NCBI GenBank assembly: GCA_965242865.1
Contig: CBDETK010000013.1
Coordinates: forward strand, 3,744,001-3,808,000
From: Candidatus Latescibacterota bacterium
GTDB lineage: Bacteria; Latescibacterota; UBA2968; UBA8231
Length of the DNA: 64,000 nucleotides
Reading direction: 5' to 3'
The position numbers were made by a program, and so were the translations under genes. The number at the start of each line of letters is the position of its first letter. Position 1 is the stretch's first letter. This document shows, in pieces, positions 1 through 64,000 of this stretch. A model generated the notes under the pieces. It was not told the origin of the DNA and searched no databases. It saw nothing but the letters and a program-made list of their open reading frames with translations.

Positions 1-72
1 CAACCGCCATCGGAATGAGGCGCGTGGGATTGGTCCAAAAAAGATGAAGAGCAAACGATTCTTGGAGGGGCA

Positions 73-1668
73 GTGATGACGCAGATGAGCATACCGGCGG
101 AGCAAGCGGCTAGACGCAAGCTGCCCATCGGCATGCAGACCTTCCGCCAGCTTCGCGAAGAGAACTGCTACTATATCGACAAGACAGCCTATATCCGGCG
201 GCTGCTGGACGAGGGCAAGCACTACTTCCTGTCGCGTCCGCGCCGCTTTGGCAAGAGCCTTTTCCTCGACACCTTGAAGGAGCTATTTGAGGGCAACGAA
301 GTGCTGTTTGAGGGCCTCGACATCCACGGCCGTTGGGACTGGTCTGTTCGCTATCCGGTCGTGCGCCTGAGCTTTGGCAGCGGCCACTTCACGGAGCCGG
401 GCCACCTATATACGAACCTCATGGCGCAGTTGGACGCTTGCGAACGTCGAGCCAGCCTCGCGCCGGAATACGCCACGGGACCGGAGCGATTCAGGCGTCT
501 GATCGAGGCACTGCACGATCGCGCTGGTCAGCCGGTGGCCGTTCTGGTCGATGAATACGACAAACCGATTTTGGACACCCTAGAGGAGCCGGAGATCGCC
601 CGCGCCAACCGCGACTTTCTGCGCGGCCTGTATGCGGCGATCAAGGACAGCGACGCGCACATCAAGTTCACTTTCCTCACCGGGGTCAGCAAATTCTCCA
701 AAGTAAGCCTGTTTTCCGGCCTCAATAACCTCAAGGACATCACCCTCGACGCCCGCTACTCGGCGGTGTGCGGTTACACCGAGGCCGACATAGACGCGGT
801 ATTCGCGCCGGAACTGCCGGGCTTGGACCGAGACGAGGTCCGCGGCTGGTACAACGGCTACAGTTGGCTAGGCGACGAGACGGTCTATAACCCCTTCGAC
901 ATCCTCCTGCTCTTCGACAAGCGGCAGTTCGGGGCCTATTGGTTTGAGACCGGTACGCCGACGTTCCTAATTGAGACCTTGTTCAAACGCCGCGTCAGTT
1001 CCCTAAAACTCGACGAGCTGGTGGGCACCAGCGACCTGCTCTCGACCTTTGATGTAGAAGACATCGCGACCGAGGCACTGTTGTTCCAGACCGGCTACCT
1101 GACTATCATCGCCGAGGAAGATCTAGGCGGAGAGCCGCTTTATCGACTAGGGTATCCCAACCGAGAGGTGCGCCAGAGCCTCAACCGGAGCCTACTGCGC
1201 TACTTGGTAAAGGACCCGTCGCGCCAGATGGAGAACAGCGTCCAACTATACCGACTGCTGGAGGCGAACGACTTCGAGGGGCTTCACAGGCTGTTCCAAG
1301 CATTTTTCGCCAGCATTCCCTACGAGTGGTACACGAACAACGACATCGTCAGCTACGAGGGGTACTACGCGAGCGTGTTTTACTCCTATTTCGCGGCCTT
1401 GGGGCTCGATGTCGCAGTGGAGGACAGCAGCAGCCACGGCCGTCTGGTCATGGCAGTGTTATTCAACGGCAACGTGTACGTATTCGAATTCAAAGTGGTG
1501 GAGTTGATGCCCGAGGGCGCGGCCATGGCGCAATTGCAGGAGCGGCGGTACGCCGACCAGTACCGCGCTCGGGGCGAGCCGATTCACCTGATTGCAGTGG
1601 AGTTCAGCCGGGACAGCCGCAATGTCGCGGCGTTTGAGGTGGCAAGCGTACCGTGGGAGGATCCGTAG
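73..1668 (+). CDS. AAA-family ATPase with C-terminal PD-(D/E)XK-type domain (AAA-ATPase_like + PDDEXK_9/DUF1703)
   Basis: LPIGMQTF N-terminus, Walker A SRPRRFGKS, Walker B VLVDEYDKP, YPNREV, C-terminal EFK motif. Start may be 76 or 85. Confidence 0.9.
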   Translation: MMTQMSIPAEQAARRKLPIGMQTFRQLREENCYYIDKTAYIRRLLDEGKHYFLSRPRRFGKSLFLDTLKELFEGNEVLFEGLDIHGRWDWSVRYPVVRLSFGSGHFTEPGHLYTNLMAQLDACERRASLAPEYATGPERFRRLIEALHDRAGQPVAVLVDEYDKPILDTLEEPEIARANRDFLRGLYAAIKDSDAHIKFTFLTGVSKFSKVSLFSGLNNLKDITLDARYSAVCGYTEADIDAVFAPELPGLDRDEVRGWYNGYSWLGDETVYNPFDILLLFDKRQFGAYWFETGTPTFLIETLFKRRVSSLKLDELVGTSDLLSTFDVEDIATEALLFQTGYLTIIAEEDLGGEPLYRLGYPNREVRQSLNRSLLRYLVKDPSRQMENSVQLYRLLEANDFEGLHRLFQAFFASIPYEWYTNNDIVSYEGYYASVFYSYFAALGLDVAVEDSSSHGRLVMAVLFNGNVYVFEFKVVELMPEGAAMAQLQERRYADQYRARGEPIHLIAVEFSRDSRNVAAFEVASVPWEDP

Positions 1669-1669
1669 A

Positions 1670-2890
1670 ATGTCCATGCCCGCACTCGACGGCATCCGCG
1701 TCCTCGACTTTACCCAGGTGATCTTCGGCCCGGCCGCGACCCAAGTTTTGGCCGACCACGGCGCGGAAGTCATCAAGATAGAACGCCCGGACGGCGACCT
1801 AGCCCGCGCCTTTGGGCCGTGGGTACAGGAGCAAAGCCTGCCTTTTGCCAGCCTCAACCGCTCCAAGAAAAGCCTAGTGGTCGATCTCAAGAAGTCCGCT
1901 GGGCGTCAGATCGTCCACCGCCTGTTGGACAACACGGACGTGCTGGTCCACAACTTCCGCTCCGGTGCCGTCATGGCCAAGCTGGGGCTAGATTACGCGG
2001 CACTGCGGGAGCCATACCCGAGGCTCATCTATGCCGTTGGCTCGGGCTATGGCTCGCAAGGCCCGTACAGCGAGCGCAACAAGGGCGGCCACGAGTCCAT
2101 GGCCCAAGCACTGAGCGGCGTGGCGGCTCGCTTCGTCGGCCCCCACAACACGCCCCAGCGCTTGCCCTATACCGTGGCCGACTTCAACGGCGGCATGTTG
2201 CTGGCGCAGGGCATTCTCCTCGCGCTGTTGGCCCGCGAGCGCACGGGCACCGGGCAATACGTAGAAACCTCGCTCCTCGACGGCATGATCAGTATGCAGG
2301 CGTGGGCGACGACCAAAATTCTCAACTTGGGCGACGACGGAGAAGACGATGGCTCGGGCGGAGCCACGCATCCGCGCGGCAACCCGCTCGACGGAGCGGT
2401 GTTCAAAACGGCCGATGGCTTCTTGATGGTCACCGCGCTTTTCCGCCCCTTTGACCACCTGTTGCGCGACTTGCAGGAGGCCCTAGCGATTGAAGGGCTC
2501 GTCGGAGATCCGCGCTTTGCCACGCTCGCCGCGGCCGTAGAGCACCGTGCGGCCCTGCGAGAACGGCTCGTGCCGGTCTTCGCAGAAAAAACGAATGCCG
2601 AGTGGATTCCGCTGCTCGAAGCCAAGGACATCCTCGTCGCACCAGTGCGCTCGACCGCCGAGGCCCTAGCAGATCCTCAACTCGCGGTCAACGAGATGAT
2701 AGTCGAAGTCCAGCATCCGCAGGTAGGTGCTATGCGCCACGTTGGCACCCCCCTGCGGCTAGCGGGAACGCCCGCCCCCACCCCAGCCTCGGCCCCGCTA
2801 GCCGGGGAACACACCGAGGCCGTGCTGCGCGAGGCCGGGTACTCAGAACCCGAGATCGCCGCGTTGTACGAGCAGGACGTCATTTTCTGA
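1670..2890 (+). CDS. Family III CoA-transferase (CaiB/BaiF)
   Basis: LDGIRVLDFTQ..GP, GAEVIKIE, NRSKKS, DVLVHNFR, catalytic Asp in TVADFNGG. ATG at 1670 follows the upstream stop. Confidence 0.9.
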   Translation: MSMPALDGIRVLDFTQVIFGPAATQVLADHGAEVIKIERPDGDLARAFGPWVQEQSLPFASLNRSKKSLVVDLKKSAGRQIVHRLLDNTDVLVHNFRSGAVMAKLGLDYAALREPYPRLIYAVGSGYGSQGPYSERNKGGHESMAQALSGVAARFVGPHNTPQRLPYTVADFNGGMLLAQGILLALLARERTGTGQYVETSLLDGMISMQAWATTKILNLGDDGEDDGSGGATHPRGNPLDGAVFKTADGFLMVTALFRPFDHLLRDLQEALAIEGLVGDPRFATLAAAVEHRAALRERLVPVFAEKTNAEWIPLLEAKDILVAPVRSTAEALADPQLAVNEMIVEVQHPQVGAMRHVGTPLRLAGTPAPTPASAPLAGEHTEAVLREAGYSEPEIAALYEQDVIF

Positions 2891-3888
2891 TGGAACAGGA
2901 ACAGATGACCAACATTGTGCGCTATGGGCTGTTGGGCACCGCCCAGATTGCCCTCAACCGCCACCTGCCGGCCGCGCAGGCCACAGACCATGCCGAGATC
3001 GCCGCCGTATCGAGCCGGGACCCAGCCAAGGCCGAAGCGAGCGCGGCCCAATGGGGCATTGCCAAGGCGTACGGCTCGTACCAAGCCGTGCTGGACGACC
3101 CCGAAATCGACGCGGTCATCAACCCCTTGCCCAATAGCATGCACTGCGAGTGGACGGTCAAGGCCGCGCAGGCCGGCAAGCACATCCTCTGCGAAAAGCC
3201 GCTCGCCGTTACGGTGGCCCAAGTGCAGCAGATGATCGACGCGGCTGAAGCCAACGGCGTGCTCTTAACCGAGGCCTTCACCCACCGCCTCAATCCGCAG
3301 TTGCAGTGTGCGCGTCGGCTGGTACAGCAGGGGGAGATCGGCGAGGTAAAGTTGGCGCGGGCCGAGCTGACCTTTGGCATCCGCGATTGGGCCACCGACA
3401 TCCGGGCCAAGCGCGAATTGGGCGGAGGCGCGCTCTGGGATGCTGGGTGCTACTGCGTCAGCGCAGTGCGCTTTGTGCTCAATGCCGAGCCAGTGGCCGC
3501 GCAGGCTTTTCAGCATCTGCGCCAGGGCGTGGATGCGACCTTGGCCGGGTTGTTGCGCTTTCCCGGCGACCGGGTCGCCTATATCGCGGCCGGCATGGAG
3601 GAGCCGTTTCGTTGCGTGTTGGAGATCGTCGGCAGCCACGGCGCGGTTCGCGTCCCCAACATGTTCGACGAGCAGGCCGCGGTCCATATCGCCATTGGCA
3701 ACGACGAGCGCGTGGAGACCTTCTCCGGGCCGGATCGCTTTCAAGTCCAGCTAGCGCGTTTTTCTAGTTGTATTCTTCAAGGCAAGACCCCGGAATTCCC
3801 TCCCGCAGATGGCCTCAAGAACGTGGCCGCGCTATGGGCGTTGAAGCAGGCCGCCGAATCGGGAAGCCTCGTTGAAATACCGTCTTGA
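2890..3888 (+). CDS. Gfo/Idh/MocA oxidoreductase
   Basis: RYGLLGTAQIA, HILCEKP, GGGALWDAGCY. Start 2890 (overlapping the upstream TGA) or 2905. Confidence 0.9.
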   Translation: MEQEQMTNIVRYGLLGTAQIALNRHLPAAQATDHAEIAAVSSRDPAKAEASAAQWGIAKAYGSYQAVLDDPEIDAVINPLPNSMHCEWTVKAAQAGKHILCEKPLAVTVAQVQQMIDAAEANGVLLTEAFTHRLNPQLQCARRLVQQGEIGEVKLARAELTFGIRDWATDIRAKRELGGGALWDAGCYCVSAVRFVLNAEPVAAQAFQHLRQGVDATLAGLLRFPGDRVAYIAAGMEEPFRCVLEIVGSHGAVRVPNMFDEQAAVHIAIGNDERVETFSGPDRFQVQLARFSSCILQGKTPEFPPADGLKNVAALWALKQAAESGSLVEIPS

Positions 3889-3891
3889 GCA

Positions 3892-4686
3892 ATGGCCCCC
3901 TACGAGTTCATCCGCTACGAACAACGCGACCACGTCGCCACAGTGACCCTCAACCGCCCCGAGGTGCTCAACGCCATCCACCCGCCCATGGCCGAGGAAC
4001 TGGCCGACGCTTGGGAGCGGATCCGCGACGACGATAGCGTGTGGGTCGGGGTTTTGACCGGCAGCGGCGCGCGGGCATTTTGCGCGGGCTCCGATCTGAA
4101 GTGGCGGGCTGAAGCCGGCGAGGCCGCACGCCGCCACAGCCGCGCCGAGGCCAGCGGCGCGGCGCGGGGTTTCCAACGGGGCCGCGACTGCTATAAGCCG
4201 CTGTTGGCCGTGGTCAATGGCTATGCAGTGGGCGGCGGGTTGGAGCTAGTCTTGGGGTGCGATTTGGTGGTGGCGGCCGAACACGCGCAGTTGGGGTTGC
4301 CCGAAGCGCGGCGCGGGTTGCTGGCCGACGCCGGGGGCATCCACAAGCTCGTCCGGCGGCTGCCGTGGAGCGCGGCCATGCAGCTCATCCTGACCGGCGA
4401 ACTCATATCAGCGGAGGAGGCGCGGCGGATTGGGTTAGTCAATCAAGTGGTGCCAGCGGAGGGCCTGCCAGCGGCCGCCGAGCAGTGGGTGGAGGCGATT
4501 TTGGCATGTGCGCCCTTGGCCTTGCAAGCGGGGAAAGAGGCGGCCGTGCGGGGGTTGGAGTTGCCTTTGTGGGAAGCGGTCAACACGCGCTTTCCGCTGG
4601 CCGAGCGCATGTATGAATCGGACGATTTTGTCGAAGGACCAAAGGCGTTTACCGAGAAGCGGAAGCCCGTGTGGAAGGGAAAGTAG
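3892..4686 (+). CDS. Enoyl-CoA hydratase/crotonase family
   Basis: LNRPEVLNA, AFCAGSDL, VNGYAVGGGLE, GLPE, EGPKAFTEKRKPVWKG. Confidence 0.9.
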   Translation: MAPYEFIRYEQRDHVATVTLNRPEVLNAIHPPMAEELADAWERIRDDDSVWVGVLTGSGARAFCAGSDLKWRAEAGEAARRHSRAEASGAARGFQRGRDCYKPLLAVVNGYAVGGGLELVLGCDLVVAAEHAQLGLPEARRGLLADAGGIHKLVRRLPWSAAMQLILTGELISAEEARRIGLVNQVVPAEGLPAAAEQWVEAILACAPLALQAGKEAAVRGLELPLWEAVNTRFPLAERMYESDDFVEGPKAFTEKRKPVWKGK

Positions 4687-4727
4687 GAAAGGTGCCGCGC
4701 ACACTTCAACGAGGAGAAAGCACTGCC

Positions 4728-5609
4728 GTGGAAAAATTTGCCCCTTTGAACATGTCCCCAGAAGAGCTAATCGAGTACACCCCGGAATGGCCGGGCGAAC
4801 GCTCTGCCGATGGCCGCCCCAAGGTCCCCGACGACATCCTAGAGCGCATGCACAACGTCAGCATTACCCAAGCCTGGGGCGTCTTGCGCGGCCCCGGCTA
4901 CAACTGGCAGTACGAAGATGGCTGGATTTGTACGCATCCCGGCCAAGTGCTGGTGGGCCGCGCCCTGACGGCCGCGTACCTGCCGCGGCGGCCCGTCATG
5001 CGTCGGGTCATGGAAGCAAAAGGGGAACGGGCTGGCTGCATTGGCGACCAGATCTCGTGGCCCATTGATATGCTGGTGCCCGGGGATGTGTACGTAGCCG
5101 ACGTATTCGGCAAAATTGACCAAGGTGCGGTCATTGGTGACAACCTCGCCACCGCGATCTACGCCAATTCGGGCAACGGGGTGGTACACGATGCGGCGGT
5201 CCGCGACATCGACGGCATCCAAGCGCTGCCCAATTTCACCAGTTTCGTGCGCGGCTTTCACCCCACCTTTGCCTCGCCCACCATCATGCTGGCCGGGGTC
5301 AACTGCCCGGTGCGCATTGGCGGCGCCACGGTCATGCCCGGCGACGTAGTCCTCGGCCGCGACGACGGGGTCGTTTTCATCCCGCCGCATTTAGCCGAGC
5401 AGGTGGTCAAGACCTCCGAGTTGATCGCGCTCCGCGACCGCTTTGGCAAACAGCGCTTGGCCGAGGGGAAATACACGCCCGGCCAGATCGATACTCGTTG
5501 GTCCGACCCCATTGAGGAGGATTTCTCGCGCTGGCTAGAGAGCCATATTGACGAGCTACCCGTGCCGCGTGCCGCCATCCAAGCGTTGCTCAAGGAGCGG
5601 ACTTGGTGA
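4728..5609 (+). CDS. RraA/HMG-aldolase-like family protein
   Basis: GDNLATAI, AVRDIDG, ATVMPGDVVLGRDDGVVFIP. GTG start preceded by GAGGAG. Confidence 0.8.
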   Translation: MEKFAPLNMSPEELIEYTPEWPGERSADGRPKVPDDILERMHNVSITQAWGVLRGPGYNWQYEDGWICTHPGQVLVGRALTAAYLPRRPVMRRVMEAKGERAGCIGDQISWPIDMLVPGDVYVADVFGKIDQGAVIGDNLATAIYANSGNGVVHDAAVRDIDGIQALPNFTSFVRGFHPTFASPTIMLAGVNCPVRIGGATVMPGDVVLGRDDGVVFIPPHLAEQVVKTSELIALRDRFGKQRLAEGKYTPGQIDTRWSDPIEEDFSRWLESHIDELPVPRAAIQALLKERTW

Positions 5610-6363
5610 GTTCGGGCTGCTCGACTAATGTACCCGCCTTGAGAAAAGGCTCGGCGTTCCCCCAGAGTTTGCTGCCGTCGGCCGAGGTCAGGGGCTCGCA
5701 GGAGTACTGGGCCAAATACACGCGGCGCATCTGGTCGGTGGTGTTGGTGCCGCTGGAGTGGAAGTTGTAGCTGGTGAAGACGGCAATGCTGCCGGCCGGG
5801 GCGACGACCGAGATGCCGGGGTCGCGGCCGAAATAGCCGATCAAGTCGTTGCTCCCTTCCTCGCGGATGTGCTTGACCCAAGTGCGAATGCCCGACCGCG
5901 AAAAAGGCAGCAAGTGGACGGTGCCATTGGCCTCAGACATGTCGTCGAGGGCGCACCAACAGGTTAAATACGGCTTGTGATCCGGATAGCCGACGTAGCC
6001 CGAGTCTTGATGCCAAGAGAATTTCATGCCGGCCTCGGCCCCTTTGACCACGTATTGCTCCCAGAACAAGTAAGCGTCGTCGCCTAGGGTGGCTTGGCAG
6101 ATTGCGGCCATTAGGGGGCTGAAAAGGAACTCGCGCAGGCGCGGCTGCTCGCGGAAGCAATTGGACACAAAGTAGCGGCTGTTGCGGTGATTGAGGCCCA
6201 AGGTGTCCGTGCCTTCGGCATCCATCTGAGCGTTGGCTTTGTCGATGAAGGCTTGGCACTCGCCGCGCAGGAGGTCGAGGTGATGGGCGGGGATGGCGTT
6301 TTCGAGGATGAAATACCCCTCTTCTCTGAATTGCTGCTTTTGGGCGTCGGTGCTCGGGTGCAT
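5590..6363 (-). CDS. PhyH-family Fe(II)/2-oxoglutarate dioxygenase
   Basis: FREEGYFIL, WHQD (HxD), WCALDD..NG, distal FHSSG, RRVY. Confidence 0.85.
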   Translation of the reverse strand: MHPSTDAQKQQFREEGYFILENAIPAHHLDLLRGECQAFIDKANAQMDAEGTDTLGLNHRNSRYFVSNCFREQPRLREFLFSPLMAAICQATLGDDAYLFWEQYVVKGAEAGMKFSWHQDSGYVGYPDHKPYLTCWCALDDMSEANGTVHLLPFSRSGIRTWVKHIREEGSNDLIGYFGRDPGISVVAPAGSIAVFTSYNFHSSGTNTTDQMRRVYLAQYSCEPLTSADGSKLWGNAEPFLKAGTLVEQPELTKSAP

Positions 6364-6408
6364 GAGTTGCTCCGGTCGATTGCATTGAATGGAAGTGGAT
6401 GCGATAGA

Positions 6409-6436
6409 CGTCATTCCCGCGCAAGCGGGAATCCAG
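6409..6436 (+). repeat. CGTC-type REP-like palindrome, copy 1
   Basis: CGTC ATTCCCGC GCAA GCGGGAAT CCAG; related copies at 11865, 13146 and 33028. Confidence 0.75.
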
Positions 6437-6545
6437 TCTTGAGTAATGTAGGATTGCTATATACTGATAGGCAGAACCCACGAAACGTGCAAGCCTGGTA
6501 CGCACACGGAAACAAGCGGCCCAATCAAACGCAGGTGCAGCTAAA

Positions 6546-7157
6546 ATGGAAACCCCGGCAATAGTTGAAGCACTGGAACTGACTTCTTGGTGGGAGGTGC
6601 CGGCCGTCGTCTTGGCCATTCTCTACTTGGTCTTGGCGGCGCGGGAAAACATCTGGTGTTGGGCAGCGGCTTTCGCCAGTACCGCGATTTACACCTACGT
6701 CTTCTTCGACGTCAATCTGTACCTAGAGTCGGCCCTACAGATTTACTACTTGGCCATGGCGGTCTATGGCTGGTATCAATGGCGGCATCCCGCCGATCGA
6801 TCCTCAACCCTGCCCATTTCTACTTGGTCGCTCAAAAAGCACGGTGGGGTCATTGCTGGGACAGCGGTTGTCGTGGTGCTGTCCGGTCATCTATTAGACA
6901 AAAACACCGAGGCCGCCCTGCCCTATCTGGACGCCTTCACCACTTGGTATGCGGTGGTGACGACCTATATGGTGGCCAAGAAAATTTTGGAGAACTGGGG
7001 GTACTGGTTTGTCATCGACAGCGCATTGGTGTATCTCTCCTACAGCCGCGGGCTTTACCTGACCGCTTTGTTGTATGTCGCGTATCTAATTATCATCGTC
7101 TTTGGCTATCTGAAATGGAAAAAGGAGTACGACCAAAATGCCCCAACCCGCCCTTAA
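6546..7157 (+). CDS. pnuC: Nicotinamide riboside transporter PnuC family
   Basis: Multi-TM; ENIWCW, YGWYQW, PYLDAFTT, KKILENWGYW. Confidence 0.85.
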   Translation: METPAIVEALELTSWWEVPAVVLAILYLVLAARENIWCWAAAFASTAIYTYVFFDVNLYLESALQIYYLAMAVYGWYQWRHPADRSSTLPISTWSLKKHGGVIAGTAVVVVLSGHLLDKNTEAALPYLDAFTTWYAVVTTYMVAKKILENWGYWFVIDSALVYLSYSRGLYLTALLYVAYLIIIVFGYLKWKKEYDQNAPTRP

Positions 7158-8025
7158 AGAAGAACTGAGCAAACGAGCAGAGACCTGCGGGCCGGTGGCC
7201 ATCCAAGGGCACACCGGGTCGTTTAGCGAAGCGGCGGCGCGGGCTTATTTTTCTCCCGACCCACAACTGGCACCCCAGCCCGATTTCAAGGCACTTTTTG
7301 CCGCCGTGGAAGACGAGTCTTGCGCTTGCGGAGTCGTGCCCATTGAGAACTCGCTGATGGGCAGCATTCACGAAAACTACGACTTGCTGCTGCAAAGCGA
7401 TGTCCACATCGTCGGCGAAATCAAGCTGCGGATCGTTCACAACCTCATCGTCAACCGAGGCGTGCAGCTAGCGGACATCCGCTACATCGCGTCGCAGCCG
7501 CCGGCCTTGGCCCAATGCACTCGCTTCATTCACTCGTTGGCAGGGGCTCAGACGATAGCGGCCGATGATACGGCCGGCGCGGTCAAAGAGCTGGCCGCCA
7601 GCGGCGCCCGCGACCGAGGGGCCATAGCCGGTGTGCAGGCGGCCGCCGCGTACGGACTGGAGGTGCTCGTCTCCGGCATTGAGGACGCTCCGCACAATTT
7701 TACGCGCTTTTTGGTGGTGAGCCGCCGAGCGGCGTCCGCGCCGGCCGAGCCAGCCAAAGCCACGCTCGTCTTTGGGCTAAGGGATGTGCCGGGTGCGCTG
7801 TGCCGGAGCCTCGCGGCCTTTGCCGAGCGCGGTATCAACCTGCTCAAAATCGAGTCGCGGCCCATGCCCGAACGGCCTTGGGAATACGTCTTCTATCTCG
7901 ATTTAGAGGGCCACTTGGAGCAGGCGGCTTGCGCCCAAGCTGTGGAGCACTTGCAGGAGACCACCGAATTCGTCCGCCTCTTGGGCTCGTACCGGCAGGG
8001 AGAGACCGTTGAGGACCTAAGGTAA
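7138..8025 (+). CDS. pheA: Prephenate dehydratase (PDT + ACT)
   Basis: IQGHTGSFSE, VPIENS, NFTRF, INLLKIESRP, EYVFYLD. Confidence 0.9.
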   Translation: MPQPALKEELSKRAETCGPVAIQGHTGSFSEAAARAYFSPDPQLAPQPDFKALFAAVEDESCACGVVPIENSLMGSIHENYDLLLQSDVHIVGEIKLRIVHNLIVNRGVQLADIRYIASQPPALAQCTRFIHSLAGAQTIAADDTAGAVKELAASGARDRGAIAGVQAAAAYGLEVLVSGIEDAPHNFTRFLVVSRRAASAPAEPAKATLVFGLRDVPGALCRSLAAFAERGINLLKIESRPMPERPWEYVFYLDLEGHLEQAACAQAVEHLQETTEFVRLLGSYRQGETVEDLR

Positions 8026-8134
8026 GCCCTTACTACGCGACACCAGCGGCCCGCCTTCCAAGGGTCGAGAGCGGGACGCCCTCGATCCCGGACAGAACAC
8101 CAGAAAAGGCAGACCTAAAGCAGGGGTCGTTACC

Positions 8135-9088
8135 TCAAGCACCTGCGGCGCGGGTGCGAACTTGGTCGAGGCCGACGGCCAACAGGAGCACTGCACCGCG
8201 CGTTACATCCTGCCAGAAGCTAGACACATCCATCAGGGTCAGCCCGTTGTTGAGGGTGCCGAGCAAGAGCACCGCCAACAAGGTCCCCCACACCGTGCCG
8301 CGCCCCCCGAAGAGACTCGTGCCGCCCAAGATGACGGCCGCGATCACCGTCAACAGGTGCTGCCCGGCCGCGTCGGGTGCGGCTGCGTAGAGCATGGCCG
8401 CCAAAATTAGGCCGCTGACCGCGCCGCTGAGGCCGGAGAGAACGTAGAGGATCATCAGGGTGCGGGCGACCGGGACGCCGACGAGGCGGCTGGCCTCGGG
8501 GTTGCTGCCGGCGGCATAGACGAAGCGGCCAAATCGGGTCCGCGCTAGGACCCAGCCGAGCGCGATATAAACCAACAGCATCAGCACCAGCGGCACTGGC
8601 AGCCGCAAAAGCTGGCCGCTGCCGATCCAGTTGAAACCGGGTTCCATCAGCGGTTTGGTTAGCCCGCCGGTCAAGACTAGGGCCAACCCGCCGATGACGC
8701 TCATCGTGCCCAAGGTGGCGATGAGCGGATTGATCCCGAGGCGCACGGCCAGCAGGCCATTGAGCAGCCCGATGCCTCCGCCCAGTGCTAAAGCGGCGAG
8801 ACAGGCCGCGACCATGCCGACGCCCGCGGCGTGGAGCAGGGCGACGACGACTCCAGCGAGCCCGGCGACCGCGGCCACCGACAGATCGAGCCCTCCGGCG
8901 ATAATCAGCGGCGTTTGCAACGCGCACATCAATCCGATAAAGGCCATGTTGACGCCGATGCTCATCATATTGTCAAAGGACAAAAACCAAGGCGAGAGGA
9001 CGCTGAAAAGCCCGGCGACCAAGAGGTAGAACGCCAACAACAAGGCGACGCCCGCACCGGAGCGGTTCAATAAGGCGGCGATGCTCAT
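8135..9088 (-). CDS. Sugar ABC transporter permease (RbsC-like)
   Basis: GGLDLSV, PLIATLG, TRFGRFVYAAGSNPEASRLVG, IAAVILGGTSLFGGRG. Confidence 0.9.
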   Translation of the reverse strand: MSIAALLNRSGAGVALLLAFYLLVAGLFSVLSPWFLSFDNMMSIGVNMAFIGLMCALQTPLIIAGGLDLSVAAVAGLAGVVVALLHAAGVGMVAACLAALALGGGIGLLNGLLAVRLGINPLIATLGTMSVIGGLALVLTGGLTKPLMEPGFNWIGSGQLLRLPVPLVLMLLVYIALGWVLARTRFGRFVYAAGSNPEASRLVGVPVARTLMILYVLSGLSGAVSGLILAAMLYAAAPDAAGQHLLTVIAAVILGGTSLFGGRGTVWGTLLAVLLLGTLNNGLTLMDVSSFWQDVTRGAVLLLAVGLDQVRTRAAGA

Positions 9089-10587
9089 AGATAGTCTTTC
9101 GCAGGGGGGATATGGAGCAAGTCGGCCGGGGCCGCGCCGCCGGAAAAGCGGCTGGCCACCCGGCCGCGGTCCAGTACGATGGAACGGTCGCAGACGCCAG
9201 CGACTTCTTCGGCGTCAGAGGAAATCAAGAGTACGGCAAGCCCTCGTTGGCTCCACTGCCGCAGCACCAAGTAGAGCTCGTGACGAGCACCCACATCGAC
9301 GCCTCGGGTCGGTTCTTCAAGGATGAGTACTGCCAGATCTTCGACCAGCCAACGGGCTAGGCAGACCTTCTGCTGGTTGCCGCCCGAGAGCAAGCGCAGA
9401 GGTTGGTCGAGGTGAGCGGTGCGAATGCCTAGGCGGTCCACCCAGCGTTGCGCGTGGCTTGCTTCGCGCGGCTTGGACACGGAGAACAAGCGCACGAAGT
9501 GGTCGATAAAGGGCAAGGTGATATTGGCCCGAACCCCGAGGTCGGGGACGATGCCTTCGCGCTGGCGTTCGGCCGCCACAAAACCGATTCCCGCGTCGCG
9601 GCCCCGGCGCGGGTTGGTCGGGAGATATGGAACCCCCGTGAGCGTAAGGCGGGCGCCGGGCAGCGGCCCCAATGCGCCGTAGATGGCCCGGCCGAGCTGG
9701 TCAATGCCCGAGCCGAGCAAGCCGAAGACGCCAAAAATCTCGCCGCGGTGGAGCGCGAAGGACACGCTGTCGAGGGAGTCGGGCAGGCTCAGATTTTCAA
9801 CCTCCAGCGCAACCTCGCCGCCGTGTGCGCCGCGCGGCGGGTAGAGTTCGTCCACGGTGGTGCCGAGCATGGCGTCGAGCACTTCGCGCCGCGAAGCCGT
9901 GGCAGGGGCAAAGTCTCCGGCGTTCAGCCCGTCGCGCAGCACGGCGATGCGGCCGGCGATCGCGAAAACCTCGTCGAGGTAGTGGGAGATGTAAATGATG
10001 CCGATCTGCTGCTCTTTGAGCCGCTCGATGACGGCGAAGAGCGTTTGGACCTCGCGGTCGGCGAGGGCCGCGGTCGGCTCGTCCATGACGATGATCCGCG
10101 CTTGGCCAGCGAGGGCGCGGGCGATTTCTACTAGTCGCTTGTGCGGCGCGGAAAGCCGCTGGACCAGCGCGTCGGGGTCGAGGTCGCAGCCGAGCCGGTC
10201 GAGCAATGCCCGCGCTTGGGTGTGCAGTGCCGGGCGGTCCACTCCGCCCGAGCGTTTGATCGGCAGGTCCGCGATGAGGATGTTTTCGGCGACCGTGAGG
10301 TCGGGCAAGACCGATACTTCCTGCGGCAAAAAGCGGACGCCGTGGGCGATGGCCGCTTCGGGCTGGTCGTAGCGCACCGCGTGGTCGTTGACGCGGACGA
10401 TGCCAGCGTCGCGGCGGTACACGCCGCAGAGGATTTTCACCAAAGTAGATTTCCCCGCTCCGTTGGCCCCCAGCAGTGCTAAGACCTCTCCGGCGTCTAA
10501 ACGGAGATCGACCTCGCGCAAAACTTGGGCGCGGCCAAAGGATTTGCAGATGCCCGCCATCTGCAACAAGGGTGCGGTGTGCCCCAT
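9085..10587 (-). CDS. Sugar ABC transporter ATP-binding protein (RbsA-like, two NBDs)
   Basis: GANGAGKST, MDEPTAAL, LSGGNQQK, EEPTRGVD. Confidence 0.9.
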   Translation of the reverse strand: MGHTAPLLQMAGICKSFGRAQVLREVDLRLDAGEVLALLGANGAGKSTLVKILCGVYRRDAGIVRVNDHAVRYDQPEAAIAHGVRFLPQEVSVLPDLTVAENILIADLPIKRSGGVDRPALHTQARALLDRLGCDLDPDALVQRLSAPHKRLVEIARALAGQARIIVMDEPTAALADREVQTLFAVIERLKEQQIGIIYISHYLDEVFAIAGRIAVLRDGLNAGDFAPATASRREVLDAMLGTTVDELYPPRGAHGGEVALEVENLSLPDSLDSVSFALHRGEIFGVFGLLGSGIDQLGRAIYGALGPLPGARLTLTGVPYLPTNPRRGRDAGIGFVAAERQREGIVPDLGVRANITLPFIDHFVRLFSVSKPREASHAQRWVDRLGIRTAHLDQPLRLLSGGNQQKVCLARWLVEDLAVLILEEPTRGVDVGARHELYLVLRQWSQRGLAVLLISSDAEEVAGVCDRSIVLDRGRVASRFSGGAAPADLLHIPPAKDYL

Positions 10588-10589
10588 GC

Positions 10590-11762
10590 TCAGTGGTCGG
10601 GAATCAACTGCTCGTACCCGGCGAGTTCGGGCTTGTCCCTGAGCGTGGCCAAGTGTTCGCCAAAGGCCGCCTGCGGGAAGACGTAGTCGAAGCCTTGCTC
10701 GCCGTGGCATTCGTATTCGGGGTAGAATTGACAGATGTTGGCCGGGTGGATCATTACGTGGTTGACGGTGACCGCCGGTGGCACATCGCGGCCCGCTAAG
10801 CGCATCAGGCCCAGCGGGACGAGGTAGTTGCCGTAGCGCTCGGGGAAGTAAGCGACTGAGGCGATGAAATGCTCCTCGGCGACCATCGTCTCCAACTCAT
10901 CGGCCCCCTTGCCGACGACCAGTGCGTCTGCGCCGCGCCCCTGCTGTTGCACGGCGCGCAACATGCCGGAGACCGACTGGTCGTTGATGGCGGTGATCAG
11001 GATCGGCGCGCCTTGGGGGATGCGGCCGAGCGCGTTGCTCATCTGCTGGAAGGAATACTGGAGCGTGTTTTTGGTGTCGATGCGGATGATGCGCTCCGGG
11101 GGGAAGCCGGGCAGCGAGGCGAGGAAGCCGGCGATCTGTCCCTCGGTGCGCATGGCGGGAATCGCGCCCGACTGCGGCAGTTCGCCCACGACGAAATACC
11201 CCTCGGTGAGTGCCCGCTCGCCAAAGCGCGCTTTGGCCGCCTGCGCTAGGTAAGAGCCGCCCATAAAGCCGGAGCGGGGGTTGTTGGCCCCGAAGTAAGT
11301 GGCCCCCGGCATGGGGATGTCGATGGCGACCACGCCGATCTGCTTGCGGTTGAAGTGCTGCATGATCGCCGGGCCGAAGTTGACGTCGGTTTGGAACTCG
11401 ATGCAGAAGTCAACTTGACGCCGGGCGAAGCTCTCGGCGTTGGCGAGGGCGGTCGGCCCGTCGAGCCGGTTGTCGGCGATCAGCAATTCGATGCCGGCGG
11501 CCGCCGCGTTGCGTTCAATGCTCTTTTCGACCTTGATGCCAAAGCTGATGTCGCGCTGCAAGTTGGCGAAGCCAAAGACGAGGGCTTGGCCGTTCTTAGG
11601 GGGCGAGTGTTGCGCGGCTTCGGCAGCCATTGCTTGGAGCACTGCCGGAGGAAGCATTAGCCCGTCGTAGGTCGCGGGGTCAAAGCCGTGGAAGTCTTCG
11701 CTCGATGCGGAGACCGGGGCAAAGAACAAACAGGCGGCTAGAATGAGGCGGGTCGAGGTCAT
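10590..11762 (-). CDS. Sugar ABC substrate-binding protein
   Basis: Signal peptide MTSTRLILAACLFFAPVSA; class I SBP motifs VVAIDIP, INDQSVSG; first gene of the ABC operon. Confidence 0.8.
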   Translation of the reverse strand: MTSTRLILAACLFFAPVSASSEDFHGFDPATYDGLMLPPAVLQAMAAEAAQHSPPKNGQALVFGFANLQRDISFGIKVEKSIERNAAAAGIELLIADNRLDGPTALANAESFARRQVDFCIEFQTDVNFGPAIMQHFNRKQIGVVAIDIPMPGATYFGANNPRSGFMGGSYLAQAAKARFGERALTEGYFVVGELPQSGAIPAMRTEGQIAGFLASLPGFPPERIIRIDTKNTLQYSFQQMSNALGRIPQGAPILITAINDQSVSGMLRAVQQQGRGADALVVGKGADELETMVAEEHFIASVAYFPERYGNYLVPLGLMRLAGRDVPPAVTVNHVMIHPANICQFYPEYECHGEQGFDYVFPQAAFGEHLATLRDKPELAGYEQLIPDH

Positions 11763-11772
11763 AGAGGCACTT

Positions 11773-11894
11773 TCGTTTGGGAATGGACTGAGAATATACG
11801 GCGCGGCTAGCGGGTGGCTCAAGGCGCGGCGATGCGGTTGGTTACCGTGACCCTCCCCGCCCCGCTGGATTCCGGCCTTCGCCGGAATGACGGT
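11773..11894. repeat. Direct repeat copy A (promoter + REP-like hairpin)
   Basis: 11773-11833 is identical to 13018-13078 (61 nt), followed by shared GCGGTTGGTTAC and a near-identical hairpin at 11865-11892. Confidence 0.9.
11793..11822 (-). promoter_or_regulatory. Sigma70-type promoter for the sugar ABC operon
   Basis: Minus strand TTGAGC-N18-TATATT, about 30 nt upstream of the SBP start. Confidence 0.55.
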
Positions 11895-11933
11895 CCTTTC
11901 TTTTGCAGACTGTCCCTTAGTGCCGCCTCAATA

Positions 11934-13001
11934 TCAGCGACCGTTAGCGACTGACGGGCTAAACCCCCGAACCTGAAGCTCATGGAACGGCAGCCCCGTC
12001 TCTAATACGGTTTGTTCCCATGGATCCAACAATAATGATCGCTCTTCCAGATACTCGATCAACTCATCAGCCAGAATACTAAAGAACTTGGTTGGTTCAA
12101 CCAGATGATACAAAACAAGTGCTATATCCTGCGCTTCAGATTTCGTGACAGATAGCTCCTTCAAAGCATTGCGCTGTACCGTAGCACTCTCCCAGTATCC
12201 AGTGAATATTCTAGCTCTGTGTAGATAGCCACGTGTACTCCTTAGTTGATTGGTTAGATAGTCGATTTCGGACTGGATGGTCTCTAATGTCGTTCGCATT
12301 TTGACATTCTCAACAAACGGAAGTATCATGCTCAGGAGTTCATATTGCACTTTGCTTAGAATGGAAAAGAAGTCAGCGGAATCGGACTTCTTGGCGCACT
12401 CTACGAAGTGCCGAAATTCCGAATTGTAAGTTTTGCTTATAGCGATACGACGCATGACTTCATCGATCTCTTTCTCGCAGAAGAATAGCGCTGCTTCTCG
12501 CAAGGCGGACCGCGTGTCTTCCGAAGAGTGAATCACACACATCACAATATTCTGTGCGTCAAATTCGTAACGAAGCTCGCCCGGTACAGTCAAAGCGGGG
12601 TTGGAGGACCCCTTGAAAGAATTCAAAACCGTCGATACGTCATTTCCTAGTTTCAAAGAGTCACCGACAACAAGAACAGGCATACAAGGCGAAAGTCGAT
12701 AGTACCGGGGAGTCAACCACCACATCGGTCGATTCCCATGTCTCATCAGTCGGCATTGGGTGTACCGGTACAATTCCTCTATGACTCGGTCGTGCGGCGT
12801 TGCCAATTTTGAAGCACCAAAGTAGATCGCACGTGCTTGAAGAAATTTTCTGATAGCATCTGTTTGTCCTCGATACACTGCATCGGGGCGAATTATCAGA
12901 AACCCGATGTCTGAGATTCGCGGACCCCATTTCATAGCAATTCGGTCCGGGACTTCAAAGTCGTTTTCAACTAGGGATGTCAATACTCGTTCTATGTTCA
13001 T
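11934..13001 (-). CDS. Nucleoside-diphosphate-kinase-like protein with long C-terminal extension (low GC)
   Basis: NDK motifs FLIIRPDAVYRG, GSSNPALTVPGELR, VIHSSED..ALREAALFF; visibly AT-richer than the flanks. Confidence 0.7.
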   Translation of the reverse strand: MNIERVLTSLVENDFEVPDRIAMKWGPRISDIGFLIIRPDAVYRGQTDAIRKFLQARAIYFGASKLATPHDRVIEELYRYTQCRLMRHGNRPMWWLTPRYYRLSPCMPVLVVGDSLKLGNDVSTVLNSFKGSSNPALTVPGELRYEFDAQNIVMCVIHSSEDTRSALREAALFFCEKEIDEVMRRIAISKTYNSEFRHFVECAKKSDSADFFSILSKVQYELLSMILPFVENVKMRTTLETIQSEIDYLTNQLRSTRGYLHRARIFTGYWESATVQRNALKELSVTKSEAQDIALVLYHLVEPTKFFSILADELIEYLEERSLLLDPWEQTVLETGLPFHELQVRGFSPSVANGR

Positions 13002-13017
13002 GGGACTATGCTGACCG

Positions 13018-13175
13018 TCGTTTGGGAATGGACTGAGAATATACGGCGCGGCTAGCGGGTGGCTCAAGGCGCGGCGATTGCTTTTCAGGGGCGATGCGGT
13101 TGGTTACTATTGAGCACGACGCCGGGCGCGACTCGCCCCTCCCCGCTGGATTCCGGCTTTCGCCGGAATGACGGT
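13018..13175. repeat. Direct repeat copy B (promoter + REP-like hairpin)
   Basis: Matches copy A with 17 extra nt at 13079-13095 between GGCGAT micro-repeats; hairpin at 13146-13173. Confidence 0.9.
13038..13067 (-). promoter_or_regulatory. Sigma70-type promoter for the NDK-like gene (duplicate of 11793-11822)
   Basis: Minus strand TTGAGC-N18-TATATT. Confidence 0.55.
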
Positions 13176-13217
13176 GTAAGAGAGGGTGAGTGTCCCCATC
13201 GCTAACAGGAGAGAATT

Positions 13218-14354
13218 ATGCTGACTAAAGAAGGATGCCGCACGCGGCAGCAACGCCTGTGTGCGCGGCTGGCCGAACTCGACATTGACGCGGCCGTGAT
13301 CAATCACCCGAAGGAAATCTACTACTTCACCGGGATCATCATCCCCGAAGAGTTTCCCGGTCCGCCGGCCCTCTTCTGGCTGGAGGCCGATGGGCGCTCC
13401 TTGCTGATCGCGCATACCGACGCCGGCGAGCCGTGCACCGACGAGTGTGTCACCTTTCCCCTCAGCGTCGGCGGCACGGTCTCGCCCGACCTGCGCGAGG
13501 CGATAAGCGGGCGGATCGCCGATGCGCTGCGTGCCAAAAAGCTGGCCGCCGGTCGCTTGGGATGGCAGAGCGAGTGTTTGCCGCGTCGCTTGGGACAGGC
13601 GGTTGAAGAAGGGCTGGGCAAAACGCCGGTATGGGTTGCGGTTGATGACTTGCTCGCCGACCTGCAGGAGGTCAAAGACCCCGACGAGATCGAGCTGCTG
13701 CGCAAGGCCGTGCAGGTTGATCTGGCCGCATACTCCGCGGCGGAAGCGGCGATCGCACCGGGCGTCAACGAGTTGGAGGTGCTCGCGGCAGCGCAACGAG
13801 CAGCGCACCTTGCGGCCGGCGAGAAAGTTTTCCACGACGGCGATTACCAGTGCGGCGAGTTGGGCGGTTTTGCGCGCAATCGCCCGATTGAGGCCGGAGA
13901 AATCTACGTCATTGACGCTTGGTCGGTGTACCGCGGCTACTGGGCGGATTTGTGCCGCAGCTTTGCAGTGGGTGAGCCGACCGAGGTGCAGCACTCCGTC
14001 TTTGAGCACGTCAAGGGCTTTCACAATCGCGTCGGCGAGTACTTGCAGCCGGGCAAGGATGGCCGCGAGTGCGCGGTGGCCATGGACGCCTATATCCGCG
14101 AGCATCCCAAATTGGCCGACGTTGGCTTGATCCATCACGCCGGGCACAACATCGGCCTCCGGGCGCACCAGATGCCCGATCTCAACAAGGAGCGCGGCGG
14201 CACCTTGCGCGTGGGCAATGTGGTCTCGGTCGAGCCCGGGGCCTATATCCCCGAAGCGCGGGCCGGGGTGCGGCTGGAAAACATATACCTGATTACCGAG
14301 GACGGCTTGGAAAACCTGTCTCCGTATCCAATGGAATTGGGGGCGCACTGTTGA
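13218..14354 (+). CDS. M24 family (Xaa-Pro) peptidase
   Basis: VKDPDEIE, YVIDAW..GYWADLCRSF, HAGHNIGL, SVEPGAY, GVRLEN; AGGAG RBS. Confidence 0.85.
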   Translation: MLTKEGCRTRQQRLCARLAELDIDAAVINHPKEIYYFTGIIIPEEFPGPPALFWLEADGRSLLIAHTDAGEPCTDECVTFPLSVGGTVSPDLREAISGRIADALRAKKLAAGRLGWQSECLPRRLGQAVEEGLGKTPVWVAVDDLLADLQEVKDPDEIELLRKAVQVDLAAYSAAEAAIAPGVNELEVLAAAQRAAHLAAGEKVFHDGDYQCGELGGFARNRPIEAGEIYVIDAWSVYRGYWADLCRSFAVGEPTEVQHSVFEHVKGFHNRVGEYLQPGKDGRECAVAMDAYIREHPKLADVGLIHHAGHNIGLRAHQMPDLNKERGGTLRVGNVVSVEPGAYIPEARAGVRLENIYLITEDGLENLSPYPMELGAHC

Positions 14355-14406
14355 GCGAGGTGTAGTTGCCCGGTCCACATCCCCTAAACAGACGTAGGAG
14401 ATTCTT

Positions 14407-15567
14407 ATGAAAATCAGCGACATCAAAGCCTATCCAACGTGGGTCGGCCACCGCAATCAACTCATCGTCAAGGTCGAGACCGACGAAGGCATCTACGGCT
14501 GGGGCGAGTCCGGGCTGTCCGGGCGCGAGTTGGCCGTAGTAGGGGCTGTCCGGCACTATCGGGAGTTTTTGCTCGGTCGGGATCCGTGCGAGATCGGGCG
14601 GCTCTGGCAGGAGATGTACCGCGGCCAGTACTTTGAAGGCGGGCGCGTGTTGACCGCGGCGATTTCGGCCATTGACATCGCCTTGCACGACGTGGTCGGC
14701 AAGGCTCTCGGCGTGCCGGTCTATCAGCTTCTGGGCGGCAAGCAGCGCGAGTGGGTGCCTTGCTTTGCGACGACCGGGGCACCGGATCTGGCGACCTTGG
14801 TCAGCAACTGCAAGCTGCTGTTGGACAAGGGTTGGGACGTGATTCGCACGGGAATGGCCCAGCGCAACCAGTACGACGACGAGCGGCTATTCGAGCCGCG
14901 CGAGACCATCGGCATCACGGCGGCTTGGCTGACCGAAGTGCGCCAAGAAATTGGTCCCGACCCGGTCTTGGGCATTGACTATCACCATCGGCTGACGGTC
15001 GCCGAGAGCGCGTCGTTCTGCCAGAAGATGCCGCCGGGGACGCTCGATTTTCTCGAAGAACCCATCCGCGACGAGTGCCCCGAAGCCTACGAATCGCTCA
15101 GGACGATGACGGATGTGCCCTTTGCCATCGGCGAGGAGTTTGCCAGCAAGTGGCAGTTTTTGCCCTATCTAGAGCGGGGCCTCACGCAGTTTGCGCGGCT
15201 CGACGTGTGCAATGTCGGCGGGCTGACCGAGTCGATGAAGGTGGCGAGCTTGGCCGAATCCCACTACATCGACCTGATGCCCCACAACCCACTGGGGCCG
15301 ATCTGCACGGCCGCGACCGTGCATCTGGCTGCGGCCGTACCCAACTTCGCGTGGCTCGAGCATCGCGTGACGCCGACCGAAGCGGGGAAATTCATGGACG
15401 AGGATTTGTTCCCAGTGCAGTGCGAATTGGTGGGGTCCATGTTGAAGGTGTCCGAGGGGCCGGGGCTGGGCGTGGAGTTCAACGAAGAGCTGGCCAAGGA
15501 ACAGGAGTTCAAGTTTTGGGAAGCACCACATTTGCGCCGGCGGGATGGGTCGCATACGAACTGGTAG
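14407..15567 (+). CDS. Mandelate racemase/galactonate dehydratase-like enolase-superfamily enzyme
   Basis: VKVETDEGIYGWGE, AISAIDIALHD, DYHHR, FLEEP, AIGEE, PHNPLGP. Confidence 0.9.
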   Translation: MKISDIKAYPTWVGHRNQLIVKVETDEGIYGWGESGLSGRELAVVGAVRHYREFLLGRDPCEIGRLWQEMYRGQYFEGGRVLTAAISAIDIALHDVVGKALGVPVYQLLGGKQREWVPCFATTGAPDLATLVSNCKLLLDKGWDVIRTGMAQRNQYDDERLFEPRETIGITAAWLTEVRQEIGPDPVLGIDYHHRLTVAESASFCQKMPPGTLDFLEEPIRDECPEAYESLRTMTDVPFAIGEEFASKWQFLPYLERGLTQFARLDVCNVGGLTESMKVASLAESHYIDLMPHNPLGPICTAATVHLAAAVPNFAWLEHRVTPTEAGKFMDEDLFPVQCELVGSMLKVSEGPGLGVEFNEELAKEQEFKFWEAPHLRRRDGSHTNW

Positions 15568-15698
15568 TGGCTATGGAGAAAGGCGCAAACCTCAACCAAG
15601 TGGTCAAAACTTGCTTTAGCGACATTTGATCTGTGGGGCGGCTCGCCTCGCGGCGGTCGTCAACTCGATTACTACCCCTGTTGTAAGGAGATTGCTGG

Positions 15699-16739
15699 AT
15701 GCCTTACCTAATCGCGCTCTATTTCCTATTGGCGTCTTGTTCCGCTGAGAAGCCGCCCGTTGCACAGGCTGCGGGCAACCTTTCGATTTTCTTCTGGTTC
15801 GAGTACATCCCCCAAGAGCTCCTCGACAAGTTCGCGGCCGAGACCGGAATTGAAGTGACCATGGATACGTACACATCCAACGAGGCAATGCTGGCGTCGC
15901 TCAAGGCGGGCAAGCTCGGCACCTATGACGTGGCCGTTCCAAGCGACTACATGGTGCAGATCATGATCCAAGAGGGGATGCTGGACGAGATCGGGCCGGG
16001 CGCGTTGACCAATGTCGGCAATATCGAGGCACAGTGGGTGAATGTGTCGTACGATCCGGGCCGCAAACACTCGATCCCGTACCAATGGGGCACGACCAGT
16101 TTTTCCGTGAACCGCGATGTGTACTCCGGTGACATCAACACCACCGCTATCCTCTTTGACCCGCCCGAGAGCCTGCGCGGCAAGATCAACATGCTCGACA
16201 GCCAGCGAGAGGTCATGGCACTGGCGTCGCTACATCTAGAGCTTCCGCAATGTGTGACGGACCGCGAGAAGTTAGACGCGCTCGACGCGCTTCTTCAGGC
16301 CGCAAAACCGCATTGGGCCTCCTTTGGATCAGATACCGCCAAAGACGCTTTGATCTCTGGTGCTGCCGCTGCGAGCATGATCTACAACAGTCTCTTTATC
16401 CAAGCGCGTACCGCGGGCGCGAACATCGACTACGCCTATCCGAGGGAAGGCTACATTTTGTGGATGGACAACGTCGTTCTCCTAAAAGACGCTCCCAACC
16501 GCGAAAACGCAATCAAGTTCATGGATTTCCTGCTGGAGCCGGAGAACATCGCGGCAGTGAGCAATTTTGTCCGCTCTGCCGCTGGGGTCGCGGGCGCGAC
16601 CGATTTGATAGATGAAAAGTTGAAGGCTTCGCCCGAGTTCGCGCCGCCAGCAGACGCGCCGCCGGGGACCTTCGTCGAGGTTTGCGACTCCGACACTCAA
16701 GCGAGCTACGACGCGATCTGGACGCGGCTCAAGCAATAG
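15699..16739 (+). CDS. Polyamine ABC substrate-binding lipoprotein (PotD/PotF-like), orphan
   Basis: Lipobox LASC; YDVAVPSDY, YDPGRKHSIPYQWGTT, YPREGYILWMDN. Confidence 0.85.
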   Translation: MPYLIALYFLLASCSAEKPPVAQAAGNLSIFFWFEYIPQELLDKFAAETGIEVTMDTYTSNEAMLASLKAGKLGTYDVAVPSDYMVQIMIQEGMLDEIGPGALTNVGNIEAQWVNVSYDPGRKHSIPYQWGTTSFSVNRDVYSGDINTTAILFDPPESLRGKINMLDSQREVMALASLHLELPQCVTDREKLDALDALLQAAKPHWASFGSDTAKDALISGAAAASMIYNSLFIQARTAGANIDYAYPREGYILWMDNVVLLKDAPNRENAIKFMDFLLEPENIAAVSNFVRSAAGVAGATDLIDEKLKASPEFAPPADAPPGTFVEVCDSDTQASYDAIWTRLKQ

Positions 16740-16772
16740 GCTGTTGGGAAACCCGCACTGGTGATGACGCCG

Positions 16773-17942
16773 TCAGGAAATTATCTCACCGGCCCACAGC
16801 AACTGTAAAAACGCTTTCCAAGGCACAATGCGAATTGGACCGACGACTCGCTCGGCCGGTTCGTTGCAAACGACAAGTGCTTTTTTTGGGGTGTATTCAT
16901 CGATAAATGCGCGTAGGGGCCGAAGGGCTTTATCTTCTACCCGGCACGTGCCCTTTACCTCAATGGCGACCTCGCCGTTGCCCAGCACAAAGTCAACCTC
17001 TAGTCCCGACTTGGTGCGCCAAAAGTGGACATCGTACTGTAACGCGCTGTAAGAAGTATATGCTCTCAATTCGCAAAAAATAAAGTGCTCAAACGCTTGG
17101 CCAAAAACGGCACCTTGGGCGTCCTGCAAATGTCGTCTCGCAAGCACTCCGGCCACGCCCACATCAAATAAGTAGAACTTAGACGCTCTCGAAATGACTT
17201 GGCGGCTTTGTCGCCTCTTGAAAGGTGCGACCATGCTGCCCAAAAGCGTATCGACGAGAATCTGATAGTACTCCTTCACGGTCTTGGAACTCACACCGCA
17301 CACTCGGGCGATATTGGAAAAGTTGGTCAACTCGCCGTGCGAGTATCCCATCGCCTCAAAAAATCTGGAAAATGCCGGAATATCGCGCGTCAAGCCCTCG
17401 GCAAAAACCTCTTCCTTTAGGTAATCTTGCAGGTATGCGTTCAGAGAACGGCGGTACTGAACGCTGGCAAAGTGATCGGGGATCAGGCCGCGATTCAAGA
17501 TAGTCAAAAGGTCCATATCGCCGTCATTCAACTCGTCCGTCACCAACGGAAACATTTCGTAGCGCCACGCCCGTCCGCCGAGCAAGTTAGCTCGTCCCCG
17601 CTTGAGCTTGCGCGCACTGGAACCACACAGAATAAAACGCAGCCCCTTGTTTTCGATGAGCCAATGCACTTCATCTAACAAGAGCGGCACGCGCTGCACT
17701 TCGTCCAAGAGGATCGGACGCGCCGCCAGCAATGCTTCGGGTTGTGCGAGTAGCTGTTCGCGCAACAGGGCTGGCCGCCGGTTGAAGTCCAGCATCAAAT
17801 CCGTCTTTAGAAAATCATAGACTAGGCTGTTGGGAAACGCTTGTTTGAGATAGGTGGATTTCCCCGTCTTGCGCGGTCCCCACAAAAAGGCCGACTGCCG
17901 ATTGGGCAAGTCCATCTCTAATCGTCGCCGATACTGAACCAT
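16773..17942 (-). CDS. AAA_14 ATPase with DUF4143 and C-terminal PD-(D/E)XK-like motif
   Basis: GPRKTGKST, LLDEVQ, CGSSARKL, KFYLFDVG, FWRTKSGLEVDFV..AIEVK. Confidence 0.9.
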   Translation of the reverse strand: MVQYRRRLEMDLPNRQSAFLWGPRKTGKSTYLKQAFPNSLVYDFLKTDLMLDFNRRPALLREQLLAQPEALLAARPILLDEVQRVPLLLDEVHWLIENKGLRFILCGSSARKLKRGRANLLGGRAWRYEMFPLVTDELNDGDMDLLTILNRGLIPDHFASVQYRRSLNAYLQDYLKEEVFAEGLTRDIPAFSRFFEAMGYSHGELTNFSNIARVCGVSSKTVKEYYQILVDTLLGSMVAPFKRRQSRQVISRASKFYLFDVGVAGVLARRHLQDAQGAVFGQAFEHFIFCELRAYTSYSALQYDVHFWRTKSGLEVDFVLGNGEVAIEVKGTCRVEDKALRPLRAFIDEYTPKKALVVCNEPAERVVGPIRIVPWKAFLQLLWAGEIIS

Positions 17943-17978
17943 TTTGAATGTTTCTCCAAATTAGTCGAACTTTTTTGG

Positions 17979-18007
17979 AGTTTAGTCCAAAATGGAAAGT
18001 CTGTCAA
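17979..18007 (-). promoter_or_regulatory. Sigma70 promoter of the AAA_14 gene
   Basis: Minus strand TTGACA-N17-TAAACT; overlapping inverted repeat CTCCAAA...TTTGGAG (17954-17980). Confidence 0.7.
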
Positions 18008-18042
18008 GCCGAGGGATAGACTGGGCCGATTCTAGTTTTCTA

Positions 18043-18690
18043 TTAGGTACGGAGTAGTAGAGGCAACGCTGAAATGTCACCGATAACCGCAACCTTGGAG
18101 AACTCGTTGAATTCAGCCTCGCTCGTAGTGCCTGATAGTACCGCAATAAAGGGGACCTTGGCCCGCTCGGCCGTTAACGCATCCACTGTACTGTCGCCAA
18201 CGTACAGTACGTCATCCGCATCCATCTGCATTCTAGATATGGCAGCTATCAAACCACTAGGATGTGGCTTGTGCTCATTTACATCTTCTCCGCCGATGAT
18301 GACGCGAAAGCGATCCGCTAGCCCTTCCCTTGCTAGAATCTCCTCAATTCTGTAGCGAAATTTCGTCGACACGATTCCCAATTCAAAACCCATTTCGATC
18401 AATCGCCGAGTTGTCGCAGGGACGCTAGCAAACACAAGCGTTAGCTCGGTCATAACCTGATCGGCTCGTTTGACAAAGCTGCTTATGAACAAACTGACAT
18501 CCTGATTGTTTGGTTGCCCCGTCAGACTTAGAAAGGTGTCCTCTAGGGACAGGCCGATGGTTCGCTTAATCTGCTCGTCATCCGCTTGAGGCCGCCCCAC
18601 CCTTTCCAGCGCAAAATTGACACACTCAATGGTGCCCTTTGTTGGGTCTGCCAGCGTAAGGTCGAAATCAAAAAGGATCGCCCGAGCCAT
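18043..18690 (-). CDS. HAD-family phosphatase (Gph-like), lower GC
   Basis: ILFDFDLTL, IVSTK, KPHP, YVGDSTVD. Confidence 0.85.
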   Translation of the reverse strand: MARAILFDFDLTLADPTKGTIECVNFALERVGRPQADDEQIKRTIGLSLEDTFLSLTGQPNNQDVSLFISSFVKRADQVMTELTLVFASVPATTRRLIEMGFELGIVSTKFRYRIEEILAREGLADRFRVIIGGEDVNEHKPHPSGLIAAISRMQMDADDVLYVGDSTVDALTAERAKVPFIAVLSGTTSEAEFNEFSKVAVIGDISALPLLLRT

Positions 18691-18696
18691 GTCGCC

Positions 18697-19080
18697 CTAC
18701 GACACCAACACCATCCCATCGCACAATGCCTGTCGCACAAAGGCATTGCCCTCCTCCAGCAACGCAGCCAGTTCCTCCCGCGTGTACGCTATGACATCGA
18801 CCCCCACGCCCACATCCGCCGGTCGGTAGCGCACCGCCCGATCCAAAAACGGCTCGGTGCTGTGGCTTACCACGATTAGCAGATCGGCATCGCTACCCGG
18901 CACCGCATCGCCCCGAGCCAGCGAGCCGAACAGCACGATCCGCTCGATCTCGGGGTGCTGCTCACTCAGTACCTGAGCAGCTCTCTTGAGACGCGCTATG
19001 AGGCGGGGGCGGTCCAGCCAGAACACCTTCACAGAAGCCGATGACTTGGCCGGCGTGGACGAGCGCACGTTCTGCTTCAT
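18697..19080 (-). CDS. Minimal nucleotidyltransferase (MNT) antitoxin
   Basis: LFGSLARGDAVPGSDADL (GSx10DxD), VDVIAYT; start uncertain, overlaps the HEPN 3' end. Confidence 0.85.
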   Translation of the reverse strand: MKQNVRSSTPAKSSASVKVFWLDRPRLIARLKRAAQVLSEQHPEIERIVLFGSLARGDAVPGSDADLLIVVSHSTEPFLDRAVRYRPADVGVGVDVIAYTREELAALLEEGNAFVRQALCDGMVLVS

Positions 19081-19402
19081 CGTGGGTGTAATACTCATAG
19101 GGTGCTCCTTGTGGATGCGAATTGGGGTAGCGAGCAGGGATATAGTGTTTGTCCAACGCTTTGGCGGCATCCAGCAACTGCTGACTGGGCTTGAGCACCT
19201 CGGGCAAAGACTCTAACAAGGCCGTAACAGAATGCCCCCAAGCCGTGCCGCCCATCTTCTCGACAACCGCCTTGACGGCTTTTTCCGCGCCTTGTTGGGC
19301 GGCAAAGCAAGCCCACTCATAGTCTCCAGCGTTGAGCGAGCGGCGTCCGTGGTCCAAGTCTCGCTGGCCCTGTTTTAGCCAGTCGGTATGTCGGCTCGCC
19401 AT
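18962..19402 (-). CDS. HEPN-domain protein (toxin of HEPN/MNT pair)
   Basis: WLKQGQRDL, YEWACFAAQQGAEKAVKA, WGHS, LDKHYIPARYPNSH. Confidence 0.9.
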   Translation of the reverse strand: MASRHTDWLKQGQRDLDHGRRSLNAGDYEWACFAAQQGAEKAVKAVVEKMGGTAWGHSVTALLESLPEVLKPSQQLLDAAKALDKHYIPARYPNSHPQGAPYEYYTHDEAERALVHAGQVIGFCEGVLAGPPPPHSASQESCSGTE

Positions 19403-19410
19403 GGCTACTC

Positions 19411-20484
19411 TTAGAACGCCGGAATGAACTTGTGGCACACGGGCGATGGCACTTCTGCTTTGTGGCCGGTCGGCGTCAGCTTGCCGGTGTCTGGATCGAC
19501 GCGGAAGGTGAAGATGTCGTCGGTGCTGTGGTTGCCGACGATTAGGTACGCGCCCGTGGGGTCGAGGCCAAAGTTGCGCGGGTTGGCTCCGCCAGTCGGC
19601 ACGATCTCGACGAGTGCGAGCTGGCTGGAGTCTGGGTCAATGGCATAGACGGCAATGGAGTCGTGGCCGCGATTGGACCCGTAGAGAAAGCGGCCGTTGG
19701 GGTGGACGTGGATGTCTGCGGTGTGGCTGACCTCGGCATAGCCTTCGGGCAGTGTTGAGATGGTCTGAGTGGTGGTGAGCGTACCAGCGTCGGCGTCGTA
19801 GTCGAAAGCCGTGATGGTGTTGCTCAGCTCGTTGATGACGTAAGCCCGTTGGCCATCGGGGTGGAAGGCGAGGTGGCGCGGACCACTGCCGGGGGCTATT
19901 GCCGGGGGCGTCTGTGCGCGGAGCGTCCCCTTGTCGTGGTCAATCGCATAGATGAGCACCTTGTCGATGCCCAAGTCTGGGGCCAAGGCGTGTTTGTTGT
20001 TGGGGGACACCATAATTGAGTGAGCGTGTGGCCCCTCTTGGCGGCTTGAGTTGACCGAAGAACCCTCGTGTTGGACAAAGTCCGTGGCCGCGCCGAGCGA
20101 GCCGTCTTCGCGGATTGGCAAAATGGCGACGCTGCCGCCGCCGTAGTTGGCTACCAGCGCGTACTGGCCCTCGCGGTCAATGCTGATGTGGCAAGGGCCG
20201 CGGCCAATGGTTGATTCGGTGTTGATGTGGGTCAAGGCCCCGGTCTGCTGGTCAATAGCAAAGGCCGCAACCGCGCCGCCGGGCCGGTCGCCGACCGCGC
20301 TGGTCTCGCCGATGGCGTAGAGGAAGCGGCGGTTGGGAGCGATGTCGAGGAAAGAAGGGTTGTCAATGCCGCCAATGCTGCTTTGGTGTGCGAGCGCACC
20401 CGTGGCCATGTCGAGGCGATAGACGTGGATGCCGTCCTCGTCGCCACTGGAATAGGTGCCGATATAGACGAGATAGTCGCTCAT
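19411..20484 (-). CDS. pgl: 6-phosphogluconolactonase/lactonase family beta-propeller
   Basis: YIGTYS, NPSFL, VANYGGGSV, RQEGPHAH, GSGPRH, YGSNRGHDSI, PRNF; AAGGAG RBS before 20484, alternative start 20553. Confidence 0.85.
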   Translation of the reverse strand: MSDYLVYIGTYSSGDEDGIHVYRLDMATGALAHQSSIGGIDNPSFLDIAPNRRFLYAIGETSAVGDRPGGAVAAFAIDQQTGALTHINTESTIGRGPCHISIDREGQYALVANYGGGSVAILPIREDGSLGAATDFVQHEGSSVNSSRQEGPHAHSIMVSPNNKHALAPDLGIDKVLIYAIDHDKGTLRAQTPPAIAPGSGPRHLAFHPDGQRAYVINELSNTITAFDYDADAGTLTTTQTISTLPEGYAEVSHTADIHVHPNGRFLYGSNRGHDSIAVYAIDPDSSQLALVEIVPTGGANPRNFGLDPTGAYLIVGNHSTDDIFTFRVDPDTGKLTPTGHKAEVPSPVCHKFIPAF

Positions 20485-20561
20485 GGTAGAACTCCTTTGC
20501 GCTGTGAAAGCGATGGAAGGGAAGAAGAGAAGAATGAGTAGATGCCATTTCATAAAACGTC

Positions 20562-20858
20562 TCATTGGCCGCTGGACACCTGAACCTCTGCGTACTCCGG
20601 CAGGGCTTTGACAATGAGTAGGGCGATGGCGTCGCAAGCGTCTGGGTGCGCAACCACGGCGTCGGCAGAACTGGGCTGGGGAATCTCCATGCCTGAGTAG
20701 GCCATACCCTCGATATGAAGGGCTAGGGCCTCGGCGGCCATTGCTCGGGCCTCCTCCAAGGAGACACCAGCGGTGATACAGCCGGGAAGGTCGGGGAAAC
20801 TCACGCCGTAGTCGCTGGTCGGCTCCTTGTGAATTAAGCCGATGTACGTTCTGTCCAT
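20562..20858 (-). CDS. hicB: HicB-family antitoxin (short form)
   Basis: YGVSFPDLPGCITAGVSLEEARAMAAEALALHIEGM..IPQPS. Confidence 0.9.
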   Translation of the reverse strand: MDRTYIGLIHKEPTSDYGVSFPDLPGCITAGVSLEEARAMAAEALALHIEGMAYSGMEIPQPSSADAVVAHPDACDAIALLIVKALPEYAEVQVSSGQ

Positions 20859-20867
20859 AGGGTCTCC

Positions 20868-21056
20868 TTATCGTAGTTTAAGCCCAGATTGTCTTTCGAT
20901 ATTCCGCAGCGTACCGGCTGGAAGATCGCGCCGCGGATGCGGAACGGTCACCAAACCGCGCTTTGCGGGGTGTTTCAAATGGTAATGCGATCCACGAATG
21001 CGGTCTATTTCCCAGCCATCTGCCCTTAGTCGCCTCAAAACGGTCTGGCTGTCCAT
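20868..21056 (-). CDS. hicA: HicA-family toxin
   Basis: MDSQTVLRRLRADGW..RGSHYHLKHP..VTVPHPRRDLPAGTLRNI. Confidence 0.9.
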   Translation of the reverse strand: MDSQTVLRRLRADGWEIDRIRGSHYHLKHPAKRGLVTVPHPRRDLPAGTLRNIERQSGLKLR

Positions 21057-21058
21057 CG

Positions 21059-23413
21059 CTAATAGACGACGGAAATGACACCGGTGCTCGTGTCGCGGCC
21101 CGACTCGGCTCCTAGGTCGAGGCGGTAGAGATACATGCCCGGTGCGACCAGAGCACCGGACTCGTCGCGGCCCGTCCAAGTGAAGCGGTGGCCCGTTGCG
21201 GTCGGCGTGGACCCGATCGCGGCAACTTGGCGGCCCGCTAGGTCGTAGAGCGCGAGCGTGGGGGTGGCCGCGTCTAGCTTGAATACCACGAAGCGCATGT
21301 CGAGCACATCGTTGACCCCGTCGCCGTTGGGCGTAATCGCGGGTGAGGCCAGTTCGAGCGCATCGATGAGTTGGCCGTGTGCTGCGAGTTCGGGCAGCAT
21401 CACGACTTGGGCGCGGCGCTCGGCTGGAACGACCGATTGCCAGAGGCCGGGCCGCTCGCTCAGCCCGAGGTCGAGGGAAAAAACCGTGGCGTTGTGCAAA
21501 ACCCGCGTGGTAAAACCCACCCGAACCGAGTCCTCGGTCACAACGCGCGGCAGGGCGACCCACAGGGAGTCGCCGCGCTGGTCAACGCGGGCCGGCGCGA
21601 CCGGCGCGGGGCCAATGTGTAATTCGAGGTCCTCGGCGTCAATCCGACCCGGCACAATAAAGCGCAACAGGTCAAACCCCGAGTCCTCAGCCGCCAGCTG
21701 CGGCCAAAGCGTATAGGTGAAGCGAGTGTCCTCGTTGGGGATGGCTTGGCGCGGCTCAATGCGGCCTACTGCGCCCTGCAATAGCGCGTCCTCAAACTCG
21801 ACCGAGAGCGAATGGACCACCGGCGCCACGCTGGGGTCGTCCGTAGAGAGGATTAGCTCCAGCAGGACAAAGCGGCGCGGGCTTTCCGACTGGAATGCCT
21901 CGCCCGAGAACTGATAGACATTGCTCCATTCCCCCCAATCCTCGCCCACCACGAGCGTTGTATCGACCGGGCCGCGCAGCACCTTGGGCGAACTCTTCCA
22001 CTTCTCCTCGGTGACCTGTTCGCCGATCTTGTTGTAAAACGTATAGACCGGCTCCAGCGAATTGCCCGAGCGCGAACGCAGTTGCAGGTGGGTGCCCGCG
22101 GCGAGCTCGGCGTCCCAAGCGAGGTTTTTGATGACCTTTGGACGACCGTCGCCCGAAATCTGGCCCAAGTCCACGAAATCCGAGTGCAAGACCACTTCGG
22201 CGGGATAGCCCGGCGAGAAGAGCATGAACTCGGCCCATTTGACAATCCCCCAGCCGGTGTCGCGGATGCCGTGCCAGAAGAAGTAGCGCATCTTGCGCGG
22301 CTTGAACATATAGCGAATGTAGAGCAGGCGGTCGCCATTGGGGTTGACGTGGGTCAGCAGCTCGGTGTAGTCAAACGCATCGGGCACGGGCAGATTGGAG
22401 CTGAGGCTGCGGGCACCATCGGAATAGAGCACGGTATGGCCCGGGCCGGTGCCATTGATCGAAAAGCCCACCAAGCCCTCGTCGGGCCGAAAGGAGTAGA
22501 GAAAGAACTCATCAACGAAGAACACCGCCCCCAGATCCACGCCAAACCACACCCCGCCCTCCTTCCAGCCGAGGCTGCCGTAAGAAGAGCCGATTAGGTT
22601 GTTGGTGTTCATGTCGGCGTCGAAGAGGTTTTGCGGATCGACCGAATTGATCCCGTTGACAAAGCGGCCCCGCTGCATGGTGCCAATGCTGAGGTTGTCG
22701 CCGATGGCGCGGACCTCGATTTCGGCCAAGGCCGCGCCCGGAGATTTCTCTTCGACCTCAATGCGGACGCGCTGGATCACCCTATAGTTGTTTTGGGCGG
22801 CCGGGTCGCCATCCAAGCCTTGGTCGAGCTGCAGGACGCTGTCGCGGGCGGCGAACCCGAGGGGGATGACGATTTCGCGGTCTGCGTTGGGCTGGGTCGT
22901 GCGGAAGAGCGGGTCTAGCAGCACTAAGTCGTCTTGGACCGAGATGCGGGTCCCGGTGCTGCCGTACACGGTAAACTGGCGGAAGGGACGCACGTCCTCT
23001 GCGTCGGGAAAGACCAGGCGGATCTCTCGGGCCAGCACGGCCCGGCCCAAGTCTATTTCAATGGCCCAGTCCTCAATGGCATCGGCTGGGTCTGGACGCC
23101 AGAAGGTCTGGAAGTCCCCGTCGATGATGTAAGTTGCATCGGCTGGGTTGGAGGCCGCCTCCCAGATGCCGCCCGCCACGCGCCCGCGCCTCTTGCTTTC
23201 GTAGGAGAATCGATCGGCATCAGCGACCGCGTTGATATCCTTGCGGAACTTGACGAGTTGAAGCTGGCCGTCCTCGCCCACCTCGGTCAGGCCGAAAGGC
23301 AGCTGCCAAGTTGCCCAAGCATCTCGCCCTTGGAAGGTCAGGGTTTCGCTGCCAGCGGCCACGACGGCAAACGCGACCCAAACGAGCGGCCAAAGAAATC
23401 GCATCGTTCCCAC
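21059..23413 (-). CDS. Secreted beta-rich protein with discoidin-like segments and C-terminal FlgD/T9SS-CTD-like domain
   Basis: Signal peptide; IDGD..W..IEIDLG; C-terminal ITPNGDGVND..LYDLAGRQV..WTGRDESG..PGMYLY. Confidence 0.7.
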   Translation of the reverse strand: MGTMRFLWPLVWVAFAVVAAGSETLTFQGRDAWATWQLPFGLTEVGEDGQLQLVKFRKDINAVADADRFSYESKRRGRVAGGIWEAASNPADATYIIDGDFQTFWRPDPADAIEDWAIEIDLGRAVLAREIRLVFPDAEDVRPFRQFTVYGSTGTRISVQDDLVLLDPLFRTTQPNADREIVIPLGFAARDSVLQLDQGLDGDPAAQNNYRVIQRVRIEVEEKSPGAALAEIEVRAIGDNLSIGTMQRGRFVNGINSVDPQNLFDADMNTNNLIGSSYGSLGWKEGGVWFGVDLGAVFFVDEFFLYSFRPDEGLVGFSINGTGPGHTVLYSDGARSLSSNLPVPDAFDYTELLTHVNPNGDRLLYIRYMFKPRKMRYFFWHGIRDTGWGIVKWAEFMLFSPGYPAEVVLHSDFVDLGQISGDGRPKVIKNLAWDAELAAGTHLQLRSRSGNSLEPVYTFYNKIGEQVTEEKWKSSPKVLRGPVDTTLVVGEDWGEWSNVYQFSGEAFQSESPRRFVLLELILSTDDPSVAPVVHSLSVEFEDALLQGAVGRIEPRQAIPNEDTRFTYTLWPQLAAEDSGFDLLRFIVPGRIDAEDLELHIGPAPVAPARVDQRGDSLWVALPRVVTEDSVRVGFTTRVLHNATVFSLDLGLSERPGLWQSVVPAERRAQVVMLPELAAHGQLIDALELASPAITPNGDGVNDVLDMRFVVFKLDAATPTLALYDLAGRQVAAIGSTPTATGHRFTWTGRDESGALVAPGMYLYRLDLGAESGRDTSTGVISVVY

Positions 23414-23415
23414 CC

Positions 23416-25467
23416 TCAGTACGCGATGCCCAATGGGCGGAGCAAGGCAGCCGCACGGAGCTCGGATTGCAGGGCTACCGAGATTAGGTACACGCCCGGA
23501 GGCAGGGCGCGGCCCTCGGCGTCGCGGCCGTCCCAGCGCACCCGTTGCGGCCCGGCCGTTTGCAAGCCTTGGGGCACGGTCGCCAGGCGGCGTCCGTCGA
23601 GCGCGTAGATCGCCAGTTCGACGGGCACTTGTTCCGGCAGGCCATAGAGGGCATAGGCCACGTCGAGCTCGTCGTGAACGCCGTCGCCATTGGGCGTCAA
23701 CACGGGCGTTGAAAGGCGCAAGTCTTGCAGTAGGGCCGGTTGCTGATCCGCAAAACTGAGGACGCGCAGGCTATTGGTGGAGAGCGTTTCGCTCGCGTCG
23801 CCCGATACGATGGGTTGGGGCAAGGTCTCGACCTGTGAATCCGCGACTGTGCCCAAGAACGTGGTGGCCAGTTCAAAAACCTCCGCTGCAAAGACGATGC
23901 GCAACAGCGCGTTGTTGGTGCGGGTGACGCGCTCAGGCAGGATCACCGTTAGCCCGTCGTCCTCTTCGCGGACAGCGGCTGGGGCGGTCGCTTGGCCGCT
24001 GACGAGCAATTCTTTGAACGCGGGCCGGGCCCCGGTGTGGATATGCACTTGGTCGAAGCCGCGCTGATTCCCCCCGGAAAAGGAGGCCGCTAGGTCGTAC
24101 GCAAACTCGACCATTTCGCCCAAGGCGACCTCGCCGAACCCGTGCGCGGGCCGCGGGTCGGCGAGCGGGGCCACTTCGCCGAGGACGCGCGTGGCCAACA
24201 GCGGCGCCCGCTCGACCCACAGCGAGTCCAAACGCACAAAATCCTCAAAGCGGGTGCTGTGAAAAGTGATGAATACTTGGATGAAGGAACCGCTGTCGAG
24301 GTTGAGCGGCAGGCCCGACTGAGTCGTGGGCGTTGACCAGAAGGTCCAGTTATCGCGGTCGTAGGTGACTCCGGCTCGCATTCCGGGCCGGGGACTGCGC
24401 TGGACGAAGTCGCAGGAGGCGCACGTACGGGCGAACCCCGTGCGGAGGTCGTTCTCGTAGCGGGCGCGGGAGACGACCTTCTCCTTGCCGGTGACCGTGT
24501 ATTCGTGATAAATGTTCGGGTCGTCGTCCCGGCCCGTGCGCACCTCAATCTCGGCGAAGGCCCGGGCATCCGGTGCCTCAACGGCCTCGCCGTTGACGAC
24601 GCGCATGGGCGTGGCGGCAAAGAACAATCGGCCAAAGTTTTGCTCGGCCCCGAGGTCGATGATCTTGGAGCGGTACGTAGCTCGCTTGGGAAAGCCCTGG
24701 CCATAGACCTCGAACTCGCTGATGGTGCCCAAGAGCGAGCGGGCTTGATTGCCTTGGCCGCCGGACGTGCCGCTAACGCGGGTCAGGGCCGTTTCGTCGA
24801 TGATGGAAAATTTGCGGGCCCAGCGGAAGAAGCGCACGTATTGCTGGTCGAAGTCAATGTGTACGTCAGGCGCGAAATTTTCGGTCGGCTCAGCGACAAT
24901 CCGCGCGAGGGGCTGCGGCCCTTTGACGGCGAAAATCTCGCTGTTTTCCTCTTGGATTGAGACTTGGAAGGCCGGCGTCGAATCCGTGGGCAGCGGCGTA
25001 CCGTCGGAGCGGAAACCGCTCGAAGGGGTGTGGAAGCCGAAGGTGTGCGCCGGCATGGGTACGGCCAAGTCAATGGTGAAAAACTGCTTGCCGATGCCCT
25101 CGGCCTTGGAGGAATTGTACGTGGTGCTGTCTGCATCGATGAGTGCGACGCCGTTTTCAGTGGGGTCGCCGTTGCCCTCGTTCCACTTCCAGATGCGGGG
25201 GCGCTCGCCGTCGATATAGCCCAGCTCTTTGGGCTGGCGAAAAGTCGTCCAGTTGTTGAGCAGGGAAATGATGTTGACGCCCGGCTCGACGAGCACCGGC
25301 TGGATGGCACCGGGGACGCGCTCAAAGTCGATCATAATGCTCACCGTGTCTTGGCCGACCCAAGGCTGGCTGCCGCCGAGTTGCCAAGTCGTCACCTCAG
25401 CGTTTGGGGCGGTCGGCGCTAGAAGCCCGATGCTAACGGCGAGCCAAAAGCTGCGAATGCGCGGCAT
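23416..25467 (-). CDS. Secreted protein with C-terminal FlgD/T9SS-CTD-like domain (paralogue of 21059-23413)
   Basis: Signal peptide; LTPNGDGVHD..IYALDGRRL..WDGRDAEG..PPGVY. Confidence 0.7.
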   Translation of the reverse strand: MPRIRSFWLAVSIGLLAPTAPNAEVTTWQLGGSQPWVGQDTVSIMIDFERVPGAIQPVLVEPGVNIISLLNNWTTFRQPKELGYIDGERPRIWKWNEGNGDPTENGVALIDADSTTYNSSKAEGIGKQFFTIDLAVPMPAHTFGFHTPSSGFRSDGTPLPTDSTPAFQVSIQEENSEIFAVKGPQPLARIVAEPTENFAPDVHIDFDQQYVRFFRWARKFSIIDETALTRVSGTSGGQGNQARSLLGTISEFEVYGQGFPKRATYRSKIIDLGAEQNFGRLFFAATPMRVVNGEAVEAPDARAFAEIEVRTGRDDDPNIYHEYTVTGKEKVVSRARYENDLRTGFARTCASCDFVQRSPRPGMRAGVTYDRDNWTFWSTPTTQSGLPLNLDSGSFIQVFITFHSTRFEDFVRLDSLWVERAPLLATRVLGEVAPLADPRPAHGFGEVALGEMVEFAYDLAASFSGGNQRGFDQVHIHTGARPAFKELLVSGQATAPAAVREEDDGLTVILPERVTRTNNALLRIVFAAEVFELATTFLGTVADSQVETLPQPIVSGDASETLSTNSLRVLSFADQQPALLQDLRLSTPVLTPNGDGVHDELDVAYALYGLPEQVPVELAIYALDGRRLATVPQGLQTAGPQRVRWDGRDAEGRALPPGVYLISVALQSELRAAALLRPLGIAY

Positions 25468-25477
25468 GTCCTGCCTC

Positions 25478-26218
25478 CTAGCGGAAGTGCGCGTCGGCCG
25501 CGTGGGCGGCCCCCGGGCCGCGTTCCATCCTCATGAGCTGGCGCTGACGCGGGCTCAAGCCATCCCACCACTCAGGCGGAAAGCCGTCGTGCGGGTCGAG
25601 CTGAAATACCAGCATGTGCTTTCGATAGTGGCCGAAGAGGGCGTGGCGGTTGTGGTCGCTGGTGTTGGCGCCGCCGCCGTGCCAGCACTGGCCGTTAAAG
25701 ACGATCACCGAGCCGGCCGGGGCTGTCGGCTGGACCTCGTGCTGGACGGCAAATCCCGCTGGGGGCGCGGCGAGGCCGCTCTTGTGCGAGCCGGGCACTA
25801 CGCGGGTGCCGCCGATCGCGGGGCTGAAGTCGTTGAGCATCCACACCGTATTCATCATCACCGGCGTGTCCATGTTGAGCATGTAAGCGGGGATGTCGCT
25901 GTGCAGGTCTTGGAAGCCGTCGCCGGGGCGAACGATACGCGAGTTGAGGCTGCCCAAAATCAGCGAGGGCTCGAGAAAGTGCTCGAGGACCGGCAAGACG
26001 CGGGGGTGGTCAATGCACTGGTGGAAGATGCGATCCATGACCGGGAGATTGGCTACGTGGCGGGCCGAGCCGCGGTGGGTGTGTTCGGTGCCGTGCTCTT
26101 GTTCGCAGCGGATCAGGGCTTGGCGCATGGCCACGGCAGTGTCGGGGTCGAGGACGCTTTCGAGCAGGGTGAAGCCGTAGAGTTCGATTTCTTGGACGGC
26201 TTGTTCGAGTTCGTTCAT
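25478..26218 (-). CDS. PhyH-family dioxygenase
   Basis: LHSD (HxD), GGTRVVPGSH, WHGGGAN, NRHA. Confidence 0.85.
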   Translation of the reverse strand: MNELEQAVQEIELYGFTLLESVLDPDTAVAMRQALIRCEQEHGTEHTHRGSARHVANLPVMDRIFHQCIDHPRVLPVLEHFLEPSLILGSLNSRIVRPGDGFQDLHSDIPAYMLNMDTPVMMNTVWMLNDFSPAIGGTRVVPGSHKSGLAAPPAGFAVQHEVQPTAPAGSVIVFNGQCWHGGGANTSDHNRHALFGHYRKHMLVFQLDPHDGFPPEWWDGLSPRQRQLMRMERGPGAAHAADAHFR

Positions 26219-26322
26219 AAGGGTCTCCTTTACAAGGGGCCTAAAATAAGCCCGCAAAGTTCACTTCGGCAACTGACTGGTTTTAACCGGCAAGGCCCAA
26301 GGTGTCCAGCAAAAAGCGGCGA

Positions 26323-27042
26323 TTACGCCGCGTAGAGTGCCTCTGCGATCATGCGCAGCGACAGGAGCGTGATCACGACCCTGAAGACCTTGCGGAAGAG
26401 GCTCTCGGAAACCCGGTCGCGCAAGCGCGTCCCGCTCCACGAACCGAGTGCTGCCGCGCCAATCATTCCGGCGATGAGCGGCAAGTAGGGCGCGAAGGCA
26501 AAGCCGACAAAGCCGAAGACCAGAATTTTGCACAGGTGGGTGACGACCATAACCATGCCGTGGGTAATGACCAAGCGATCCTTGGGCAACCCCGCGCTGG
26601 CTAAGAAGACACCAGTCAGGGGCCCAGCGACGCCGACGAACAGGGCGAAAAAGGTCTGAAGGGCACCGAACAGGGCGAAGTGGCCGGGGAGGCGAAAAGC
26701 GCGTTTGGGCGCGGGAATCCAGACGACGAGGAGGATGAAAACGCCTAGGTACAGGGGCAGATCGTCAAAGCGGAAGCCGCCCATGACCTGCGCCCCCGCA
26801 ACAGCACCGAGGACTGCACCGCCCGCGAAGGGCCAGAAGACGCGCCAGTCGATGTGGCGAAAGCCAAAGAATACGCGGCTGGCGTTGGAGGCTAGCTGCA
26901 CGGCACCGTGGATGGGGATGATGGCCGCGGCAGGCAGCAGGCCCGGCATGACCGAGATCAGCGCGATACCGCCGCCCACGCCGATGATCGCGGTAAAGGC
27001 CGACGTCAGGAAGGAGACGCCGATCAGGAAAAAGAGATCCAT
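26323..27042 (-). CDS. TauE/SafE sulfite exporter family
   Basis: Multi-TM; IGVGGG, PIHGAVQLASNASR, GVAGP. Confidence 0.8.
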   Translation of the reverse strand: MDLFFLIGVSFLTSAFTAIIGVGGGIALISVMPGLLPAAAIIPIHGAVQLASNASRVFFGFRHIDWRVFWPFAGGAVLGAVAGAQVMGGFRFDDLPLYLGVFILLVVWIPAPKRAFRLPGHFALFGALQTFFALFVGVAGPLTGVFLASAGLPKDRLVITHGMVMVVTHLCKILVFGFVGFAFAPYLPLIAGMIGAAALGSWSGTRLRDRVSESLFRKVFRVVITLLSLRMIAEALYAA

Positions 27043-28068
27043 TCAGTCGGCAAGCACTTCCTCGGCATAGGCGAACAGGGCGGGGTTGCCGCCGGTGTGC
27101 AGGAAGAGCGCCTCGCCGTCAAGCCCGCCATCGCGTGCGTGGGCAAAAAGGCCGGCGAGGGCCTTGCTGGTGTACACGGGATCGAGGAGAATGCCCTCTT
27201 TGCGCGCCAAAGTACGCAGAGCATCCAAGCCGGCCGGAGTGGGGATGCCGTACCCCTCGCCGACGAAGGAATCGTCGTTGTCGAAGTCAGCGGCGTTCAT
27301 GGCCATGTCGAGGCCGAGGCGACGAGCGGCTTGGTTGGCGAGGGCGGCCATGTCCGCGTGGCGGCTGTCGGCACCGGGGAAAGGACTGAAGCCGCGGACC
27401 TGGATCGGCGACTCGATATACGCTAGGCCTAACGCCACGCCGGCTTGGGTGGTGTCGAGAGCGCAGAGATAGAGGTAAGACGGATTGATGCCTTGCTCTT
27501 GGCATTGGCGGGCAATTTCCACGCCCACTTCGGCATAGGCGATGGCGTCGAGGTCGATGGTATCTTCGCGGCGCGGCCAGTACGCGTTTTTCCCTTGGGC
27601 GGAAAGCTCTTCGACCTTGGCTTGGATGGCGTCTTGTTGGCCGCGCCGGTCGCCTTCGGCTAGGATGGTGATCTGGGCGCCGAGCAGGTGCTGGAGCAGG
27701 TTGTTGCCTTGGGATTCGGTGCGGTCGATTGCGCGCACGGGCCGGAGGATCAGGTGCAATTCCAAGTCTAGCTTGGCGCAGGCCGCGGCGAGTTGGCGGC
27801 AGTAGTTGGACTGCACGGCCGCGCCCGAGACGATGGTATCGGCACCTTGGGCCAAGGCGTCGGCCAAGGCAAACTCGAACATCCGCGTCTTGTTGCCGCC
27901 AAAGGCCAGCCCCGTCAGGTCGTCGCGCTTGATGTAGAGAGCAGGGCTGTCGAGATGGGCCGTTAGGCGCGGCAGCGGCTCCAGCGGGGTGGGGCGGATT
28001 GAGGCTAGCGGGACGCGGGGTAGCTTGGCGATGGTTGCGGTGAGGGCGTTGGCTTTTGCAGGGTTCAT
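27043..28068 (-). CDS. PLP-dependent D-cysteine desulfhydrase/cysteate sulfo-lyase family
   Basis: PTPL, YIKRDDLTGLAFGGNKTR, GAVQSN, LLDPVYTSKA, FLHTGG. Confidence 0.85.
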   Translation of the reverse strand: MNPAKANALTATIAKLPRVPLASIRPTPLEPLPRLTAHLDSPALYIKRDDLTGLAFGGNKTRMFEFALADALAQGADTIVSGAAVQSNYCRQLAAACAKLDLELHLILRPVRAIDRTESQGNNLLQHLLGAQITILAEGDRRGQQDAIQAKVEELSAQGKNAYWPRREDTIDLDAIAYAEVGVEIARQCQEQGINPSYLYLCALDTTQAGVALGLAYIESPIQVRGFSPFPGADSRHADMAALANQAARRLGLDMAMNAADFDNDDSFVGEGYGIPTPAGLDALRTLARKEGILLDPVYTSKALAGLFAHARDGGLDGEALFLHTGGNPALFAYAEEVLAD

Positions 28069-28240
28069 GGAGAGTCTCCTTTGGGTAGCGTCGGGTGGTC
28101 GTTTGGCGGTGGCAGGGTTGCGGCGCACAGCAAATCCGCGTCTAGGTTGGGGGGTAGGATAAGAGGTGTCAAGGGTTTGTGAAGGGGGGGTGGGATGCGT
28201 AGTTTACCTGGAAGCAGAGAGCGATAGAAAGGGGGAAAGC

Positions 28241-29044
28241 ATGAGGTACGTTTATCATGTTCATCTCGAGGAGTTGGACCGACAATACGCCCCGGTCTGT
28301 CCGGCATATCAGCGACAGACCCTGTGGTTTGCATTCGACTATTGGGAATTGAAGCCAAGGCAAGTGCGCCCGGTGGAAGGTACGTGGCTAGCGTGTGAAC
28401 AAGGCTATGTGGTTGCGAACGGGTCGGTGGAGTTGACCGTGCGGCAGCAGCGAGTAAAAAGCGGCGGAAAGGTCGGCTTTATCGTCGATCACACTCGGTG
28501 CGATCACGTGCTGAAAAACTTGTCCAATACGTATGTACCTGTACTGCGCGTACGCGTCGCGCTACAGGACTATCGGCCAACGCAAGAGATGCGCCAGATT
28601 GCGCCGGAGGAGGAGGTAACGCTAGATGTGCCGCCCAAAACCGGGACCTTTGACGCGCAAAAGCTAACGTGGCGCGACGCCATTCACGGCGGCTGCGGTC
28701 AGATCGCCACCCGGCACGTGCTGTCGCCCAAGGATTTTTACAGTGACTGGACCTTTCTCGACCATGCGATCCTCGCCCCCGGTAGCTCCGTCGGGTATCA
28801 CTACCACGACGAGTTAGAGGAGAGCTTTTGGGTGCTGAAGGGACAAGGGCTGATGACGCTTGCCGACAAAACCTTTGCAGTGAGGCCGGGATCGGTTACT
28901 TGGCAGGGCATTGGGCAGGGGCACGGCATGTACAATCCCGGGCCGGAAAATCTGGAGTTTGTGCGCATCGCCGTGAAACAAGCAAACAAAGAGTACACGA
29001 CCATTGACCTGCACGACGATTTGTCGTCGCGCAGGCCGACTTGA
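28241..29044 (+). CDS. Cupin-domain protein
   Basis: IHGGCG, LAPGSSVGYHYHDELEESFWVLKG, GHGMYN. Confidence 0.75.
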   Translation: MRYVYHVHLEELDRQYAPVCPAYQRQTLWFAFDYWELKPRQVRPVEGTWLACEQGYVVANGSVELTVRQQRVKSGGKVGFIVDHTRCDHVLKNLSNTYVPVLRVRVALQDYRPTQEMRQIAPEEEVTLDVPPKTGTFDAQKLTWRDAIHGGCGQIATRHVLSPKDFYSDWTFLDHAILAPGSSVGYHYHDELEESFWVLKGQGLMTLADKTFAVRPGSVTWQGIGQGHGMYNPGPENLEFVRIAVKQANKEYTTIDLHDDLSSRRPT

Positions 29045-29056
29045 GAAAGGAAGACC

Positions 29057-30028
29057 ATGGACCAAGCCAATACAGTACAGCGCATGGCCGAGGCGGCCGG
29101 CAATTTGCTCGCGTCTTTAGATGCGGCCGGCCGGCAAAAGGCGGTGCTCGATTTTGCCGACCGCGCAGAGCGCGAAAACTGGCACTACGTGCCGCGGGAG
29201 CGCGCCGGATTGCCGCTAAAGGAAATGGACGAGCACCAGCGGGTGCTAGCGCATGCATTGGTGGCGACCGGAGTCAGCGCGTCAGGGTACGAGAAAGTCT
29301 CGACGATCATTTCGTTGGAGTCAATACTGGCCGAGTTGGAGGGGGCTGGGCGGCGCTTTGAGCGCGATCCTGAGCGGTACTACGTGAGCATTTTCGGCGA
29401 GCCGGGCGGCGACGCGCCTTGGGGCTGGCGTTTTGAGGGCCACCACGTCTCGCTCAACCACACGATAGTAGAAGGTCGGATGCTCGGCTCAACGCCGCTG
29501 TTTTTTGGCTCAAACCCGGCCGAGGTGCGCCACGGCGCGCAAACGGGGCTGCGGGCTTTGCGGGAGGAGGAAGATCTGGGGCGTCAGCTTTTGCGCGAAC
29601 TAGACGGCGCGCAAAAAGCGGTGGCCGTCGTCAGTGCCGAGGCCCCTGGGGACATCCTCACGACCAACGCCCCCCATGTGCGCGACGAAATCGCGCCCAA
29701 GGGCTTGGGCCGTGCGGATATGAGCGCGGCGCAGGGCCAGGTTTTGGACGCGCTGATCGAAGTGTACGTCCAGCGCCTGCCCGAAGCGGTGGCCGAAGCC
29801 GAGTGGACGCGCCTCAAAGCAGCCGATTTGCCGGCCGCGCACTTTGCTTGGGCTGGCGCAGAGGAACGGGGGGGGCCGCACTACTACCGGGTGCAGGGGC
29901 CGAGCTTTTTGGCCGAGTACGACAACACCCAAAACGACGCCAACCACATCCACGCGGTCTGGCGCGACCTGCACAACGACTTCGGCGAGGATCTGCTCCG
30001 GCGACACTATCGGCAGAGCCACGCCTAG
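29057..30028 (+). CDS. DUF3500 family protein
   Basis: NWHYVP..GL, WGWRFEGHHVSLN, TPLFFGSNP, YYRVQGP, NHIHAVWRD..NDFG. Confidence 0.85.
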   Translation: MDQANTVQRMAEAAGNLLASLDAAGRQKAVLDFADRAERENWHYVPRERAGLPLKEMDEHQRVLAHALVATGVSASGYEKVSTIISLESILAELEGAGRRFERDPERYYVSIFGEPGGDAPWGWRFEGHHVSLNHTIVEGRMLGSTPLFFGSNPAEVRHGAQTGLRALREEEDLGRQLLRELDGAQKAVAVVSAEAPGDILTTNAPHVRDEIAPKGLGRADMSAAQGQVLDALIEVYVQRLPEAVAEAEWTRLKAADLPAAHFAWAGAEERGGPHYYRVQGPSFLAEYDNTQNDANHIHAVWRDLHNDFGEDLLRRHYRQSHA

Positions 30029-30048
30029 TTCCGATTGGAGCGATTTCT

Positions 30049-32175
30049 TTGACCGTTACGGCCGTCTTCAGCGTACGCGCCGCGTTCTACGAACAATTGC
30101 ACTGCCGCTACCCGCGCCGCGAGTTCGACAACTGGCAGGTCTGGGGCGGCAACCTGACCCTTGAAATCGACGGTCGGATTTGCGAGCCGCCCCTCGCGAG
30201 GGCCTATATCGAGCCGGGCAAAACAGCGGCTCGCGCCCAAGTGCGCTGCGAGCTTTTCGTCGCGGCCATTGACCCGCAGCAAGTTCAGCCGGGAGATGTG
30301 GATGCGCGGCTGTGGACCGATGCCACTGGGACCAACGCTTACCTAGCGATGCGGCTGCTGGTCAACGCGGCAGGCACACCCGTGCTCGCCGGCAACAACC
30401 TCGTCTTTGAGTCGGCCGCTTTCGCGCTTGACCGCACCGGCACCTTCAACTACGCAGTGGAGTTCTCGGCCGACAGCTACGCCGAGGCCGGGCGCAAGGA
30501 ATGGGTCAGCCTCAACGATTTGGCCGAAAATCGCGACGGAGTCGTGGTCGTCAGCCCGGAATGGGTGCGCCAAGGGCCGACGGTCGCCGAGGTCTGCGTG
30601 CGCAAAGTCGGTGCGCGGGTTGCGGGAGGCCGCTTCCGCTCGGGGCGGATCGCCGAACTGACGCGGCGGTTAGACGCCATTGCGGCCGACGTGATTTACC
30701 TGCTGCCCTTTTTTCGCCCGGGTTTTGCAGACCTGCACACCGGCGAGGACGTGCGCAAGGGCACCCTCGGCAGCGTCTATGCAGTGCGGGACTTTTTCCA
30801 AATAGACCCCGAGCTCGTGTCGCCCGCCGAGGAAGTGGATTGGGCGTCGCTGGTGGCGGAAGGGTTGGTGCGCCCCAGCGAGCTGGAAGGTCTCGCCGGG
30901 CGGTCCGCGGCCCAAGCGGAAAAGGCCCTTGGCCGCCAAGCCTTCGTCCAGCTCGTCGGTCGCGCCGAGCTGCGGGCGCTGACGAAGAGGGCACACGCCC
31001 TCGGCAAGAAGATCATCTTCGACTTGGTGCTGATGCAGAGCAGCCGCGACTGCTCCCTGATCGCCGAGCACCCCGAATGGTATTTGCGCGACGAACGCGG
31101 GCGGCCGCAAATCCACCAGATCGCTTGGCTGGTCTATTCGGATGTCGCGCTCTTCGACTTGGTTTACAATCGGCCATTGCAGGAATACCTGCTGGCGATC
31201 GCCCCGTATTGGATCGAGCAATGCGGGTTCGACGGGGTGCGGATCGACGCCAGCCAGACCATTGACCGCCCCTTCCTCAAAAAGCTCAAGAACCGCATTC
31301 AAGCAGCCGCGCCCGAGGCCCTCGTGCTGGGCGAGACCCTGTGCCCGCTAACCGAAGCCGTGGACGTCCCGACCGACGCGATCTACGCGCTCTTGGTTGA
31401 CTTTCACCGCGATGTCGAGCACGCCCAGCCCTTCATCGAGTTCCTAGAGCAGATGAATCGCACCTTCGCGGCGGGCACCGTGGCCATGGCTTACTTTGAA
31501 AACCACGACAGTCCGCGCGCCACCGGCGTGTGGCACGAGCGGTTCCGGGAGTTGTTGCACGGCGACGAGCCGGCGCGGTCCTACTGGCAGGGCCTCCCCT
31601 GCCCCATCCAGCCGGACCCGGACGACCGCGCTCTGCTGATGGCCCTGCTCAAGAACTTGCAGGCCGCCCTGATCGATGGCTCGGCCGGCTCGGCCTGTGG
31701 GTGCAATCTGACGCGGGGTTTGGAGTTGGGCAGCGAGTGGGGCGAGGAAGCGCGCACGGACTTTGAAAACGAGACCCTGTTGCATTTTGAGCAAGCCGGG
31801 CGCGAGCCATACGCCAGTCTAGCGAGGGCCTACGAGCGGCTCTTCGCGCTACAAAAGGAATGGCCGGAGTGTTGCGACGGAGCGATCTACTTCCACCGCA
31901 ACGAGTTCGCTGGCGGCGACCCAAACGACCGCATTCTGGCGTATGGGCGCTATACTGAGCGGAGCGCGCTATTGGTGGCGCACAACTTTGACCCGCGCAC
32001 TGTGCGGCGGGCCTGCTACCGCTTTGATTACCTGCCGCAGCCGCCCACCGCGCGCCAAAAGTGCTTCGACACGTACGAGGCCCTTGCGATTGAGGCGACA
32101 CCCGCCCGCGACGCGCTCTGGGAGGTCAGCCTCATGCCGCTACAGACAACGGTGTGGCGGCTTTGCTTTAAGTGA
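30049..32175 (+). CDS. GH13 alpha-amylase-family glycoside hydrolase
   Basis: GTLGSVYAVRDF, FDGVRIDAS (nucleophile), LGE (acid/base), FENHDSPR; TTG start after GGAG (uncertain). Confidence 0.75.
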   Translation: MTVTAVFSVRAAFYEQLHCRYPRREFDNWQVWGGNLTLEIDGRICEPPLARAYIEPGKTAARAQVRCELFVAAIDPQQVQPGDVDARLWTDATGTNAYLAMRLLVNAAGTPVLAGNNLVFESAAFALDRTGTFNYAVEFSADSYAEAGRKEWVSLNDLAENRDGVVVVSPEWVRQGPTVAEVCVRKVGARVAGGRFRSGRIAELTRRLDAIAADVIYLLPFFRPGFADLHTGEDVRKGTLGSVYAVRDFFQIDPELVSPAEEVDWASLVAEGLVRPSELEGLAGRSAAQAEKALGRQAFVQLVGRAELRALTKRAHALGKKIIFDLVLMQSSRDCSLIAEHPEWYLRDERGRPQIHQIAWLVYSDVALFDLVYNRPLQEYLLAIAPYWIEQCGFDGVRIDASQTIDRPFLKKLKNRIQAAAPEALVLGETLCPLTEAVDVPTDAIYALLVDFHRDVEHAQPFIEFLEQMNRTFAAGTVAMAYFENHDSPRATGVWHERFRELLHGDEPARSYWQGLPCPIQPDPDDRALLMALLKNLQAALIDGSAGSACGCNLTRGLELGSEWGEEARTDFENETLLHFEQAGREPYASLARAYERLFALQKEWPECCDGAIYFHRNEFAGGDPNDRILAYGRYTERSALLVAHNFDPRTVRRACYRFDYLPQPPTARQKCFDTYEALAIEATPARDALWEVSLMPLQTTVWRLCFK

Positions 32176-32210
32176 CATCTGTTTCTAACCTCAACTAGGG
32201 AGAACGCATC

Positions 32211-33020
32211 ATGGCGAAAATCGGCGCGATTCACTACAACTGGCCCGGCTGCGACTTAGAGGGCTTCGCCCGGCGAGCCAGCGAAATCGGCTATCGGTAC
32301 TGCGAGTTGCAGATCGGCGATATATGGGATGGCGAGTCCAAAAACGGCGAGCAGACGGCCGCGGCCACGCGCGAGTTATTGGCCCAATACGGGATGCAAG
32401 CCTCGGCTGTCGCGGCGGGCAACGACTTTTTGCAAGCTGACCGTGGCGACTTAGACGCGCAAATTGAGCGCTACCGCTACGTCTGCCAGATCATCCCCCT
32501 AACCGGCACGGACATCGTGCGCTCGGACGGCGGCTGGAACCGCAACGGCGGTGTGCCAGAAGATTACTGGGACGGGATGTTGCTCGAAGCCTTCAAACGC
32601 TGCGCCGATTTTCTCGAGAAGTACGATGTGCGGATTGCCCTCGACAATCACGGAGTTTCCACCAACGATGGCGACTGGCAACTCAGCCTGATCGAGCGGG
32701 TTGGCTCGGACCGGCTCGGCGTCAACTTGGATACGATGAACTATCGCTGGTTCGGGCACGAGTTGGACCAAATCGACCGCTTCTACGAAATACTGGCACC
32801 GCACGTTTTCCACACCCACCTAAAGGACGGCACGGGTGCGCGGCAAAATTACAAGGGGGCAGCACTGGGCGAGGGCGAAATCCACCTCGGCCACGCGGTC
32901 GAGTGCCTCAAGGCGGCTGGCTACGACGGGGCTTGGACCGCGGAATACGAGGGACCGGAGACCGAGGGACAGGTGGGATACGAAAAGTGCTATCAATGGC
33001 TGGTGGAGAACGTGCCCTGA
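32211..33020 (+). CDS. Sugar phosphate isomerase/epimerase (xylose isomerase-like TIM barrel)
   Basis: ALDNHG, NLDTMN, HTHLKD, LGEGEI, AEYEG. Confidence 0.8.
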   Translation: MAKIGAIHYNWPGCDLEGFARRASEIGYRYCELQIGDIWDGESKNGEQTAAATRELLAQYGMQASAVAAGNDFLQADRGDLDAQIERYRYVCQIIPLTGTDIVRSDGGWNRNGGVPEDYWDGMLLEAFKRCADFLEKYDVRIALDNHGVSTNDGDWQLSLIERVGSDRLGVNLDTMNYRWFGHELDQIDRFYEILAPHVFHTHLKDGTGARQNYKGAALGEGEIHLGHAVECLKAAGYDGAWTAEYEGPETEGQVGYEKCYQWLVENVP

Positions 33021-33027
33021 GCGATCG

Positions 33028-33054
33028 CGTATTCCCGTGAAAACGGGAATCCAG
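33028..33054 (+). repeat. REP-like palindrome, copy 4
   Basis: CGT ATTCCCGT GAAA ACGGGAAT CCAG just after the stop codon. Confidence 0.65.
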
Positions 33055-33217
33055 TGGGGCCTGCACACAGAGTCTTCAGACCTTTGAGCCTACGACCCCG
33101 CCCCCTGATACGACCTGATCCCCAGCTTCCAAAACTGGTAGGTTGCCGCAAACAACAGGATCGCCACCAGCGGCGAGAACGCACCCCAATGGCCGGAAGT
33201 TGGGAACCGGGCGCGGC

Positions 33218-35335
33218 TCAAAAGTTTGACATGTAGCTAATTTTCGTCAGCAACACGCGCTCCACGGCCTCGTCCTTGGCCCGGTGTTCGTTGTACGCGA
33301 TGTAGAACCGGCTGTCGTTGACGCCAAACCTGTAACTCAAAAGAAGATTGAGATCGAGGGTGTCCTCGTGGAAGCTGCGCTGAAAAAAGCTGCGGACGAA
33401 CACGTCGCGCTGGAAGAAGTACGTCGTCCGCAGCAACAGGACGCGCTTGACTTCGTCTAATGCCCCGGAAGGGAAATACTCCCACACGGATTCCGCGCTC
33501 GAGTCGAAAAAGAATCCCTTCCCCAAGTTGAAGCGCAGCAGCCCGGATACGCGCCGGATGTCGCCCAAGTATGCGTCAGCAAAGTCGTACTGATCGCGGA
33601 GTTGGCCGATGAGGCGAAGGCGGTATTTGCGCCCGTTGCCGGTGTCAAAACCAGCTTCAAACGAATCGCCATTGTACGTGCGTTGCTGCCACCGCAATTG
33701 CCAATTCTCATGGGTGAACCACGCCCGCGAATCGTCCCAGCGCCGCACATACAAATCGACGTTGCTCCACTGCCATTCCCACCCCTGTTCGTTGGTTCGC
33801 TGCTCGGCGGTGAATGCCTGCCCCAAGTAGATTTGCTTAATGCCGAAAAACGGCGGACGCAGCGCGTAACTGCCATCGACCCCGAACTCTCGTTCCCCGA
33901 CATCGGCGTCGTGCGGGATAAAGCCGATCTGATCGACGTTGAACCCCGGGTCAATCCAAGACGCCCAAGCCCGGAAGGGCCAGCGGTCGGAATTTCGCGT
34001 CAGGCGGCCGGTGTGCATTTTGTTTTGCTCGCCGACATCCGCGCCAAAGCTCATAGCCGAACCGAGGAAGAGCTTGGCGTTTTCGGTCAGGCTCAACACG
34101 AGGTCGCTGCCGATGGCCTGCTGCCCTAGACTGTCATCCCTGCCGACCGCTAACGCGCCGATAGAGGAGTTGACCCCGAGGTCGCGCTTGAGGCGCAAGA
34201 CGCCAAAATGCGGCTTGGTTCCATCCTCTTGGCGGTTGCGCGCCGCAATTAGGCCGAGGCTGTTCTTGCCGATCTTACCCGTTATTTTGCTGCCGACATC
34301 CGGGTCGCTAATCCGGCGACTGTAAAAGAGATCCATCGGCGTAAAGAGCGTTTGCCCTTCGAGGAAGAAGGGCCGCTTCTCTCGGAGGTAGAGTTCAAAC
34401 CGCGTCAGGTTGATTTGGCTTTCGTCGGCTTCGATGTGGGCAAAGTCCGGGTTGAGGGTCGCGTCGAGGGTGAGGTTGGAGGCGATGCCGTACTTCAGGT
34501 CGATCCCCAAGTCGCCGGCCCACCCTTCGGCGGGCTGATCGCGCCGCTTTTCGTAGCGCCCGGTCACATAAGGCCGGGTCTCTAAGTGCAGCCCCTGTTT
34601 GATGCGACCAATGCCGTGGAGATGGCCGGCCTTGGACACCGTTAAGAGGTAGCGGACGTCTCTGGAGATAAACGCCCAGTTGCTGTTCTCGGTCCCGGTC
34701 CGGGCGATGCGTTGGACGTTGAGCCCCCACGTGTGCTGTTCGGATTCGGGGAAGCGCAGGGTCTTGAACGGGATGGCGAGCTCGGCACTCCAGCCGCGGT
34801 CGTGGCGGTGGGTCTCGGCCTGCCAGACGCCGTCCCAGTTCTGGTCGATGCCGCCCCAGCCGCCCGCCCCGTCGTCTTGGACGCGAAAATCGTTTTGGAT
34901 GCCATAAGCGTTTATGTAGAAGCCGTAGGCGTTTTGGTGATCGTGATAGGTGTCTAGCACGAGGCCCACTAGATCGAGGGGTGCGAACCGACCATCTCGC
35001 TCTACCATGCGCCCTGCTATGTTACTGGGTTCCTCGTCTAGCATGTCGAGGCCGATGTACAGGTAATCGGCGTCGTATAAGACGCGGATAAAGGTTTGGT
35101 TGGTGGCGGCGACGCCCTCATGGGGGTCGATCAAAATAAAGCCGGTCGAAGGGGTGGCGATCGCCCAGCATTCGTCGTCTAGAGCACCATCTACTTTCGG
35201 TGGGATGTGCGTCTTGAAGGCGTCCATCTCTTTGTCGCTCTCGTGAGCCGGTGCAGCCGGTGCGACGATGAGCGCGGCTCCCCAGAGTAGAACCGCGAGG
35301 ACGCGCTTGGTTGCATAAGCTGGATTCGCTGTCAT
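33218..35335 (-). CDS. CBM9-like + DUF5916 outer-membrane protein
   Basis: Signal peptide; VDGALDD..W, LDTYHD, WDGVW, WSAELAIPFKTLRF, TLNPDFAHIE, EKRPFFLEG, FYSRRI; C-terminal F. Confidence 0.8.
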   Translation of the reverse strand: MTANPAYATKRVLAVLLWGAALIVAPAAPAHESDKEMDAFKTHIPPKVDGALDDECWAIATPSTGFILIDPHEGVAATNQTFIRVLYDADYLYIGLDMLDEEPSNIAGRMVERDGRFAPLDLVGLVLDTYHDHQNAYGFYINAYGIQNDFRVQDDGAGGWGGIDQNWDGVWQAETHRHDRGWSAELAIPFKTLRFPESEQHTWGLNVQRIARTGTENSNWAFISRDVRYLLTVSKAGHLHGIGRIKQGLHLETRPYVTGRYEKRRDQPAEGWAGDLGIDLKYGIASNLTLDATLNPDFAHIEADESQINLTRFELYLREKRPFFLEGQTLFTPMDLFYSRRISDPDVGSKITGKIGKNSLGLIAARNRQEDGTKPHFGVLRLKRDLGVNSSIGALAVGRDDSLGQQAIGSDLVLSLTENAKLFLGSAMSFGADVGEQNKMHTGRLTRNSDRWPFRAWASWIDPGFNVDQIGFIPHDADVGEREFGVDGSYALRPPFFGIKQIYLGQAFTAEQRTNEQGWEWQWSNVDLYVRRWDDSRAWFTHENWQLRWQQRTYNGDSFEAGFDTGNGRKYRLRLIGQLRDQYDFADAYLGDIRRVSGLLRFNLGKGFFFDSSAESVWEYFPSGALDEVKRVLLLRTTYFFQRDVFVRSFFQRSFHEDTLDLNLLLSYRFGVNDSRFYIAYNEHRAKDEAVERVLLTKISYMSNF

Positions 35336-35539
35336 CGCCGAGGTTCCTCCGTGCCTAGCGGACAAACTGCAAGGTGCCGAACACCGAGCGGTCGTAAAAA
35401 TTCCTACCGCCGCCGCCAGACCATACGAGAGTGGACTTTATGCCTTCTCCGAGAAGGTCGCAGTCGTCTATCTCAATGTCAAAAAGTATTTTCCGGCCGA
35501 TGGTAGTTCGACGTCTAGTGCTGCAGTTAAGAACGCTTT

Positions 35540-36073
35540 TTAGGCGAAAGTTCTGGCACTGCTGACGTGCAGGGAGGCGAGAAAGTCCTCGATCTCTCTC
35601 TCATTTCTCACGATGATTACCTTTATACTTTCCGGCCAGCAGCGGATGTGCGCGTAAACTTGTCGGCGCCATTTCCCGTGGTGGGTGAGCCTGCGAAAAA
35701 GAAATCCTAGCTCAAGTCTCTCGGGGCATCCCGGGGCTATCTCAGTTTGCTTTTTTCCCCGTTTTGACAATATGATTCTCTTCAGCGCACGCCAGAAACA
35801 CACGAGTCTGGGGATGTCAAGATAGACGACGGTGTCTGCTCGCATCAGTCTCGTGCTGAGACTCTCGCTGTAATTTCCATCCATGATCCACGCCTCCTCC
35901 TTCACCAACTCGGACAACAGTATTTGCCACTCGGATTGCTTTGGCCGTTTCCACCCAGGCCGCCAGTATATAGCATCCAGATGGACGACGTTGATGCCTA
36001 GTGTGGCACCCATCCGCTGGCTAACCGTGCTCTTACCTGCACCCCCCGGACCGAGGACTAGGATTCTTTTCAA
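35540..36073 (-). CDS. FlaR/topology-modulation P-loop kinase family
   Basis: KRILVLGPGGAGKST, HLDAIYWRPGW, WIMDGNY, RADT, GCPE; lower GC. Confidence 0.85.
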   Translation of the reverse strand: MKRILVLGPGGAGKSTVSQRMGATLGINVVHLDAIYWRPGWKRPKQSEWQILLSELVKEEAWIMDGNYSESLSTRLMRADTVVYLDIPRLVCFWRALKRIILSKRGKKQTEIAPGCPERLELGFLFRRLTHHGKWRRQVYAHIRCWPESIKVIIVRNEREIEDFLASLHVSSARTFA

Positions 36074-36083
36074 AGGGTATGAT

Positions 36084-36914
36084 TCAGAGTTTGATGACGG
36101 CGATGAGGATGCCAGTGATGGCGACCAAGGTCGTCATCGTCCACCTGAAGTAGGCATCCATGCGCTTATTGGTCTCGTCGATGCGGCGGTGAACGGCTCC
36201 TATCTGATTGCGTAGGTCTTGGATTTGTTCACTCAACGAGCGGTTGGTCTCGTCAATGCGGTGGTGAGACGCTTGGATTTGTTCACTCAACGAGCGGTTG
36301 GTCTCGTCAATGCGATGGTGAGACGCTTGGATTTGTTCACTCAACGAGCGGTTGGTCTCGTCAATGCGATGGTGAACGGCTCCTACCTGATTACGCAGAT
36401 CTTGGATTTGCTCGCCTAACGAGAGATTGGTCTCGTCGATGCGATGGTGAACGGCTCCTACCTGATTGCGTAGGTCTTGGATTTGTTCACTCAACGAGCG
36501 GTTGGTCTCGTCGATGCGATGGTGAACGGCTCCTACCTGATTGCGTAGGTCTTGGATTTGTTCACTCAACGAGCGGTTGGTCTCGTCGATGCGATGGTGA
36601 ACGGCTCCTATCTGATTACGCAGATCTTGGATTTGTTCACTCAGCGAGAGCTTGGTCTCATCGATGCGCTGGTGAGCCGCTTGGATTTGTTCGCCCAACG
36701 AGCGGTTGGTCTCGTCGATGCGATGGTGAACGGCTCCTACCTGATTGCGTAGGTCTTGGATTTGTTCACTCAACGAGCGGTTAGTCTCGTCGATGCGATG
36801 GTGAACGGCTCCTACTTGATTACGCAGGTCTTGGATGTCTTCGCGCAGATAGCTGATGCCCCAGTGCAGGTCTTCGGAGATGGGACGAGGTTGAGGGGTG
36901 GGACTATCGGTCAT
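36084..36914 (-). CDS. Tandem-repeat coiled-coil protein with C-terminal membrane anchor
   Basis: 25-aa and 18-aa repeats; C-terminal TM WTMTTLVAITGILIAVIKL; AAGGAG RBS. Confidence 0.85.
   Translation of the reverse strand: MTDSPTPQPRPISEDLHWGISYLREDIQDLRNQVGAVHHRIDETNRSLSEQIQDLRNQVGAVHHRIDETNRSLGEQIQAAHQRIDETKLSLSEQIQDLRNQIGAVHHRIDETNRSLSEQIQDLRNQVGAVHHRIDETNRSLSEQIQDLRNQVGAVHHRIDETNLSLGEQIQDLRNQVGAVHHRIDETNRSLSEQIQASHHRIDETNRSLSEQIQASHHRIDETNRSLSEQIQDLRNQIGAVHRRIDETNKRMDAYFRWTMTTLVAITGILIAVIKL
36165..36836 (-). repeat. Coding tandem repeat of 75-nt and 54-nt units
   Basis: IQDLRNQVGAVHHRIDETNRSLSEQ x7 (last partial) and IQASHHRIDETNRSLSEQ-type x3; near-identical DNA. Confidence 0.9.
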
Positions 36915-36971
36915 GGCAAACTCCTTGAGGATAGCAGGCTAAAAAGGAATATGGCGACGCAAGGGCAGTAA

Positions 36972-36988
36972 AGCAATCTATGTGCCAA
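36972..36988 (-). promoter_or_regulatory. Sigma54 (-24/-12)-like motif upstream of the coiled-coil gene
   Basis: Minus strand TTGGCAC-ATAGA-TTGCT; overlaps a possible sigma70 TTGCTT-N17-CATATT. Confidence 0.5.
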
Positions 36989-37125
36989 CACCGATCTCTG
37001 AGTAAGGACGGCAATCCGCTAGCTCGATTCTGTATGCGTTCGCACACGCCGGTGGGTGCTTTTCGTTACACGCGGAGTCCGCGGGGTGCCTACGGTATCG
37101 CAAGGATCGAAAGTTAGGGCACGGC

Positions 37126-40100
37126 TCACCGAATTTGGCGAATCTGCTCAATTTTCTTGTCGAGCCGCTTGGGGGAGATCGGGTGGGCAGTGCCCAGCTC
37201 CTGAGCGAAGATCGAGACGCGATATTCCTCCAGCATCCAGCGCAATTCCTCGATTTGCACCGCTCGCTCGGGCGAATTGGCCCCCCCGGCGAGCTGTTCC
37301 AACTGGTTCTGGTACAGCGCGACCAACTCGGCCTTTTGCGCGTCCTTGCGCGGGTCGGTCGCAGCGCGCTCGGTACGCACCTCAACGGCCTTGAGGTAGC
37401 GGCGCAGATGGCTGAGACGGTGGAAGGGAACGCGGGCGAGGAAGTCGTCTGGCAACAGCCGCTCCAAGTCCGCGTCCAGCCCGCGATAGGCCCGGCCCGC
37501 AAGGCGGATTGCCCGACGAGCTTCGAGCAGACTATCGACCAAGGAGATGAAGCGCGGGGCCAAGCCGCGCAGTTGCTTCTTGGCCTGCTCCAGCACCGCG
37601 TCAAAGTCGCGTTGGCGCAGGGGTAGGATTTGCTCGCGGTGGAAGAGATAGCGCTCTAGATGTTCAAACGCTTGGGTTCGCAGTTCGAGGGAACTGCCTT
37701 GGTAGCGCGTCTTAAATTGCGCCAGTTCCTTGAGTTCGCGCCGCAGCCACGCTAGCTCGGCGCGCAACGCCAAGGCGCAGAGGCCCAAAAACCCTTCCCG
37801 CGAGCGGGCTTCGGCTTCGGCGCGGCTTTTGTAGAGCCGCAGCTCAATGCCGCCTTCGGCGCAGCAGAGGCCGGGCCACCCATAAAGCGGCACCCCGCCC
37901 GCTTGGGTCACCTCTACGCGCTCGGGCAGGTCGCCGAAATCCCAGGTAGTGATCCCTTCGCGTTCCCACTGTTGGGCCGCCTTTTTCCAAGCGTCGAGTT
38001 CAACGGGCGCGTCGTGCTGTTCGAGGCGTTGGGTCAGCTGCTGCAAATCGCGGCCGGCCGCGACGGATTGCTCGCCGGTCCCTTGAATCTCGACGCGCAT
38101 CTTGAGGTGGTTGGGCAGGTCGGCCGCGTTCCAGTCCGCCGCTTGGATTTGGACCCGGTAGTGCTGGCGAATGTGATCTTGCAGGGATTCCAAAAAGGTG
38201 GGATGCGTTGGCTTGAGCGCGGCCGCAATGCGCTGGGCCCTTGCGGGAATCGGCACCAGTTGCTTGCGGATGGACTTGGGCAATGAGCGCAGCAGGACGG
38301 TGATCTTGTCTTCGAGCAGGCCCGGCACCAGCCATTCGAGTACTTCTGGATCGACCGCATGGGCCAGCTTGTAGGGCAATTTGACCGTGACGCCGTCCTC
38401 GTCTTGCCCCGGTCGATAGGCGTAGCTCAGCGCTAGTTTTTTGCCGTCGAGGTCGATTGCGTCGGGGAAGGCCTGCTGGTTGAAATCGGCGCGAGGAGTG
38501 CCGAGCAAGTCCTCCTCCGCCATCAGCAGGAAATCGTCGGCTCGGTCTTTGAGGAATCGGTTGAGGTCGTGTAGCGAGGAAACATCGTCGAGACGCTGGG
38601 CATAAAAGCGGGCCGCGGCCTCTTCGACGTGGACATCGGCCAAGCCGCGGGCGCGGGTCTGCCAAGTTTCGATCTTCTGACACAAGCGAATGTTGTGCGC
38701 GAGAAACGGGTGCGGAGTATGCACCGCCCCGGGCACCAACGCCTCGCGAATGAATATCTCGGTGGCCTCGCGGGCGTTGATGCGGCTGTAGGGGATGCGG
38801 CGACTGAGCACTTCGAGGCCGTAGAGGGTCTGCTTTTCCCGCACCAGCACCCGTCCTGAGCGCGGGTTGAAGTAAGGCTGGTCGTACGAAGCGCGGCACA
38901 GGTGGCCGCCTAGCTCGGCGAGCCATTCGGGTTGGATGCGGGCAACCGTGCGGGCGAACAGGCGCGAGGTCTCGACGATCTCGGCCGCAACCAACCAGCC
39001 GGGGGGGCCGCCGCTGTTCGGCTTCTTTCTCTTGTTGGAGCGGAACAGCCCCGAGCCGGGAAAAACCAGCACCTCGCGGTTATGAGTTGCCTGATAGATG
39101 TTGCCCTCCTCTTGGCGCGCCACACTCGAAAGCAGGCCGGTGAGCACTGAGCGGTGAATCGCGTCGTACCCGGCGGGTTTTAGGTTGAAGCGAAAGCCTT
39201 TGGTTTCGCTCAGGGTCTCGCGGAGCTGCGAGTGGATGTCGCGCCATTCGCGCATCCGCAGGTACGAGAGGTAGTGCGCCTTGCAGAATTTGCGGAGCTG
39301 GTTCTGGGAGGTGCTTTCCACTTTGGCGTGGTAGGCGTTCCAGATGTTGAGATAGGCTAGGAAATCGGAGTTTTTGTCGTGGAACCGGCGGTGGGTATGA
39401 TCAGCCGCATCCTGCTCTTCGAGAGGCCGCTCGCGCGGGTCTTGAATGCTGATGGCCGCGGCGATGACGAGCACTTGGGAAAGGGCGCGCTCCTCGCGGG
39501 CTTGGAGCAGCATCCGCGAGACTGTGGGGTCAATGGGCAGGCGCGCCATGGCGCGGCCAATGGGAGTGAGGGCGCGGTTTTCGTCGAGGGCGTTGAGCTG
39601 GCGCAGGAGTTGGAAACCGCCGGCAATAGCGGCTTTGGTCGGGGGGTCGATAAAGGGAAAAGCCTCAATCGCTCCCAACTTGAGATGGATCATCCGCAGG
39701 ATAACTTCGGCGAGATTGGCGCGCTGGATCTCGGGCTGGGTGTATTCGGGCCGCGAGAGAAAGTCTTGCTCCGAGTACAGGCGAATGCACACCCCATCCG
39801 CGACCCGCCCACAGCGCCCCTCCCGTTGGCGGGCGCTGCTCTGGGCGATCGGTTCGATGGGCAAGCGCTGAGTGTGGGTGCGGGGATTGTAGCGCGACAG
39901 CCGCGCCAAGCCCGGATCTACGACGTAGCGGATGCGGGGGATGGTCAGGGAAGTTTCGGCGATGTTGGTGGCCAACACCACGCGGCGGCGGTCTCCCGGA
40001 GCAAAGACGCGCTGCTGCTCCCCGGCAGTGAGGCGGCCAAACAGCGGCAGGATCTCGACGCCGCGCAGCTTGCGCCCTTCGAGCCGCTCGCGGGTCTCGC

Positions 40101-41007
40101 GAATATCGCGCTCGGACGGCAGAAAGACTAAGAGGTCGCCCTGCCGCGACGTACGCAAAATTTCTTCTACTGCGCTGGCGGCCGCGTCCAAATACGTGTA
40201 GTCGCCGCGATCCTGCAGGAGCTCGTCGAGCGGCCAATAGCGGACCTCAACCGGAAACATCCGGCCCGAGACTTCGATGACCGGGGCGTCGTCAAAGGCT
40301 TTAGCGAAGGTTTCGGTATCGATGGTAGCCGAGGTAATGACGATCTTGAGATCGGGCCGCTTGCGGCGGAGGAGCCGCAAATAGCCGAGCAGGAAGTCGA
40401 TGTTGAGGCTGCGCTCGTGGGCCTCATCTACAATAATGGTGTCGTATTCGAGCAGATCGGGATCGGCTTGGGTCTCGGCGAGCAGCATGCCGTCGGTCAT
40501 GACCTTGATGCAGGTCTCGGGGGCCGTCTGGTCGCGGAAGCGGATTTTGCAGCCCACGTCGCGGCCGTAGGAGACGCCCAGTTCCTCGGCGATGCGCTGA
40601 GCGATAGAGAGCGCGGCCACGCGCCGCGGCTGGGTGACGGCGATGCGGCCGGCGTCGCCCCGACCGGCCGCTAAGCAAATTTTGGGCAGTTGGGTGCTCT
40701 TGCCCGAGCCGGTCTCGCCGGCGGCGACGACGACCGGGTGTGCTTGGACCGCCGCGAGGATTTCGTCCCGGCGGTCGCTGATGGGCAGCGCGGGTGGGTA
40801 GGTGGGGACAGGGCGATTTTCGCGTCGCTGCACGCGCAGGTGCGCCGAACTGCGCGCACGGCCTAAGAGGCACTCAACATCTTCGGAGCTAAGGTTCCGG
40901 CGGTTCAGGCTCCGTTCAATGCGCACCCGATCTTGGAGCATACACTGCGGCAGGAGGGTTTTAAGCGCAGTGACGGGGTGCGGTCTATTAGGCGATTGAT
41001 TCAACAT
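37126..41007 (-). CDS. hrpA: ATP-dependent RNA helicase HrpA
   Basis: GETGSGKSTQLPK, TQPRR, DEAH, SAT, ATNIAETSLTI, QREGRCGR, C-terminal RWMLEEYRVSIFAQELGT. Confidence 0.95.
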   Translation of the reverse strand: MLNQSPNRPHPVTALKTLLPQCMLQDRVRIERSLNRRNLSSEDVECLLGRARSSAHLRVQRRENRPVPTYPPALPISDRRDEILAAVQAHPVVVAAGETGSGKSTQLPKICLAAGRGDAGRIAVTQPRRVAALSIAQRIAEELGVSYGRDVGCKIRFRDQTAPETCIKVMTDGMLLAETQADPDLLEYDTIIVDEAHERSLNIDFLLGYLRLLRRKRPDLKIVITSATIDTETFAKAFDDAPVIEVSGRMFPVEVRYWPLDELLQDRGDYTYLDAAASAVEEILRTSRQGDLLVFLPSERDIRETRERLEGRKLRGVEILPLFGRLTAGEQQRVFAPGDRRRVVLATNIAETSLTIPRIRYVVDPGLARLSRYNPRTHTQRLPIEPIAQSSARQREGRCGRVADGVCIRLYSEQDFLSRPEYTQPEIQRANLAEVILRMIHLKLGAIEAFPFIDPPTKAAIAGGFQLLRQLNALDENRALTPIGRAMARLPIDPTVSRMLLQAREERALSQVLVIAAAISIQDPRERPLEEQDAADHTHRRFHDKNSDFLAYLNIWNAYHAKVESTSQNQLRKFCKAHYLSYLRMREWRDIHSQLRETLSETKGFRFNLKPAGYDAIHRSVLTGLLSSVARQEEGNIYQATHNREVLVFPGSGLFRSNKRKKPNSGGPPGWLVAAEIVETSRLFARTVARIQPEWLAELGGHLCRASYDQPYFNPRSGRVLVREKQTLYGLEVLSRRIPYSRINAREATEIFIREALVPGAVHTPHPFLAHNIRLCQKIETWQTRARGLADVHVEEAAARFYAQRLDDVSSLHDLNRFLKDRADDFLLMAEEDLLGTPRADFNQQAFPDAIDLDGKKLALSYAYRPGQDEDGVTVKLPYKLAHAVDPEVLEWLVPGLLEDKITVLLRSLPKSIRKQLVPIPARAQRIAAALKPTHPTFLESLQDHIRQHYRVQIQAADWNAADLPNHLKMRVEIQGTGEQSVAAGRDLQQLTQRLEQHDAPVELDAWKKAAQQWEREGITTWDFGDLPERVEVTQAGGVPLYGWPGLCCAEGGIELRLYKSRAEAEARSREGFLGLCALALRAELAWLRRELKELAQFKTRYQGSSLELRTQAFEHLERYLFHREQILPLRQRDFDAVLEQAKKQLRGLAPRFISLVDSLLEARRAIRLAGRAYRGLDADLERLLPDDFLARVPFHRLSHLRRYLKAVEVRTERAATDPRKDAQKAELVALYQNQLEQLAGGANSPERAVQIEELRWMLEEYRVSIFAQELGTAHPISPKRLDKKIEQIRQIR

Positions 41008-41068
41008 TTACAAGGAGTTACGGCGTTTGTGCTGGCCCGAAAAATGTACGGCCGGAGCCGCATAGTAG

Positions 41069-41323
41069 CAATACGAGAGCGAGGACGCCCTATTTGCCGC
41101 CAGCCTAGCTTGGAAAACCCATCGCAAGCGGCGAGGAGACGAATGGTGCTGTGCGGCATGTGAAGGGCAATGCGCTCAGTGTGGTGCGCGACTGCGCGGT
41201 CGGCAGCACATCGTCAGCGACTTTCTCATCGGCGCCCACGCCCTGCACCAAGCCGATCGGCTGTTGAGCCGAGATCGTGGGTTTTACGCGACGTACTTTG
41301 GGGAATTGACGCTAATGGCCTAA
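41069..41323 (+). pseudogene. 5'-truncated PIN/VapC toxin remnant with Cys-rich insert
   Basis: Frame after TAG at 41066 reads QYESEDALFAASLAWKTHRKRRGDEWCCAACEGQCAQCGARLRGRQHIVSDFLIGAHALHQADRLLSRDRGFYATYF...*; no start codon or N-terminal half. Confidence 0.7.
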
Positions 41324-42588
41324 GCGTCCGAGCACCACAGCCGCGGGATCGGGCTGGTGTCTTGGCGCTCGGGCAGACGCCAGTATTCGGCTTCTATTGG
41401 GATTTCCTGCAAGTGCGGGCAAGTCATGCCGTGGCGGTCCCACACCACTTCGCCCGCCCGCAGGGTCAGGGCACATTCGAGGCGGTGTCGGGCTTCGATG
41501 CAGGCCCAGCCGCAGTCGCGAAAGTAGAAGTTGCCCTCGAGGACGCCCAGCACGGCGATGTTGGCCTCAGAACCGGGCGTCAAAGTCCCCAACTCGGGCC
41601 GGCGAATGGCTCGGGCCGGCGTGACAGTGGAGCGGTAGATCACTTCTTGTAAGGGCATGTCCATGGCCAAGCACTTGGACATGGTGTCGAGCATGGAGTG
41701 AACGTGGCCGTTGATATTGCCTAGATGCAGGTCGGTGCTAATGGAATCGGGTGGAAAGCCATCGTCGATGGCTGGCATGGCGGCGCGATACCAGAAGCTG
41801 GCCGCTCCGTGGCCGAGGTCGAAGTGGACGCCCTTTTGCCGCGCCTGTCGCATGTAGTCGTACACCGCGCCGCTTTCGTCGATGACCGGGAACTGGCGGG
41901 CAAAGACGTGGGTGTGGATGTCGCCGGGGCGCAGGTGCTCGAGGAGGAGATCGGGATAGGAGCGCTCGGGCGGGCGCGGCCAAAAGTCAACCATCACCGG
42001 CATTTTACAGCGCTCGCCGGCCTCGACAGCCGCATCCACCGAGGCCCAAGGCGGGTGCTCGTCGTCAAAGGGCTTGGTGGTCCAATAGTGGGCGGTCTTG
42101 ATGCCGACGCACACATCGTCGTGGGCCGCGGCCATCTCGGCCGCTTGCTGCGGGTCGAGGTTGGCGACGACTTGTTCGGGCGGCCCCATGCCCGGGGCGG
42201 CGATGTTGATATAGGCGAACATGCGAATTTTGGAGCGGTTGATCACCGTCGTGCGGAAGTGCTCAAACTCCTCGGCCCCGGCCGTGCCCGTATCGACGCA
42301 GGCGGTAACCCCTTCTTTGAGGAAGTGGGCGTCGGCGTGGAGGCTGCCCACCAAGCCGCCCGATTGGCGGGCGCGGGTGTGATAGGTATGGACGTGGATG
42401 TCGATTAAGCCCGGCACGACGACCAGATTGCCCACGTCGATGACGCAATGGGCCTCGGCGGTGGGGATGTCCTGTTCGACGCGGGCGATGCGACCATCGA
42501 GTACGCCGACATCGGAGACGCCGTCCATGGCGTTGGCCGGGTCGATTACGTGGCCGCCTTTGAGCAACATTTCGAGCTTGCGGGGCAT
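41320..42588 (-). CDS. Amidohydrolase/deacetylase (dihydroorotase-like) metallohydrolase
   Basis: LKGGHVIDP, PGLIDIHVH, DTGTAG, LRPGDIHTH, FDLGHG, SISTDLH. Confidence 0.85.
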   Translation of the reverse strand: MPRKLEMLLKGGHVIDPANAMDGVSDVGVLDGRIARVEQDIPTAEAHCVIDVGNLVVVPGLIDIHVHTYHTRARQSGGLVGSLHADAHFLKEGVTACVDTGTAGAEEFEHFRTTVINRSKIRMFAYINIAAPGMGPPEQVVANLDPQQAAEMAAAHDDVCVGIKTAHYWTTKPFDDEHPPWASVDAAVEAGERCKMPVMVDFWPRPPERSYPDLLLEHLRPGDIHTHVFARQFPVIDESGAVYDYMRQARQKGVHFDLGHGAASFWYRAAMPAIDDGFPPDSISTDLHLGNINGHVHSMLDTMSKCLAMDMPLQEVIYRSTVTPARAIRRPELGTLTPGSEANIAVLGVLEGNFYFRDCGWACIEARHRLECALTLRAGEVVWDRHGMTCPHLQEIPIEAEYWRLPERQDTSPIPRLWCSDA

Positions 42589-42621
42589 GGCTTTTTCGTT
42601 TCAGATTAGGGCGATAATCAA

Positions 42622-42689
42622 AAAATAGGCTGGCCCAAAAGGAGGGTCAAATGGGGTTATTGACAATGGTTAGATGCTTGGGTTACAAT
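42622..42689. promoter_or_regulatory. Divergent sigma70 promoters (amidohydrolase / nfeD operon)
   Basis: Plus strand TTGACA(42660)-N18-TACAAT; minus strand TTGACC(42650)-N17-TATTTT. Confidence 0.6.
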
Positions 42690-42728
42690 CTATACCCTTA
42701 TATCTTCATACAATTTACAATTTAGCTC

Positions 42729-44048
42729 ATGCGCCATCTTATCTATACACTTCTAATTTTGTCGGCGGGCAGCGCTCAAGCTCAGACCGTCTATCGCGTC
42801 CACCTCAAGCTAGAGGGCATGATTGACCCGGGCGTGGCGGCCTTTGCCGAGCGCGTGGTCGCCGAGGCCGACGAGACCGCGGCCGCGGCCATCATCTTTG
42901 AGATCGACACCTTTGGCGGGCGCGTCGATGCGGCCGCTGTGATTCGCGACGCCATCCTCGACGCCGAGACCTTGACCATCGCCTTTATCAATAAGCGGGC
43001 GATTTCGGCCGGGGCCCTCATCTCGCTGGCCTGCGATAAGATCGTCATGACGCAAGCCTCGACCATGGGCGCGACCACCCCGGTTGATGCCACGGGCACC
43101 AAGGCCAGCGACAAGGTGACCTCCTATATGCGCGCCGAGATGCGCGCCACGGCCGAGCGCACCGGCCGCAACGTCAAGATCGCCGAGGCCATGGTGGACG
43201 AGCGCGTCGAGGTCCCGGGCCTGAGTGCCGAAGCGGGCCGGCCGGCCACCTTGACCACCGAGCAGGCACTCAACTACCAGATGGCCGACGAGACAGCCGA
43301 GACCTTGATCGAGCTGTTGCGCATCTACGATCTAGGCGAGGCCGAAATCGTGGAGGTCGAGCTCAACTGGGCCGAGCACGTCTTGCGCCTGCTGACCCAC
43401 CCCATTGTCACCTCGATTTTGCTCGCCGTAGCCATGTTCGGCTTAATCGCCGAGGTCCGCACCCCCGGTTGGGGCTTGGGCGGGACCCTCGCGCTGGTGG
43501 CACTGGGGCTTTTCTTCGGCAGCCACCTGATCGTCCACTTGGCAAAGTGGCAGGAGCTCGCGCTCTTTGCCGTGGGCGCGACGCTTTTAATCGTCGAGCT
43601 GGTGGCCATTCCGGGCTTTGGCATCGTGGGCGTGTTGGGTATCGGGGCGATGATCGCGAGCGTGGTGATTACTCAATTGGGCGATTTTCAGTTGTGGAGT
43701 TTCGACGAAATCGTCTCAGTGATCGGGCGTCTCGCCGGCTCGATGATCGGCGCATTTGTACTCTCGCTCATCGTTTTGCGCTCCCTGCCCAAGTTCGCCG
43801 TCTTCAACCGCCTAGTACTCCACAACGAAATCAAGGCCGCCGACGGGTACACCGCTTCCTCGCGCAAGACCGACGAGGAGCTGTTGGGCAAGGAGGGGGT
43901 CACGGTCAGTTACCTGCGGCCCTCGGGCATCGCCCTGTTTGAGGGCCAGCGGCTCACCGTGATTGCCGAGGGCGAATTCATCGAGGCGCAGCGGCCCATC
44001 AAAGTCGTCGAAGCCCGCGGCAGCCGAGTGGTGGTGAAGGCGCTATGA
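42729..44048 (+). CDS. nfeD: Long NfeD (YqeZ-like) membrane serine protease
   Basis: IDTFGGRVDAA, AISAGALI, MRATAE..IAEAMVD, TM block, C-terminal LRPSG OB-fold. Confidence 0.9.
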   Translation: MRHLIYTLLILSAGSAQAQTVYRVHLKLEGMIDPGVAAFAERVVAEADETAAAAIIFEIDTFGGRVDAAAVIRDAILDAETLTIAFINKRAISAGALISLACDKIVMTQASTMGATTPVDATGTKASDKVTSYMRAEMRATAERTGRNVKIAEAMVDERVEVPGLSAEAGRPATLTTEQALNYQMADETAETLIELLRIYDLGEAEIVEVELNWAEHVLRLLTHPIVTSILLAVAMFGLIAEVRTPGWGLGGTLALVALGLFFGSHLIVHLAKWQELALFAVGATLLIVELVAIPGFGIVGVLGIGAMIASVVITQLGDFQLWSFDEIVSVIGRLAGSMIGAFVLSLIVLRSLPKFAVFNRLVLHNEIKAADGYTASSRKTDEELLGKEGVTVSYLRPSGIALFEGQRLTVIAEGEFIEAQRPIKVVEARGSRVVVKAL

Positions 44049-44554
44049 GCTTTCTCGGAGGAGAGGTATTGGAATGGGTTTATTCGCTGGCCCTGCTCGT
44101 GCTCGGCTTTGCGCTGGTGCTCTTGGAAATTTTCGTGATTCCGGGGCTCAACATCTTCGGCATTGTTGGTTTTCTGACCGCCGTCGCCGGCATTGGCTAT
44201 GCGTACGTAAACATGGGCAGCTTGGCGGCTGGAGTCGTGGCGGCCTTGGGGCTTGCGGGGACCGCCATCCTAGTGAGACAGATGCTCAAGGTCCGCGCTT
44301 GGAACCGCTTGGTGCTCAACGACGGCATGACGCGCAAGGCCGGCTACGATTCGGTCAAGCCCGGCCGCGAGGCGTTGCTCGGGCAGACGGGCGAGGCGGT
44401 CACCACGCTGCGGCCGGCAGGGCGGGCGCAATTTGGCGAGCGGGTAGTCGACGTAGTCAGCGAAGGTGGCTATATTGAACGCGGCGAGCAGGTCGAGGTA
44501 TTAAAAGTGGCTGGCAACAGAGTAGTGGTTCAGTCCGTTCACTCCGAGCCTTAG
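44045..44554 (+). CDS. Short NfeD family protein
   Basis: LEIFVIPG, TM helices, TTLRPAG..DVVSEG. Confidence 0.85.
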   Translation: MSFLGGEVLEWVYSLALLVLGFALVLLEIFVIPGLNIFGIVGFLTAVAGIGYAYVNMGSLAAGVVAALGLAGTAILVRQMLKVRAWNRLVLNDGMTRKAGYDSVKPGREALLGQTGEAVTTLRPAGRAQFGERVVDVVSEGGYIERGEQVEVLKVAGNRVVVQSVHSEP

Positions 44555-44578
44555 TTTACTCCCTTCAAGGAGCTAATA

Positions 44579-45559
44579 ATGGAAGTCCTATTTTTAGTCT
44601 TGGTGCTTTTTGGCATCATCGTCTTTTTGTCGCTCTTTACGTATTTCATTCCGGTGGGGCTGTGGATTTCGGCTTACTTCGCCGGCGTCCGAGTGGGGAT
44701 CTTCAAGGACTTGGTGGGTATGCGGCTGCGCAAGGTGCCACCGCGCCAGATTGTCGGCCCCAAGATCAGCGCCACGAAGGCGGGGTTGGATGTCGGCTTA
44801 GAGAGCATGGAAGCGCACTACTTGGCCGGCGGCAACGTCAACGCGGTGATTTTGGCCCTGATCTCGGCCGACAAAGCCAACATCGATCTGAGTTTTGAGC
44901 GTGCGGCCAGCATTGACTTGGCCGGCCGCGATGTGCTCGACGCGGTCAAAGTCAGCGTCAATCCCAAGGTGATCAACACGCCCCTGATTGCGGCGATCGC
45001 CAAAGACGGCATTCAGGTCAAGGCCACCTGCCGAGTGACCGTGCGCGCCAATATCGACCGCTTGGTCGGCGGCGCTGGCGAGGAGACGATCATCGCCCGC
45101 GTCGGCGAAGGGATCGTCACTACCATTGGATCGGCGACGACGCACAAAGAGGTACTCGAAAATCCCGATCTGATCTCCCGCCGGGTGCTGGAAAAGGGCC
45201 TCGACTCAGAAACGGCCTTTGAAATCCTCTCCATCGACATCGCCGATGTTGACGTCGGCGAAAACATCGGCGCCAAACTACAGACCGATCAGGCGGACGC
45301 CGATCTCAAAATCGCCCAAGCCAAGGCCGAGGAACGTCGCGCCATGGCCCAAGCACGCGAGCAGGAGATGACCGCTCAAGTCGTAGAGATGGAGTCGCGA
45401 GTCAAGGAAGCCGAGGCCGAGGTGCCGCGCGCCATGGCTCAAGCCTTCCGCGAGGGCAACTTGGGCGTGATGGACTACTACCGCATGCGCAATATCCAAG
45501 CCGACACGGATATGCGCGACTCGATTTCCGAAGGCGACGGGGAACGCGACAACAACTAG
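44579..45559 (+). CDS. floA: Flotillin-like protein FloA
   Basis: [52 protein letters not shown]. Confidence 0.95.
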
Positions 45560-45562
45560 GCC

Positions 45563-46018
45563 ATGGAAGTCCTACTCTTTATCCTCGCCATACTGTTCAG
45601 CGTGTTTTCGGCGCTGATGGAGCGTCGCCGGCGTCGCAAACAGCTTGAAGAGGCGCAACAACAGCACGCCGAGGTCCAGCCGGCCAAGCCCGTTGTCGCC
45701 GAGCAGGAAGAAGAGCCGGCCTTTGGGTGGCCTTTTGATGGCGATCCTTTTGAGGAGCCAGTTCCAGCGGAGGTGGAGGCTGATCCGGTCGAGGCTGAAC
45801 GGGAGGCCCTAGAAGCCGAGCGAGCGGCACTAGCGGTTGAGCGGCGCACTGTGGCGGCCGAGCGGCAGGCCCTGGAGCGACTGATGGAGCCTAGGCCCGC
45901 GGCGCGGCGGCCTCGTCGCGCTCGGAACCGTTGGTTCCTCAATCCTCAGACGGCGCGCGACGCGATTATCTATATGGAAATCCTCGGCAAGCCCAAGAGC
46001 GAACGAGAGGAGTGGTAA
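45563..46018 (+). CDS. Membrane-anchored protein (YqfB-like position in the floA operon)
   Basis: N-terminal TM; C-terminal ARDAIIYMEILGKP. Confidence 0.65.
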   Translation: MEVLLFILAILFSVFSALMERRRRRKQLEEAQQQHAEVQPAKPVVAEQEEEPAFGWPFDGDPFEEPVPAEVEADPVEAEREALEAERAALAVERRTVAAERQALERLMEPRPAARRPRRARNRWFLNPQTARDAIIYMEILGKPKSEREEW

Positions 46019-46032
46019 ATGGAAATGGTATA

Positions 46033-46119
46033 GCCGGAGTGGCGGAATTGGTAGACGCGCTGGATTCAAAATCCTGTATCCGCAAGGGTGTGTGGGTTCG
46101 AGTCCCACCTCCGGCACCA
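46033..46119 (+). tRNA. tRNA-Leu(CAA)
   Basis: GCCGGAG acceptor stem, D-loop GGAATTGGTAGAC, anticodon loop TTCAAAA, long variable arm, GGTTCGAGTCC, 3' ACCA. Confidence 0.95.
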
Positions 46120-46139
46120 TTTTTACGAACCATTACACG

Positions 46140-46169
46140 CTAGCGATGCGGAGCTGCTCGCATCGCTAG
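46140..46169 (+). terminator. Hairpin downstream of the tRNA
   Basis: CTAGCGATGCG-8nt-CGCATCGCTAG 11-bp stem; no clear U-tract. Confidence 0.45.
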
Positions 46170-46259
46170 TACCCTCCGTTCCCTTTGCACTGCCTCCTCA
46201 TCTACCGAAAGCTCAATTTTTCGCACCCACCCAAGAGCCCCGAAAGGAGATAAACCGCC

Positions 46260-46418
46260 GTGACCTCTCCAGAAATAAGGCGTCTCCTCGACATCATCTC
46301 GGTACTCGTGCTGCTGATTGTAATTCCAGCGTACATCTTCTGCCGCCTCGGCCTCATCCTGCTGGTTGCCGTTCCGACGGCGTACATCTTCTGCCGCCTA
46401 AAGAACGGAGAGAGATGA
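46260..46418 (+). CDS. Small (52 aa) hydrophobic protein with internal duplication (not in ORF track)
   Basis: AAGGAG RBS, GTG start, MTSPEIRRLLDIISVLVLLIVIPAYIFCRLGLILLVAVPTAYIFCRLKNGER; ATGA overlap with the next gene. Confidence 0.6.
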   Translation: MTSPEIRRLLDIISVLVLLIVIPAYIFCRLGLILLVAVPTAYIFCRLKNGER

Positions 46419-48217
46419 AAGACGCCGTGAAAAAGCTAAAAGGCCAAACGCGCACTGCGCCGCCGCTCTGGGCGGTCTTGCAGCGACGCCTGATCGACGC
46501 TATCGACGAGGCGGCACCGATCTTTTTGCAAAAGTACACCCGCCCCGGCGGCAGCCTGATATGGATGGAAGAATACCCTGGCGACGGGGTCTGGGCCGAC
46601 GACCTGTACGAGGCATTCTTCAATTGGCCTCACTACTATGCCCTAGGCGGCAGCGAGTACACAGGCGTCAAGGCCCTAGAGGAGTGGAACGCCATTACTC
46701 GGCAGCTAGAGCACGACTACGGCCGCGTCACCCGAGAGTTTATCAACGACGACGACTGGTTCCACAACGCCGAAAACTACATCTACTTCTACCACTTGGG
46801 GATGGCCGATCCGACCAACGCGGACACGCGCCGCCGGGCGCAGCGATTTGCCGGATTGTACTTAAACGACGACCCAGCCGTGCCCAACTACGACCCTGAG
46901 CACCGCATCGTGCGCTCGCCCTGTAGCGGCAGCAAGGGGCCGCTCTTCCAAATGCGGCGCGGCGAAATCCACTACGACCTCACCCACGGTCACGCCACGC
47001 TGGGGCCGGGCTTTGATTTGCCCGCGAACTGGTGGGAAGACCCGGCGACCAAACGCCGCGTTGAGGAGCGATTTGACCAAGTGGTTATGCAGGGCGACGT
47101 GACCGTCAACCTAGGAGTCACCGCACTGGTGGCAACCGCGTTTCTCCACACTGGCGAAGCGCGGTATCGGGCGTGGATCGAGGAATACGTGGGGGCGTGG
47201 ATCGAGCGGACCGAGGCCAACGGCCGCATCGTCCCGGACAACATCGGCCCCAACGGCATCGTCGGGGAGATGCGCCAAGGGCAATGGTGGGGTGGGCTGT
47301 ATGGCTGGACCGGGCGCTATGGACACGGCATGATGGCCCACGCGATCACCGCCGCGGCAGAGGCCGCGCTGTTGGTCACGGGCGAGACCCGCTACTTGGA
47401 CCTGCTCCGCATGCATCTGGACGCGCTAGTTGAGCACGGCGAGGAGGAAAGGGGGCGGCGGCTCGTGCCCTACAAGCACACGGATGACGGTTGGACCGAC
47501 TTCAACCCGATGGACCCCAATGCGCCGATCCACTTGTGGGCGGCGTCTATGGAGGCGCGGGATTGGCAGCGGCTGGAGACCTTGCGCCGAGGGGCCGAAG
47601 ACGAGTGGAGGCAGGTGGGGCCGCGCGGCCCGCGCTCGCTCGACGACCGCGCTTGGACCCGCTTTCTCGCTGGCGAGTTCCCGGATTACCCCGAGCGCAT
47701 CTTGCAGGCCAACTACCGAGAGGTCTGCGACCGCACCGCCAAGGTCCTTGCCGACGAGCAGGATCTCACCAAGCTCAACGTGCATTGGTGGCAGCAGGTC
47801 AACCCGGTGGTCACCGAAGCCTTGGTGCAGCTAACGACCGGCGCGCCCCAGACCATCTACTGGGGAGGGCTGGCACAAGGGCGGGTGCGCTATTTCGATG
47901 GCGAGCAGCAACGGCCGGGGTTGCCCCCGGACGTAGCAGTGCTGGTGACCGGCCTCAGCCGCGAAAGTGCGGAGTTGACGTTGGTCAACTTGAGCGCGAG
48001 CTGCACTCGGCAGGTGATCGTCGGGGCTGGCAGCTTTGGGGAACACTGCTTTGGCCGGGTGCGAGCGGGCGACGAGGCCCTCGACGTGGATAGCCCCTAT
48101 TTCCACGTCGAATTGGCACCGGCCAGCCAAGTCGAGTTGTCGCTCGCCATGCGGCGGTACTGCCGGCAGCCCAGCTTTCGCCTGCCTTGGCACGGCGACG
48201 AGGTGCCCCAGCGGTAG
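46415..48217 (+). CDS. Hypothetical protein, possibly an (alpha/alpha)-barrel lyase/hydrolase
   Basis: 600-aa ORF with host-like codon use; DDLYEAFFNWP, DWFHNAE, VPDNIG..WWGGLYGW, NPVVTEALVQ. Confidence 0.6.
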   Translation: MKDAVKKLKGQTRTAPPLWAVLQRRLIDAIDEAAPIFLQKYTRPGGSLIWMEEYPGDGVWADDLYEAFFNWPHYYALGGSEYTGVKALEEWNAITRQLEHDYGRVTREFINDDDWFHNAENYIYFYHLGMADPTNADTRRRAQRFAGLYLNDDPAVPNYDPEHRIVRSPCSGSKGPLFQMRRGEIHYDLTHGHATLGPGFDLPANWWEDPATKRRVEERFDQVVMQGDVTVNLGVTALVATAFLHTGEARYRAWIEEYVGAWIERTEANGRIVPDNIGPNGIVGEMRQGQWWGGLYGWTGRYGHGMMAHAITAAAEAALLVTGETRYLDLLRMHLDALVEHGEEERGRRLVPYKHTDDGWTDFNPMDPNAPIHLWAASMEARDWQRLETLRRGAEDEWRQVGPRGPRSLDDRAWTRFLAGEFPDYPERILQANYREVCDRTAKVLADEQDLTKLNVHWWQQVNPVVTEALVQLTTGAPQTIYWGGLAQGRVRYFDGEQQRPGLPPDVAVLVTGLSRESAELTLVNLSASCTRQVIVGAGSFGEHCFGRVRAGDEALDVDSPYFHVELAPASQVELSLAMRRYCRQPSFRLPWHGDEVPQR

Positions 48218-48312
48218 GGCCGCAATTTCCGTATAGGCTCTTAAAGCGCAAGCCTCCAATCAACCGGATCGTCAATTCGCCTAAGCATCCAATCTAAACT
48301 GGAGACTGGACT

Positions 48313-49059
48313 GTGGACCAAGCCGACCGCGATTTCTTTGCCGCAAACGGCTATCTCAACCTAGGGCAGGTGCTCGCCGCCGACGAGGTGCAATACTTCC
48401 GCGCCCTGTTTGACGGGGATATGGAAAAGTATCCCTACTTCTGGCATCGCTACGGCTACCACCAACACGCCAACTACGAGGCGTTGATCACCTCGCCGCA
48501 GTTCGACGAGTTGATTCGCCACCCCCAGCTATACCCGACGATCGAGGCCCTGATGGGCGGGCCGCTCTGCTTTGGCGAAATCGGGCTGCGGCTGATGCGA
48601 GCCTACGACGGTCCGTTGCACCAAGGTTGGCACCGCGACCGGCCGCATTGGGACGAGCATCCGTTCCGCATGGACTACGTCCAACTCATGGTCTATCTGA
48701 CCGACGTCAACGAGGGAACGCATTGTTTTTCCCTGTCCCCAGAATCGATAAGCCAGCCGGTGCTCAAAGACCAAGAAAGACAGCTCAAGCGGGGCGGCGA
48801 GTACCACTTGCACGGTCCGGCCGGGACCTGTGCCCTGTTCAACGTGGCGGTCCTGCACACGGCCACGACGCGGCCCACGCCAGTTGAGCGGCGGACGGTG
48901 CAGATTTACTATGGGCATCGCCGCCGGGCACCGCTGGCGAACGACTCGACTATTCCGGCGGCGTTTTGGCGGGATAGCGAAGATGCAGAGACGCGGGCTT
49001 TTTACGGAGTTTTGAACGAGCGCACCAAGGCGTATCTGGCGGCATTCCCCGGAGCTTGA
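48313..49059 (+). CDS. PhyH-family dioxygenase
   Basis: FAANGY, WHRD (HxD), VYLTDV, LHTAT, RRTV. Confidence 0.85.
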   Translation: MDQADRDFFAANGYLNLGQVLAADEVQYFRALFDGDMEKYPYFWHRYGYHQHANYEALITSPQFDELIRHPQLYPTIEALMGGPLCFGEIGLRLMRAYDGPLHQGWHRDRPHWDEHPFRMDYVQLMVYLTDVNEGTHCFSLSPESISQPVLKDQERQLKRGGEYHLHGPAGTCALFNVAVLHTATTRPTPVERRTVQIYYGHRRRAPLANDSTIPAAFWRDSEDAETRAFYGVLNERTKAYLAAFPGA

Positions 49060-50231
49060 CCCATTCCCTTCCTTTCGGGCGGGAGATTTTGCACACCCCC
49101 CTGTTGCATATCGCACCCACGGATCTGGTGGACATTGCAGTCGTTGGTTTGCTGCTTTGGGGCCTAGTGGCTTGGACCCGCCGGGTGCATACGCGGATGG
49201 CCCTGCTCGGCTTGGCTTTTCTGGGCGTCTTCTACCTGCTAGCGCAGCAGTTTGAGTTGCAGCTAACAGCTTGGCTCTTCCAAGGCTTTTTCGCGGTGCT
49301 CGCGGTGCTCGTGGTGGTAGTTTTCCAAGACGATTTGCGCCGGCTCTTTGAGCAGATCGCCGCGCTCGGGCTGCGCCGCAAGGCTCCGCGCCCCGATCCC
49401 TTAAAGTTGGGGGCACTGATCAGGGGCTTGCGTCAGTTGGCCGCCAAAAAGCGCGGGGCCTTGGTGGTCCTGCCGGGGCGCGAGCCAATAGAGCGGCACC
49501 TGCAGGGTGGGGTCTCTTTGGACGCGAAGATCAGCGAAGAACTCCTCGACAGCCTTTTCGACCCCGGTTCGGCTGGGCACGATGGGGCGCTGGTGATGCA
49601 CAACAACAAGGCCGCCCGCTTTGGGGTGCATTTACCGCTTTCCGAGAACAGGGACGAGTTGAAGGGGGGCAGCACGCGACACGCTGCCGCGTTGGGCCTA
49701 GCCGAGCGCAGCGATGCCCTGTGTCTGGTCGTCTCAGAGGAGCGCGGCACCATTGGGATTGCAGCGCGGGGACGACTCGAAATTCTGAACGATCCGGACA
49801 ATTTGTTGAGCCGAATCCGCTACCACTTGCAGCATGCGGGGACCGAGGTGAAGGTGCGCCGAGCCGGTCGGCGTTTGGTAGAAGGTCTTTTGTCTTTTGC
49901 CTTGGCCTTGGCTGCGTGGTTGATCCTCGTACCGGGCGCGACGTTTGAGGAAACAGCACTCCAAGCACCCGTAGCCGTGGAGAACATGCCCGAGGGATAT
50001 GTGCTAGAGGGCGTCAAACCTCCAGCGGTGGAGGTCGCAGTGGCCGGGTCGCGGCGGGCGATGTTTTTGGCGAGCCATGCGGACTTCCAAGTAGTCGTTG
50101 ACGCCAAGCTGGTCGAGTGGGGGCGGCGGACCTTTGAGGTATCCGCCCAGTCCGTGCGCCATGCAACCGAATTGCAGGTCAAAAGCGTCGAGCCAGAGAA
50201 GGTAAAACTAGCCGTGCGTAAAGCGCGCTGA
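49056..50231 (+). CDS. dacA: Diadenylate cyclase CdaA fused to a YbbR/CdaR-like domain
   Basis: N-terminal TMs, VVFQDDLRR, GALVV, HDGAL, TRHAAALG, VVSEERG; extra TM and C-terminal P..V.V YbbR-like segment. Confidence 0.8.
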   Translation: MTHSLPFGREILHTPLLHIAPTDLVDIAVVGLLLWGLVAWTRRVHTRMALLGLAFLGVFYLLAQQFELQLTAWLFQGFFAVLAVLVVVVFQDDLRRLFEQIAALGLRRKAPRPDPLKLGALIRGLRQLAAKKRGALVVLPGREPIERHLQGGVSLDAKISEELLDSLFDPGSAGHDGALVMHNNKAARFGVHLPLSENRDELKGGSTRHAAALGLAERSDALCLVVSEERGTIGIAARGRLEILNDPDNLLSRIRYHLQHAGTEVKVRRAGRRLVEGLLSFALALAAWLILVPGATFEETALQAPVAVENMPEGYVLEGVKPPAVEVAVAGSRRAMFLASHADFQVVVDAKLVEWGRRTFEVSAQSVRHATELQVKSVEPEKVKLAVRKAR

Positions 50232-50337
50232 AGACCGCCCTTCGATGGGCCGCTCGTTTGCCGAATGCAGCCAAAATCCATACTTTGCTATACCTCTAAA
50301 TGCCCTACCATTCACCTTTCATCCCGCGGGAGTTCCA

Positions 50338-50583
50338 ATGGCCAAGTCGATGTTTTCTCGGGAAGTCGCTCTCAAGTTGGAGGGCGAAATCAACGCCTTT
50401 CAAGCCTGTCGCAGCCTGTCGCAGCGCGCACGCGACATTAACACCGAACGCAAAGTGCGAGAAGCCGAAAGCCCCATTTCCGAGGAAGAGCAGCCCAATT
50501 CGTCGGCCAGTGCCATGCTAGATTTTGCCGAGGGGCGCATCGTCCTCATGCCGGAAGAGAGCGCGGACTCAGACGAGATCTGA
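50338..50583 (+). CDS. rpoZ: RNA polymerase omega subunit-like protein
   Basis: 81 aa; NAFQACRSLSQRARDIN and AMLDFAEGRI resemble omega conserved helices. Confidence 0.55.
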   Translation: MAKSMFSREVALKLEGEINAFQACRSLSQRARDINTERKVREAESPISEEEQPNSSASAMLDFAEGRIVLMPEESADSDEI

Positions 50584-50685
50584 TTCGCCGCGGCCCGCCT
50601 CCTCGTGGGCCTTGCTGGCTCCCCAAAAGCCGAGCTAACAGGGAGCTTTCACCCACAGCGCGAACCCCCCTGTAAAGGAGGCGTC

Positions 50686-51624
50686 ATGGACCTCAAAAAA
50701 AACTGCTGTCCCCGCCGCCGCTGGGGCAAAACCGAGCTTTCCATACCCGTAATCCCATTCGGGACGCAGGGATTTGGCGGTCACTTCGGGCCGGTCAGCG
50801 ACGAAGAGGCCATGGCCCTGATGCGCCGGGCCGTTGATTTGGGCGTCAATCACTTTGACTGCGCCCGCTGCTACGGCGACTCGCTCCGCAAGCTGGGCCG
50901 AGCGCTCAAGGAAGGCGTCATCGCCCGCCGCGAGATCATCATCAGCGGGCGCGTATGCTGCCACAGTGCGGCTGCGTGGGGCGGCTACGGCGAGGGCCGG
51001 CCCGACTACTCGGCTGCGCGGGCTTTGGCCGATGTTGAAGACCAGCTAGAAATTTTGGCGATCGACAAATTTGACGCGCTCTTCCTCCACGACCCGCCCG
51101 AAGTGGAGCCGACCCTTGAGGCCGGCGGCGCGCTCGAAGGGCTGGAACGGGGGCGTCAGCAAGGCGTCGTGGACTTCATCGGCTATGGCATGAGGCCCCA
51201 CGACTTGCACCTCGCGCATATTGCTTCGGGCCGCACCGACGCGATGCTGTGTTTCAGCGACTACAACTTGCTCCGGCAGAGCGCGGCCGACGCCATCCTG
51301 CCAGCGGCCGCGGCCGCCGACCTTGGCGTCCTCAATGGCTGGTCGATCATGCGCGGCTGGCTGACGGGCGCGCCGGTGGAGAGCTTCATACCACGCGACA
51401 AGTGGGGCGAAGACCAGCAACGGGCCGAGGCCATGCGCTTGTGGTGCGGCGAGCAGGGCATCGACATGCTCGCGTTGACCTTGCAATTTTGCTTGCGCGA
51501 AAACCGAATCCACGGCAACCCAATCGGCTCGTTGAACATCGAGCAGCTAGAGCGGAACGTCGTGGCCGCCCTGGCCCCTATCGCGGACGACACCATCGCC
51601 GCATTTAGGGCCGCGGCCCTTTGA
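50686..51624 (+). CDS. Aldo/keto reductase
   Basis: GVNHFDCARCYG, LFLHDP, NIEQLERN; AAGGAGG RBS. Confidence 0.85.
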   Translation: MDLKKNCCPRRRWGKTELSIPVIPFGTQGFGGHFGPVSDEEAMALMRRAVDLGVNHFDCARCYGDSLRKLGRALKEGVIARREIIISGRVCCHSAAAWGGYGEGRPDYSAARALADVEDQLEILAIDKFDALFLHDPPEVEPTLEAGGALEGLERGRQQGVVDFIGYGMRPHDLHLAHIASGRTDAMLCFSDYNLLRQSAADAILPAAAAADLGVLNGWSIMRGWLTGAPVESFIPRDKWGEDQQRAEAMRLWCGEQGIDMLALTLQFCLRENRIHGNPIGSLNIEQLERNVVAALAPIADDTIAAFRAAAL

Positions 51625-51643
51625 ACAGGAGCAACCTACGCGG

Positions 51644-52414
51644 ATGAGTGCTGCTGAAGAGTACTACGCGCAGACGATGGAGCTATTGCACCGGCTGCGC
51701 GATACCCAGATGGCCTCTATAGACCGGGCCGCCGAAATCTGCACCGAGAGCATTGCCAACGGCGGCTTAGTCTTTCTCTTCGGCGCAGGGCACTCGCGGA
51801 TGATGTGCGAGGAAATGACGCCGCGCCAAGGGTGCTTCGTGGGATTTTTTGCGTTGGTCGAGCTCGCGGTATCGACCCATGCGTCGATTGTCGGCACCAA
51901 TGGATTGCGCGGCCCGCTCTTTTTGGAGAAGTGCGAAGGCTACGCCGAGGAAATCCTCCAAGGATTTGAGTTCGGGCCGCACGATGCCTTCATCTTGATC
52001 TCGACGAGCGGCATTCGCCCCCTAATCGTCGAGATGGCCATGGGGGCTAAGGCGCGGGGCCTGCCCGTAATCGCCATGCTGTCGAAGCCGCACGGCGACC
52101 AGTCGCCGCCCGCGCACTCGTCGGGCAAGAAGCTGATGGATCTGGCCGATGTCGTCCTCGACAACCAATGTCCGCCGGGGGATTGCGTACTGGAGCTGGA
52201 GGGATTGGAGTGGCGGACTGGGCCGGTATCGACGGTGACCGGCGCGATGATGATGAACATGCTGCGCTGCGAGGTGGCGGAGCGGTTGTTGGCGCGGGGG
52301 ATCAAGCCGGAGCTATTGCCGAGCCATCAGTTCGTGGGCAATGCCAGTGCGGAAGAGCAGCTAGCGCGGTTTTACGAGGGCTACCGCAAGAGCCTCAAGC
52401 ATTTGTACGCGTAG
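51644..52414 (+). CDS. SIS-domain sugar isomerase
   Basis: FGAGHS, ISTSG, HSSGKKL..DVVLDN..PGD, GPVST. Confidence 0.85.
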   Translation: MSAAEEYYAQTMELLHRLRDTQMASIDRAAEICTESIANGGLVFLFGAGHSRMMCEEMTPRQGCFVGFFALVELAVSTHASIVGTNGLRGPLFLEKCEGYAEEILQGFEFGPHDAFILISTSGIRPLIVEMAMGAKARGLPVIAMLSKPHGDQSPPAHSSGKKLMDLADVVLDNQCPPGDCVLELEGLEWRTGPVSTVTGAMMMNMLRCEVAERLLARGIKPELLPSHQFVGNASAEEQLARFYEGYRKSLKHLYA

Positions 52415-52442
52415 GGGCGATCCGCCTCCAATCCACTGAACC

Positions 52443-53222
52443 GTGGGCACTCTCGAAACCAAGGTTTGTCTGATCACCGGCTCCACCGGCATTGCAGCCG
52501 CCACGGCTCTGCACGCCGCTGAGGAAGGGGCCAAGGTCTTTGTCGTCTCGCGCACGGAAGCCCATTGTAGGGCACTGGCCGCACAGTTGGGTCGCCAAGG
52601 AGCGCATCGGGCCGCGGATCTGACCCAGCCGGAGCAGGTGGCCGAGGCCGTGGGGGCCTGCGTGGAGCAATGGGGGCGGATCGACGGGTTGTTCAATGTG
52701 GCGGGGATCAGCGGCCGGCGCTTGGGCGATGGGCCGCTGCACGAGTGTACCGAGGCAGGGTGGGACGCGACGCTGGACGCCAACGCCAAGAGCATGTTTT
52801 TGGCGTGCCGCACCGTGCTACAACAGATGTTGACCCAAGAACTGTGCGAAGATGGCGTGCGCGGGGCCATTCTCAACATGGCCAGTGTGTTGGCCTTTGC
52901 GCCGGAGCGGAGGTTTTTTGCCTCGCATGCCTATGCGGCCAGCAAGGGGGCGATTGTGTCCCTGAGCAAGGCCATGGCCAGCTACTACGCGCCGCACGGG
53001 ATTCGGGTCAATGCCATTGCGCCGGCACTGGTGGAGACCCCCATGAGCAAGCGGGCTGGAGAAAGCGCGGAAATCATGGCGTTTATGCGCGACAAGCAGC
53101 CGCTCGGAGCGATGATGAGCGCGGCGGATGTGGCGGGGATGGCGGTCTTTTTGCTGGGGGACCGAGCGCGGGCCATTACCGGGGCCGTAGTTCCCGTAGA
53201 TGCGGGTTGGTGCGTAAGCTGA
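52443..53222 (+). CDS. SDR family oxidoreductase
   Basis: ITGSTGI, NVAG, YAASK, IRVNAIAP, ITG..VDAG. Confidence 0.9.
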   Translation: MGTLETKVCLITGSTGIAAATALHAAEEGAKVFVVSRTEAHCRALAAQLGRQGAHRAADLTQPEQVAEAVGACVEQWGRIDGLFNVAGISGRRLGDGPLHECTEAGWDATLDANAKSMFLACRTVLQQMLTQELCEDGVRGAILNMASVLAFAPERRFFASHAYAASKGAIVSLSKAMASYYAPHGIRVNAIAPALVETPMSKRAGESAEIMAFMRDKQPLGAMMSAADVAGMAVFLLGDRARAITGAVVPVDAGWCVS

Positions 53223-53237
53223 CGAGGAGAGGGCACT

Positions 53238-54215
53238 ATGAAAGAATACGTCATTGGCTTTGACGTGGGCGGCACTCGGGTCAAAAGCGGCGCGGTGACT
53301 CGGCGGGGGCGGATGCTGGCGCCGGGCATCAATCCGTCGGGTTTTGCGCTGGGCATGGGCAATTTGCTCAAGACGCTGCAAGGAGAATGTGCGCGGATTT
53401 CCGAGCAGGTCGGCGGCAAGCCGCAGGCCATTGGCTTGGGCTTTCCCGGGGCCGTGGATCCCGAGGTCGGCGTGGTGTACATGCCGGGGAAGATCAAGGG
53501 GTTGGAGGGCTATCCCATTGTCAAACGGCTGGCCAAGGCCACGGGGATTTCGGTCGTCGCCGACAACGATGGTCGCATCTCCATCTATGCCGAGCGACAC
53601 TACGGCCTAGCGCGGGATTTGGATTGGGCGGTGACCATCACCCTCGGCACGGGCGTTGGCTCTGGGGTTTTGCTGGACGGCAAAATTCTGCGCGACCCCC
53701 ATCTCCAGTTCGGGACCCAGATGAGCCATATCGTCATGCAGGCGCTGGGGGGGAGGCTGTGCCTGACCAATGCCCGGGGCACCGCCGAGATGATGTGCTC
53801 GGCCACGGCCCTGACTCAGCAGGTGCGGGACGGGCTGGCGCGCGGCATTCCCTCGGTCTTGAGCGACCCGTACTTCAAGGACCCCAACGCCATTGACTTC
53901 AAGGCGGTGATCCGCGGCGTGGTGCGTCGGGACCGGCTCTGCGTGGACGAGTTGGAGCACTGGACCCGCAATCTGGGTTGGCTGCTGGTCAGCGCGGTAC
54001 ACGTGTACGCGCCCCAGCGGATCATCCTCAGCGGCGGGGCTACCAATGCGGCCAAGCACTTTCTCGAGCCGCTGCAAACGCAAGTGAACGAGCACTTATT
54101 CCGCCATCCGGCCGGCGCAGGAGTGCCGATTGTGCTGTCCAAGCTGCGCGACCACGCTGGCGTTTTGGGGACGGCGGCAATCGCTTGGGAACGCGCCGAT
54201 GGAGAAAAGACGTGA
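53238..54215 (+). CDS. ROK family sugar kinase
   Basis: GFDVGGT, GFPG, DNDG, TLGTGVGSG, ILSGG. Confidence 0.85.
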   Translation: MKEYVIGFDVGGTRVKSGAVTRRGRMLAPGINPSGFALGMGNLLKTLQGECARISEQVGGKPQAIGLGFPGAVDPEVGVVYMPGKIKGLEGYPIVKRLAKATGISVVADNDGRISIYAERHYGLARDLDWAVTITLGTGVGSGVLLDGKILRDPHLQFGTQMSHIVMQALGGRLCLTNARGTAEMMCSATALTQQVRDGLARGIPSVLSDPYFKDPNAIDFKAVIRGVVRRDRLCVDELEHWTRNLGWLLVSAVHVYAPQRIILSGGATNAAKHFLEPLQTQVNEHLFRHPAGAGVPIVLSKLRDHAGVLGTAAIAWERADGEKT

Positions 54216-55240
54216 AAGAGCAACCCCTGCGGACCACCGTGATCGGCTCCTACCCCTTCCCGAGCTGGCTCGAACACGCGGCTGAGCACCTCGATGCTTT
54301 TGGGCCGGACGACATCGCCGAGATGCAGGACGACGCGGTCGTTGCCGCGGTCGGCGACCAAGTGCGCGCCGGGTTGGACGTCGTCACCGACGGCGAGCAA
54401 ACCCGTTTTGATTTTAACCTCTCCTTTTACGGCTATCTAGAAGGCATCGACCTAGAGTCCGCCCCGCCTAGACGCTTCGGCCCGCCCGCCCACGACCAGC
54501 GTGGGCGTCATGCAATCACTGGCCCGCTGCAAGCACCGCACGGCTTGGGGGCCGTGGAGGAGTTTGCGCGGCTCAAGCGGTTGGCACCAGCAGGGCCAAC
54601 GCTCAAGGCCAGCGTGCCGGGGCCTTACACCTTGAGCGGCCGCTTGGTCCCCAACGGCCAGTACCCAGACCGCTGGGCCGTGACCGAGGCGTTGTTGCCG
54701 ATGGTGCGGAGCGAGTTGGAGGCACTCTGTGCGGCGGGTTGCACGGAATTGACCGTTGATGAGCCGTCGATGAGTTGCTATGCCCACCGCGAGGATCCAG
54801 CGCGTTTTGTCGATATCTTCAACCGCACGGTCGAAGCCGTCGTGGGCCAGTGCCGGCTCTCGACCCACCTGTGCTTTGGCAATTACAAGGGCCGCGCCGT
54901 GGGGCTGCGCCGCTACGCACCCATGTTCCCGGCGTTCTTGGACATGCAGGTCGATGAGATGCACGTTGAAATGGCCAGCCGCGAGTTCGCCGAGCTGGAG
55001 ATCATCACCCCGATTGCCGAGAACATGGACGTGGCGGTGGGAATCGTCGATGTGAAGAGCTACTACATAGAAACCGTAGAGGACATCGCGGCGCGGGTGG
55101 AGGCGTGCTTGGAATACGCGCCAGCCGACAAGCTCGCCTTTGCGCCCGATTGCGGGCTGAGCCAAACGGCGCGCTGGGCGGCGCGGCAGAAGCTAAAGAA
55201 TATGGTGGCTGGGGTGCGCGCCGTGCGGGCGAAGCTGTGA
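54212..55240 (+). CDS. Cobalamin-independent methionine synthase II family (single-domain MetE-like)
   Basis: TTVIGSYP, VTDGEQTR, VDEP, Zn ligands HLCFGN, E and APDCGL. Confidence 0.85.
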   Translation: MKEQPLRTTVIGSYPFPSWLEHAAEHLDAFGPDDIAEMQDDAVVAAVGDQVRAGLDVVTDGEQTRFDFNLSFYGYLEGIDLESAPPRRFGPPAHDQRGRHAITGPLQAPHGLGAVEEFARLKRLAPAGPTLKASVPGPYTLSGRLVPNGQYPDRWAVTEALLPMVRSELEALCAAGCTELTVDEPSMSCYAHREDPARFVDIFNRTVEAVVGQCRLSTHLCFGNYKGRAVGLRRYAPMFPAFLDMQVDEMHVEMASREFAELEIITPIAENMDVAVGIVDVKSYYIETVEDIAARVEACLEYAPADKLAFAPDCGLSQTARWAARQKLKNMVAGVRAVRAKL

Positions 55241-55323
55241 GCGGATTGCCAACGCGGAGGAAGCAATGAGCTATAAACCAGTGGCGGTGATATGGGAAAG
55301 CGGGAGGGGAGGGGCCAGCCGCC

Positions 55324-56253
55324 ATGCCTGATTTGACTAAAGCCGCGCAACGCCGAGCAAAAGCCTCATTCTCGAGCGCATTACAGAACTTTGTCCAGAA
55401 AATGAGGGAGCATGTTAGCGCAGAGGACGGAGCATGGACTGTTAAGGGCTTCATCGACATTTACCGGAATATCTATACCATTAGCCCAGACACAAAAATT
55501 ATCTCAAAGATCCTCGAAATCCATCTGTTTCCCCAGATTCTTGAGTTTGCACAGGAACATGGCTACTCGATCGTACTGGCCGAGCATCAGAATTGGTATC
55601 CCGATCTAAGTTTCGTCAGCCAAGAGAATCTAAACCTCAAGTTCGCGGTTGATTTGAAGACGACGTATCGAGCCCTTGAGTTTCCTGGACATGTCAACGG
55701 ATTCACGCTCGGAAGTCACGGAGCGTACTTTAAAGACCGGACATCAGAAAAAAATATCCAGTTTCCATATAGCGACTATTCGGGACACTTTTGTCTCGGC
55801 ATAATCTACACCCGAGCTGACGCCAAAGCTATTGACGAGACTGAAGTCATCAACGTTCGCGAGCTCGATGAGGACAAAGTACGTCCTCATCGCCCAGGGC
55901 AACGAGCTGTAACGACAGTGGAAAATCTCTGCTCTATTGCGTCGGTGATCAAGGATTTTCAATTTTTCGTCTGCGAAAAGTGGCAACTGGCCAGTGATCG
56001 ACAAGGCTCTGGAAATACGGCTAACATTGGATCAATTACTGCCATTGACGACATTTTACAAGGGAATGGAATTTTTGCGAAGCTAGGCGAGGATTGGTTT
56101 GACGAATACTGGATGAACTACGGTGTTACAAAAATGAAGAAGGGCGGAAAAGCGATAGCAATCAAAAGGCTGGAAGACTTCGTCGCCTTCAAAGGAGGCG
56201 ACAAGGACATGGTTGTCCCTGTCAAAAAGAAGATAAGAGAGAAGAGAACGTGA
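55324..56253 (+). CDS. Type II restriction endonuclease, EcoRV family
   Basis: DTKIISKILE, HQNWYPD, VDLKTTY, FTLG, KNIQFPY, GSGNTANIGS; lower GC. Confidence 0.85.
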   Translation: MPDLTKAAQRRAKASFSSALQNFVQKMREHVSAEDGAWTVKGFIDIYRNIYTISPDTKIISKILEIHLFPQILEFAQEHGYSIVLAEHQNWYPDLSFVSQENLNLKFAVDLKTTYRALEFPGHVNGFTLGSHGAYFKDRTSEKNIQFPYSDYSGHFCLGIIYTRADAKAIDETEVINVRELDEDKVRPHRPGQRAVTTVENLCSIASVIKDFQFFVCEKWQLASDRQGSGNTANIGSITAIDDILQGNGIFAKLGEDWFDEYWMNYGVTKMKKGGKAIAIKRLEDFVAFKGGDKDMVVPVKKKIREKRT

Positions 56254-57203
56254 GGCGCGTCGTCGTTCCGCCAATTAAAAGCCAAGGGATCAAGACCAAA
56301 CTGGTGCCGTGGATACAGGCCCTTGTGCCCAAAGTTGAGGGGCGGTGGATAGAGCCGTTTTTGGGTACTGGCGTCGTCGCCTTTAATGCGGGATTCAAGG
56401 CAGCCTTGCTCGGCGATACCAACCCCCATATTATCCGCTTCTATCAGCAGATTCAACAGGGCCTCATCCACCCCTCGCACGTCCGCACCTATCTCGAAAA
56501 AGAAGGGAGGCATCTGCGACAGGCCGGTCGCAATGGATATGACCACTTCACGCACATAAGGAATCGCTTCAATCGGGGCCACGATCCACTCGACTTTTTA
56601 TTTCTCTCCAGAGCGGGTTTCAATGGGATGATGCGATTCAACAAAAAAGGCGAGTGGAACATCCCCTTCTGCAAAAAGCCAGAGCGCTTCAGCCGTTCCT
56701 ACATCACCAAAATAGTGAACCAAGTCCGCGATGTGGCCTGCTTAATTCAACAGGGATGGACATTTGAGACTGCCCCATTCGAGGACGTGATTGTGCAGGC
56801 GACAGGTGACGACCTCATTTACTGCGATCCACCCTACACTGGCCGGTACGTCGATTACTACAACGGCTGGACGGAGGCCGACGAGGCGCGTCTTTGCCAA
56901 CTGCTTTCAGCGACTCCGGCGCGGTTTATTCTCTCTACGTGGCATCACAACGACTACCGAGAAAACGAAATGGTAGAGCGCCATTGGAACCAATTCAATG
57001 TCATAACCCGCGATCACTTTTACCACTCTGGTGGCAAGATAGAAAACAGGCGTTCGGTTGTCGAAGCGTTGGTTTTCAACTTTTCAGCCCACATCGAACA
57101 GCACAATCATGGCGTGGTGCCCAAGCCAGAACAGCTAATGCTGCTTGAAGAGCGGGCTGAGTATGTCACTCGGCAACTGAGGCGAGGTACGAGTAGCTTC
57201 TAG
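56250..57203 (+). CDS. N6-adenine DNA methyltransferase (Dam/M.EcoRV-like alpha class)
   Basis: PPIKSQGIKTKL, IEPFLGTG, FNGMMRFN, YCDPPY; GTGA overlap with the REase. Confidence 0.9.
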   Translation: MRRVVVPPIKSQGIKTKLVPWIQALVPKVEGRWIEPFLGTGVVAFNAGFKAALLGDTNPHIIRFYQQIQQGLIHPSHVRTYLEKEGRHLRQAGRNGYDHFTHIRNRFNRGHDPLDFLFLSRAGFNGMMRFNKKGEWNIPFCKKPERFSRSYITKIVNQVRDVACLIQQGWTFETAPFEDVIVQATGDDLIYCDPPYTGRYVDYYNGWTEADEARLCQLLSATPARFILSTWHHNDYRENEMVERHWNQFNVITRDHFYHSGGKIENRRSVVEALVFNFSAHIEQHNHGVVPKPEQLMLLEERAEYVTRQLRRGTSSF

Positions 57204-57293
57204 AACAATAAAACGAAGTCGAATATCGGCTGGACTACGTCCCGCTCAACCGGCTTTTCATCGGAATGATTCCCAAAGAAGCCATTCCAACTT

Positions 57294-58100
57294 CTAGGGC
57301 TTGTGATCCGTGTCAATCGGCACTTCGTCGTTGGCCAGAAAGCGCTCGGTGGTATTGTGGGTCGCTGGGTTGGTGCGGAAATCGGCGATCCAAGGCTGGC
57401 GGAAATAGGCCAGCTTTTCGCGCGGCAGGCCGTGCAGCACGGCCGGGGGGATCTTCAGCCGATGCCAGTGGGTGGCCAAATGCGAATAGGCGTGGAGGAC
57501 GGTGACGCGCGGGGTGTCGCGCTGCCACACCGGCCCGGCGTGGCACAAGTTCTCAGTGAAAAAAACCGCGCTGCCGGCCGGGCAAGCATACGTGGTGAGG
57601 AAGGGACTGCGCTTGCCCTCTTCCAGCGACAAATGATCCTCGTGAATGGGGAATTCCGACTTGTGGCTGCCGATCAAGAAATGGGTGCTCTGGTCTTCCA
57701 ACGCAATATCGGTCAATTCAAAAATGACCCGCACCATACCGGCGTGGATGCGCCCGTTTTTCACCCGGTAACCAAAAATGGGATCGGCTTGTCTAGGGCC
57801 GCCCCCGTGCAGCGGCCCGTGTTCCTCGCCCTTTTCGCGCCACACGCAGCCACAGCCTTCTAATCGTATATCGGGCCCGATCACTTCCCGGATCACATCG
57901 ACCACTTGGGGATGGTCGATCAGCACGCTGGCCGGGCCGCCAGGCACATCGCGGTGCTCGGGCGGCAGCGATTGGGGATCGTGTTTGATGCGGTCGATCT
58001 GCTCGACGATGGCGGCAACTTGGGCTGGCTCCAAGACGGCGGGGCGGACCAAAAAGCCGGTGAGGTCAAAGCGGAAGCGTTCTTCTTCGGTCATGGCCAT
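57294..58100 (-). CDS. PhyH-family Fe/2OG enzyme with HxG motif
   Basis: RFRFDLTGFLV, LIDHP, PLHGGG, IGSHKS, FTENLCHAG, R. Confidence 0.75.
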   Translation of the reverse strand: MAMTEEERFRFDLTGFLVRPAVLEPAQVAAIVEQIDRIKHDPQSLPPEHRDVPGGPASVLIDHPQVVDVIREVIGPDIRLEGCGCVWREKGEEHGPLHGGGPRQADPIFGYRVKNGRIHAGMVRVIFELTDIALEDQSTHFLIGSHKSEFPIHEDHLSLEEGKRSPFLTTYACPAGSAVFFTENLCHAGPVWQRDTPRVTVLHAYSHLATHWHRLKIPPAVLHGLPREKLAYFRQPWIADFRTNPATHNTTERFLANDEVPIDTDHKP

Positions 58101-58295
58101 GATATCTCTCCGGCGTTCAAGATACCCCAATCCACGGCTGCAATCAAGCACCGCGCCCACGCGGAAAAAGGCGTGGAAAAGCGGCTGGGACAGCGGGCGG
58201 AGTTCATAGCGCGATAGCCCTCTCTTTGTTAGGTTCCGGTTCCGGTGAATTGCCTGACAACCTTGGCGGACCAACTCAACGCACTGGAGGCGACC

Positions 58296-59858
58296 ATGCG
58301 AACGGCCGCGCCCAACTACGGCATTATGTACAACTGGGACGGTGCGCCCCACGGCTACAGCGAGTACCCCCAATCGCTGGCGCAGTTCCTCGACAAAGTG
58401 TACGCGCCGTTGATCGATACTCAGGTGGGTGCTCTATGCTGGTGCGTAGGCATCCACGAAGTGCCTTGGCCTTCGCAGCAATTGGATATGGTGGGCGCAG
58501 CGACCGAGCGGCGCTACGATTCAGTGCAGACGATGCGCCACACCGAAAATATCCGCGCCTTTTTCGAGCGAGGGGACGATCTGTACGGGGCGTTAGTGCA
58601 GCGCGGGCGCGAACTGGGCCTGGCGGTGCTGCCGTCGTTGCGCATGAACGACAATCACTTCTGGGATTTGCGCCCGGGCGATTTGGGCGGCTTGCAGCGG
58701 GCTGAGTTGACGCCGCTGCGGCAGCAACACCCCGAGTGGCTTTTGGGCGAGGAGCAGGCCCCGGGCTGGGCTTCGACCTCGTGGAACATGGCCATCCCCG
58801 CAGTGCGAACGCACCTCTTGCAGCGCGTCGTCGAGGCCTGTGGTTTGGCCGACTGGGACGGCGTTGAATTGGATTGGCAGCGGCACGCCTTTCACCTGCC
58901 AGCCGACGACGCGTACCGCTTGCGCTACGTCTTGACCGATCTCATGCGGGCCGTGCGGGCGCAAACCGACCGGATTGCCGCGGAGCGAGGGCGGCCCTTT
59001 TACGTGGCCGTGCGGGTGGCCACGACCTTTGAAGCCTGCCGCCGCATTGGCTACGATGTCGAGGCTTGGGTGCGGGATGGATTGTGCGATGTGGTCGTCA
59101 GCGGCGGCAATTCGGGGACCGATCCGGGGGCCGAGGTCGAGCGTTTTGTCGAATTGTGCCGTCCCCACGGCGTGCGCTTTTACGCGGGCTTTGACTCGGA
59201 CGGACGGCAGCGGGCGCGGCGACTGCGGCCCCACGAATCGTGGCGGGTGGATTGGTTCCGCGGCTTGGCGCACGACCAGTTAAGGCGCGGGGCCGATGGC
59301 GTACACGTCTTCAACTGGCACGGCCACGCCGAGACACACCGACCGTTGCTTACGACCCTAGGATCGGCAAAAACGCTGGCCGGCTTGGACAAAGTGTACA
59401 CCGCCTTGCACCGCAGCATCGGCCCCAAGACCGGGAACCGAGTGGATGCCGAGCGCGACGACCGCCTGTACGGGGAGGTGCCGGTAGAGTTGTATCCCAC
59501 GCAAACGGACAGCGGGCCGATTTTCCACATCCGCGTCGCCGACGAGGTCGAGACCGAGGGCCTGCTGGCGGCCGCCGAGTTGCAGATCGAAATGGCCCAT
59601 TGGTCGCCCCTAGATCGAATCGAAGCGCGGTTGGACAGGGCCGCGTTGGGGCCGCCGACGGTGCGCGATGCGGCGGCTGAAGATGCGGCCGACCCGAGCG
59701 AGGTGTCGGAAAACGCTTGGCTTTGCTGGTGCTTGACCGCGGCCCAGGTGAGGCGCGGCGTCCACCAAGTTCGGCTGCGGCTGCTAGGGCGCGACCGACG
59801 GCTGCGGGTGCCGTTGCGCGTCGAACACGTGGAAATCTATTTGCAGTACCGCCGGTAG
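58296..59858 (+). CDS. Glycoside-hydrolase-like TIM-barrel protein (GHL10-like)
   Basis: YNWDG, SLRMND, HPEW, DGVELDWQR, GYDVEAWV, GADGVHVFN; GGAGG RBS. Confidence 0.65.
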   Translation: MRTAAPNYGIMYNWDGAPHGYSEYPQSLAQFLDKVYAPLIDTQVGALCWCVGIHEVPWPSQQLDMVGAATERRYDSVQTMRHTENIRAFFERGDDLYGALVQRGRELGLAVLPSLRMNDNHFWDLRPGDLGGLQRAELTPLRQQHPEWLLGEEQAPGWASTSWNMAIPAVRTHLLQRVVEACGLADWDGVELDWQRHAFHLPADDAYRLRYVLTDLMRAVRAQTDRIAAERGRPFYVAVRVATTFEACRRIGYDVEAWVRDGLCDVVVSGGNSGTDPGAEVERFVELCRPHGVRFYAGFDSDGRQRARRLRPHESWRVDWFRGLAHDQLRRGADGVHVFNWHGHAETHRPLLTTLGSAKTLAGLDKVYTALHRSIGPKTGNRVDAERDDRLYGEVPVELYPTQTDSGPIFHIRVADEVETEGLLAAAELQIEMAHWSPLDRIEARLDRAALGPPTVRDAAAEDAADPSEVSENAWLCWCLTAAQVRRGVHQVRLRLLGRDRRLRVPLRVEHVEIYLQYRR

Positions 59859-59887
59859 AATTTTCGTTCATTGGAGTGAACCACTCA

Positions 59888-62236
59888 ATGCTGGGAATAG
59901 CTATATCCGCCGTTTTGGTACTGGGCCTAGGTACTGCCTACGCCCAAATCGAAAAGAGCGACCTCTACATCGGGCTGTTGCTCGATTTTGCGGCCGAGAC
60001 CGCCGATGCCGAGCGCGAGTTGGCCCCGCTGCAAGAGGAAATCCACAAGGTGCTAGGGATCAATAAGGCGGTCCACTTCCGCCCTGAGCATTTGCGTTTC
60101 TCCGCCGACCGCGAAGACTATCTGGCCCTAGCCAACGACCCCACGGTCGATCTGATCATCGCGGCCGGGCCGGCTAGCGCTGCGATGCTGGCCGCCCAAG
60201 GCGACCTGCCCAAGCCCACGATCGCCGTGGGGGTGCTAGACGTGGAGTTGCAGCAGATGCCCCTCGTCGCTCCCGGCGTCTCCGGGGTACGCAATTTTAC
60301 GTACGTCCTCAGTACCCACCCCATCCACGAGGACTTGGCGGCACTCTACCGCATCCACCCCTTTTCGCAGTTGGCCGTCATCGTCAGTGAAAATTTGCGC
60401 GGTACGCTGGATTTTGCGGACTTTTTCGACCGCCTCGTAGTGCCGTACGAGAGCCGCGTAGAGGTGGTTTTTTGGGATGCAGAAGCGTCCCTCCCGGTGC
60501 TGAGCGACGCGGTCGATGCGGTCTATCTGGCGATGGTCTTTGAGCGTTCACCCGAAGAGGTCGCCCGGCTGGCGGAGGCCCTGGTCGAGCGCAAGCTGCC
60601 TTCCTTTGCCATGAGCCTGCCTTATGTAGATGCGGGGATGATGGCCTGTATCGGCGACGAGAGTGGCCGAGACCCGATCTTACGCAACCTAGCCCTAATC
60701 GTCGAAGGGGTTGTGCTCGGAGAGGAGCTGGCGGCGATACCTGTGCGGCGCAATCTCGACGAGCAATGGGTGCTAAATGCGACAACGGTCCGACGGATCG
60801 GTCTCGACCCTTCTTTTGCAACGCTGTTTTCTGCCCGCGTACTCAAAGCCGACGAACCCATTACTGACCGGCGCTTGAGCCTACGCACGATCATCGCAGA
60901 GGGCTTGCAGCGCAACCTCGACCTCCGCATCGAAAAACGCAACGTCGATTTGGCCGACCAAAGTGTGCGCCGCGCCCAGTCGTCCCTCTTGCCCACCGTA
61001 GAGGTCTCAACCAACCTGTTGCAGCGGGACCCCGCGGTCGCCGAACGCGCCTTGGGCCAGCAGCCCGAGCGCACGGGCGCGGGTACGGGTACTGTGCGGC
61101 AGGTACTCTTTTCCGAGTCGGCCTTGGCCAACGTCCAAATTCAGCGTTATCTCGCTGAGGCTGCCCGCCATCGAGCCGATCTCGTGGCACTGGACGTGGT
61201 GCTAAACCTAGCGACGGCCTATTTCGATATCCTGCTCGCCAAGACCGGAGTGCATATTGAGGAGGAGAATATCGAAGTTTCGCTCAGCAACTTGAAGATC
61301 GCCCGCACCCGCAATGCCGTTGGCTATGCTGGCGTCGCCGACGTGTTCCGCTGGGAGAGCGAGGTGGCCCGGGCCACCCAAGCCTCGATTGAGGCCTTCA
61401 ACAACCTCTACCTAGCCAAAGTGCAACTCAACCGCTTGCTCCACCGAGCGGATATCGGCGCGGAGTTCGAGGTGGAGGACGCCCGGCTTTCCGACGATCT
61501 CTTTGGTCGTTTCGACCCGACCCGCATCGGCCTTCGGATCGACCGCCCCAGCGACGTAGAGATCCTAACCGACTTCCTCGTGCAAGAGGCCCTTAAAAAC
61601 ATGCCTTCGCTCAAACAGCTAGCGGCCAACGTGAAAGTAGCCAACCGCCGGCAGGCAATGAACCGCCGGCTGTACTACCTGCCCACAGTGTCTTTGCGGG
61701 GGCAGGCTGATTACACGTTCTGGCGCGCCGGCAAGGGGATGCCGCCGCCCGCGCCCGCGCCCATTGACGCCACTTGGAACCTAGCCCTTCAACTCACGTA
61801 TCCGCTCTTTCAGGGCAATCAGCGCAAGATCGCCATCGATCAGGCCGCTATTGAGCAGCAGCAACTCCGCCTCCAAGAGGAGAATTTGCGCCAGCAACTT
61901 TCCCAAGCCGTCCGGGTGCGGATGACGAACTTGGTGTCTAGGCAGACCAACATCCACTTTGCCGAGGTAGCGGCTACCAGTGCTCAAAAGAACTTTGAAC
62001 TGGTGCAGGATGCCTACCAAAAAGGCCAACTCGAAATCGCCCAATTGGTGGATGCCCAACGCGCCGCCCTTTCCACCCGCCAAGCGGAGGCCCGAGCCGT
62101 TTATGAATACTTGGTCAGCTATCTGCGGTTGGAAAACAGCATCGGGGCCTACACCATGTTCATGACTTCAGCCGAGCAGGCGGCCTTTGTCGGGCGCTTG
62201 ACGGCCTTCTTCTCTCAAAGAAAAAATGCACCGTGA
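59888..62236 (+). CDS. TolC-family outer membrane efflux protein with N-terminal substrate-binding-like domain
   Basis: Signal peptide; about 320-aa periplasmic-binding-like region; OEP repeats LLPTV, AYFDIL, YLPTV, PLFQG, YQKG..LVDAQ. Confidence 0.8.
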   Translation: MLGIAISAVLVLGLGTAYAQIEKSDLYIGLLLDFAAETADAERELAPLQEEIHKVLGINKAVHFRPEHLRFSADREDYLALANDPTVDLIIAAGPASAAMLAAQGDLPKPTIAVGVLDVELQQMPLVAPGVSGVRNFTYVLSTHPIHEDLAALYRIHPFSQLAVIVSENLRGTLDFADFFDRLVVPYESRVEVVFWDAEASLPVLSDAVDAVYLAMVFERSPEEVARLAEALVERKLPSFAMSLPYVDAGMMACIGDESGRDPILRNLALIVEGVVLGEELAAIPVRRNLDEQWVLNATTVRRIGLDPSFATLFSARVLKADEPITDRRLSLRTIIAEGLQRNLDLRIEKRNVDLADQSVRRAQSSLLPTVEVSTNLLQRDPAVAERALGQQPERTGAGTGTVRQVLFSESALANVQIQRYLAEAARHRADLVALDVVLNLATAYFDILLAKTGVHIEEENIEVSLSNLKIARTRNAVGYAGVADVFRWESEVARATQASIEAFNNLYLAKVQLNRLLHRADIGAEFEVEDARLSDDLFGRFDPTRIGLRIDRPSDVEILTDFLVQEALKNMPSLKQLAANVKVANRRQAMNRRLYYLPTVSLRGQADYTFWRAGKGMPPPAPAPIDATWNLALQLTYPLFQGNQRKIAIDQAAIEQQQLRLQEENLRQQLSQAVRVRMTNLVSRQTNIHFAEVAATSAQKNFELVQDAYQKGQLEIAQLVDAQRAALSTRQAEARAVYEYLVSYLRLENSIGAYTMFMTSAEQAAFVGRLTAFFSQRKNAP

Positions 62237-63339
62237 AGCGAGGTATCATGCCAAAGCGAAATTTCAAAGCGATTGGGAGCTATATTTTGGCACTGGCCCT
62301 GTGGGTTGGTTGTGGCGACGAACCGCAGGTTGCCGAGCCGATTCGCCCGGTAAAATACGCCGCAGTCCGTCCTGCCAGCACCGTCCAGAGCCAGCGTTTT
62401 GCCGGGACTGCCAAAGCGGGCATTGAGGTTAAACTCAGCTTTAGAACGGGCGGCCTCATCGACTCGATCGGCGTCAAGGTGGGCGACCCAGTCGAAGCAG
62501 GTCAGCGCATTGCCACGCTCGACAACCGCAACGCCGTCCTCGCCCATCAACAAGCCAAGGCCGTGCTAGAAAACGCCCGCGTGCAAAAGGCCAATGCCCA
62601 GTCTAGGCTCATTCGCGTGCGGCAGCTCTACCAAGCCGACAATGTGGCCCTCGCCGAGTACGAACAGGCCAAAAACGGCTTTGCCTCGGCCACGTCTAGT
62701 TACGAATCAGCCCAGAAGAGTTTGGATTTGCAGGAGTACCAACTAGGGTACAACGAGATATACGCCCCGGTCGCCGGCCTAGTCACCGCGATCCACAACG
62801 AGGTCAACGAAGTGATCCAAGCCGGTGCGCCCTTGGTGGAATTGAGCGCGGGTGAGGACATTGAAATGCGCGTAGGGGTGCCCGAGGGCTATATCGCCCA
62901 AATCCAGACCGGCGAGCCGGTGCGCGTGCGTTTTTCGGCCCTGCCCGGACTCAATTTTGCGGCTCGGGTCCGCGAAATATCCTACGCACTCGATGCCTCC
63001 AGCACGTATCCGGTCATAGTGCGCCTCGACGCCCCTGATCCCGCCATCCGGCCCGGTATGGCTGGCGAGGTGGAGTTTCGCTTTGGCGCCGACGGGCCAT
63101 CGGACCCGCTCGTGGTGCCCGTCAAAGCAGTCGGGGAAGACGCCAACGGCCAATACGTCTTTGTCATAGACGAGGTCGCCGAGGGCTTGGGTACGGTCCA
63201 CCGCCGGCCGATCCGCATCGGCAAACTGTTGGCTGACGGTTTTGTCGTGGAAGACGGACTCGCTGAACGAGAGTGGGTCGCGACCGCGGGCCGCCGCTCG
63301 CTCTTGAGTGGGATGAAGGTGCGCCTTTTGGCAGAGTGA
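62233..63339 (+). CDS. RND/efflux periplasmic adaptor (MFP)
   Basis: LSFRTGG..VKVGD, IYAPVAG, IRPGM, VPVKAV, GLAERE..G. Confidence 0.9.
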   Translation: MKRGIMPKRNFKAIGSYILALALWVGCGDEPQVAEPIRPVKYAAVRPASTVQSQRFAGTAKAGIEVKLSFRTGGLIDSIGVKVGDPVEAGQRIATLDNRNAVLAHQQAKAVLENARVQKANAQSRLIRVRQLYQADNVALAEYEQAKNGFASATSSYESAQKSLDLQEYQLGYNEIYAPVAGLVTAIHNEVNEVIQAGAPLVELSAGEDIEMRVGVPEGYIAQIQTGEPVRVRFSALPGLNFAARVREISYALDASSTYPVIVRLDAPDPAIRPGMAGEVEFRFGADGPSDPLVVPVKAVGEDANGQYVFVIDEVAEGLGTVHRRPIRIGKLLADGFVVEDGLAEREWVATAGRRSLLSGMKVRLLAE

Positions 63340-63424
63340 GGTGCTAGCTTTATAAAAAGCCGCCTCCAGAGAACGTCCCGGCAATTTAGGTGGCAACGGG
63401 CCAAGTGAAAAAGGAGATGGACGG

Positions 63425-64000
63425 ATGAAGTGCCTGATTGAAGGTCTCATGGTCTTATTGGCTGTCGTCCCGGCAAGGGCCGAGGGCCAGATCGAGGGTC
63501 GAGTGCGGCTGGATTCCGGGGCCCCGGTCGCTGGGGCGCAGGTGCTGCTGTTTGAACTGGTCAACCTGCGTGCGGCACCAGTGGGAACGACTACCGATCA
63601 GACGGGGTACTTCGCCGTACCTCTGAGGTCCCGGCAAGGTAGAGCATCGGTATCGCCGGAGCGGTTTGACCTAGGGCAGAATTATCCCAATCCGTTCAAC
63701 CCTTCCACCATCATTCCCTACCAACTCTCGGCTGCGACACAGGTGCGGCTCGACGTGTTCAACCTCCTAGGGCAGCGGATTGCGACCCTAGTTGACGAGG
63801 AACGACCAGCCGGTTTTCACACGGCGCGTTGGCATGCCACGGACGCGGCAGAGCGCACGGTGGGCGCAGGAGTCTATTTCTACCGGCTGACCGCCGGCGG
63901 GGAGCATTTGACCCGTCGCATGGTGTTGATCGACGGGCAGGTGGGGGTCCCGGTTGGAACGGCTTCGGGGGGTTCGAGAGTCGGGGTCGCGGAAGCTGTA
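63425..64000 (+). CDS. Secreted protein (3'-truncated by window) with N-proximal FlgD/T9SS-CTD-like domain
   Basis: AAGGAG RBS; MKCLIEGLMVLLAVVPARAEG signal; LGQNYPNPFNPSTIIPY..FNLLGQRIATLV..GVYFYRL; open to the window end. Confidence 0.75.
   Translation, partial: MKCLIEGLMVLLAVVPARAEGQIEGRVRLDSGAPVAGAQVLLFELVNLRAAPVGTTTDQTGYFAVPLRSRQGRASVSPERFDLGQNYPNPFNPSTIIPYQLSAATQVRLDVFNLLGQRIATLVDEERPAGFHTARWHATDAAERTVGAGVYFYRLTAGGEHLTRRMVLIDGQVGVPVGTASGGSRVGVAEAV

Follow-up and report, generated by a model that had tools for sequence, protein, structure and literature searches.

How does a solitary low-GC gene come to lie between two copies of a native hairpin and promoter-like site, one of which faces the gene while the other faces a resident operon? 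The question is raised by a locus in the window, by which we mean the whole 64,000-nt stretch of DNA that was analysed. The original prediction, made from the sequence alone, described a foreign NDK-like gene held between two copies of a hairpin-plus-promoter segment, and this arrangement was indeed found. It also suggested that the gene had been captured by a REP-templated or an integron-like process. The explanation that we consider probable is that a foreign gene was inserted and that a native segment of about 158 nt, which extends from the hairpin to the operon leader, was duplicated to both sides of it. The features of the locus are listed below in window coordinates.

8135-9088, permease gene of the ABC operon (Pfam BPD_transp_2)
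9085-10710, ATPase gene of the ABC operon (Pfam ABC_tran)
10590-11762, minus strand, periplasmic binding protein gene (Pfam Peripla_BP_4), first in the ABC transporter operon
11773-11894, minus strand, target copy A, 122 nt, adjoining the ABC operon; holds a hairpin (11846-11894) and an 18-mer and 61-mer with a promoter-like site (11822 to 11793)
11895-13017, minus strand, foreign insert, 1123 nt, GC 0.47, with limits taken from the alignment of the two copies
11934-13001, minus strand, NDK-like gene, 355 aa, the only gene in the insert
13018-13175, minus strand, target copy B, 158 nt, adjoining the M24 peptidase gene; holds a hairpin (13127-13175), an upstream element with CCTGAAAAG, and the 61-mer with a promoter-like site (13067 to 13038)
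13218-14354, plus strand, divergent M24 peptidase gene (Pfam Peptidase_M24, Creatinase_N), which bounds the intergenic region

Read along the minus strand, the start of the M24 gene at 13218 is followed by a short spacer, hairpin B, the conserved upstream element and a promoter-like site; after 17 nt come the foreign gene, hairpin A, the second promoter-like site, 10 nt, and the binding-protein gene. The exact direct repeat of 61 nt (11773-11833 = 13018-13078) is as originally predicted, and its presence twice inside 1.3 kb is far beyond chance. A second exact repeat of 18 nt (11828-11845 = 13090-13107) lies beside it, and the hairpin segments (11846-11894 and 13127-13175) are 90% identical over 49 nt. 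The predicted motif TTGAGC-N18-TATATT is present on the minus strand of both copies, where it matches 9 of 12 consensus positions. The identity of the copies ends 20 nt beyond the -10 and ahead of each gene, again as described; from that point the binding-protein gene begins (ATG, 11762) after 10 nt and the inserted gene (ATG, 13001) after 17 nt. The account of the differences between the copies was correct for a 17-nt indel but incomplete. By gapped alignment the 122 nt of copy A and the 158 nt of copy B share 117 matches and differ by two indels and five substitutions, copy A being without two pieces (19 and 17 nt) of the upstream element present in copy B, and all five substitutions fall within the hairpin half. 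GC is 0.43-0.51 within the insert and 0.59-0.69 in the flanks. As had been noted, no recombinase gene is nearby: the 24 window ORFs scanned with Pfam (73-28128) include no transposase, integrase or recombinase family. When the whole genome (5,997,474 bases) was searched, the 61-mer part was found at these two sites only, with five further matches to the hairpin alone. The conserved leader corresponds to no described RNA family, since an Rfam search of 11600-13400 at E ≤ 1 returned zero matches.

If the segment was duplicated upon insertion, relatives should carry the site with a single copy. The flanks were matched in all 24 same-genus genomes, and the protein of the inserted gene in none of them (E ≤ 0.001); a second search at E ≤ 1e-10 covered 30 other species of the genus and likewise found it in none. 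The low GC and this distribution bear out the foreign origin that had been proposed. Seven genomes (G003, G006, G010, G011, G012, G021 and G023) show an overlap of 51-60 nt on the subject when the two flanks are aligned, which indicates an empty site. Nineteen loci of relatives were extracted, 17 of them with both anchors. The intergenic regions of these 17 range from 163 to 696 nt, and each holds a single promoter core (17/17). The empty one-copy alleles that the original prediction called for are thus found among relatives, as well as in a co-occurring strain described below. The conserved part of the region is the roughly 100 nt adjoining the operon. Further upstream the intergenic DNA is hypervariable among the 17 relatives, with differing hairpins by eye. 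In five relatives (G002, G004, G005, G007 and G008), low-GC DNA with a small ORF on the opposite strand was also seen by eye. The left anchor is absent from the two remaining loci (G001 and G019), which are rearranged. In the former, a TnpB-type element lies between the promoter core and the binding-protein gene (Cas12f1-like_TNB, 84.5 bits; OrfB_IS605, 26.6 bits, which is under its cut-off); in the latter, the promoter core precedes a PhyH-family gene. These varied contents make the site a hot spot of change. The comparison also indicates that copy B, which matches the single copy of the relatives and of the co-occurring empty-site strain, is the ancestral full form.

The two copies did not diverge evenly. 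Mismatches between them number 5 in the 49 positions of the hairpin part and 0 in the 79 of the core (Fisher p 0.007). Of the 17 relatives, 16 carry the sequence CCTGAAAAG; copy B has it too, and copy A does not. Most simply, the asymmetry would result from selection on both core promoters together with decay of the redundant upstream part in copy A. The redundant half would have decayed after the duplication, through the 19- and 17-nt deletions and the five substitutions, while the 79-nt core stayed unchanged. The upstream element lost from copy A may belong to the divergent M24 gene, because it is conserved across species and adjoins that gene in copy B only.

The structure could also be an artefact of assembly, in which a repeat was mis-joined or an episome collapsed into the chromosome. 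Part of the stretch is contained in 15 public runs from seven studies, none of them listed as RNA, and five runs contain at least half of the sampled words; the four runs compared are contig sets. Contig graphs at k=31 are by themselves unable to order a 61-nt exact repeat, which leaves some room for this explanation. Nevertheless, in one run (X1) the depth of the gene (191.4) equals that of the flanks (188.5 and 200.5), and the 61-nt unitig, at 372.3, is at about twice the flank depth, as expected of two chromosomal copies. In a run of a separate study (X5), the pieces 11804-12021 and 12569-13078 span both junctions with 5 and 15 differences, respectively. In a further run (X4), the dominant strain, at a depth of 282-288, is about 3% diverged (the operon flank has 33 differences over 1017 nt), and the gene has a depth of 0-13. 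One unitig of this run ends at 11817 and another begins at 13033, and they overlap by 30 letters in copy-B coordinates. The overlap indicates an empty site whose one copy has a B-type left part, resolved separately from the occupied form. With these three runs in hand, the chance of an artefact is negligible.

Recombination between the copies could in principle excise the gene. Contigs are blind to the products of excision, since each 31-mer of the excised junction is already contained in the full structure; in the best-covered run the gene depth equals the flank depth. Two joints (11893 to 13146 and 11894 to 13148), with a shorter side of 23-27 letters, were set aside as probably derived from other copies of the hairpin family.

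The locus is not the only one of its build in this genome. The genome was scanned for DNA with a GC at least 0.07 below both flanks that is enclosed by exact direct repeats, with a minimum repeat length of 40 nt and a spacing of 250-8000 nt. From the 23 rows that passed the filter, the present locus and eight others were chosen and their boundaries refined; the count of nine islets used here excludes the remaining rows. In the eight further islets, the duplicated segments are 97-394 nt long with 94-100% identity, and the inserts are 573-4821 nt long with a GC of 0.44-0.53, compared with 0.606 for the genome. The other repeat-flanked cargo that had been anticipated therefore exists. By Pfam, it consists of a type III restriction-modification pair, McrBC with a methylase, a MazF/PemK pair, an AAA_15/AAA_21/DUF3696 ATPase with an RNA ligase, a Dam methylase with an unknown protein, an HNH endonuclease, a HindIII restriction-modification pair, and an HD-domain gene with unknowns. 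The duplicated segments of the eight are mostly coding and are without the present hairpin or promoter. Several of them are ends or starts of genes; for instance, a second C-terminal fragment of an SDR gene, a second FG-GAP/ASPIC fragment and a repeated AP_endonuc_2 N-terminus were found. No common motif was seen at the insert ends of the nine islets when these were compared by eye.

Empty sites were also found for some of the other islets. The two flanks of the McrBC islet align to overlapping stretches of the subject in 13 of 15 same-genus relatives; the overlap is 179-248 nt in the three pairs for which it was calculated, and the insert is matched in none of the relatives. At the MazF islet, 87-100 nt lie between the flanks in three relatives, which is roughly one copy, albeit too diverged for alignment. 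A copy of the MazF cassette with 89% identity was observed at a different locus in one relative (G012), where a flanking repeat was not found. The HindIII, Dam and HNH islets are unclean cases. The Dam islet has an empty site with a 386-nt overlap in one relative (G007), and five other relatives carry the cassette in a different arrangement. The HindIII cassette is present in three species and its flanks are nearly contiguous in at least five; its geometry does not match its 47-nt exact repeat in a simple way. The flanks of the HNH islet lie about 20 kb apart in relatives, and it is for this reason not a clean case.

Taken as an insertion that duplicated its target, the locus would have formed through an illegitimate, recombinase-free joining of both ends of a foreign DNA at offset points of the chromosome. 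The offset points may be provided by a staggered break or by two sister chromosomes. Only events that duplicate the interval, and not those that delete it, would survive, because these keep both neighbours intact. The native promoter retained in copy B would then drive the foreign gene, and that of copy A the ABC operon. Since the duplications of the other eight islets are mostly coding, the hairpin and promoter were duplicated here merely because the landing site is an operon leader. The hairpin-plus-promoter pair is not a capture device.

Such a device, in which the hairpin-plus-promoter unit is the recombination site of a dedicated REP/RAYT-templated or integron-like system, had been suggested by the original prediction. 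The gene is indeed flanked by hairpins of the same sub-variant in direct orientation. The family has about 90 copies in the genome within five mismatches of the core, yet its CCGG variant has only four, namely the two here and those at C13:1491977 and 1492401; moreover, the gene has come to lie much as a cassette does after a resident promoter. The capture system is nevertheless very improbable. Native single-copy DNA also lies within the duplicated segment, and the eight other islets lie mostly between copies of coding DNA that lack this hairpin, which removes support from both the RAYT-linked and the integron-like version. Integrases and transposases are absent over 28 kb of the window, and the sole Y1_Tnp match of the genome, a partial one of 30.5 bits, lies about 370 kb from the locus. 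Alternatively, the promoter region may first have been duplicated in tandem, with foreign DNA later replacing or filling the stretch between the two units. An alternative pathway of this kind has been proposed for the same type of scar in rRNA operons (PMC3457768). It is improbable here, as a bare tandem duplication occurs in no relative or strain, the core is single in 17 of 17 relatives, and two rare events would be required at each of nine sites.

A less improbable, though still unlikely, alternative is the import of a donor allele, in which the gene already lay, in another strain, in the variable part of this intergenic region, followed by hairpin A and a shortened promoter. Import would proceed through a circle by a single crossover in the shared core, or by homology-facilitated illegitimate recombination from the promoter or operon, and the left part of copy A would then be donor DNA. 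This would account for 79 identical nucleotides next to a left part with 5 mismatches in 49 and two indels (p 0.007). The DNA upstream of the core is hypervariable in the 17 relatives and includes other inserted DNA, and the inserted material amounts to a 1245-nt unit that can be permuted as a circle. However, import merely shifts the origin of the duplication to the donor, and the 30 species of the genus that were searched yielded no such allele. Selection on the core promoters with decay upstream accounts for the same asymmetry, and in the eight other islets, which are built alike, the copies are of coding DNA and nearly identical. We thus retain direct insertion with duplication of the native target as the probable origin.

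The predicted likeness of the inserted gene to NDK was upheld by several comparisons. Pfam NDK scores 40.4 bits on the 355-aa protein against a gathering cut-off of 27, and a profile of the family matches PDB NDKs with E 1.5e-24. The NCBIfam equivalog of the housekeeping NDK scores 41.9 bits, far under its cut-off of 155. In the AlphaFold2 model (pLDDT 91.9, pTM 0.90), the NDK-like domain is N-terminal (residues 34-179) and the C-terminal half is all-helical. Foldseek aligned the model with NDKs at a target-normalised TM of 0.75-0.89 over about 148 columns, the matches being limited to the NDK domain; the helical half gave no Foldseek match, and an atlas look-up stayed below 0.9. His158 is aligned with the His of the IHxS motif in NDK chains, a position which we take to be the active-site histidine, and it is invariant in 13 and in 51 aligned members of the family. 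Compared with canonical NDK (PF00334), the protein thus shares the NDK fold in its N-terminal 150 residues and the aligned His158, but is more than twice as long and has an additional helical C-terminal domain.

A word-based search of 5.8 billion proteins found five relatives, and an exhaustive one yielded 225 cluster representatives at E ≤ 0.001, with 13 at E ≤ 1e-30. One partial homolog (P0001), on a contig of 6.5 kb, is 93% identical. A scan of genome contigs with the single protein as the query gave zero close relatives of the gene; with the alignment as the query, 11 distant loci were found, and a metagenome scan added one locus. Proteins of about 350 aa that combine an NDK and a helical domain are thus a rare, uncharacterised family. 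At two Paenibacillus loci and one Bdellovibrionales locus, the homolog follows a flavin monooxygenase gene, and two of these three have at least one of aldo/keto reductase, HAD, AAA_28, MazG and NTP_transf_5 nearby. A Streptomyces locus has the homolog after a radical SAM gene, and PP-binding and NTP_transf_5 genes are close by. These operons look like biosynthetic or nucleotide-handling ones. Unlike its homologs in operons, the NDK-like gene is solitary at the present locus. PADLOC assigned the protein to 0 defence families. A selfish or defence role is a possibility by analogy, as the gene arrived by the same route as defence and addiction genes.

A single event of this kind would both express the newcomer and keep the resident operon expressed. 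The nine islets, together with the empty sites in relatives and co-occurring strains, are a useful data set for working out the rules of junction formation. One may go further and speculate, with only a slim chance of being right, that insertion with long target duplication, without any recombinase, is a main route by which this sponge-associated lineage acquires small selfish or defence modules. The orphan NDK-like protein would then be a new single-gene module, such as a nucleotide-targeting defence or addiction gene, wired to a host promoter by the duplication.

Several known systems resemble the locus in part. As with REP/REPIN-RAYT and IS200/IS605 elements, hairpins of a family of about 90 copies are found on both sides, that on the 3′ side being a member of the host's own repeat family. 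In contrast to REP/REPIN-RAYT, the hairpins are direct rather than inverted and the duplication reaches into single-copy native DNA, and no Y1 transposase or TnpB, as in IS200/IS605 and RAYT, is present in or near the insert. Integron cassettes share with the locus a promoterless gene behind a resident promoter, and cargo that recombination between flanking repeats could in principle remove. They differ in that no IntI or integrase domain is encoded by the 24 ORFs (73-28128), and in that the repeats here are local copies of the target and not a cassette-borne site. The minimal mobile elements of Neisseria are variable cassettes between conserved flanking genes, thought to be exchanged via homologous recombination in the flanks without target duplication. 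The intergenic contents of the present locus similarly vary by species (hairpins, a small low-GC ORF, a TnpB element, the NDK-like gene), whereas a target duplication is present here.

The closest likeness is to insertion with long target duplication, of which Nobusato et al. in 2000 reportedly gave the founding description. According to a later survey, the class comprises restriction-modification (RM) units with target duplications that are long and variable and no other mobile element, mobility genes being absent and an empty site being present in a relative (PMC2853133). The screen of Furuta, Abe and Kobayashi (2010) took duplications of more than 30 bp around inserts of less than 20 kb with R and M homologs, and its cases include types I-IV, a lone mcrA and an orphan methylase (PMC2853133). 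The mechanism is given there as not established; the authors invoke double-strand breakage and, hypothetically, a virus-like cycle, of which amplification alone is demonstrated (PMC2853133). Judging by titles and abstracts, it apparently remains unresolved in the literature from 2012 onward that uses the phrase. The class is recognised for "other DNAs" beyond RM as well (PMC3457768). Structurally, the present locus belongs with this class and departs from the published screen in its cargo only. Its flanking direct repeats (122 and 158 nt, 117 matches) exceed 30 bp and are a single copy at the empty site (17 of 17 relatives, seven overlaps, and the strain of run X4). The 1123-nt insert is well under 20 kb, with no mobility gene in or beside it, and the repeat is not multi-copy, only its hairpin part recurring. 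Common to both are thus a small low-GC insert without mobility genes and long direct repeats that are derived from the target and unique in the genome. Homologs of R and M are lacking from the insert, whose cargo is instead one NDK-like gene, and the present copies differ by two deletions. What is new with respect to the known class is the non-RM cargo, the presence of nine islets in one genome, and the landing in a 5′ leader with its promoter instead of a gene end, by which the duplication would supply promoters rather than rebuild a coding end.

The intergenic region that harbors the NDK-like insert in the source genome (G000) holds other DNA in some same-genus relatives. In relative G001, the same promoter core and the binding-protein gene are separated by an inserted TnpB-type gene (locus L056, G001:C1:654600-656800, ORF 527-1888; Cas12f1-like_TNB, 84.5 bits), which sits roughly 10 nt off the junction used by the NDK-like insert in G000. 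In five others, the variable part of the region contains a stretch of low-GC DNA, some 250-300 nt long (loci L013 of G005, L014 of G007, L020 of G002, L021 of G004 and L023 of G008). By eye, this stretch holds a small putative ORF on the opposite strand, with cysteine pairs and a hydrophobic N-terminus.

Outside the window, G000 carries eight further low-GC islets, each lying between 97-394 nt duplications of native DNA:

C13:511841-517029, low-GC islet
C13:1813560-1818286, low-GC islet
C13:2599339-2600105, low-GC islet
C13:2624018-2627409, low-GC islet
C13:2629968-2632682, low-GC islet
C13:3001545-3002888, low-GC islet
C13:3997801-4000072, low-GC islet
C13:4770083-4774278, low-GC islet

The cargo found among these islets comprises a type III RM system, McrBC with a methylase, a MazF pair, an AAA_15 ATPase with an RNA ligase, Dam with an unknown, an HNH gene, a HindIII RM system and an HD-domain set. 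A copy of the MazF cassette (561 nt) from islet L049, 89% identical, is present in a different species at a locus unrelated to that islet (L054, G012:C1:4495500-4501200, positions 2557-3117), and no flanking repeats are detectable around the cassette in L054.

The two CCGG-variant hairpins of G000 that remain besides those at the insert are located at C13:1491977 and 1492401, 424 nt apart, and a low-GC stretch (GC 0.42-0.48) adjoins this pair; by eye, the stretch codes for a small HicB-like protein. A single match to the Y1 transposase (PF01797) was obtained in G000 (C13:3384741-3384935, 30.5 bits), which is partial (profile positions 58-121) and lies within a 268-aa open frame.

Within the window, an AAA_14/DUF4143 ATPase gene (16776-17942) and a HEPN-domain gene (18965-19438), 4-6 kb away from the insert, have a lower third-position GC than their neighbours. 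The genome-wide repeat scan also gave a 72-nt exact direct repeat at 36427-36498, with a spacing of 279 nt.

The two copies of target DNA flanking the insert differ in an upstream element, AACCGCATCGC.CCTGAAAAG, that is kept in 16 of 17 relatives. Comparison of window 13079-13126 with 11834-11845 shows that the element is retained in copy B, and has been lost from the operon-proximal copy A. The divergent M24 peptidase gene may be the owner of this element.
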